DNA of 64,000 nucleotides, from the NCBI GenBank assembly GCA_904063045.1, contig CAJFCJ010000004.1, positions 1,543,713-1,607,712 on the forward strand, read 5' to 3'. This DNA comes from Dimorphilus gyrociliatus (lineage: Eukaryota > Animalia > Annelida). The position numbers were made by a program, and so were the translations under genes. The notes beneath the pieces were generated by a model. The model made no database searches. It worked only from the letters and a program-made list of their open reading frames with translations, and was not told the origin of the DNA. Positions 1-64,000 of this stretch are shown here, piece after piece; position 1 is the first letter of the stretch; the number at the start of each line of letters is the position of its first letter.

Positions 1-1396
1 TCGTTTCTTTTATTACTTGCATAAAACGGTCCAATATACACAGAGGACTTCTTTAACGGAGGTTAGGAATAGTAGGAATTTTCCTCTTTTCCCTCAATTT
101 AATTTATGCCTGTATTATGCATATTAACCTACATATATGTACGTACAAGCGTGAAATGCAAAAAGGATAGTAGCTCTTTTGCTCGCCCCCTCCTCCCCCC
201 CTCTCTCTCTCTCTCTCTTTTAGTCTACCGTTGAGGTTTGGTATAATCAACCAAGTGAGAAAATGTAATTTTTATCGGAGCGAGCCGAAATGTTTCGATG
301 ATTCGGAAGAGCATTTGGCTGCCTTAATCGCCTCTCACTCCGCATATTTTCCAAACAGGTGACCCTAATTTATAGCAGGAGCCTTTTTGCTTTCTCTTCC
401 AGATGTGTCCGTTAAATAAAAAAAATGGACGAGATAGATAGGTTTTTCCCGTTTATCCGTATCGTTGTATTCCTGTTTCAATTAGGAAAACAACGATTAC
501 CGACTTTGTGATTGTGTAATCAACGACAATTCGTAGGCCGTGAGAGGAAGTTGGAGTTGGTCAGAAAGATAACGCTTATCTGCTGACTCGGATGGACTCG
601 TTTCCGGTTTATATAGCTTTTAAATATAATCTATACGTACGTGTTTTTAGAAAGAAATGGGGGGAAGAGGGGCGGGCTATAAGAAAAAATAAGTTTTCTT
701 CACCGCCATTTTCAATCCGATTACGGCAAGCGATTAAGAAAGAAAAACGTTTAGCCTTAGCTACAATGCCCACAAATCGGAAATGTAAACTTTAGCGAGT
801 GTTGACCGTGTAGGGGTGAGACGTAAACAATAGTATAGTAGTAAGAGTATACAATATAAACGTTTCGTAGCTCATATAGTGTATTCGTTACCAACTTTTT
901 ACAATTAAGAAGCTTTAAAATTAATTAAATAATTCAATTATCTTGACAATTTCTCAAATTTCTCAAATTTTTCAAGTTTTTTTTCTCCATCCCTTTTTAA
1001 AATCATTATTTAACGACCTGAAGTTTTAGTTTTCTATTATTTCCCTAAGTCGCCGACTGATCCGAGAAAACAATCACGACCACACCGTTCGTAGCGCGAT
1101 TATACTGAGAGATCAATTTCAAACAAATGTGCTCGATCCAACGTCGAAATAGACTGCGAATGTAATCCAAACTGCCGTACACACTCGCCATTTGCATATC
1201 CATTGTGTGCCTGGCGGTCATTATGCAAATTAGCCTCAGCAATAACGCGTTCGTTGTACAAACAATATGTTGCACAAGGGGGAAAAAGGTGCGACAGATT
1301 AGAGTATGAAGGTTTTGTAGGCCTATAATAGTTTTAAATAAAAATAAGTTCAGTTGAATAAGCAATAATAACAATCCGTTTTGTTCGTATACACAG

Positions 1397-16683
<15,287 letters not shown>

Positions 16684-18916
16684 CCCTGACGAAAAAAAGA
16701 AAAATGAACTATTACGTGTATAACTATATACATATAGCCGTGATATGTATATATTTATATGTATACATATAATCTATATTTATGTGTATATGCGTATATC
16801 CGTATATATGTATCCTTATATATGCATGTATATATATATATATTATATATAAATATAGATGCATATATATATATATATGAATTTGTGTATATACTAGGAC
16901 TGGTTCGACCGCTACTATAATTATTATGAATGTTATTATTATTATCATGATTATGATTATTATCATTATAATCTACTACTACTACTACTATACTTCTACT
17001 ATTATTATAATTATCTATATTCAGTATATGTATATATATATACTGCTAGTATATGTATATACATATATATGTATATATTTATGTACTGATAAAACGCTAG
17101 AGCACCGCGTCAAAAAACGAACGAAAAAACATAAAACAAAATTTTTTATTTTGTTTCAAATATGACTAGTCAGAAAAAAAATATGATGGTCTTGATTTTT
17201 TTTTAAAAAAACAAAGCAAACAAGGAAAGCAAAATATAAAAAAAAAAGAAAAAGAAAAAGAAGGCCTTTTTGTCAAGAATCGTTGTTGCTCACGCGAAAT
17301 GTGTACAAAAGAATAATTTGTATATATTATAAGCATTATATACATCTATATAAATATATATATATAAAAACAATATATATATATATATATATCAATTATG
17401 TAATATTTAATGTAATGTACACGGTTTAAGAAAAACGATGAGAAAAGAAAAAACTTTCTGCTTTTTCGATCGCATTAAGCTCAATGACGCCGACGCCGCA
17501 CGCAGCAAACTGCACTCAGTCGAGTGACGCCTTGAGCCTTTCACGCGCCAACACCAAGCGAGCGAAAACTAATGTCCTTTAGACGCCTTAGGCGTCTTTC
17601 GAGCGTTGAGTGGCACGACGCTAAAACGGATAAGACAAGTAACGCCTTTTCGCGCCCTCTTCTAGAATTGAATGCGAGCTATTGATTTAATGCGTATCCG
17701 CCCAAGTCGGCTGCAAAAAATAATCAAAATGGGTCAAGCATAAACCTTCGCGTCTCTATGTTGCCGTAGGCATAAACTATATATACTATACGCACTGCTG
17801 CTCCTCCTTATCGGCACTCCGCCGACTCGCTTCACGGATTGTCCGTGATACGCGTTTTATCTTTCCTTCTTATTTCCCGCTACTGAAATGCAGTGGATTT
17901 TTCGCACGCTACGCGCACGTTCGTTACGCAACATTACGTGTCAACAGCCTTAGGCCTCTATTGGAATAATTAGCTGGAACGCTTTGAACTTTTTCAAGTT
18001 GTATAAAAATAGAAAGAAATGCGGGCTTTAAGCGAAAAGGTAATTGATCAAGATTCTTTTCTTTCCCTTGCCCCCTCCTCTTTCTAAAATTATCTTTCTA
18101 ATGGCCGACTCGGCCGCATCGATTATCTCGACTGTATCAAGCTAATGCTCGTGTGTATCCCGCTTTTTGTCCAATCTCTGACAGATATTTCCAAACTACG
18201 TAATTACCGTAATTACTTCTAATGCTTTTTTGGCGAGCTACGCATGTTTAGCAAGCAATGAGCGGCAACAGGCTCAGCTTTTTTTCCTTAATCATTTTTT
18301 ACTGTTCCGTCTCTCAGTCTCTTTCTTTCTTTCTCTCTTTCTCTCTTTCTTTCTTTCTCTCCATCTCTCTTTGGTCTTTCCTCCCAGTTTTATACACAGT
18401 ATATATATATATTCTCGATTTTATTCTATATAGAAAATTCGCAGAATATATATATATTACTTATAAGCTTTATATATACTAATATATATTTATCTATATA
18501 TATATATTAACGAACGCCACTGTATAGAAAGCCTACATAAATGATAGGAAATATCATTTTCCCACTCGCCTCCCAACATAAACACTGGCAGCAGCCTCGC
18601 CAGCTTATACAAAACAAACAATTAATCGCGAAAAACGCGAGAAATTGATAGCCTACTTTTATTTCAACGTTGACGGTTGAGGCGAATGTCTCTGTCGTCA
18701 CTCCAACACGAATATATCCATGTAATAGTAAAAAGACAGAGACAGATGGCGACACTTGACGGAAAATTTGTATTAAAGAATGAAAAAAAATAAACATTAA
18801 ATCACTGTAACTGTCTGCGAAACGTTTTTAAAAATTATTTTCCTTCTTTGTTTTTTTTAAAAAAAAGAATTATAAAAGACTGTTTTTGGATTTGTATTTC
18901 GGTTCCGTCTTCTACC

Positions 18917-19357
18917 CTATGCAGTTTCATTTTGGGGATATTCTTGAATTTTTGTAAATATTTTCTCGCGGAATAGTTTGAACTCTTCCTCCTGAAGAAG
19001 CTCATCATCGACTATTCGATCCGCAACTTCGATTACCAAATGAGCTATTTCGGTTTCCAGTTGGTCGATCATTTCGACGTCAAGCGATTCTTCTGATTTG
19101 ATGGCGTCGATCTTAACGAGTTTTGCTAAAAGGAATGTCGTGAAAGATTTGAAAAGTTCGTGTTCACGCCGTAGGGCAAGCATTATTTTCTGTAAAGCTT
19201 CCATTTCCTCATCTTCAACGATGTCTCCTTCATTTTTCTTGGCATCCTCCTTTTCCTGGTCGCTGAATGACGATTCTTTATAGTCATTACTTTCTTTCTG
19301 CTCCATCATCAGTTTCTCTTCAAATTCCTCTGTAAGTCCTTCGTTAATACCAGCCAT
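18917..19357 (-). CDS. Single-exon acidic (Glu/Asp-rich) 146-aa protein of unknown function
   Basis: ATG-initiated ORF with protein-like composition, higher GC than its flanks, divergent from the gene starting at 19675. I recognise no family. Confidence 0.7.
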   Translation of the reverse strand: MAGINEGLTEEFEEKLMMEQKESNDYKESSFSDQEKEDAKKNEGDIVEDEEMEALQKIMLALRREHELFKSFTTFLLAKLVKIDAIKSEESLDVEMIDQLETEIAHLVIEVADRIVDDELLQEEEFKLFREKIFTKIQEYPQNETA

Positions 19358-19674
19358 TTATTTTCCTTACAAAGAAGTCTTTTCCAATGAATAATTTAAA
19401 ACTTCGAATCTACGTCACATATCGTAAAGTTTGTTATTATAAAAATAATTGTCGGTTATAAATTTCATAGGCATAGCCAAGGTTTTTTTTTAGCAACAAC
19501 CTGCGCCATCTATCGTATTTCAAATCAACAAGTGTCGGCTAGTATTGATAAGTAATCGGGTCCCGCTTTTTGATCGGCCAATCGATCGGATCTCACTACG
19601 TCTGTACACGCTCATTTTCTGGCTGGTAACGACTTTTAAATGGTCAGTTCGGCGGCAACTTTCACCCGTAAAAC

Positions 19675-20692
19675 ATGTTCATACTAATTAAATACGGAGC
19701 TAATGAGACTTTACTCTGTAATCCGACCTGCGCGGTCGTTAATTTACTAAACAGTATTAAGAGAAGATCTGGACATGCTGATTTAACTATTGACGTTGCC
19801 GACGAGACTGGTATGTATTTATTTTTTTATTAGTAATAATTATCGTTCAGTGTAAAACTCTTAGTAACTACTTTAAGTGTTAGTTAAACGAAGAAAGGAA
19901 TGTTTTCCAACGTAATATTTATAGATCAATCATTGATAAGCTATCAGGATTCTGTCAAAAGGGCGACGACGGTAGCTCGATTAGTAAGAAATATTAAAGA
20001 AGGGGAAGAAATAAAGTTTTAACACTTCTGTATTCTGGCTCGGTGAATAATCGATGTTCAATAACGACAGCGCGATAAAAAAAATAACTATAAAAAAGAA
20101 AAAAACCATTCTCGGTATATTTACCGATTTGTTTACGGGTGTAAGGGCAACAACGGGTAAAAAAAGCTAAAAAAGAAAGCGACGCTTTGTTTACTTTTGG
20201 GTGAGGGGAAGGGATTCCCGAGTAAAATAAGCACTTCCAAGGAGTGTAAACATTATTAATACTTGTTCTCGCCCTCTTGTGCTTTTTTTACACTACTATT
20301 TTACATTTATAAAGACGATTCGTCTATTCACAAAAATAAACATTTTCTTATTGAGTTACACATACATGATTATAACGATAACAGGTTTAGTCAAGGAGTT
20401 AGACGCTCACAAATACGATTACGCGTACAAGCATTTAGGAACCGAGGGAACGTACGTTCTTATGGAAAAACAAATGGTTTTCGTCGATGAACATCCCCAG
20501 TGCGCTTATGTTCCATTATTGGATGAGCCTACAAAAATATTCCCTTCATTTAATGTTCGTGTGCCAAATATGGAAAAGAAGAAGAAGAAGCCTACAACTA
20601 AGAGTCCATCACCGGCTGGGATGAAAGGAATCAGAAGTAAAAAAGGTCTAACAACAGGAGGAACAAGTCGAGCTCCGTCAAGAAAAAGATGA
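19675..20692 (+). CDS. C22orf15/CXorf65-family protein, about 148 aa, basic C-terminal tail
   Basis: Exons 19675-19810 (MFILIKYGANETLLCNPTCAVVNLLNSIKRRSGHADLTIDVADETG) and 20385-20692 (LVKELD...YVPLLD...RKR*). The N-terminus matches the MFIxIKxG..LxNxxCxVVNL pattern I recall for this family. Confidence 0.8.
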
Positions 20693-20769
20693 ACATTTTT
20701 CCTGTCTTTCTTTTTTATTAATTTATCTAGAAACATTTTTCTGCATTCGATATTTTTTATACTCTACTG

Positions 20770-22602
20770 CTAAGAAGGCTGAACAAATTCAGTAGGAAAT
20801 TCGTCCATGATCTGTATGCCCTTCTCGTCTTGAAAGTTTAAATCATCAATATAGCCGAACCAGTAAATGACCAAGCCAGAGCCGAATCTAATGGGAAAAT
20901 AAAAGCGAATATTTCTTCTTTATATCTTTATTTATTACATTCGCTCCCTATGGATTTTCCTTACCTATTCCAATAACTCCACAATTGCTCTTTAAGATAA
21001 GTTTTATGGCATTCTTCGTCGGCAAACAGCGCCTTGCTTTCGATCCAATTAACCACTTTACCATTTACTCCTGCAGATGGCGTCAAAGATATACGTATTC
21101 GTGTACAAAATAATTTTTATATGAATTTTGTTTTGATAACACTTTTAACAAACCAATTGGTACTTCGAGCTTAATATCCGGAGTTTTATCATAACCATCT
21201 TTTCGTAATACATTCTCATCTAATAAAACGTAAAAACATTTCAGAATTGAAAAAAAAGACTTGTTCTAGACACTTTTTAACCAACCTAAAAACGCGATAT
21301 TACTCTCTCTTAGTTTCTTTTTTAAAAATGTCTCATATTCTTCTCCAACCGATGTGCAAAGCAGGCAGTTAAGGATTCTTATATTAAATAAATTAATGAT
21401 AGATTATACATATACATATATATACCGGAAGAATAATTACGATTTGCAATTAGTAAATAGAGCTAGTTGGAAATAACTGGAAAAAGTTAATTAAAAAGGA
21501 TATCTTTTGATAACACAAGCACTTGGACTGTAGAAACGATCTACGGTTAGACAGATACTAATTTCCGCAGCCAATCTTCCGTCGTCAATTAAATTCGTGT
21601 CCCTCACCCACGCGTTAACTTCCTTTTTCGGCACTAAATAGAAAAAGGCTTGCTCTAAGAGGATCAAATTAAGAAATTCTTAATTTTTTTTATCTAACAC
21701 TGTTCGTCGGTTCGTTTCCTTCTTAAGTACTCCTCGATAATGATCTTTGCCAAAAGAGTGGGGGAAATAGCTATCTGTATATATATTCCAAAATGAAATG
21801 AGACGAAAAAGAAAAATAAGATATATCTAAGATTCGGAAAAGGGAATTCTATCAATTCGGAATAATCAACATACTTCAGCTGAAAGACTCAGAATTACTC
21901 CTCTTTCACCAGTAGATATTCGTCTTTCATATCTGAAAATATATATCTGACAATAAGTACAAATATAAAAATAAGACATTTATTATATATCAAGTGTCGT
22001 TTTATTTGCGGGAGAACTAAAGTTTAATCGCTAACTTTTATAATATGTTTTTAAATTTTAGTTATAGGCAAAATATTCGTGACATTCAATCCATGTTTTT
22101 AACAAATAATCCTTCTAATATATATCTTTCACTAGTAACAAAGAGAATAACATTCTCGGAATCTTTCAGTCCAACTAACCTCATTATTTGTTAAATCAAC
22201 AGATTAATTTTTTTTGTTAAAAGAAAGAGTAAACATACGTTTCGAATAAGGTATTTGATTCTCTTGAGTGTTTCCACAATGTAGCCTTTGCTCTTCTCTG
22301 CAATAAAAGTGAATGCAATATATTAAACAAAGAAAAAAAAAAAGGTCATATTAACAAGGTCGTTTACGTCTGTAACTAATTACCTGATTTAGTTGATCGG
22401 CAATACTATAAAGTGTTTCCTCTTTAGTCCTATTCAACATAAAAAAATAATAACGGTATCGATATAAACAACCCATAATTAGATCAATTGTATTGACAAA
22501 CCCGGCAAACTTCTCGGTTAATTCTCTAAGATATTCAATTGTAATGGGTAGCTTTCTATTTTGTAGGCAATTTATTATTTCTTTGTACAGAGTTAATTTC
22601 AT
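20770..22602 (-). CDS. CDIN1: CDAN1-interacting nuclease 1 (C15orf41) ortholog, 10 exons
   Basis: Exons (descending): 22602-22502, 22429-22384, 22297-22239, 21932-21875, 21774-21699, 21633-21504, 21353-21286, 21219-21154, 21070-20965, 20887-20770. Motifs [42 protein letters not shown]. Confidence 0.92.
21354..21503 (-). other. U12-type (minor spliceosome) AT-AC intron in CDIN1
   Basis: 5' end ATATCCTTT (21503-21495), branch site TCCTTAAC (21375-21368), terminal AC (21355-21354). Splicing keeps the frame (VIKR|SVGEEYE) and no GT donor fits. Confidence 0.92.
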
Positions 22603-22716
22603 TATTCTCTCTAAATGAAAATAGGAGAGTATAAACGTATAAAAATGAGAATAAATCATAGAAAATTTGGCTGACCATTAGTAACTTTTTGTTCAAAATT
22701 AAGGTTGGAAATATAT

Positions 22717-22725
22717 ACCGGAAGT
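22717..22725 (+). promoter_or_regulatory. ETS/GABP motif in the bidirectional CDIN1/prohormone promoter
   Basis: ACCGGAAGT between divergent ATGs at 22602 and 22785. Confidence 0.45.
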
Positions 22726-22784
22726 ACATTTAAGATGCTAGACAACAAGTCCTGCGCTTAATCAACACTAATGCAATTTCCTTA

Positions 22785-23753
22785 ATGAAAACAAATGCAC
22801 CACATGAACCGAATAGGAAGGTAAGACATTAATCATACACAAATGCACTACATAAATAACTAATTGGTAAAAAACAAAGAATAACATAAGTTAATATTCC
22901 CATAAAAATTCCCATAAAGAATATAAAAAATTAGTCTTAAAACCACTTTAAATACTCTAAACAAATAAATTACGTAAAAGCAAACATAGAATATAAGTCA
23001 CGGAGTTCATGGACACAATTTTAGTTATGAATAAATATTGATAATATGCTATTGCTGTTATAGCAATATATTAAGGGATTGGTGCTGCCATCCATCGTTG
23101 TAGTATTCAACTATCATATAAAAAGGATGCAAACCTTATTTGGAGCTTAAACGTTGTCCGGTTAAACATTAACAAGTAAAAAAAATGAAACAATTTCAAT
23201 TAATATTTGTAAGTAAAAAGAAAAATTAATCAATTAATATAAATGTATTATTTTTTTAAAAAATCCTGATTTAATTCATATTTTTCTAATTTTTTCTATT
23301 AATAATTTTTTATCCTAGCATATAATTATAACTTTTGAATGAATAATTGATTAAACCCTAATTAATGGCTAATTTTCCACCTTTTTCATCCTATTTCCTA
23401 AATAGCCTGTTAAGCCGATTCTATCTTTCCGGTTGGCTCTATTTCTCTTTGGAATCTCATATCTTCTACTAGCTACACCGGTTGAGGCGAGATCTACTCA
23501 TTTATCTGATTCAATTGATAGAATCTCCTCTTTGATTCGAAGCGGAGAGCGTCGAAAGAAAAGTGAAGGTGTTGTATGTTCTTCTGAGGAGAGCGCTGCT
23601 TACTGCGATTACTGCTCATGGCACTTTCCAAGTGGTCAAAGTTTTATGTATAATTATTGCTGTGAAAATTTTTATCGAAATCCGGATGCTGTTCGTCCGT
23701 CCTGCGACGACGCTATAGAGAATACTGGGAAGAAACGACTTTCATGGTATTAA
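22785..23753 (+). CDS. Secreted Cys-rich prohormone-like precursor, about 127 aa
   Basis: Exons 22785-22820 (MKTNAPHEPNRK) and 23406-23753. Hydrophobic signal segment ending VEA, RRKK cleavage site, 6-Cys mature region, G-KKR amidation-like end. The first exon is less certain than the second. Confidence 0.7.
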
Positions 23754-25055
23754 ACATTACAGAGTTGAATAAAAGAATTAGTGTGTATCGTCTCTCTCTT
23801 ATTTTGAATCAAGATGTTATCTCAGAAAACAAAAACAGATAAAAATTAGTCTTTCATCGAGCTTTTTAAAATAATAAATGAATTTTTTTTTTTCATTTTT
23901 TCATAATTTTTTAGAGAGAAAACCAAACAAAAATTCCTTAGAAAACCATACAAAAAATAACAATAAAGTATATCAAGAATCGTTTCGTTTCCTGAAGGAC
24001 AACAATATAAGAAGACACTAAATGTAGCGAAAAGTAGTGATAGTCAATGTCTTACTGCTACTTTTTATTCAAATTCCTTCCCCTTTTTTGTGGTTCTTTT
24101 TGTTTTCAAATATGAATCTAATACTAGTTGTCCAATAAGTAAACCAGACAGTCCATTCCTACATATTATTATTATCCAATTCTTTGTTTTGAATAGATAG
24201 ACTATATTGTGCTGAATAATCCATAAGCATCTCTCAAAGTAGCATTTTATGAATCTATTTTTAGAATTGTCATTAACTTTTGCGTGGCTGAATGATTAAC
24301 TAAAAACTAAAATTATTGAATAAGAGTTGGCCCGTACTTGACCTATCTAAATATTTCCGTTTGCCCGTGACTACACTATTAAACAATAAACATGGTCATC
24401 ATACTCAAGTTACTCTAATTATTAATAGAAAATGATAGCAAATGGAACTTCATTGAATTTTTACTACCGCTAAAATGCTTTTAAATTGAAAATAGATGCC
24501 TTTTATGTTGTTTAATAACAATTCTCTGTAATTATTTTTTAACTCTTAAATGGTTGGTGAGCAACCAGTAATGGCTCAACGCCTGATGGTAGATTATAAT
24601 CAGATTTTAAACTCATTATTATGAGACATAGTTCTTTTTTATCTGTGACTTGAATTCTTATTGCCTACTAATTTGCCAGTGTAGAGAAAAACAGACTAAT
24701 TATACAGAATATGCAGTTAATAGCAAATCGTATTAAACTTCTAGAAAATTCTCTGACAGAGTAAGTCTTTTACAGAACCGAATAACCTTGAATGTTCTGC
24801 TTAACGAGTAAGCAACTTAAGAACCTCTAGGGTTTAATTAATCACTTCCGAAGAACATCTCATACCATTGTTTCATTTACATCGAGTGATAAACGATCTT
24901 AAGTATATATTTTCTATGAAATAATTTAATTATTACCTTCGTGTATATATCAACAACCCTAAAGACGCTCTTTGAGCATCAAATCATATTGTTGACAGGG
25001 AAATTAAACATGCCAATTCTTTGTACGTTAAAAAGCGGGAAAATCCGAAAAAATG

Positions 25056-25116
25056 TGACGTCATTACAAATGTGTTTCGTGCGCATGCGCGGTAGCTAGA
25101 AATATCCACTTCCGGT
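25056..25116 (+). promoter_or_regulatory. Housekeeping-type promoter with CRE, NRF1 and ETS sites
   Basis: TGACGTCA 25056-25063, TGCGCATGCGCG 25080-25091, ACTTCCGGT 25108-25116, just upstream of the ATG at 25145. Confidence 0.65.
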
Positions 25117-25144
25117 TTTTGTTGTAAATAACATCCACCCAACA

Positions 25145-26810
25145 ATGACAAATTCTGAAGTAAAAGCAGAATCAGACGAAGAAATGGAGCACGAATCGTT
25201 AGAATCATCTAAAAGCGAAGGAGAAGAGTCTGGTTCGGATACCGAAAGTGGAGACGAATACCATGTTTCAGGTAAGGACGCTTCCCGCTTGTAGTTTTTC
25301 ATTCGGTTCTTATAAATCGTAACCGTTTGGATTTACCTTTCTCCCCCATAGACTTAAATGATGAAGATTTTGATAAAAAAAAGACGAATCTCTCAACTGA
25401 TATGGCATATCTCGAAAAACAATTTGAAAATGTAAAAAACGAGTAAGTTAAACAGATTTTTAGCTTTAAAACAAAACTAGAAATGGACTCTTTGCTTTTC
25501 AGCTTATATAATGCAAAACTACGTCAAGCTAACGATAAAATTGATGCTATAACTAAAAATATTGCTCCCGAATATGTTATACCCTTAGATAAACTGAGGG
25601 ATCAGAGAGAAATACGACGGCAGGTTGCAAGTAAGTCCTCAGTTTTTTATACTGAAATATACTCATTATATTTGTCTAGACGGACGCATATAGTTATATT
25701 CTTTATTTTTTCAGAAATACTTAGGGAAATGCGAGTTAAGAGTAACGAAAATAAATATGAATATGAAGTAAATGGAGCTCGCCAAAGCTACGAAGTAAGT
25801 TTGAGAGATATAAGCAAAATAAATTACACAGTTATATTTTATTATTGAATAGAGTGATCGATTTATGCTCTCTGATAATGTTAGAAGTGAATTGGAAGAG
25901 AAAATTCGAAAACTGGAAGAAGATAGACACAATATTGATATTACCTCGGGTAAAATATACGTCATTTTTATCCTACAAAATACGATTATAATCCAATAAA
26001 TATTCTTTTAGACCTATTCATGGAAAGTCAATCCTACCGAAAAACAAAAAAGAAAACCTCAGCTCATGAAGGACTCAACGAGAAACGTAGAAAGCCAGTA
26101 GCAGTAACCGGTCCATACATTGTTTATATGTTAGAAGATAGTGAAATTATAGAAGATTGGACAGCTATACGCAAAATCTTGAAACAAGGTGAATTAGGTG
26201 AGAAAAAGAAAAAAGACATTGCCGCTCGTAAGTGTTGCTTTCACTAACATTTACTTAAATGTATAACGTAGGTATTGGAGAAAGCAAAGGCGAAAGAGCA
26301 GTCTGAACATAGAAATCTCTTAATTTAATTTAATAATGAGTTATCTTATTTAGTAAGTAAATAGCTAGATAGGTAAAATGCTAACATTCGCTTGTGGCTT
26401 ATGATATGTATTTAAACTACTCTAGCATGCTAATATACATACCGGGCCTTTTTAACATTGCAGATCAACACAGACCCCTTGTCCCCGAAAAATCTTATTC
26501 AGAAAAGAATGTGCATTTCGATAATAAGAACAACCGTCTGATATATGAAGGTGAAGTATTTAGTAAGGATGATAATATTACAATAGATATGCGAGAAGAT
26601 TCACCCGCCTTGTAAGACTATGTGCTGGAACATTACGTTACTAATAGTAATATCGTTTCATTTCTCCTATACAGTGCTACAATTATGTCGATAAACAACC
26701 AAGAAATTCTGATTCAGAAAACGGACGGCAATAAAGCAAAACTTTACTTAAATCAGCTGCAGCGGGGAAAATATCTAATTAGGCATAACCGCCATTCAAG
26801 CATCTATTGA
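25145..26810 (+). CDS. BRMS1L: BRMS1/BRMS1-like (Sds3 family, Sin3-HDAC subunit)
   Basis: Exons 25145-25271, 25352-25442, 25503-25630, 25715-25794, 25853-25949, 26012-26227, 26464-26611, 26675-26810. Motifs [43 protein letters not shown] and the BRMS1L-type end [18 protein letters not shown]. Confidence 0.93.
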
Positions 26811-26891
26811 CAATTGTGTATAGTCTCTTTTCTAATCATTGTAAATATTCAGATAATCGTATTTAAAAAAAATATAATAGTTAATATTTTC

Positions 26892-28702
26892 CTACAAGAG
26901 TTCCAAATTCTTCCCCGCATATTTTTGGTCTTTACATGTGCAAAACGGAAAATTGCAACAAGGCTGTAACCATGGTCTTGGTAATATTCTTAATATATTA
27001 AATTGTGACGGGCTCGGCTCGATTGAACTCCTGTGCTCCGCAACACCTTTATTTATCTTTTTCACTATATCAGCATACTTCTCTTCCTCAATATCTAGTA
27101 ATCGGTCCTCATAGGGATCTTCTTCAATATTGTATAGTTGTGGAACATCTAGTTTTATCATATCACGATCACTAAAGCAATCACAGACGAAGTGTATGCA
27201 TTCATGAGACTGGGGCCCCCATTTAGTCCTATAATAGTACAATTTCCAAATTCCTCCATCGCCGCTATAGCGTGCTGCGTGAATGCTAATTCCGCAGTAA
27301 TGAAGCATCAACTCGTGAACTGGCTCCACTGTTTCTTTTGTAAGCAGAGGCATTAAATTCTTTCCATCAATTACCCTATCTTGCGGTAATTTGGCGTCAG
27401 TAATAGCAGCGATTGTAGGGGCAACATCCATCAGCCCAGTAACCTGCTTAACTCTAGTGCCCCTAGCAATCTTTTTCGGCCAACGAATTGCAGTTGGAAC
27501 GCGTATACCACCTTCTGCTGCACCCTGGGTCTTGCTTCCTTTAAATTTACCGTTCCAGCCACCTTCTACTTCGCCATTTACTCCCCTCTCTTCCAAATGA
27601 CCACCATTATCAGATGTAAAATAGACGAATGTATCATTTGCTAAACCGAACTCTTCAAGTGTGTTTAAAATTTCTCCAGTACTCCAATCCATTTCCTCTA
27701 TATTATCTCCATAACGTCCGTGACGACTCTTACCCCGAAAAGAACGAATGTTATGTAGTGCAGTATGAACTTGAACCCAGGACATAATTAAGAAAAACGG
27801 TTTTTTTTCTTTAACACTGTCGGTAATAAATTCTTTCCCCTCTTGAACTAATCTCGGTGTGAGAGAGTCCAGATGAATAGGTTGTTCAACAACCTCAAAA
27901 TCCCTCATAACGATCGAGTTGAATTTCTTCAAATGCGTATAATAATGGCTAATGACATATATTAAGCCGCCAATTATCAGACAGAAGGTCAGTGCAGATA
28001 TCAAAGACCATATATTTTTTCTATATAAATAAATTGATGTAAAAGCGGTAATAATTAAAATTAAAACATATGAATGGGGTAGAAACTTTAGACGAGATGT
28101 AAAGACTGCTAGTCCTTCATCGCCAAAATCTTGTAAATTAGTTAGAGGGATTCCATAGAATCTATCAAAACCATGATTTAGAGGATGATGGCAAAAATCA
28201 TTACGAGATCCACAGTTCAATCCTAAATGCCATTTACCGATTATTGCTGTATTGTAACCCTGTTGCTTTAAGCTTTTTGCAATTGTTGTTTCATTTTTTG
28301 GTATTCCCGAAACACTTGACACAAATATATTTACACGAAAGATGTTATGGGTTAACATTCCTGTAATCATTTCAAAATTTATCTTTGAAAGCACTTTGAT
28401 AATAATAGAATAGGCTTACCCATACGAATAGGGTGTCGTCCTGTCAATAGCGCAGCCCGACTTGGTGTGCATACGCTAGCAGGAGCAAGATGGTGTTCAA
28501 GAATGGCTCCATCAGAAGCTAATTTGTCTATATTCGGAGTTCTTATAGTATTATTGCCCAAAAATCCAACATCACCATAACCGAGATCATCAGCAATAAA
28601 AACTACAATATTAGTTGTTGAGATCGGTCGAACAACAATATAAACTATCAATAGAAATATTGAGTAATTTTTTAAGAGCATGATTACAGACTTCGAAACC
28701 AT
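26892..28702 (-). CDS. STS: Steroid-sulfatase-like arylsulfatase (STS/ARSD/E group), about 580 aa
   Basis: Exons 28702-28420 and 28360-26892 (59-nt intron). Signal peptide, [20 protein letters not shown] formylglycine motif, GKWHLG, two internal hydrophobic helices, FTSDNGG. Confidence 0.92.
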
Positions 28703-29023
28703 TTTCGATGATTATTTTCGTTTCAGCAGCTTTTCTGATCGTAGTCGAGCGTCTGAATTACAATTTCTTAATTCTCAACTTATATGTATCATCCGATGAC
28801 ATGATCAGACGATATACGGTCAATCTGATTACAAATAGTTAAGCGATTACTGAAGTACGCGAACAAGGTCTCTTAAACTGTATTGTCAAGAGTAAACTGC
28901 CATCTACTGTACATGTATGCTATTGACTATTGATTTTATTTTTTAATAGAGGCCTATAATATGATATATAAAAACTTGTATCAGAACACGTCAAAAGGTC
29001 CAAAATTAGAACAGAAAATAGAC

Positions 29024-29094
29024 AAAATGTTGGGGGTTCCCTCGTCGGGCATAATTCCTTAAAATTTAGAATTATACCGTCATAAATACATTTT
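29024..29094 (-). promoter_or_regulatory. SECIS element in the GPx 3' UTR
   Basis: On the minus strand: helix I AAAAUGU/ACAUUUU, core AUGAC/CGAC, helix II GGUAUAAUUCU/GGAAUUAUGCC, apical loop starting AAA. Confidence 0.88.
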
Positions 29095-29173
29095 TCTATT
29101 AAAAGCACTAAGATCCTCCTTATGACAAAAAGCAAACAGTGCTTGGCTGCTTAGCACGCATTTACTTTTTTTC

Positions 29174-29809
29174 TTATTTCTTCATCATTTCTTCGATATC
29201 AGCTTTGATATCTTTGGTCAGAAAGTGACGACTGTAACGTTTAACAGGCACGCCATTCTTATCAACCAAAAATTTTTCAAAGTTCCACGAAATGTCGTTA
29301 CGGCAGACTGGAGACCAAATGATGAATTTTGGATCACCCATTAGCATAGTTTGTTCGTCAGATGGTACTGGGAGACTCGTTCTGAGAAACTAAAATAACC
29401 CAAAGATATAGCAATTAGTGTAATGATAGGATCATATTTGAAATTTTACCTCAAACAATGGATGGGCGTTGGCACCATTAACCTCGACCTTTCCTAAAAC
29501 GTGAAATTTAGGAACGAAGCCATTACCAGGTCTAACGTATTTAAGATTAGTCAAAATTTCGCCGTTTGACCCATTTTCCTGATGACCAAATTGGTTGCAA
29601 GGAAACGCCAGTATTTGCAGCCGGTCACCGAACGTTTCCTGCAGTTCGTTCATTTGCGTGTAATCACGCGTGGTTGTACCTCAGAGAGATGCAACATTTT
29701 CAATTAGGACGACTTTGCCTTTAAAAGTCTCCAATGGGAGCACCTTCTTCTCGAGAGTCTCAACACTGAATTCGTATATTTTTTTTGCACTGTTCGCCAT
29801 GCCACTCAT
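29174..29809 (-). CDS. GPX1: Selenocysteine glutathione peroxidase (GPx1/2-like), 191 aa, possible extra leader exon 29901-29869
   Basis: Exons 29809-29450 and 29389-29174. In-frame TGA at 29683-29681 in NVASL-U-GTT; [13 protein letters not shown]; [10 protein letters not shown]. Confidence 0.95.
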
Positions 29810-31483
29810 CTAGAAAGTGATGAATACTTCGATATATTAAGCGCTATATAGTTATACCTTTCACATACCTTTCGCAATGCCCTAAATGTTGACATTGTCA
29901 TCACCTATGGATAGAACATGAAAAAAATTATAATAAAAATATATTAACCTCTTATATTCGGAGTACATTAACAAATAAAAGTGATTAAGACTGCTTATGC
30001 AGCTATAGTTCGTAATTAATTGTAAATTAGCCCACAGGAACTGTCCAGGTGGCACCACTACTCTTAGTAGTTATCAAATATTAGGAATCGTGAGATAGAA
30101 TTACTTAAGTGACTAAATGTTTAGAAGAACGAATTATTTGTAAATTCGCGGCCAATTGTGTTTCTCATATTTAAGTAAACATGGTTTGAGCATTTGCATG
30201 CTTTAGGACTAAAGTGTCTCGAATTTCGCTCAAAAAAATCAAATTCCCGTTAAACATACGTTTTTAGAGTCCCCAAGTGTTGATTACAGTACAACCACTT
30301 ATATTATATAAAATATATCTGTATATTTATATATCTTAAATATAGTTTCGCGAAACAATGCAAACGTATACTCTCAATAACTTTCTGAAGGAGAAACCGT
30401 ATTGGGAGCGATAATTAGGTAAAAGACCAATTTAAAAGCACATGGGAAGACAAAAGCTTTAAAGTATAATCATTATGGTGATAATTGATTCAAAGATGTA
30501 AAAACTTTTCAAGTTTACAAATATTTCGATAGAAAGGTGAATTCTTACCCTTAACAGCTGAAGAACACTTTGAAAGACAGCGTTTTCAGTTAAGATAGAG
30601 GAAAATTTGGAATCGATTTCGCATACCGGAAGCGCGGGATAAAGACTGTACTATTATTCGATAAGGTCACAATAGAGCAGATTCCTACACGAACATAGTT
30701 TATTTACCTATGGGAATATATGTATATATATATATAGTTTATAAACTGTAACGCATAATTGATAAGGTTAAGAATTGTTAATTGAGGAGTAGGCGCACAG
30801 ATCACTGGTCGATATATGAGGATAAAAATCACATGAATTACCTATAAAATCCATTCATACTTAGATGAATAAAATCACTTGGCGTTTGTTATATGCGGTT
30901 TAACGCCCAATCGTAAATGTCCCGTTCAAATAATAAACGAATGCGATCCAAAATCAACACTGGATTAACTATCGAGATTACATAACTACCGTCAATATTT
31001 ACAACGAAAAATAGTCTTATCAATTATCAACTCGAAAAGCATTCATCAAGTTTTTCTACTGTTGTTTGTCCCACGTATACATCTACTAAAAGCAACACAA
31101 ATACGGCGTTCCAGTCGTAGAGTGGCGACTGTATCGAGTTCGATTTCGATTATCAATCAGAAAAAGAAGAACGAGAACGAACTAGTAAGTAATTCATAAA
31201 TTATATAATAAATTCGCAGTTATAGAGGAAAACATTGTATAATTTAGCATACATTTTGTCGTATTCATATGTTAATCTTATGTATTCGTGGGAAGATGTA
31301 GGCATAGACCAAATCTTAACTGTAAAAACTAGTTGTCTATCAGCTTGGTGAAACCTTCAGACGGTTTATTGCAACGAGACTGTCCTCTTTGAACATGGAT
31401 TAAACAAAGACAATGTAGACATTAGCTATTATTGATCGTTAAAAGTCTAGTATAGAGATCCTTTTTTTTCCAGCAGTTGAAAA

Positions 31484-31848
31484 ATGTCGGCGTATCTGCG
31501 CCGATGCAAAACAGCAACACCACTTGATCGACAACTATACGACGGGTAAGCATTTAATTGGGATTACGTTTAGCTCATAATTAATATTTATTTAATGGTA
31601 AATGATCCGTGCACAGAGTAGCTATTGTTAAAAGTGCCTAAATGATATATATAAACTTCGTGTATATAGTAAAATATAATTAATAGGAAGGTAAGAAAAA
31701 GCTAATAATTGGCATATATTCCAAAAGTTTACAATGTATAGTTCATATCTATGCATAGATATATTATATAGATACATTTTTCTGTATATCACAATTTCAT
31801 ATTACACTACAAATACCATATAAATAAAACAAGGCAAGCTTATGAAAC

Positions 31849-31885
<37 letters not shown>

Positions 31886-33542
31886 ATATATATTAAATCA
31901 TTAAAAACTCTTTTGCCTTAATACCATGAATATTCTCCCTCTCAATTCAAAACCCAATTTTAGGACGTTATTAAAAATACACTTATTAAGATATTACTGT
32001 ATAGCTGATTTATACGTTTAAACAAATAAAAGTCGCATATATACAGTATATGAATATTGAAAATATACTTATTTATTAAGATATGACTATTTAGTAAGTT
32101 GTTCACATTTTCATGAAAAAAAAACAGCACATGATATAATATGTATATACATGAACAAGTAAAAAAAATGCAAATGGAATGTTTTATAGGCCAAGTATTT
32201 AGCGTTTCCTTGGTGTATAGAGTAAAAAAAAAAAGAAAGTATCGACTGCGACGTAATCGGTCGATATCGTCTGTATGAAAACTCTATGGTGGCGCTTTCA
32301 AAAAAGCCTTTTGAACGGATTAGGAGATTTCAATAACACGCTTGCATTCTGTTTGTTGGGTAAAAAATTTTTTATAAGAATTCAGACATGTTTTGATTCG
32401 GCGATAATTATAGGGAGTTCTATGCAAGTATAGCCATTACTATTTAGAATTGCACGTCTGTAAGCATTAGTAGAAAGAATTGTTTTGTGTTGTATTATTA
32501 TTTGTTTCGTTTACTATCTTTGTCATCCTATTACTTCGTTTAGGAGGAAGTAGACGCTGTGAGGTAAGAATTATAATCGGGTTGCCACATCGATTAAATT
32601 AACTAGGAAACTATTATGTTCAATCATTATTTTATTCGCCTAAAATCGATCGTCATTCATATACAGGAACGAATCGAGACCGTCCAGCGCTTGTCAGGTA
32701 TGTAATTTTATTCCATAAATATTAAACTCCATCAAATTAAGCTTAAAATTTTATATTAATATACTGTATACTAACATGATTTTATATGCTCAGTATACAG
32801 TATTTATTTATTGATTCAAGTATTTCTTTTTAAAAATTAATTTGAACGAGATGATTGCCTGATATATAGATGAACTTTTATGAAATTTTAAATGGCCTGT
32901 TTTCACCTGATTTTCTTTCAGTAGAAGATGGAAGAGGAGGTTTATAACAATTACTATCAAAGAATTATATCCAGAAATGGAAACAACGCGTCTTTTGAAG
33001 AGGTTATCGACCTTAAACCGGTGACGGCTAACAACAATAGATCGTATTATTATCCCTCCAGTCCTCCTCTGTATGATTTTTTTCTTCTTTTCATTATTAT
33101 TTTTCACTAACATTTTATATTTTTCAATCTGCTCAACAGCTTCCGTTGTGGAAGATTAGGATCACCCTGGAGACATATTAGGCAAACAACTGGAAACCTT
33201 GGTAACAACATACTCTTTATTGACGGAACCGTCAAATCCAGAGATATGTCCCGCTTTCCACCATACGGACTGGCTGAACCGACCAATCAATACAATTCGA
33301 TTAACTCCCCCAAGAAGATCCGTTACACATCTAGGCCAAAAGTTTTGCGCAAGTATTGGTATGAGGAAAAGCAGCCTGCTTCATGTAAGATATCTAACTC
33401 TTTAAAAATTCTTAACAATGCTCCTATTCTTTAAGGAGTCTTTACCCTGTCTTAAATAGGAAAATGACTTATTTAATTCATTATTTCTCTTCCATCAGTC
33501 CCTTATAGGGGCTACCGGTACGTGGAGGAAAGGACTAAATGA
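31484..33542 (+). CDS. Uncharacterised multi-exon protein, about 177 aa, basic and Tyr/Arg/Pro-rich
   Basis: Phase-consistent exons 31484-31545, 32667-32697, 32925-33070, 33140-33384, 33499-33542; alternative last exon 33733-33791. No family recognised. Confidence 0.55.
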
Positions 33543-35630
33543 AGGGGTAAAATTGTCTAACTTTTTCACTTTGTTGCAATTGTCTAGCGAATTTTTTTAG
33601 TTATTACTTTTTTACATTTTTTATTCAACGTGTATTGTTTAGACCTGAAAAAAAGCCGCTTAGTCTCCCACAAGCGCATTTTTTTCGGTTTTTTTTTTCT
33701 TTCATTTCTTTAGCCTATTAAAATCGTTACAGATTATGCTCCAAAACGAACGATTGTAGGAAATTTTCATAGGATGACTACTGGATATTGAATTCCTCTC
33801 TTATTTCTCTCTCCTCCAGCCCTGTCTACAGAAAAAAAACACACCTTCCCTCCTCACTACTTATTTTTTTAAATCTTTTATTACCTTAAAAGGATTTAAA
33901 AAAGGCTGACAAAAAGTTATTAGTTAGTTCTCTGCTTTATCCTTTCATTAAAAAAAATAGCCTAAAAAGTGAAAAGGCTTAAAACATGAAAAAAATCTGT
34001 ATTTTTTATGTTTTAAGTAAAAAAAAAGGTTAAAATATTTAAAAGTGTAAAAAAAAAGCAACAAATGAACTATTTTTGATTGTGGTGTCGACTTATCCGT
34101 CTTTGTCTATCTTTCTTTCTATTAAAAAAAAGAGCTATATTTAATTTCCCTTTCTGAAAGAAAAAAATATGTCAACTATTTCTCTCTTTCTGCTTTTCAA
34201 TAAAAAAATACTCCCACTCTTCCCGCAACATTGGATGAGACTGCAGGAGACATCAAAACCTAATCCAGTATTAAAGAAGAAAAAAATATTTGAGTGTGAT
34301 GTATATATATATATATATATATATTCTAATATATATATATACATTCTTTTTGCACAATTTATATTCACTATGCTTAAAATACAATATATATAAAAATACA
34401 TATATGTTTGTGTGTCTATGTCACAACTCTATTAATTTTTATTTCTTTTAGTTAAAACTCTCCTTTAAAAATAAGAATAAAGACTAAAAGAAATCTAACG
34501 CAAAATATAAATTTAAAAACAAGAAAAGTAAAATATGACACTATTGTAATATTTACTAATGAAATACTTATATATATATATAATATTTAATAATATAGAT
34601 TATCCTATATATATACAATATAGCTAGATATTTTATATACTGTATAGAGATAGAGACAGAGACTGGGAGATATTACAATATATAATGATATGTTATAGAT
34701 AGTAGTATGTTAGGCTATCATAGATCTCCCTCTCCTACTTGTCTAAATTATACTGATTACAAAATCCAGCTACGTATAAATTAGCAAAGAAAAACTTTCT
34801 ATTCAAACTGTTTTCTCTTGTCCATTACCTTCTCAACAATCGCAAACTGATATTGCAAAACTAAACTTGAATTTACAATGCTTGTCAATTCATATTGATA
34901 TAGATTCTCAATTGAAGAATACTAAACAAATCAATTTTGACTTTTTAACAAACAAATCCAATGAAACGGAATCATCTCTGAAAAGGTCTGTATCACTTGA
35001 GCAGGCGTTTTGAGAAATCTTGTTTTTTATGTCGAGCAAATGTGAAAGATGAGAAGAAATAGTTAAATAAGATAGTTAAGAATTGTATCACCCAAATAGA
35101 CTAATTTTAAAAATAATCGTATGTTTAATTTTCGCAAGGCAAATGCTTTTTTTCAGACGGATCCATTAGTACCGGTTAAAAGACATGAACGTGTATTGCT
35201 AGAACAATGAATGAATAAATAAATCCTATGCATAATTAAATAACTTTATTATATTTTTTTTATACGAAACAAATTCTTTTATTGCTGACAAAAAAAGAAG
35301 GAAAGAAGAAAGAACGGGGGAAAATAATGAGATATCATTTTTTCCCATTTTTTTTAGCACCCTTTCTTCGTAGACTCATTTTTTTCTTTATAAAGTAAAG
35401 GAATCGTACCGAAAACAAGCCAAATACATATATACTAATTTCTTATAAAGTACAACCTTATCTGATTTTGAATTTCGACAATACAGCGTAAACACGCACA
35501 CACATAAGTATACATGCGTATACTGTATACGCAAAACACAGGTTATTGAAAGAGAGAAAGAAACAAACAGAAATTAAAACCGACAAATAAGAAAGAAAAA
35601 ATAATTGAATTAATCGAATCAAAATCCTCT

Positions 35631-38600
35631 TCAAGAATACATAGTTGTTTGAATAAACTGTATAGGATAAAGAGACATAATCAGATTTTTTTAATAAAAG
35701 TATATTATTACTTTTATGACCACTTGTAAATAAAAGGTGATACTTACGCAGTCAAGATCAAACTCCGCATTGCCGTAAGGAGTCCTTTGCATTTCCGTAA
35801 ATATATCTATATTTGGTAATAAATATAATTAATCCATTTAATATATTTAATATAATTTTTTTTATATTATTAAAGAAATATCTTACCGAACATTGTCTTC
35901 ATTCTAACTACGCAATGTATAAAATCGTCGAAATATATTGTTCCGTCTCTATAACTATAACGTTTCACCAGAGTGTTAAATGTTGAATTACTTATTTTAT
36001 AGCCAACTGCATGGAAAACGTTACGTAGCTCATAACTATTGAAGGTGCCGCTTCTATCCTTATCGTATTGTTTGAAAACACTCTATACATATAGAAGAAA
36101 AGAAAATTATATGAAATATCAAAGAAAGATAATTAAATTTTCTTAGAAACCTTCCACATTCTTATATCCATCCATAGTTTCTTAAATTCTTCGTAACCCA
36201 ATTTTCCAGACCTATCAACGTCCATTAGTGCAACCATGCTTCTACAAGTTTCCGAGCTAAACCCATTAAAAGTGAATTCTGTTAAGAAATTAGATAATTT
36301 TATTCAATTTCAGTACCAAAGTGATAAAATTCATTATTTTATAGATCCGAAAGAGTGAATTATAAATATGCAGCGACTTATAGAATAATAGAAACGAGAA
36401 AATGAAATTAAGACACAATATAAATAAAGAGATTCTATTCAAGAAAATATAAAGTTTTAAAGAAAGAAGACACGCTAGATGGCGTAATTAGTTGTAATAA
36501 AAATACGAATTTCTTTACCTGCTCCTATATAGGCATAGGTTGCGTTAAGGAAATCATTAAAAATAGTATAATATTATTTAATACCAAACCGTAAAATATT
36601 GAATAAACTGTATATTTAATATATATTTTTGACATTTTGCTTACCTTTCTTAAAGGCATTATCCAAAATTGCCTGCAGCTCATAGGCGTCAATCTCCAAA
36701 TCTCCTCCAGAAATGCTTCTAAAAGCTGATTTCATCAGCCGTTCCGTTTCCGTGTCAGTGATGGGCACTTGAATCTAAACGAGGTAGTCATTTGATATAA
36801 TTAGTTTCTTTAAAATTCAGGGAAAGATAGACAGATCGATTTATAAACTATGTTATTACTTGTAAAACTCTAAATATATTAATAAAGCTGCTCTAGTTAT
36901 GTTATATATTTCTTATACACATATGTGTAAATCACAAAAATAAACAATTGATTATTAAAAGATGAAAACTTAAGCGAGAACTATTTCTTTAATTAAGGGT
37001 TAGATATTAATTAGAGCTATGCTATTTAAACATTACCGTAATCCTTTTACGTTTTTTCCCATTCTATTCGTAATTAATATTAAAAAACCCGATAAAGTGA
37101 TATAATCAATAGAAAAATTAATAAATTATATAAAATATTTGCTAATTCTTCAGCGCTAATCAAACCAATAAAAACTTTATGGAAGACGTACTTTAACATC
37201 AGTCACGCAAGTTTCTTCATCTAATTCACTACAAATACGGCATGAATTAGCTCTCAATTATCATATTATAGACTGTAATTTACTTGGTGGTATTCGTTTT
37301 TTCCGAGAAGATTCTTAACAAAAATTCGGCTTCATGATTTGGCTCAAAAGTCGATGGGATAATACAATATTGGCCAGGTTTCAGCTTGTGGCGCCCACAA
37401 ACTTCCCTCATATTAATAAAGGCCGGTGACCTGGCTTGAGATTGATGGTACTTGAAAAACTGAATACCAAGAGGTTCGTTAACTGTTTCTTTCAACTGTA
37501 AGGAATAGAAAGCTGATAAAAGAACAAACCTAAAAAAAAGAAAGTATTTTCAATATAGCAAAAGTAGGGTTTTTTTTTAATAAAAAAAAAACAGAATTGT
37601 TAAGTATGTCTAATAAATAAAAATTTTTCCAATCGTACCGTACAAACAATAAAGTGAAACAGCCAGAATTTCATTTTTATAGATTAGACTTGTAGTAGCG
37701 TATAGCAATAACGTTATTGATTTTTCCATTAAATTTAAAAATGTGTATAAAAGCACTATGCTGTATAGCAATTAAAAAAAAGAGAGAAAGTCAAAGATAG
37801 CAACAAATAGGGGAGAAAAAAAGCAGAAAAATAAAAAATCAATTAAAAATTATGGGTTATAAAATGTTTAAAAACAATAAAATGCAACTTTCTTAAAAGC
37901 TATTAATTATGAAAGCTGAAATGGAAAGGGAAAAGCATTAATTAATATATCCTATACCTTGTCAGGAACCTTAAAATATATATGAGAAAAGAAAGTAAGT
38001 ACAATAAAAGAATAGAAAAAACAATAGATAAGAAAGGTTATACAACAACGTAATTAGCTTAAGAGTGAAGTGATATCAGTTTTAAAAAAATCATTATGAT
38101 TAACTTTTAAATACATTATAAATATATATATATATATATATATTTAGATAAATCTTATCAGTCTACAAACCTCGTAAATAACGTAGCCTATTGTTAGCAA
38201 ATCTTTTCCTTCTTTGCGCAACTTACGACGGCCAATTTGCATAAGTCCTATAATTATTGTACCCAGATCTTCTTCATCATCTTCATCTGGATCCGTAACT
38301 GTTACCCGATATTGAGGGTTTGTCCAAAAAGTTTCTGGTATAGAAGTATATAATATTTAAAATGATATCTTAAATATGGCGTCTTGAAGTTACCTAGAAA
38401 ATTTCTGCAACCTCCAGCATTTACGTTCTTTCTCCACGAACCATAGAGTTTAGTCCCTTCCCATTTTCTTTTGTGTTTTCTGGAATCCAATGGAGACTCT
38501 GGTCCAAGATTACAAATCTCTAATTTATGGAAAGCTTCGCAAAAGTCGTGAAATGACATCCAAAACTCTCCATCGTCATCAAAAACTAAACCGATTTTCT

Positions 38601-39858
38601 TCCTCTCAGCTTCAGAAATGAATTGCCATTCTGTTGAACCGTCACTCCATCCACCCAACCATTCAGCTTCATTTCCCCATGGATTTCGTATTCTTATCAT
38701 CGGTACCGCAACTCTCGTTGACGATTCAACTTCAACATTTCTTACTGAGGTTATACTATAAGCATGACCACATATGAGGCCATTTCGTAGCCTTGCTTCA
38801 ACTTGACCTGGAATAGCTTCGATAGAGCAACCCATCAATGAGTTTCGTTCAAAGGCTTTAGTTAATATTTTCCAAAGATTAGAGGGCCTAGTTTTAGGAC
38901 GAATATCAAACAACTCAGTAACACCCCCAGTGAAATCTTCCATAGCTTCGGCAGCGGAACCACCTCTAAGTGCCTCATAAGATCCAACAAGTTTGGCGTA
39001 CGCTTTTTCCAGAAGAGCTGTCCAAAATTCATCTGGATCTTTTGAGTGCATATACACAAGTTGACCATTGTAGGTGGGTAGGCGATCATCCACGATCACT
39101 TCAGTCCATTCACCAAAACGCCAGAAATTAAAACGAAAAACTCCGCAGTAGCCGTTACTTCTTTGAAAGTATTGATCGGGAGGTACAACCTTAAATAAAA
39201 GTTCATCGTGCAAAGTAAGACTGGCTATGGCTGCTAGCAACCAACAATCGCCCAATTCCCCCTGTTGAACGTCAAATCGACTAGCACCTTCAACAAATAA
39301 CTTGGGATTGTCGCAAATTTCCTGAAATTAAGATATATTCAAGAGTTATTCATACTAATCCATATGTTCACTTATCATAAATCTTATCTATATTAAGTTC
39401 TATATTTATTAGTTGCTTATAAATTTTTGTACTAATTATCTTCTTATAATTTATCAACTTACATGCGGTCGTTTCCATTCAATTGCTCTTTTTGGCCTTC
39501 CTTGAAAAGTCAAGCTTGAATCGGTTGCGGGAAAATCTCCATCTTCAAAGAGTCGACCTTCTCTCAAGCATTTAGATCTCACCTCATCGAAACTCTTTCC
39601 TCTCATTTCCAACGATGTATTATAATATGGTTTAATTTTTCTGTTCGATCCTCCCCATCCTTTCGAATATCTTTTTGATCTATCGAAATAGTTGGTTTGT
39701 TCTGGTGTTTGACCGTGAGAAAAACCATTATTTCCAATATTTCCACCATATCTATATATTTTTGATTCTGTCCTTTCTCCATCAGGGCTCGCGATTGTAC
39801 AAACTTCTGTAACGGTTGCGCGAACAGGGCCAATTTCAGAATAGTTAATTGAACTCAT
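35631..39858 (-). CDS. Classical calpain (CysPc, C2-like and penta-EF-hand domains), catalytically intact
   Basis: Exons 39858-39463, 39321-38394, 38334-38171, 37969-37958, 37495-37284, 37228-37192, [37063-37037], 36774-36645, [36524-36519], 36278-36151, 36082-35887, 35806-35748, 35657-35631. QQGELGDCW (Cys 39246-39244), GHAYS (His 38766-38764), RNPWG (Asn 38685-38683), EF-hands DVDRSGKL and DKDRSGTF. 5' UTR intron 39977-39878. Confidence 0.95.
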
Positions 39859-40169
39859 TCTTTCACCGTTGCACGACCTAAAATGAAAAAAGTTTTATTA
39901 TTTTAGTTTCTCTATTCTCTCATAAGTGCAAAATACTGGCCAACGGCTGCAAACCATCCGTGCACTGGCACACTTACATTTTCAGTAATGTTTTCAACAA
40001 TGACTGGTCAAGGCTAATTACAATATAGAACTTTTAATTTCTTTTGAAAGAATTTTGCTAAACTTTTATCAACTTTTTACGCTTCAAGATTATCAATTCA
40101 ACTAATGCAGCTTTATAAGGCTTAAAAAGATAGACCGAAGTCAGCTCGAGTCACGTTGTGTTGTCCCAT

Positions 40170-40275
40170 GGTCACGTGACCCGATTCTAGATTTATGAAA
40201 TATTCCCCAACGTTGACCAATCAGCTTTGTTGAAAACACTGTTCCGTTGTCTGCTCTACTTCCGTCCGCCATTTT
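40170..40275. promoter_or_regulatory. Bidirectional promoter between the calpain genes
   Basis: Perfect palindrome GGTCACGTGACC 40170-40181, a CCAAT box near 40217, YY1-like CCGCCATTTT 40266-40275. Confidence 0.55.
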
Positions 40276-40349
40276 CAAGGCAGATTAATCGAATGGAATA
40301 AGTTTTTAGAGTTTTATTTCGTTGTTTGGCGACTTTTAAAGCAAACAAT

Positions 40350-43300
40350 ATGAAAGGCAGAAAATCTGTACCATATGTAAATATACCAAACAACCTCCCG
40401 AAGCCCCAATCTGTTTCTAAAGTCTCTGTAGCAGCTCCAGAAAACTATAGGGCTGATTTAAAACCCGCCAACGTGAGAGAAGAGGATGATAAATGTGATA
40501 AGAACGTTTCTACTCCAAGTGTTATCAGAATAAACAATGCAAAGGATAAGAACGAAAACTTGTTAACCTATATTCAAGCTTTGTCTTTTGAAGATATTTG
40601 GGCTTCTTGCAAGCAGAGTAACAATCTTTTTGAAGACGTTAATTTTCCAGCTACAAATAGCTCTATATTTTGCAATTGCACATCAAAAGTAACCGTTCAA
40701 TGGCAAAGACCATCGGTAAAATTTTATTCATAAAAACAGCTTTATTTCGCATTCTAATAAAATTGCCCTTTTTAGGAAATAACAAAAAAGTTTAATCTGA
40801 AACCTGAACTGTTTGCAAGTAATACAGACACAACGCTAGCTCTGGGAAATTTTGGTTAGTTAATTAACATTCTTCAAAATGCTTGTCTTATAATTATTTA
40901 TCAATATTTATGTTTGATAAGACAAAGATAGCGAATTTTTATTCTATATTTTATTGCGTACCTGTTCTTTGTAATCTAAACGTCTGTACTAGGAACAGTG
41001 CGACGTAAAAATAGAAGGCGTTGTGTACGAACAAATGTTCATCAGCAAATATTAATTTCTTATCTCTTATCTTTTTTAATGATTAATGCTTTTACCAGGA
41101 AGTGAACTTGTGTTAAAATCAAGTAAATATTTTTCACAGGTGACAAATGGGTATTGAATGCTGCTTTAAGCCTAGTAGAAGACACAGAAGGCCTTTTCAC
41201 CATTCTACCAAGAGGGCAGAGTTTTCGCGATGAATGGTACATGGGAGCTTTTCATTTCAATTTCTTTAGAAATGGAACTTGGGAGAAGGTTCTTTTTCAT
41301 CTATTGAATTTCAAAAAGTTAATTGATAATTTCATGCTATCAATTAATCACCAGGTGACAATCGATGATCGCTTACCTACTATTGATGGAAAATTAAATT
41401 TTATTCATTCGTTCACTCCAAACGAATTCTGGGCGAGTCTACTGGAGAAAGCTTACGCAAAGTTAGATAATACTTAGATATATTCTTTATTAGTTCAAGA
41501 ACTTATTACGTGGGTTTTATTTAGGTTTCACGGTAGCTATGAGGCTATGAAAAGTTGTTCTTTTGAGGAAACCTTACACCATTTAACAGGAGGGACAGTG
41601 ATAACTCACAAGTACAAATCTTAACATTTCGTTTTTTATCTTGAGAATATTTAACTAAAGGTTTAATTTATTGCTCATAGTATGGCAGATCTTGATACTA
41701 CTTCTTTGGACGATATAATATTTCAGTCGATAGAATGTAATTGCAAAATTCTTTGTTCAATCATGGTATTTATTCTCACATCTCTTCTAATGTTATTTTA
41801 ATTAACCTCCTCGTATTTTCTTAATATAAGGCCGATGGTCGGAAATGGAACGAGCTACTTAGCAATGGGTTCGTTGCTGAAAGAATGTATGCTATTTTGG
41901 ATATAAGAGGAGTAAGCTTTATATTATGCAAATTTAGAGATAAGTTACAAAAAATTTATATGTAAATATTTTTATTTTCATAGATTAAATTGACAAGAGA
42001 TGATATAGTAAAGCCAGTTACTCTTGTCAAACTAAAGAGTACTGATGGTTTGAGGCTAGAGTGGTCAGGTGCCTGGAATTCTCAGTAAGTTTATTGTTTC
42101 CTTCTAGATAATAAAATAAATAATAGCCGCTTAATAGATGAGATTATACCTTTTTGCATAGTATTATATATGAATTTATAAAGAATTTTTGCCTACAGTT
42201 CTCCTGAATGGCGTAATATTCGATCTGGAGACAAGGAAAAATTAGAATTAACAATAGACAATCACTCTGAAACCTGGTATGTAAACTAAATATTTATATA
42301 AAGTAGATTTATTGGTTGTTATCGATTTGGTGCAAATTTATTACGTGTAACGTGCATTGGTAAAGTCAAAAACATACCAAACTAACCAAACGTTCTCCTT
42401 TAATTAAATAATCAAACATTTTTGTTTAATTCTTTTATCTGAGAAAAAACAATAAGAGAATTACGTCAACAAGAGAATCATTGATAATAACAATAGCTGT
42501 GATGTCAAATAGAGCCTAACACTATTGACAAACAAAAAACTACTCCTTGCAAAAAGTTTTAAGATAACGAACTTTTTTTTAAATTTATTTAGGATTGAAA
42601 TACACGACTTTTATAAGATCTTTACTTCTCTATATGTGTGCTATCCAACCGCTAATCCGTCTACTTTTGGTTCTAAAATGCTAAATAAAGTACAAGAATT
42701 CGAAGGACAATGGTTAAATGGTGTTACTGCTGGGGGACGACCCACTTGTATGGGTATGAAGGCTTAGAAAATATATTAATAAAAATATGTAATTAAAAAT
42801 AATTAAATTAATTTTATAGACTCTTTTTGGGTGAATCCACAATTTGAAGTTAAAGTCCAAAATTCCCCAAAGGGTGGGGCTTTCTTCATAGTTGACTTAA
42901 TACAAAATGACAATCGGCTCATACGCCACAAAGCTCGAATAAATAACGTTGTCGGCATTGCATTATATCAGGTACTTATAAACAGGAACTAGCTTTTTTT
43001 TATTGTTGGTTTTCAAGTAAAGCCTACGTATTAACATTTGACACAGGTCCCCGAGACAACACATGGACGAAAGCTACCGAGAGAGTTCTTCAGAAATAAT
43101 TCCTACTACGCTCGAACTCGGTACTACTCTAATAACTCCCAGGTTCTAAAATCCTCTTATTTACATTTTTACACGTGTTTTCGTTTACAATGTGGTAACT
43201 GGTGAACAGGTGGTACTAAATGCCAATTTAGCAAAGGGTACTTATATCGTTATACCGAGTACATACGATCCTAATCAAGAAGGAGAGTTTATCTTACGAC

Positions 43301-44203
43301 TCGTATATGACGAAGAAAATAACATAGAAATTCGGTTAGTTCTTTAAAGCAATTAATTAGTTAATCCATCGAATAAACATTCTATTCATACTCTATTCAT
43401 TCTCCGACAGACAATTAGGAGATGTAATAAACGTTTCGTATGACATGTTTAATTGTATGCCAAATACTACGTATGACTTAAGAAATAAGTTTCTTGAACT
43501 TTCTGGAGAGGTAAGACCTCACATCTAATGCATTTGCATCTTTTAACTTGCTCTTTCACTGCAGGAGATGAAAATCAACGCTTTTCAACTGGCAACTTTA
43601 TTCTGCGAGCTAAAGCTTAAAGGTAACATTAGTAACACATATCAAATTCCATTCGTAAATCTTTCCTCCGCTAACAGACTTTCAAGCAGACGTTGAAATT
43701 TGTAAAAGTCTTCTATTACTATCAAGAGTATGATTTCATTATCGTATTTGAGTCATTTAACCAATTTATGTATTTGTTACAGCATACATCTGGATATTGT
43801 GATTTCAATGATTTTCTCTTGATTTTCGGCATTTTGTCGTTGTTGATGGTTAGCATTCTCCTTCTTTTCAAACATATCTTATTTCTAATCCAGTATTAAT
43901 TATTAACAATATTTAATTGTCAATAGGAAATATTTACAAGTACTGGAAAGTCATTGAACAAGAAAATTACGGGATATGAATTGGTAGATCTTTGTGAAAA
44001 GTTAGGTAAGCTACTCTTTATGTTCTAAAGTATATTATGTAATAATATGTCTATTCAAAATAGGCCACATCGTTCCTGAGAAGTTTCTGATGGAATCTCT
44101 TTGGAAGTTCACTGACGAGGAAACTAGATTATCATGCGGCAATTTCATTCGCTTTGTATGTTTTTTTACAAGTACATTCTCTGAAGAGCGGAATTCGGCA
44201 TAA
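40350..44203 (+). CDS. Calpain-like pseudo-protease (catalytic triad lost), 19 exons, open reading frame
   Basis: Exons 40350-40715, 40776-40854, 41140-41288, 41355-41461, 41525-41611, 41681-41765, 41831-41911, 41984-42084, 42199-42276, 42593-42753, 42820-42971, 43047-43142, 43210-43334, 43411-43510, 43565-43622, 43678-43727, 43783-43848, 43927-44005, 44064-44203. Retains [55 protein letters not shown]. Confidence 0.88.
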
Positions 44204-44967
44204 GTTGTTTCTTTATTCTTTTTTTTTTGTTCCAATGACTTCCGAACGCCCTAAATCGCCAATAAGAGATTTTGGGTGTAGTAAATATTTTGTTTTTTTT
44301 TTTTTGTTCAAAAGTATTCGCCTGAGGCTATACAGTCTAAACTAAGGTGCTTTAAACAGTATTGTTCAAGCAAAAGTGTCTTCTTTTCTTTGTATACGTT
44401 TAAATCTGTTAAGTTAAATTTATCAGAATTAATATCTTGCCATTATTGTTACATGCTTAAAAAGAAAATAATGAAAAAAATATATATAAGTACTTTATTG
44501 AGTTCACAAAATACATCTTATTATGTAATGTAACATTGTTCAATTAACTATTATTCTTTCAATTTGTATTAGTGATTGAATAATACAAATATAGATAAAT
44601 TAAGATCTATATTTTAAAATTTAGATGATTAACAAAGAAAGAATGATTATTCTATTTCAATGCATTTTACAACGTTTCTTCCCTAAAATAGGAAGAAGGA
44701 AAAATATCCGAAAACGTAGTTCAAAACAGCTAATGCAAAGTTAGTGAAATCTTTAGAACAAACATTTACTGAAGCCGAGTACGTGTGAAGTGAATTTACT
44801 ATTTTCATAATATTGATGCTATTATTTGAACCGATTGAACAGTTTTTTTTATATATATATTCTTTATAACTCTGCAGGACATAAAAAGAACTGATTGATG
44901 GAAGATGTCTATTGTCTTCTTTTCTTGTAAAAAACAAGAGGAAAGAGGATTCTTTCTGTATTTCCAT

Positions 44968-45537
44968 CTAGTAAAAAGATAAATCGGTGTCCTTTTCCTT
45001 TTGATAAATTTCTTCACCGTCTCTATCAAGGAATAATAGGACAGCGGTAGTCAATTGTAAAACTAACGATCCCCATGCTATACCATAAGACCAACTAAAC
45101 ATCCACTTTGATGAGATTTTCTTGCGTTCTTCACTATCTGTCTCTTTTAGAAAGGAGACGGTAAAAACTATCAAACCGATTAAGAGAAGAGTTGATGAGA
45201 CTATATTAGTATAGAAGGCAAATCTGTACAAAGTATATTTAGTGTCGGTTAATTTCACCAATCCAATTGCACTAAGTAATGCAGCTATAAAACATAAGAA
45301 TAAACTAATAATGCACAGCGAAGCGGTGGCATTTATCCAACCCTTACTACCATCTCTACTACAGGTTTCGTTGTTACTTTTCACTGAGCACTCTTGCCAA
45401 AGACCTTGCTTGTAATTATCGGCTTCAAGCCATGCAGGGCTCACCAGAGAGACGATCAAAAGCAATAGAGCGATGACCGACGAGACAAAGGACAGAAACT
45501 TAAACGGTCGTATAACGGTAACAATCCGGGAATCCAT
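44968..45537 (-). CDS. TMEM47: TMEM47-like PMP22/claudin-superfamily tetraspan protein, 189 aa, single exon
   Basis: Four hydrophobic segments, SPAWL, GLWQEC..C extracellular motif, FSWSYGIAWG. Confidence 0.85.
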   Translation of the reverse strand: MDSRIVTVIRPFKFLSFVSSVIALLLLIVSLVSPAWLEADNYKQGLWQECSVKSNNETCSRDGSKGWINATASLCIISLFLCFIAALLSAIGLVKLTDTKYTLYRFAFYTNIVSSTLLLIGLIVFTVSFLKETDSEERKKISSKWMFSWSYGIAWGSLVLQLTTAVLLFLDRDGEEIYQKEKDTDLSFY

Positions 45538-47427
45538 AAATTCCGAGTGTTATGTTTTTATCCGGGAATTCTCTTTCGATCGATCACAGTAAACGTACGG
45601 CACAGGTAGGGGAGAAAATCGATCGATGAGTGCTGCGCAACTACTTCCTTCCTTTTATCAGCCGCCTATCAGACCAAAAATTTTTTCCCGAATAAATAAA
45701 ACAGCTCTAGGTATATTCTGTTATTATAATAACAAGGCCAATTGGCAGCAACCACTCACTATTTGTATTTGTATATCGTAAAGGAAAAACTTTACAACAC
45801 TCCAGCGCCATCTATCGCAGTTCTATGTTATTCTTCAATTGTTGAAGAGGCGTCAATCCGATGACGCGATTAAATTGGTAATTAGGTCAAACTAAACGGT
45901 AATTAGAGTGTACGAAGCATGTATTTAGGAATTTATCGCTTTTTACATGTGAAGTTGTCATGAAACATAGAAAATAATTAGAAATTCGATGATCATTTAA
46001 GTGACGCAGTTTAAAAGTTTGATAAAGGACGAAAAAAAAGTGAAGTAGGGAATAAAAAGGCGAAAACAAATCTATATTCTGTCTCACGTTTCCGTTTGAC
46101 GAGTGTATCGGACGAGATGATGTAAGAGATCGATTCCTACAAAGTATACACTCGCTCTTTTTTTTTCTTGTACATACGGCGTTCGTTCGGAATCGACGCC
46201 CTTGCAAACATATGGCGACGTCGACCATAAACAGCTGGTGCACAATTTACCGGCTCACTTACTCAAGTACCACTTATAGGCGCAGCGCCATACTGCAAGC
46301 ATTCAAATCTCCATAGCTATAAACATAAGCCGGAAAGAGACGTCGCCGGGCTAATTAAAAATATTGTAGGTGGAGTCGGCGGGTAGACGCCCTGGGCAAG
46401 GTCGGCCGGCTTTTACGACGATTCGATCGTGCTGAGCTAATAACGACCGAATTTGGAACCGTTAACTTTCACCTGCGCGTCTCTTGCGTCAAAATCGCGT
46501 GCTTATGTAGGTAAGGATGAAAAGAGTGGAAACGCGTGCGCATCATTCGCAACCTGCTCGCTTCTCAGTAACGCCCTTTTCACTCGACCGACGCCGGGTT
46601 GTTTGCCGCGGTATGCCGGTTTTATGCAGGTCAATCACGACCGCCATGTTGCAGTTCAATGAAGCGCACTGTTTGCCAGCAAATGGTCTGAGCGTCATGG
46701 CGACGATACGTGTTTGCTTGCCTCATGCATATTTATTTGACGAGTCATTCATCTCTAATCTCATTTCCATATCGAGTGGCGTTGATTAAGCGAGTGAGAC
46801 GTAAGACAGGTGTTGCGTAGAAAATACAGTCACACCCATCGTTTTCTATTGTTGTTCGATGCTGCGTAATAATAGCAGCGATCATCTCATAATGCGGAAA
46901 AAGTGCTCTGTATTATATCCCTATTTTAAGTATTGTTCTTCTAGAACGGTAAGGCCCGAGAGACGCCACCAGCTGGTAGCATCTACCCCCGAGCGTTGCT
47001 CGGTAGGACGCCGTACCGCTACAAAACTTTTCCAGTCATTCATTATCTCGCCGCGAAAAACTTGCGGCCCCTAAGACTAATTAGCGACTGGGGGAGACGC
47101 CATGGCATTTAACATTCCTTCGAATTCGCGTGATTCGATGGAAAGAGACGCCTCTCAACGAACGTCGTTTGCGGCTCAGTAATTGCTAAAACGCGCGCCT
47201 TTAATTGCTGCTCAACGCCTTCGCTAATCAACCTCTTCCTGTCGAACGAGCCCCTCGTGATGTCACACGAATGACGTCCTTCCATTGGTTAAACACCAAC
47301 CAATCAGCGTTCGACGTGGCTCATAACGCGTGGCAGCTGCTGTCTTCCCATGTGGGTTAGAACTGCTTGAATAAGTGAGTTATTGCGAGATAAGCGTCGT
47401 TTACAATTAATCTGAAATCGCAGCGAT

Positions 47428-50400
47428 ATGGCGAGTGCGGTCGAAAATTCCCTCATTCGTGGTAAGTTTTTATTTACATCATTTTTCAGTATTTACGAAC
47501 GTAATTAATACAAATCCAACAAATTCTCCATTCGTAACTTAAGAAGTCCAAATGTACAAATTGTTCGTGTAAAAGCATAAAACTTTTAGGTATTAGGTTT
47601 TTTTTGGCATCTTTCGTCACTCTTTCCTCTCTCTCTCTCTCTTTCTCTCTCTCTTTTTCTTTCTCTCCTTCTACCTCCACCTCTCTATCTATCTCTGTGT
47701 TTCATATCTTGCCGCTACCTCTTTATTAGAGCAAAAGATTATCTAAAGTATATTATGAAGTATTTACTAAACGTGTCGTATTGAATTAGACAATAACTTT
47801 TATGACTGCAATCACTATTTACATTAATATGTTGATGTTGTAAAGCTCTGCTCAAATATACTTCGAGTGTCTACTCGAAAGCTTACAGGTAAATAACTCT
47901 TGCTCCCTAGACATGATAATTCGGTTGCTAAAAGAGATGATGCACCTGCCTATTTAAAAAAAAAGAAGCAAGACGTACTCATAAATCTATGTATAACTAT
48001 ATTAGCTTATTGGCGGCGTTTATGTACAGAATATATGTATATTTAAAGTGTGGGTATAAATCTTAACTTACCTTACAGCTTCTATTTACAATACTTATTT
48101 ATTTATTATATTTGTACTAAGAGTATAAAATATGAAGGAGAATGGAAATTAGCGAATAAGTATATACAGAGTAATAGAACATTTATATATTTATATTTTC
48201 CTTTCTGTTTTGCTACTACTGAAAGAAAACTGTTATCTATTGTCGAATCGCCGGGACTTGACCTCCCGACAGGACACGCGAGTATACAGACGTCGATAAA
48301 GATCTCATGTTCCGTAAAGGGGTAAAGAGAGAAAAGAGACGTTTTTCGCGTCATATATTTCCCCCTCGGGGTTAGGCGGAGAGTCGACGAGAAAACGCGT
48401 CTAACGCCAATTCGAATTCGAATTCGGTCTGTTAAGCGGAGCGTGCATTTCGCCTATGTCGTCTAGTTGGCAGTTTAATAGCCGAAATAATAACTGTGTA
48501 TGTATATGATTTTTTTCCAGCAGTTCGCGTGTGTGGGTTTGCATCCCTCCCATATCCCTCCTCTTTTCGTTTTTTTCTTTTTCCTTTTCCTCTTCGGTAA
48601 TTAGATAGGCTATAGGACAACTTTTTCAGAATTACTGCAGGTTTTTAACTTCTTATTAGGATAGGGGATTTAAGGGGTCAAATAAGAGAGAGTTAATTAA
48701 AGTTGTGCTAAAAAAAGGCGGGTAGCGCCTGCGCACCTGGATAGTATGTCCACGGGTTATGAGCAAGGTATGAAAGGAGGTTGTCGGCACCCGGAAGATG
48801 GACAAAGGTCAGGGAAGAGATGAAAATGGTGTAAAATCAGCGGGAGTTGACGAAAGCATTTCGTAATTTGACAGTAATGACAATGCGCTCCTCATTCCTT
48901 TCTTTTTCCCGTTCCTTCTTTTTTCTATTTACGCTTTCTTGCTTTTGTATTTTTCGGTCTGCGCGTGCGCAAACGAAACGGCTTGTTTATTCTGTAAGAC
49001 GTAATCGGCGAAATGAACTCTCTTCAACGCGGCGTCGTGTAATTACCGTTCAAACGGCTCGGGAAAACAAGCGCTAAACCGGTAGCGACTGTTCAAACAG
49101 TGTCATCGGGCGGTTCGTTAATGAGTTTTACTTCTTTATTTCTTACGTAAACGTCGACTATAACGTTCTTTATTCTTTTCACTCAATAGATAAATCCACT
49201 CAAAACATCTTCGCTTCTGCCAAACGTTTAGCCGGCAACGATTCATCTGATCAATCATCAAGATCTACACCATCCCCAACAACTCCCCCACCATCCTCAT
49301 CCATCTCATCGACACCCGTCGTCATTCCACCTCCGAGCAACGTCTACATGCATTCCACGGACGGAGGTCTTCTACAGTCTCATAGAAAACCGGAAGCACT
49401 CTGCCTGGTATGCGGGGACAGAGCTTCAGGAAAGCACTACGGGGTCCAATCGTGCGATGGTTGTCGCGGCTTCTTCAAAAGGTCGATCAGGAGAGAGATG
49501 GACGTCAAGTATGTTTGCAAAGAGAATGGTCAGTGTATCGTAGACGTAGCCAGGCGGAATCAATGTCAAGCGTGCAGATTTAGAAAGTGTAACGAAGTCG
49601 GTATGAAGAAAGAAGGTATGTACCCTGACTACCAAACACAATAAATAAGAAACTAATTAGTTATGTTTGGTCATATAATTCTTTCTAATCCAACCATCTA
49701 TCCATTCAGCTGTTCAGCACGAACGCGCTCCAAGATGCTATCAATACAAGAGGGAAAGTCCGGATTATTCCGGAGAGAAGAGGATGGAATATCCGGGAGT
49801 GTCTCCCTACAATGCAGCTTCCTTCCTCGACCGTGCCAGATTAGAGCACTATACGCACTTCCAACAATATAGCCCACCAGTAGGCCTGACGCCAGATATA
49901 GGCTATCACCATCCAGCAATTTTTGGCCCCCTACCGCTATTGCGGCCTACTTCTACATCCATTCAACCACCCGCTTCGCCAACGGTCGAAATCAAGGTGG
50001 AGGGGAAGGAATCTCCCGATGAGTCTAAAAAGCAAAACGGTACGTGGTTTTTGTTTCTTTCTCTGCAAACTTAAAAAAAATAAAAAGTAGGCGGAGAGAT
50101 GCCAAGCGGCGCGGCGCTTTTAACGACGACCAGCACGCGTCTTCAGCTGCCGCAGCTGTGTCGAACACGTTTCTTCGCGCGTTGACGCCCACCAATTTTG
50201 AAAAATCGTTTCAAAGTCATTTTTTAATCGATTATTTCATAATAAAAATTCCATTACAACGAATGAAATTTATCAATAGAATCAAGAGAACCAAAGGAAT
50301 CGGCGAAAAAAGACGATAAATCCCCCTCTAGTACTCAACAACCCTCGTCGACGTTTCCCTCAGTAGACGCCTTCCATTATTCGAACATTACAACAGAAAA

Positions 50401-51127
50401 TCTGTTTGAAACGGCCGCAAGGTACTTGTAAATAAAATACATTCAAAAGTCGGAGTGTATGAAACATATGTCGATATAATTGCAGGTTGCTATTCATGTC
50501 CGTGAAATGGGCTAGAAACATTCCGTCATTCCTTCAACTTCCGTTTAGAGACCAGGCAATTCTACTGGAAGAGAGCTGGAGCGATTTATTCATTTTAAGC
50601 GCAGCTCAATGGTCTCTTCCTATAGATATAGGCACTTTAGCAGCTTCCGCTTCAACAGCAGCAGATACTAGTGGAACTGAAAGAGCGTCTCTGATCGTGG
50701 GTCAACTACGAAGCTTGCAGGATGTACTTTCCCGATTTTCATCATTAAGAGTCGATGCAACCGAGTACGCATGCTTAAAGGCTATCGTCCTCTTCAAAAA
50801 TGGTAAGGAAATGAGAAAAATTGAATTAAATGCATTCCTCTTCTTTTCGCCACTTATTTTTTCTAATCCATATTATCCTGTACGACAGTGAGAGGATTAC
50901 GCGACGCTGCTCAAGTAGAAACGCTGCAGGATCAGGCACAATTAATGCTAAGCGAATACGCCTGTTCGCAATACCCAAATTCGAAAGTACGATTCGGAAA
51001 GATTCTCCTCTTATTACCAGCACTTAGAGCAGTTGGATCCAGGACAATTGAAGAGGTTTTCTTTAGAAAGACGATCGGTAGCATACCGATTGAGAGGCTG
51101 TTGTGCGACATGTTTAAATCTAGTTGA
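47428..51127 (+). CDS. NR2E-subfamily nuclear receptor (PNR-like / NR2E6 type)
   Basis: Exons 47428-47461, 49190-49615, 49710-50039, 50364-50421, 50486-50802, 50889-51127. C4 fingers [64 protein letters not shown]-2 [11 protein letters not shown]. Confidence 0.93.
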
Positions 51128-54100
51128 AGAGTTTATGCGTATTTGTGTGTGTATGTGTGCGTATGAGAGAGAAAGAAAGAAAGAAAGAAAGAAAACAAGA
51201 AAGAGGACGGATATGAATTGGAGCGTGAGGTAGAGACTTCATTAAATTTTGTTGCATATTCTATTTATTATTGCCGTTTCTATTATCTTAATCATTAACT
51301 GTGTACAAATATGAACATATTGTGTAGGGCGATAGACTAGGGGAAGTTTTACACTGTATGACCATTTGAAAGCGTACAGTTACTGTTTCAGAGTAAATAT
51401 GAACACATAAAAAAGAAAGAATAAACACTCTTTCGCGGGTTTTTTTTTTAATTCGCTCATTCCTATACGAACTGGCTAATTCCGCTACTAACTTCAAACG
51501 CCCGAGCCGGTCTCAAGCAGCACCTTTTAATATGACCCCGCCTAACCCCGCTGTTCAATCTCCAATTCGTTCCTATTATTGAGAACGTATGCGGAGGTCA
51601 AGAGAAGGTCGGTTAGGGTAGAAAGAAAGGAGGAGGGGAGGAAAATATTTTCATTTCTCTACTTTTTGAAAGAAAGGGGTAGGAGAGCGGCGAAGGAGAG
51701 AAAGATGCCTGAGAGTTTGGGACAGATGCGAATTTTCGCAGCATCTTTCGTTGATCGATCAAAAGAGAGCAGAGTCGGGGATGATCTCTATTCTACACGA
51801 CCATCGCATTAGTCTTTCCGGAGGCAGGGTCATGATTTTTTGTATAAAATGGAAGCCGAGAGACAAATTAAGGAAATTCCAGCGTGAAAGGGCAAAGTCG
51901 GATAAAATTTTTAGGAGGTATAAAGAGCTGTAGAAGGTATTGGATTGTTTACCAAACTAGACAAACACGACGTCAACCGAACGTCTCTTCAACAGACGCC
52001 CGCGTCACACGCCGCTCAAACTCGAGATAAGTCAAATAGACACTTTACCTCCGAGTCCTTAATGCAATAGTTAATCGCCGACATTTGACCTTTTCCGCTC
52101 CTTCTTCGTTGCGCCACGCTTAGCATCCGAATCAGATATGCAAATATACAAACTGACCGACGTTTAATAGACGCTTCCGAAGTCATTTGGGTGAGAAGAT
52201 AATTTTCTAAAAGTCTCCAACAACACAAGTGCATGTGCTGCCATCTACCGGACAACATCGGGAATCATTTCTTCCCCCCCTCCTTAAAAATTGTCGGTCC
52301 TACCCTCCCAAATCAATACTAAAGCGATATATTACAACTTCCTTCCGAATAATCAAACAATCATCGCTTTTCACATAATCTTCTTACGAAATCTGCTTAT
52401 TTTCGTAACTACATCTGTCTAAGACGGCTCTGTTCATATCATTAATAATAAATACAACAGTCACCTCTGTTAATTTTCGTGCCAGAACAGCGTAGGCTTG
52501 TTTTCTAAGTATAAAGTCAAGGTTATTTATTCACGCTTTACCAAGAACATAATATAAACCTTATATTATTGTTTTAGGACGGGAAAGCTAACACTAATTT
52601 TTGTTGATTATAAACTAAAAGGACGGCGTCACGATAAGTTTCCCCACAACTTCGGATGCCGTAAAGATTAAAGGAGACGGATTAAAGTAATACAGATGAT
52701 AAGTTCTGAATTTAGATAAAAAAGTTCTTAACGTCATTCGAAGACCTACTTTCCTAAAAGAATACACTACAGGAAACCCATTAGGGAAATTATAGGTGGG
52801 AACGTTAACAATGAATTGAATGAAACAAGAAGTAAACAATAGCACGAAGGCTCCTTTTGATAAAAAAAAGACCGAACAAAAAGTTCAAAATGAATCTATA
52901 CCATATATATATTTACGTATAAAACTATATTCTAATAGTATGTACATACATAGACATTACTATATGATAATAGAAAACATCTAAGTATAGATGTATAAAC
53001 ATTGCTTACACATATTAATTTATGTGTTTGTATACGTGTAAATGTACTGGTTGGGATTGTTTTCTAGAAAGCTTGAATTCAAGATGGGTTGCTTTCTTGG
53101 ACGCCATTTTGTAGACTTTATAGTTTCTGGAGTGCATGTTGTCTTTGAGATGTTTTTTTTAGATAATAAAACGACTAAAAAACATTAAATCTGCCAAGTA
53201 AAGTGCGTAAGAACCGCAATTCTGGAAAATACTATCTGGAAAACAACCATTTTCCTACCTTATACAAGAATATATAAACACATCTGCATTTATATGATAA
53301 CATATGTATGTATATAGTATATTTCTTTTCGTATAAAGTGTGCCATTGCAACCGAACCTTAATTTAAAAAAATATTCAATTTGCTAAATTGATAGCAGTC
53401 ACACTATACATTTTTTTTTAGATTTTATAATTTAGTCATTTTGTGAGTAATACGATAGCTAAGAGATCAAAGTTCCAATTCCTAGACACCAATAAAGTTA
53501 ATAGTTGATACTATAATATATGATAAATCTTTTTTTTTTATACACCACTGCATATTCGATATATTTATAGTTCTACTATTTAACAATTTTTATTGGATTT
53601 TTTTTCTCCTCTTTTTTCCCCTCATCTCCCGCCCCCCCGCCCTGAATATTCATTTATGTGATATATAAACAGTTTTTACAAACATATCATATATTCTTTT
53701 CTTTATAATTTATCCCTTTCTAGCGTTTTACCTACTTGAACTACTGAAATTGGTCTACGTAATTTCCTTTCCGTTAAGGGTCGACTATTACTCGTAATAG
53801 GCCTATGACAAATGGAATAGCTGTTTTTTTTTCTAGTTTGTCCAGAAGGAAGGTTTTTCAATAGATGGGATAGAGGCTGTTGTAGTCTATTATATGATCT
53901 ACTATCTCAAAGGCTGAAAACTTGTGATGGTAGACCCAATTCTTGAAAAACTTGCTAATATTCCTCTAGAATGGCTTCTTCCTATTTGGGTAAAAAGTTT
54001 TCTGCCACAGCATTTAAAAAGTAAATGAGGATTAGGTTAACATTATAGGAAAATTAAAACTTTGGTGTTTTATGAGACATTGAACGTTGTCATTAAGGAG

Positions 54101-55593
54101 AATGATTTCTTGGGAAAAAGAAAGGGTTTCCCGTCAATCTTCATCATATAATTTATCACTTTATTTAAATTCTTTACAAAAATAGACAGCTAATGAACCT
54201 TTTTTCTTAATCCCGTTATAAACACATTTAAATGGGCAACGTACGAAGAAAAGAAAAGAGAAAAGGGGAGCAAGGAAGAGAATAAATGTACGTAGGCATG
54301 TACGGGCAAATGTGTGCTTACAGACTCTACACCTATATATAGTATATATATATATAAATGCGTATGTACTTGTAATTAGAGATATAAAAAAAAAATGGGA
54401 GCTAGAAAGATAGGCATAGTAAATGAATAATAACAGACAGAAGGAAATAATAAATGTCAAATTAAGACAAACATGAATAAGATATAAAAGTACTGAAAGA
54501 ATATTTGTTGAATTAAGCTTTATCCTAACACCAGCGACGTTTGTAGTATTGCTATGCGTATTAATGTATGAAGATTATATATTTATTTATATTTACACAT
54601 TAGACCATAAAGTATTTTCGTCTTTCATCGACTTTGTTTAATAAAAACTAATTACCTACACGTTTATGTAATCTACTTATGAAACGAAAGATTATACAAA
54701 TTCTATATTTCTTTTTTTTTTATCTCTTCTATTTACAGTGTTAGTTTATAAAGTTTATGTGGTTCATGCGATAATTACATCTGGTACAATATGTAATAAA
54801 TAGTATTATTGGATATTATCATTCATTATCCTAATATACTATATTTAGTATAGGCTAGCTAATGTTCATATTTAAGTAGAAAATCTATTTGTATAGTATA
54901 GAGAGAGAGAAAAAGAGAGAGAGAGAGAGGGGGGGGGGGAAAGAGAAAGAGTGCATATAAGAAGAGTGAGAAGAAGTGGGTGGGTGAGAAAGAGGGAGCA
55001 GGAAAAAATAGTAGAAAGAAAAAGTCTCTTCTCTTCTTCTCTATCAACATTCTCCCCCACTCTCTCAATCTCTTCTTTACTTTTTTTTCTTTCATTCTCT
55101 TTGGGCACCTTACTGACTTTATACAGTAAATATTGTATGCATTATAAAGGTACATACATTTTAGACCATTATAAGTTTTTGCGATGAAACTACGTAGAAT
55201 AATATGGAAGGAATACGAATGGTAAAACTATAATATACGTCTTTGCGTTAGTATAATAATCAGAGATCAAAGACGGAGACCGACGGTTAGCTCGACGAAA
55301 GCCGTTTCCGATATAACGCGTTGTGGCGTCTGTTTTCAGCAAGAATAGAAAATCTTCGACCTTTTTACCACCGTCGTTACAATGTTATCTTTATCATTCA
55401 TCAACTGCTTGTGTAAACAGTACTTTAATTATCTCTCTTCAACCGTTATAATAAAGAAAAATGAAACAATTCTATTCTAAAAATTTCTTACCATTATTGT
55501 CACTCTCCTGGTCCACCTTGTAAAGGTTGCCTGGAAAATTTACAATGGTTCCCCATTATCCTCCCATTGCTGCTTACTTATTCCAAAAACTGA

Positions 55594-55601
55594 TGACGTC
55601 A
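55594..55601 (+). promoter_or_regulatory. CRE upstream of the neuropeptide gene's probable non-coding first exon
   Basis: TGACGTCA, followed by a GC-richer segment ending at a GT donor near 55687; matching acceptor AG at 56347-56348. Confidence 0.45.
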
Positions 55602-56358
55602 GCGCTCGAGAAACGTTTATTAAAGGGAGCGGCGCCGTCATATAGCGCTCCGATCTGAGCGTCTTCACTGTCCGTTCTACGCGGTAGGTAAAACTTTTCC
55701 TATCATACTTTTTCTTCGTGTTTTTATGTTTGGAAAGTTAATTAATTTATTTTAAATTATTAATTTTAATAATACTTTAGTCAGTGTTTTCCTATTACAG
55801 ATCATTTTTAAGCTAAGATACTATATGCCTTGTGTATTCATTATAACTAAGTTAGTTTACGAGCTGTAAGCTAAAACCTATTGAGTTAGGCGCGTTCCAT
55901 TAAGCAAAAGCACTACGGATAAAGTCGCAGTAGCTTTTCCCTCTCCTTAAAAAAAACCAGCTATACACGCATATATAGTTATATTTATATATCTTCTACG
56001 TTTGTATGTATTGAGCTTATAAATTAAAAAAAAAAACTATAATTATATATGTAACAAAATGATGGAATAACTAAAAATGTCAACGATATTCCATCATTTC
56101 ACTCAATTTATTATAACAATCATTTATAGCTCTCTTCATAGTTCGATAATCCTAATAAAAACGTTACTTTTTTGTTGCCTTGTTCTCAATTAGAAAATTA
56201 TCTATTATAAAATCGTTCAGTAATTCATGAATTTAATTCTGTTCAGAAATCGCTTGGGATATGTAAATTAAGAAAAATTTTTACTACTGCTTCCAAAAAC
56301 AACACAATTTATTCTCCATTTTTCTTTTTTATTTCACTTTTCTTTTAGACAATCAACC

Positions 56359-56886
56359 ATGATGACATCGCTTTTCTTCGTTCTGGCGTGCCTCTTAAGT
56401 TTAGGCAGCTTGCAAGAGCAGGAAAACTGTAATAGGGCTCTTTGCGGTGCCTGTCACCTATTTCTATCCGTACCGCAAAATGAGTGTTGCACACAACCGG
56501 AAACAGCTCAACTTTGCGGTAGATGCTTAAATGGAGCCGAAAATTGCGACATAGACAAACGCTCTTCATCATTTTGGGACAAGAGAGCCAAGTTTATGCT
56601 TGGCAAAAGACCTTCGGAATTCTGGGAAAAGAGAGCAAAATTTATGCTAGGGAAGAGAGGACCAGCTTTCTGGGACGACGAAGAGAAAAGAGCAAAATTC
56701 ATGTTGGGAAAGAGGGCCAAATTTATGTTGGGAAAGCGAAGTCAATTCTGGGACAAAAGATCTGACTCTTCGGCTTTCTGGGAAGATGAAAAAGAGAAAA
56801 AATCAAAACGGGATGCTTCAGCAGCTAGTAGAATGCTGATGGATAAAAAACAAAAGTTCATGTTGGGCAAGAGGGCAGATGTATAA
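56359..56886 (+). CDS. Neuropeptide precursor (AKFMLamide; resembles the annelid FLamide class), 175 aa
   Basis: Signal peptide, 8-Cys N-terminal segment, 4x AKFMLG and 1x QKFMLG each followed by KR, interleaved FW(D/E) peptides. Confidence 0.93.
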
Positions 56887-56910
56887 ATGCTCAGAATGTA
56901 AACATTAAAA

Positions 56911-56914
<4 letters not shown>

Positions 56915-56969
<55 letters not shown>
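56915..56969. repeat. (AT)n microsatellite in the neuropeptide 3' UTR
   Basis: Direct reading, about 55 nt. Confidence 0.9.
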
Positions 56970-56972
<3 letters not shown>

Positions 56973-57324
56973 TATATCCATATATATATATATATAAATA
57001 TATATATATATGGATATATACAATAAAGAATAGCAAGTATCTCTGTCAGTATACAATATACACATATACAAACATATATATATATATATATGTATGTATA
57101 TATATACTGTATAAATTATGAAGCAAACAAATAATACATAAATATATTACATAAAAATAAATACTTAAATATAAATAAAAATATATATTAATATAAATAT
57201 TAATATAAAAATTTATATACTGTATATATATATATATAGATGTACTTATTCCTATACTTATGTGTGTATATATACAGTATATATAAGTAAAAATGGATAA
57301 ATAAATAAAAATATACATACATAA

Positions 57325-57495
57325 ATATATATATATATATATATATACTAATATATATATATATATATATACTAATATATATATATATATATATACTAAT
57401 ATATATATATATATATACTAATATATATATATATATATATATACTAATATATATATATATATATATATACTAATATATATATATATATATATATA
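57325..57495. repeat. Compound minisatellite (AT)n-ACTA, six units
   Basis: ACTA interruptions at 57347, 57371, 57395, 57417, 57443, 57469 (periods 24, 24, 22, 26, 26). Confidence 0.9.
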
Positions 57496-58254
57496 ACTTA
57501 TATGTAATAATAAAACCGCTCTTTTTTTGCATTGTCAAGTGTGCAAATAGAAATCGAACGCTATTAACCGGGTTATTTGTCTTAAATAGATGTTTAACGG
57601 ATGATAATCGTGGCTTGTAGACGCGTAATACCTTCTTCCTTAAAAGCCTCTCGCCTTCGCCTACTAATTATATAGTTTCGATCGTCTTTTGTCATCTGAC
57701 ACCATCATCTTTTTATTTCGTTTAATATTTGCGCCGAGTCTTTCTTTTTCTAGCTTTTTTATCGATCTACATAGAATATTATACTTCTGCTAGTATAAAA
57801 GAAAATCGGCGCGTGTCAACACTAACCATTATCTTAGACATATAATAGTTCCTCCCCCTCTCATCTTCCATAACGCTCCAATTTATGTTTTTTTTTCAAA
57901 CACCAGCGTCTACTGGCACGCCCCCTCTCTTTTCTGCCCTCCGTCAGCATAATGGTTCGTTTGTCGACAAGTCATGCCATCTACATTCCAAACCTAATTG
58001 CTGTGCCCTCTTAGTTATATCAGTAATTTTGTGACCTCTAAATAATATCTATATTTAGAACTCTAAATAATTAATAAAACTTATTTTCACGTAGCTGATA
58101 ATCATATCGCTTGAATAAGTTCAAGTTCTTTTTATCGATTTTTATCAATTTCTTTTAAAAGCGATAACGTGGAATGTGATTTGTTAGTCACTAACCTGAC
58201 AATAGAATTGCTGTTAACAGTTATACATAACAATATATATCGAAAATCAGCAAA

Positions 58255-59203
58255 ATGGTTGAAAAGGCAGTTCTTTTATTGTCCCTAATTGCCTTTTTCG
58301 TCAGTCAGGTTGATTAATTCTTTTGCCTTTCTCATCTTATCTTTAATTTAACGCTCCAAAACCCATTATCTTCCATCAAGGTCGCAGAAGCAGCTGACGA
58401 GACTCATGCGAAAAGTTTAGCCTCAAATGAAGTCGAGGGTAAAATGGATCATTCCGGACATTCTATGAAAGTAAAAATTGAAATCACTGCTCTTCTAAGA
58501 AAGCAGCAAATCCAATTGTTCCCATTTTCACGTTTTCACATTCCAGATGTACTTCCACACCGATGTACACAATACAATTCTATTTAAGAAATGGCATACA
58601 ATGAATTGGAAAGGTGAGTATTATTTATTTAGCTCTAAAAAAGAACGCTGAATTTTCGATTATTTTTTGCTCTGTAAATAGAACTACTGGGCTCTTGCTT
58701 TGGACTGTTTTTTATAGGTATTATTTACGAAGCCTTAAAATTTCTTAGAGAATATTTGAAAAGGAGAATGGCACCAAAAAATAGTTTTACAATTAACCCA
58801 ACTGAATCAAAGACTAGAATTTGTGAGCAACCTTCAACGAGTCAGGGTCCAAAGTTAGTAATATTCGTAATTTTAATTTTTATAGATAGAAAACATATCA
58901 GCTATTATATATCTTTGCGTACAAAATAACGATTTATTATTTCTATTATTAAAAGGGTAAAAATTGACATAATTGTTTATAATGATCTAATTATACAGAT
59001 TTAAATCGATGCTGTCGCCCCAACATCTTGTCCAAACGTTCTTACATTTTATCCAAATATGGATAAGCTACAGTCTTATGCTGGTATTTATGACATATAA
59101 TGTCTATTTGTGTTTGGCAGTAGCTTTGGGGATGTCTGTCGGCTACTTCATATTTGCCTGGTATTCTCCTAACGTCCAAGATAAAAACGAACACTGTCAA
59201 TGA
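58255..59203 (+). CDS. SLC31A1: High-affinity copper transporter Ctr1 (SLC31)
   Basis: Exons 58255-58308, 58381-58470, 58547-58613, 58682-58853, 58999-59203. [27 protein letters not shown] (MxxxM), GMSVG (GxxxG), C-terminal EHCQ. Confidence 0.92.
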
Positions 59204-59444
59204 TCTCTCAAAGAAGTAAAGTACAGCCATCTATCGGCCAGAGAAAAGAGTTCTATGATTATGTGTTTTTATCAATTTTTTTTGTGATAATTAAACGTCT
59301 CGATTAAGTATGCATATTCAATAGATTTATCTTATAGCTGAAGGTTTTTTCTACATAAAAGTATGTAATAAATGTAAATTGGCACAATGCGTATTGATAA
59401 ATTTACCAAAATTAGATAGCAATATTAAATTATGAATAGATTTA

Positions 59445-60576
59445 CTATGATATATGAGTTCGTTGATGGTGGAGATGAATATGACGAATTGCCAGTTCCC
59501 CATCTTGGAAGAACATCCTGCAGGCCTTACACATGAAGCCTGTGACCTTTTCAAAGAGAGCGTTGAAAAGTAGTTCGTTAGAGCCGTCCTCCCACAGTTC
59601 GTCCTTCACAACGTCCGCCTGTGTATTTATGCTATTATTCAATTTCAATCGATTTTCCTTGCCCCTTCACTTGCCCCGTAGTTTTATAGCTAAAATAGAA
59701 AACAAAGCTAAAAATAACCTGAACGATCCTTTGACGTTTTTCATCTATATCTGTGGATAACCGACGTTTCCTCTTTTCCATTTCCGTTTGTAACTTTTCT
59801 TTTTTCTACGAAAAAATAATCATTTATTAATTTTACAATGTAAATTTTATAAATATATCGGTAAATTAAAAATGAAGAGAGAAATAAAGAGGGGGCGTGC
59901 GAAACGTGAAAAGAATGAGAGGGAGAGACAGATAGATAGATGGATAGATAGACGGACAAGAAGAAAAAGATAGAGTGAAAGATGTACATTGACGCACACA
60001 AAAAAAAAGAAAAAAAAAACAAGAAATAAAATTATTCCTTTACCAAAGCGTCTTATTGGTAGGGAAAACACGCAAAAGGGCATTTTCATTTGCTTACCTC
60101 CTTATGTTCTGCCGAATCGATATGTAGGACGTATTCCGGATATTTTGAGAAAGGTCCCGTTGAGCATAGGACACACCCTCGAGAAGTATGACGTCCTTTT
60201 CTCTAAACGTGAAGAAAATGAATTTTTTGTAATTTGCTTTTATTTATTTGCTATTCGTTGAAGTGATTATTAAGTACACATTGTGCACTAAACTCGATTA
60301 ACTATAGCTATTAACCTACCCGATGCTCCTGGGAATTCAAGTGCTTTTCCATCGTTCCTCCGTAGTATTTATAACAGATGGCGCAAAATTTCCTACTGTG
60401 ATATATAAGTGAAAAATATTTCATACATTTTATGAAAAATTCATAATTATATATGTTGATGTCGCATTTTGTTTATCCTTTTTTGTCAAGTTAATTGCTT
60501 CACGTACAGTGTGTCATGATTTTTTGTCTGGTCGCCATCCACCATCCGTAATCGATTCCTTACGTACATATTTACT
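59445..60576 (-). CDS. CIZ1-like matrin/U1-type zinc-finger protein (3' part; 5' exons unresolved)
   Basis: Phase-consistent exons 60576-60508, 60395-60320 (RKFCAICYKYYGGTMEKHLNSQEH), 60202-60098 (CVLCSTGPFSKYPEYVLHIDSAEH), 59805-59719 (basic coiled coil, KRKRR), 59618-59445 (VTGFMCKACRMFF..RHIHLHH). The order and spacing resemble the CIZ1 C-terminal half. Confidence 0.72.
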
Positions 60577-62534
60577 CTGTAAAAAAAATTTTTATTGAGA
60601 TTATATAGTGGAAAAATATTCACTAAAAAGAGATAGAGAGATATGGAAACTGCAAAATAGCGAAAGAAATTTTTGCTAAATTGACAATATAATCTGCTGT
60701 TTATTCTATTTATATGACAAGTCCTGTGAAATAATTTGCATTGTTTTAACGATAGCATAATATCGAATTTAATTTTAAAACAACTTGTAGACATGGCTCT
60801 TTTTTCTTCCTTTTTCTGTCAGCATACTCTTATTTTTTGGGGAAAATTGTAGCAAGTTGAGAAGTGATTAAGTGAGAATGGCAATTTGTTTTTTTTCTCA
60901 AACTACACATTTAAGTATCGTGTAAGCGTAAGTTGCAGTTTACTAGACTTTTACAAATGTTTTTTCCGAAATACAATAAATGAGATTTTACAGATGATAG
61001 CGTGCATAGCAAATGAGAAAGCAGAAAAGCTAATCAGCGCTTCGACTTTGCCCGCGGTTATGTCATCTTTTTGTAACAAACATAGGACTCGTAAGACATG
61101 TTTATAAATACGACTATGAGAATATTCTTCAGTATAAATTTAAGAATATTGAGGGATCAGTTATTTGAGATAAAATTTATATACATATCTATTAGTATAT
61201 AGTCCATACTGTACATTGTACACTGACATTACTAGAGTATTTGCTGATGATGAAAATGCATCAATACTAAAAAAATTATTAAAATGCTGGCATTGTCCTG
61301 GCGATAAATAATTTAATGTTGATGCATAAAGCATACACCTATTCGTGTTTATATGAAACTCATGAGTATAAGAGTATGAGAGTGTAAACCTTTTGCTTTA
61401 TTGAAATATCACTAACAATTCTGCGTAACAATAGATTCTCCGAGTAAAATTTCTGTGAGCAATTACTATCTTCGGCTGTATTTAAAGGGATTATATGGTT
61501 TATCAATCAACGAAACAATCATGTGGTAAATACATTTGATTCGTTTATTACATTCGTATTGAAAGTGAAAATACACGCTCCCTCTCAGTACTAAATATTT
61601 CATATTTAGTTTTCTTAGTTTATAACGTTTTTTCTACTGTAGCTGCAAGCACACCCCGCTTCATCTAATTAGAAAAATTTTTTACTGCTCTGAACGCCTT
61701 TTCGCAAAAATCGATGATTAGCAGCAAAATCGAAAATAGTTGTATTAACAGTCTATTTTTGTTGTATTGTTGAAAAAGGGAAAAAAATCTACGAATCTTT
61801 TTTATTTCATGATTTTAATCAATTATTGCTTTATATCCTCTTCATACAAAAACTTATAAAACAATACTTAGTGAGTAAAATAAGAACTTACCCAACTGCA
61901 AAAGTCTAGTGCGGGCGTTTGAGCGACTGGAGAACGACTAAGCTTTCAAAAGAGTGCAGCGCCACCGTATTGTATTGCAGTTTTTATATCCTATAAGCTT
62001 GCGTAAAGTGTGTATCGTATTCAAGTTATTAACGTTAAATGTTTTAGTCCATTTTCTGTCTTTGGTTGGTTCGGCTGCTTGACATATAACAATACTTTAG
62101 AGAAACAAAGATGAAATTACTCGTTCCCCCGAGATTTTCCATAAACAATGATATTGTTGTCTCGTCTTCTCTTATGTGTCGTTACGTTTTTTCTTAGTCA
62201 ATGGTGAACGTGAGGTCCATAACGTAAAGCAGACATTCCTTTTCTTTGATGCTCATAAAGAAAGAAAATTTTAAAAATTTGAAAGATGAGAAGAATATAA
62301 TTCAGTTTTTATATCTTCCGTTGTGTACTATTTGCTCATTTTCTGAAAACTCCTTTGCTCTTTGTTGTAAACTTCCCATAAAAGCCATAGTTTGAGGGAA
62401 AAGATGAATCAAAAATATTTCGAAGCCCCAAGGGACAGTGTCCACAATCCGAAAAAAAAAGAACGTTTCAACGGAAATTGCTTCCAGCTTCAAATTGATA
62501 GCCGTATAGAGAATCTATCAGAAGTAATGTTCTA

Positions 62535-63981
62535 ATGTTATCAACTATATTGTGGAAAATGTTATCGCCATTACAATTTATTTCCTTTAGCCTTATTTTC
62601 TTCCATAGCGGTTAGTTGCTTAATTTGCATTTTCGAAATACAGCTTCTTCGTAACGCTTAGAGCGATATAACGCAAACGAAATATATAGGATAATTTCAA
62701 TTCGCGTGTATGGCAAACTATTTTCCAAAGATATTTTATCGCCTATGATATTTTTCTTTCAATTATAAAGCTAATTAGTAGCCTTCTCCATTATGTCAGG
62801 AAGGAAAATTAGTATTCATTTTTTTGTCATTATTAAAAATTTAATGAACAGCCAGAGGAATTGATTTAACATTTTCTACTGGAGCCTATCAAATAATAGA
62901 GCCAGACGATGACCATTCCAAACTAATAGTAAAAGAAGAAAACCTTAAAGTTCGTATTTGAATACAGAAAATCCGATAGAATCCTTTAGTTAAAACCTTT
63001 TCCGCTACAGCGATTACATTCGATTGACGGTGCTATTGCTACAGTTTCCGTTGTCGGAAAATATCACTCGGGGAAATCTTTTTTGTTGAACCAATTAATT
63101 GGGGACAAGAAAGGTTTCAATGTTGGGCCACAAGTTAGTCCCGAGACTATGGGAATTTGGATGCAAAAAAAAGTAAACGGTTCTAAAACTCATTATTTCA
63201 GTTATAATAGGGAACACAATCTATACCATTCACTATTTACATATAATAATATAGGAAATTAATGGAAAACACGGAAACTTGACAATAGCTTTTTTTGACA
63301 CGGAGGGCTTTGCAGCCAGTAATATATCAGAGTCATACGACGCAAAAATATTCGCCGTCTCCACTCTAATCAGCTCCCTACTACTGTATAATTCTGTGAA
63401 AATTATCGATCAGAGTGACATCGATTATCTCGAAGTTCTTGCCAGAAGAACGAAGTTGTTCGCACTCCACTCTCAAGTTTCCACTCAAAAGTGGAAAACG
63501 ATGACTTTTAATCACGATTTATTAACGTTTCCCCCATTAATTTGGATTGTCCAGGATTTTGTACAGTCTGCAACTGATAGTCAGAAATGGTTGCAAAACT
63601 TAATGGAATCCCACTTTCGAGAAAATGACGAGTACGAGATTAGTCTGTTAAGTACGTTTCAATTAATGCTGCAAATTATTTAACACTAATATATTGCAAT
63701 TTGGTATAGGTATTTTTAAATCCATCGATTGTCACACGATGTTTTTACCCGCAGTTCAGAAATCTCTGTTAAGAGACTTATCTAAGGTAACCTTTATAAT
63801 AAAGCTAATTCTGGAATTATCTTTCGATTCCTTACAATACCTCATAATTAAATTACTGCATAATCATAAGATATTTATTTTGTTGAGGTGTCTGAGCATG
63901 ATCTTACAGAAGAGTATAAGGCAGAGAGAGAAGATCTAGAGCAGAAAATCTACGATCTATTAGTGCCGAAAGAAAAGGAAG
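62535..63981 (+). CDS. Guanylate-binding protein (GBP/atlastin superfamily) GTPase, 5' part; continues beyond the window
   Basis: Exons 62535-62610 (tentative), 62852-62949, 63011-63172 (P-loop GKYHSGKS; ETMGIW), 63255-63651 (DTEG; YDAKIFAVSTLISS; WIVQDF), 63710-63786, 63888-63981. Confidence 0.88.
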
Positions 63982-64000
63982 GTTGTTAAAACCAATAATT

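What the first reader, a model, noticed from the sequence alone, without database searches (positions are those of the whole stretch)
35631..44203. Head-to-head active calpain and fully triad-dead calpain
The two ATGs are 491 bp apart on opposite strands. In the plus-strand paralog all three catalytic positions are replaced: Cys to Lys (GDKW, 41145-41147), His to Arg (AERMY, 41882-41884) and Asn to Ser (KSTDG, 42038-42040). Its EF-hands are degenerate, yet 19 exons stay in frame with conserved structural motifs, so it looks like a maintained pseudo-enzyme rather than a pseudogene. Cys-to-Lys is known in vertebrate CAPN6 and full triad loss in Drosophila CalpC. A shared promoter suggests a co-expressed protease plus regulator or partner module, possibly replacing a small subunit or inhibitor.
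Basis: partly seen in the sequence, partly recalled or inferred. Interest (0 to 1): 0.75.

Follow-up and report, generated by a model that had tools for sequence, protein, structure and literature searches.

The report
Dead calpain paired with active calpain
Two calpain protease genes sit head-to-head 491 bp apart in a tiny worm genome; one has lost every catalytic residue yet stays intact, and the same gene pairing occurs in a clam and a sea slug, so it is an old pair whose second member here became a non-enzyme.

Summary
The minus-strand gene (10 exons, 758 aa) is an intact classical calpain. The plus-strand gene (19 GT-AG exons, 719 aa, no stop or frameshift) carries Lys, Arg and Ser at the Cys, His and Asn positions. 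It has also lost the oxyanion Gln, the NPW Trp, two conserved core Ca-site columns, the EF2/EF3 loops and the whole fifth EF-hand. The start codons are 491 bp apart.

The two genes are not recent duplicates. Trees and an AU test (p=0.0002) put the active gene in classical family A (CalpA/B type). The dead gene falls in the protostome clade that holds Aplysia AplCCal5/6 ("family C"), on a branch about six times the median length.

Other members of this clade have also lost catalytic residues: Paralvinella, three expressed transcripts under strong purifying selection, octopus and planorbid snails.

The same family-A/family-C head-to-head arrangement occurs in Mactra (3.0 kb) and Aplysia (3.8 kb). 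It was not found within 10 kb in four other spiralians.

It is most likely a maintained pseudo-protease. Coupling with its neighbour is plausible but untested. A small-subunit-like role through EF5 pairing is disfavoured. Dead calpains are already known, and the scan noted others in this genome.

The parts
35631..39858 (-). Active classical calpain gene (family A, CalpA/B type), 758 aa, 10 exons
   Evidence: Exons 39858-39463, 39321-38394, 38334-38171, 37495-37284, 37228-37192, 36774-36645, 36278-36151, 36082-35887, 35806-35748, 35657-35631. Pfam Peptidase_C2 E=5.6e-112, Calpain_III and EF-hand hits. 54-58% identical to oyster and clam calpain-B-like proteins. Cys/His/Asn intact. Best PDB matches are calpain-1/2.
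39859..40349 (.). 491-bp region between the two start codons (candidate bidirectional promoter)
   Evidence: Coordinates. GC is 0.36, against 0.23-0.26 in the introns of the two genes. Promoter function is not shown.
40171..40180 (.). Palindromic E-box GTCACGTGAC inside the shared intergenic region
   Evidence: The only copy in the 64-kb window; 0.01 expected by chance. A CCAAT box at 40217 and a GCCATnTT (YY1-like) match at 40268 lie nearby. These are motif matches only.
40350..44203 (+). Triad-dead classical calpain gene (family C clade), 719 aa, 19 exons
   Evidence: Exons 40350-40715, 40776-40854, 41140-41288, 41355-41461, 41525-41611, 41681-41765, 41831-41911, 41984-42084, 42199-42276, 42593-42753, 42820-42971, 43047-43142, 43210-43334, 43411-43510, 43565-43622, 43678-43727, 43783-43848, 43927-44005, 44064-44203, all AG/GT. 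Single exons reach Pfam cut-offs for Peptidase_C2 (29.5 and 39.5 bits) and Calpain_III (25.4 and 35.9 bits).
40842..40844 (+). Leu145 at the oxyanion-hole Gln position (Q-G-x-L-G-D-C-W)
   Evidence: Column at least 92% Gln in 25 active calpains; Leu here. Codon read.
40827..40835 (+). Asp140 and Thr142 replace the conserved Arg and Asp of the R-x-D motif before the active site
   Evidence: Both columns are at least 92% conserved in active calpains. From my memory of the mu-calpain core structure these are the Arg of the Arg-Glu switch and a Ca-site-1 Asp; that assignment was not checked with a tool.
41145..41147 (+). Lys151 at the catalytic Cys position
41882..41884 (+). Arg309 at the catalytic His position (flanks also changed, G308E and A310M)
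42038..42046 (+). Ser337-Thr338-Asp339 in place of Asn-Pro-Trp
44064..44203 (+). Last exon: ends just after the EF4 helix, stop TAA at 44201-44203, no EF5
   Evidence: Three-frame reading. A tblastn of the C-terminal 70 aa of 11 calpains against 44000-47000 finds only the EF4 part of this exon.

Best explanation
The plus-strand gene encodes a maintained, catalytically dead classical calpain (a pseudo-protease). It belongs to the protostome clade that contains Aplysia AplCCal5/6, which Hastings et al. call classical family C. It lies in an anciently conserved head-to-head pair with a family-A (CalpA/B-type) active calpain.

Shown here:
- The triad, the oxyanion Gln and the NPW Trp are all replaced.
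- The CysPc scaffold and the C2-like domain III are kept.
- The penta-EF-hand domain is degenerate and lacks EF5.
- The ORF and all 18 introns are intact.
- The gene is the only member of its clade in this genome.
- The same family pairing and orientation occur in a bivalve and a gastropod.

Inferred:
- The protein works by binding rather than cutting. It would use the calpain fold to hold substrates or partners, as a scaffold, decoy or stabiliser. It is probably insensitive to Ca2+ at the usual sites.
- The most likely partner or target pathway is that of the family-A calpain(s). The two genes would be transcribed from the shared 491-bp region. I put this last step at about 0.3.
- Any association would have to use surfaces other than the EF5-EF5 pairing of vertebrate calpain subunits.
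For: - Gene models and substitutions.
- Scaffold kept: 89 of 135 near-invariant columns are retained at about 32% overall identity, and losses cluster on catalytic and Ca positions.
- Coding signature: exon GC 0.37 against intron 0.26, GC1>GC2>GC3 as in the neighbour, and 0 in-frame stops against 54 and 66 out of frame.
- Clade membership at SH-aLRT 99-100 in four trees, with a terminal branch of 2.5-3.0 against a median of about 0.45.
- An AU test rejects a clade of plus with minus and its close paralog (p=0.00017).
- Dead relatives in the same clade: Paralvinella (Tyr/Lys at Cys/His); Logan transcripts P0199, P0290 and P0291 (Ser/Gln), which lie on intron-less cDNA-like contigs with pN 0.13-0.19 against saturated pS 0.75-0.81; octopus (Cys to Ser); Bulinus and Biomphalaria (Cys to Phe).
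- Synteny: in Mactra a family-A gene is divergent from the family-C gene at 3.0 kb. In Aplysia a family-A first exon is divergent from AplCCal5 at 3.8 kb.
- Literature: dead calpains have roles in vivo, and Drosophila CalpC is reported to bind CalpA/B (PMC11387712). Two calpain large subunits stabilise each other in G-calpain, and an inactive C105S subunit still supports its partner (PMC2912385). No small subunit is known in invertebrates (PMC5650170).
Against: - No expression, binding or activity data for this gene were available.
- dN/dS on the gene's own branch cannot be measured, because synonymous sites are saturated against every relative.
- EF5, the known pairing element of classical calpains, is missing.
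- No family-A exon lies within 10 kb upstream of the orthologous gene in Owenia, Paralvinella, Gigantopelta or Octopus. The pairing is therefore not universal, or it lies beyond the flank I could fetch.
- A 491-bp spacing is ordinary for a genome with about 209 genes per Mb.
- The exact sister group of the gene inside its clade changes between trees.
Confidence: 0.6

Rival explanations
1. The gene is a maintained pseudo-protease, but its adjacency to the active calpain is only a frozen relic of an ancient inverted duplication. It acts independently of the neighbour, for example as a cytoskeletal or signalling scaffold in the way reported for vertebrate CAPN6.
For: The two genes belong to families that split before the spiralian radiation. 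The arrangement is absent within 10 kb in four of the six other species with enough upstream flank to judge. EF5 is missing. The short spacing is normal in this genome. The intergenic E-box is not shared with Mactra or Aplysia.
Against: The same orientation and the same family pairing survive in an annelid, a bivalve and a gastropod. That is hard to get without some constraint. My rough estimate is that two of about 15 calpain loci among roughly 15,000 genes would be neighbours by chance only about 0.01-0.02 times per genome. Drosophila CalpC is reported to bind CalpA/B.
Confidence: 0.3
2. The plus-strand gene is a non-functional pseudogene that happens still to be open, and the apparent exons are an artefact of flexible splicing models.
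For: All catalytic residues are gone and the branch is very long. Exons are short, so a homology-guided aligner has some freedom to avoid stops. There is no direct expression evidence.
Against: Every exon aligns to calpain templates in a single frame, with homology continuous across all 18 junctions and canonical GT-AG sites. On a branch of about 2.5-3 replacements per site, neutral decay should have produced many stops and frameshifts, and none is seen (inference). 66% of near-invariant columns are kept. The exon/intron GC contrast is preserved. Dead relatives in other annelids are expressed and constrained.
Confidence: 0.07
3. The protein keeps some enzymatic activity through a non-canonical active site.
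For: None beyond the retained fold.
Against: The Cys, His, Asn, oxyanion Gln and NPW Trp are all replaced, by Lys, Arg, Ser, Leu and Asp. Calpains with even a single Cys-to-Ser change are treated as inactive in the literature.
Confidence: 0.03

Closest known systems
Lophotrochozoan 'classical calpain family C' (Aplysia AplCCal4-6; Hastings et al. 2017, PMC5650170), labelled 'calpain-9-like' by NCBI's automatic naming
   Same: Same clade in four trees here (SH-aLRT 99-100). P0184 and P0301 are AplCCal5 and AplCCal6 by accession. Same CysPc + C2L + PEF layout. Same head-to-head neighbour of family A in Aplysia and Mactra.
   Different: The paper states that lophotrochozoan members keep the catalytic triad. 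This gene has lost all of it plus EF5, and sits on a branch about six times longer than its relatives. In my trees vertebrate CAPN9 is not in this clade, so the 'calpain-9' label is only a name.
Drosophila Calpain C (CalpC)
   Same: A classical-type calpain without catalytic residues. It is reported to bind the active CalpA and CalpB. Hastings et al. use it to define family C.
   Different: The link between CalpC and the lophotrochozoan clade rests on a bootstrap of 36 in that paper. I had no CalpC sequence from a tool and could not test it. Two dead Aedes calpains that I did test fall inside the arthropod A/B clade and are mosquito-specific.
Dead annelid relatives: Paralvinella palmiformis KAK2162664.1 (P0215) and Logan transcripts P0199, P0290 and P0291
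   Same: Same clade, and dead at the Cys and His positions. They share odd residues with the window gene, such as Ser-Cys after G-S-Y-E and C-K-S-L-L-L-L in the PEF domain. They grouped with it in one tree (SH-aLRT 83).
   Different: They keep the Asn, the NPW Trp and EF5, and carry other replacements (Tyr/Lys, Ser/Gln). Identity to the window gene is only 31-33%. In other trees the window gene sits elsewhere in the clade, so shared ancestry of the inactivation is unresolved.
Vertebrate CAPN6
   Same: A naturally non-proteolytic calpain regarded as a structural element.
   Different: CAPN6 is of the Tra-3/CAPN5 type with a C-terminal C2 domain, not a PEF calpain. It is unrelated within the family. 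This genome has its own dead CAPN5/6-type genes elsewhere (loci L009, L010, L012).
G-calpain (CAPN8/CAPN9 complex)
   Same: A precedent that two calpain large subunits form a complex and stabilise each other, and that an inactive subunit can still support its partner.
   Different: Both natural subunits are active and have full PEF domains. Their genes are not orthologous to this pair.

Membership tests
Calpain superfamily (CysPc, Pfam PF00648) | Sequence match to the calpain protease core | tested here: met
   Exons 3 and 4 alone score 29.5 and 39.5 bits against a cut-off of 23.8. The genome scan gives the same result. PDB matches to calpain-8/2/1 cores at E=1e-17 to 1e-18.
Calpain superfamily (active protease) | Catalytic Cys, His, Asn, plus oxyanion Gln | tested here: not met
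   Lys151, Arg309, Ser337, Leu145. The neighbour on the minus strand meets all four.
Classical (PEF) calpains | C2-like domain III after the core | tested here: met
   Calpain_III PF01067 scores 25.4 and 35.9 bits for exons 11 and 13, against a cut-off of 21.
Classical (PEF) calpains | C-terminal penta-EF-hand domain with five EF-hands, EF5 used for pairing | tested here: not met
   Exons 14-19 align to EF1-EF4 of templates. Conserved loop residues are replaced. The two PEF exons scanned had no Pfam EF-hand hit. The ORF stops after EF4 and no EF5 exon lies downstream.
Classical calpain family C (Hastings et al. 2017) | Falls in one clade with Aplysia AplCCal4-6 | tested here: met
   Clade of 18-24 rows including AplCCal5 (P0184) at SH-aLRT 99-100. 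Accessions matched.
Classical calpain family C (Hastings et al. 2017) | Same clade as Drosophila CalpC | not tested
   No CalpC sequence was obtained from a tool. The paper's own support is a bootstrap of 36.
Maintained pseudoenzyme | Intact reading frame and splice sites despite long divergence | tested here: met
   19 exons, all GT-AG, no internal stop. Terminal branch 2.5-3.0 substitutions per site.
Maintained pseudoenzyme | Purifying selection (dN/dS well below 1) on its own lineage | tested here: inconclusive
   Against the nearest relatives pS is saturated (0.77-0.87) and pN is 0.47, so no branch-specific estimate is possible. Among the three dead transcripts of other species the constraint is clear (pN 0.13-0.19).
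Maintained pseudoenzyme | Expression | not testable with these tools
   Looking up the spliced product in transcript collections needs the joined sequence, which was not sent to any database tool.
Conserved bidirectional gene pair | Divergent orientation with a short shared upstream region | tested here: met
   491 bp between the ATGs.
Conserved bidirectional gene pair | Same two orthologous genes divergent in distant species | tested here: met
   Mactra at 3.0 kb and Aplysia at 3.8 kb. Not seen within 10 kb in Owenia, Paralvinella, Gigantopelta or Octopus. Lingula could not be judged because the scaffold ends 1.3 kb upstream.
Conserved bidirectional gene pair | Co-expression from a shared promoter | not testable with these tools
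   No expression or CAGE data are at hand. Only motif matches were found.

The most novel reading that the evidence does not exclude
Family-A and family-C classical calpains form an ancient bidirectional gene pair, at least as old as the mollusc-annelid ancestor, that encodes the two halves of an invertebrate two-large-subunit calpain. The essential job of the C partner would be non-catalytic (stabiliser or regulator of the A partner). That would explain why it has lost its active site again and again: in this worm, Paralvinella and allied annelids, cephalopods, planorbid snails, and possibly insect CalpC. The window gene would be the most reduced example of such a regulatory subunit.
Probability: 0.2. 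Interest if true: 0.7.

Novelty: new member of a known kind. Interest (0 to 1): 0.45.

Why it matters
Catalytically dead calpains are known (CAPN6, CalpC, several insect lineages), but what they do is mostly unknown. This locus adds three things that can be tested.

First, lophotrochozoan family-C calpains were described as all keeping the triad. They have in fact lost it in several lineages.

Second, this genome's only family-C gene is a stripped-down version: no triad, no Ca sites, no EF5. Whatever function remains does not need them.

Third, the divergent pairing with a family-A calpain is shared by an annelid and two molluscs. That gives a concrete candidate partner.

The species has a small genome and published CAGE, ATAC and RNA-seq data. 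Co-expression, and knock-down of each member of the pair, would be a direct way to ask how a pseudo-calpain acts.

Tried and rejected
1. Recent inverted duplication of the neighbour. Rejected: 30% identity, 18 against 9 introns, different clades, and AU p=0.00017.

2. Orthology to vertebrate CAPN9, as the automatic names suggest. Not supported: CAPN9 groups with the vertebrate classical calpains.

3. Aedes dead calpains P0104 and P0035 as stand-ins for CalpC. They sit inside arthropod A/B, and their nearest relatives are mosquito calpain-B-like proteins. They say nothing about CalpC.

4. Finding the gene's own annotated protein or a close ortholog. The large HMMER search with the 108-aa open stretch gave at best 45-62% identity over the matched stretches. 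Two profile searches listed only the best 120 hits and did not reach it.

5. Counting residues shared exclusively with the dead annelid group gave 4, against 0-2 for control groups. The count is biased, because three of the four group members are close kin, so I give it no weight.

6. RSCU correlation with the neighbour was uninformative in this AT-rich genome: an out-of-frame reading scored higher.

7. Looking for a family-C remnant beside the neighbour's close paralog on contig 17 found none, but only 1.5 kb upstream was in the fetched piece.

8. The first AU test script got no answer from the script machine. The AU test was rerun on a smaller 28-row set built.

9. The shared E-box is not present in the Mactra or Aplysia intergenic regions.
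Full report
**What is there**

The window lies on contig 4 of a 77.9-Mb, 349-contig eukaryotic assembly. Introns here are mostly 54-78 nt. These figures fit the published description of the annelid Dimorphilus gyrociliatus: about 350 scaffolds, median intron 66 bp, 209 genes per Mb (PMC7854359). That identification is an inference, because no tool names the genome.

I built gene models with a homology-guided spliced aligner that I wrote in the sandbox. I checked every junction by eye.

- The minus-strand gene has 10 exons (39858 down to 35631) and encodes 758 aa.
- The plus-strand gene has 19 exons (40350 to 44203) and encodes 719 aa.
- All introns are GT-AG, and neither model has an internal stop.
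- The start codons are separated by 491 bp.

**The two proteins**

The minus gene is an ordinary active classical calpain.

- Pfam finds Peptidase_C2 (E=5.6e-112), Calpain_III and EF-hands.
- It is 54-58% identical to clam and oyster calpain-B-like proteins.
- It has a 77%-identical paralog on contig 17.

The plus gene is much more divergent. It is about 30-34% identical to every calpain I could compare, including its neighbour (30% over 617 aa).

Single exons still pass the Pfam cut-offs for Peptidase_C2 and Calpain_III. I aligned it with 25 active calpains and found 135 columns that are at least 92% identical among them. The plus protein keeps 89 of these. The losses are not random. They include:

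- the oxyanion Gln (Leu145);
- the Cys (Lys151);
- Gly-His-Ala (Glu-Arg-Met, 308-310);
- Asn-Pro-Trp (Ser-Thr-Asp, 337-339);
- the Arg and Asp of the R-x-D motif before the active site (Asp140, Thr142);
- acidic residues of the EF2 and EF3 loops.

From my memory of the mu-calpain core structure, the R-x-D Arg and Asp are the Arg of the Arg-Glu switch and a Ca-site-1 ligand. I did not check that assignment with a tool.

The reading frame stops right after the EF4 helix, and no EF5-like exon lies in the next 2.8 kb. The protein therefore keeps the calpain scaffold. It lacks the chemistry, much of the Ca2+ machinery, and the EF-hand that classical calpains use for subunit pairing.

**Gene or pseudogene**

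- The CDS has no in-frame stop, against 54 and 66 in the other two frames.
- Exon GC is 0.37 and intron GC is 0.26. This matches the contrast and the GC1>GC2>GC3 order of the active neighbour.
- The terminal branch in four trees is 2.5-3.0 replacements per site, against a median of about 0.45.

Neutral decay over such a distance should have produced many stops and frameshifts, and none is present. That argument is an inference, but I regard it as strong.

A branch-specific dN/dS is not obtainable. Synonymous sites are saturated against all relatives (pS 0.77-0.87, pN 0.47).

**Family placement**

The large HMMER search with the longest open stretch of the plus gene and two profile word searches gave the reference set.

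- In all trees the plus gene falls in a protostome clade of 18-24 rows (SH-aLRT 99-100).
- This clade is labelled "calpain-9-like" by automatic annotation. It includes Owenia, Paralvinella, nemerteans, Lingula, Priapulus, flatworms and many molluscs.
- The minus gene falls in the CalpA/B clade with Lingula calpain-A and oyster calpain-B-like.
- An AU test rejects a clade of plus with minus and its paralog (delta lnL 52.7, p=0.00017).
- Intron numbers also differ: 18 against 9.

The two Aplysia members of the plus clade, P0184 and P0301, are AplCCal5 and AplCCal6 by accession. Hastings et al. (PMC5650170) assign these to "classical family C", the group they define by Drosophila CalpC (bootstrap 36). 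They assign AplCCal1 to family A.

So the pair in the window is one family-A gene and one family-C gene. They are ancient paralogs, not a local duplication. The plus gene is the only family-C member among the roughly 14 calpain loci that I modelled in this genome. Vertebrate CAPN9 is not in this clade.

**Loss of catalysis is recurrent in this clade**

Hastings et al. wrote that lophotrochozoan family-C members keep the triad. The sequences returned here show exceptions:

- Paralvinella palmiformis: Tyr and Lys at the Cys and His positions;
- three Logan transcripts, P0199, P0290 and P0291: Ser and Gln;
- Octopus and a second cephalopod-like transcript: Cys to Ser;
- Bulinus and Biomphalaria: Cys to Phe.

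The three Logan sequences sit on intron-less contigs of 2.2-4.1 kb from sequencing runs, which is what transcripts look like. Among them pN is 0.13-0.19 while pS is saturated at 0.75-0.81. Triad-dead members of this clade can therefore be expressed and strongly constrained.

Whether the window gene shares its inactivation with these annelid sequences is open.

- It grouped with them in one tree (SH-aLRT 83).
- It grouped with Schistosoma, or stayed unresolved, in others.
- The catalytic replacements differ between them.

**The head-to-head arrangement is old**

In the bivalve Mactra antiquata, the family-C gene (P0180, plus strand from 10001 of locus L020) has a calpain on the opposite strand directly upstream.

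- That neighbour's first exon runs 6992 to 6549 and is identical to P0331 residues 1-148.
- P0331 is 54% identical to the window's minus gene and ends with the same F-I-Q-T-T-M-Y-S.
- The spacing is 3.0 kb.

In Aplysia, a first exon of a calpain-B-like protein lies on the minus strand at 6188-5610 of L021. It is 65-67% identical to the oyster protein over the conserved parts. It sits 3.8 kb upstream of AplCCal5.

The accession numbers of AplCCal1 and AplCCal5 are two apart. This is consistent with their being neighbours, though I could not confirm it with the AplCCal1 sequence.

No family-A exon is found within 10 kb upstream of the orthologous gene in Owenia, Paralvinella, Gigantopelta or Octopus. 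In Lingula the scaffold ends 1.3 kb upstream.

The simplest reading is that the divergent A/C pair predates the mollusc-annelid split. It would then have been kept in some lineages, and broken or stretched in others.

**How it most likely works**

Shown: a calpain-fold protein without a catalytic centre, kept intact, in a conserved divergent pair with an active calpain.

Inferred: it acts by binding, as scaffold, decoy or stabiliser. Three literature points make the family-A calpain pathway the most likely context.

- Drosophila CalpC is reported to bind CalpA and CalpB, and dead calpains give phenotypes in Rhodnius (PMC11387712).
- CAPN8 and CAPN9 stabilise each other, and an inactive CAPN8 still supports CAPN9 (PMC2912385).
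- Invertebrates have no known small subunit.

Against a small-subunit-like role, the window protein lacks EF5. Any complex would need another interface.

A 491-bp spacing alone means little in a genome this dense.

The shared region holds the window's only GTCACGTGAC palindrome (0.01 expected), a CCAAT box and a YY1-like match. These are motif matches only, and the palindrome is not shared with the mollusc loci.

**Novelty and context**

Dead calpains are a known kind. This genome has several others:

- two CAPN5/6-type genes with Gly at the Cys position (L009, L010);
- one with a C2 domain and Ser/Gln (L012);
- one very divergent gene with nothing left of the triad (L013).

Earlier notes of this scan on other pieces of the genome describe such genes.

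What I did not find in the papers searched is:

- the repeated loss of the triad within lophotrochozoan family C;
- the extreme reduction of this copy;
- the conserved head-to-head A/C arrangement.

**Limits**

The joined (spliced) protein models were used only inside sandbox scripts, for BLAST, alignments and trees. They were not sent to the protein collections, the transcript index, the protein atlas or the structure predictor, where only exon-by-exon references were used. The own-genome annotation, expression of this gene and a fold prediction are therefore missing.

All trees are quick searches. The plus gene is a long branch, so only its family-level placement should be trusted.

Noticed in passing
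window 37037-37063 (minus strand): A 27-nt stretch in the 416-nt linker intron of the active calpain is flanked by AG and GT. It reads in phase as N-G-K-K-R-K-R-I-T, so it could be an optional basic micro-exon, as another note of the scan proposes. The gene model closes in frame without it.
   Followed up: partly
window 40171-40180, 40217, 40268: The shared intergenic region holds the window's only GTCACGTGAC palindrome. From memory this matches the TFE/MITF-type CLEAR E-box consensus. A CCAAT box and a GCCATnTT match lie nearby. The palindrome is not present in the Mactra or Aplysia intergenic regions.
   Followed up: partly
window 41289-41354: Intron 3 of the dead calpain is 66 nt, in frame and free of stops. 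Retention would insert 22 residues in the protease core without breaking the frame.
   Followed up: no
L009 (G000:C9:2550000-2559000), L010 (C4:2156000-2165000), L012 (C8:1075000-1084000), L013 (C5:4310500-4319500): The same genome has at least four more calpain homologs without a catalytic Cys. Two are CAPN5/6-type genes with Gly/Phe or Gly/Leu at Cys/His. One is a C2-domain type with Ser/Gln. One is very divergent with all three residues gone. These are rough aligner models only.
   Followed up: partly
L002 (G000:C17:660500-669500): A close paralog (77% identity) of the window's active calpain lies on contig 17 and has a similar intron-poor structure. No family-C exon was seen in the 1.5 kb of upstream sequence fetched.
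   Followed up: partly
window 44971-45549 (minus strand): A long open exon encodes a four-helix membrane protein of claudin/PMP22 appearance. It is convergent with the dead calpain, and its 3' end must lie within a few hundred bases of the calpain stop codon.
   Followed up: no
L021 (Aplysia KB941882.1) 10001-40319: AplCCal5 and AplCCal6, both family C, are convergent neighbours 9.4 kb apart. Together with the family-A first exon upstream, this makes at least three classical calpain genes in about 40 kb.
   Followed up: partly
P0104, P0035 and relatives (Aedes, Armigeres, Ochlerotatus): Culicine mosquitoes carry their own dead calpains lacking the G-D-C-W motif. Their nearest relatives are mosquito calpain-B-like proteins (37-38% identity). 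This looks like one more independent loss of catalysis.
   Followed up: partly
P0063 (Bombina bombina XP_053568535.1): An amphibian calpain-like protein has Arg at the catalytic Cys position and a long acidic repeat inserted in the core.
   Followed up: no
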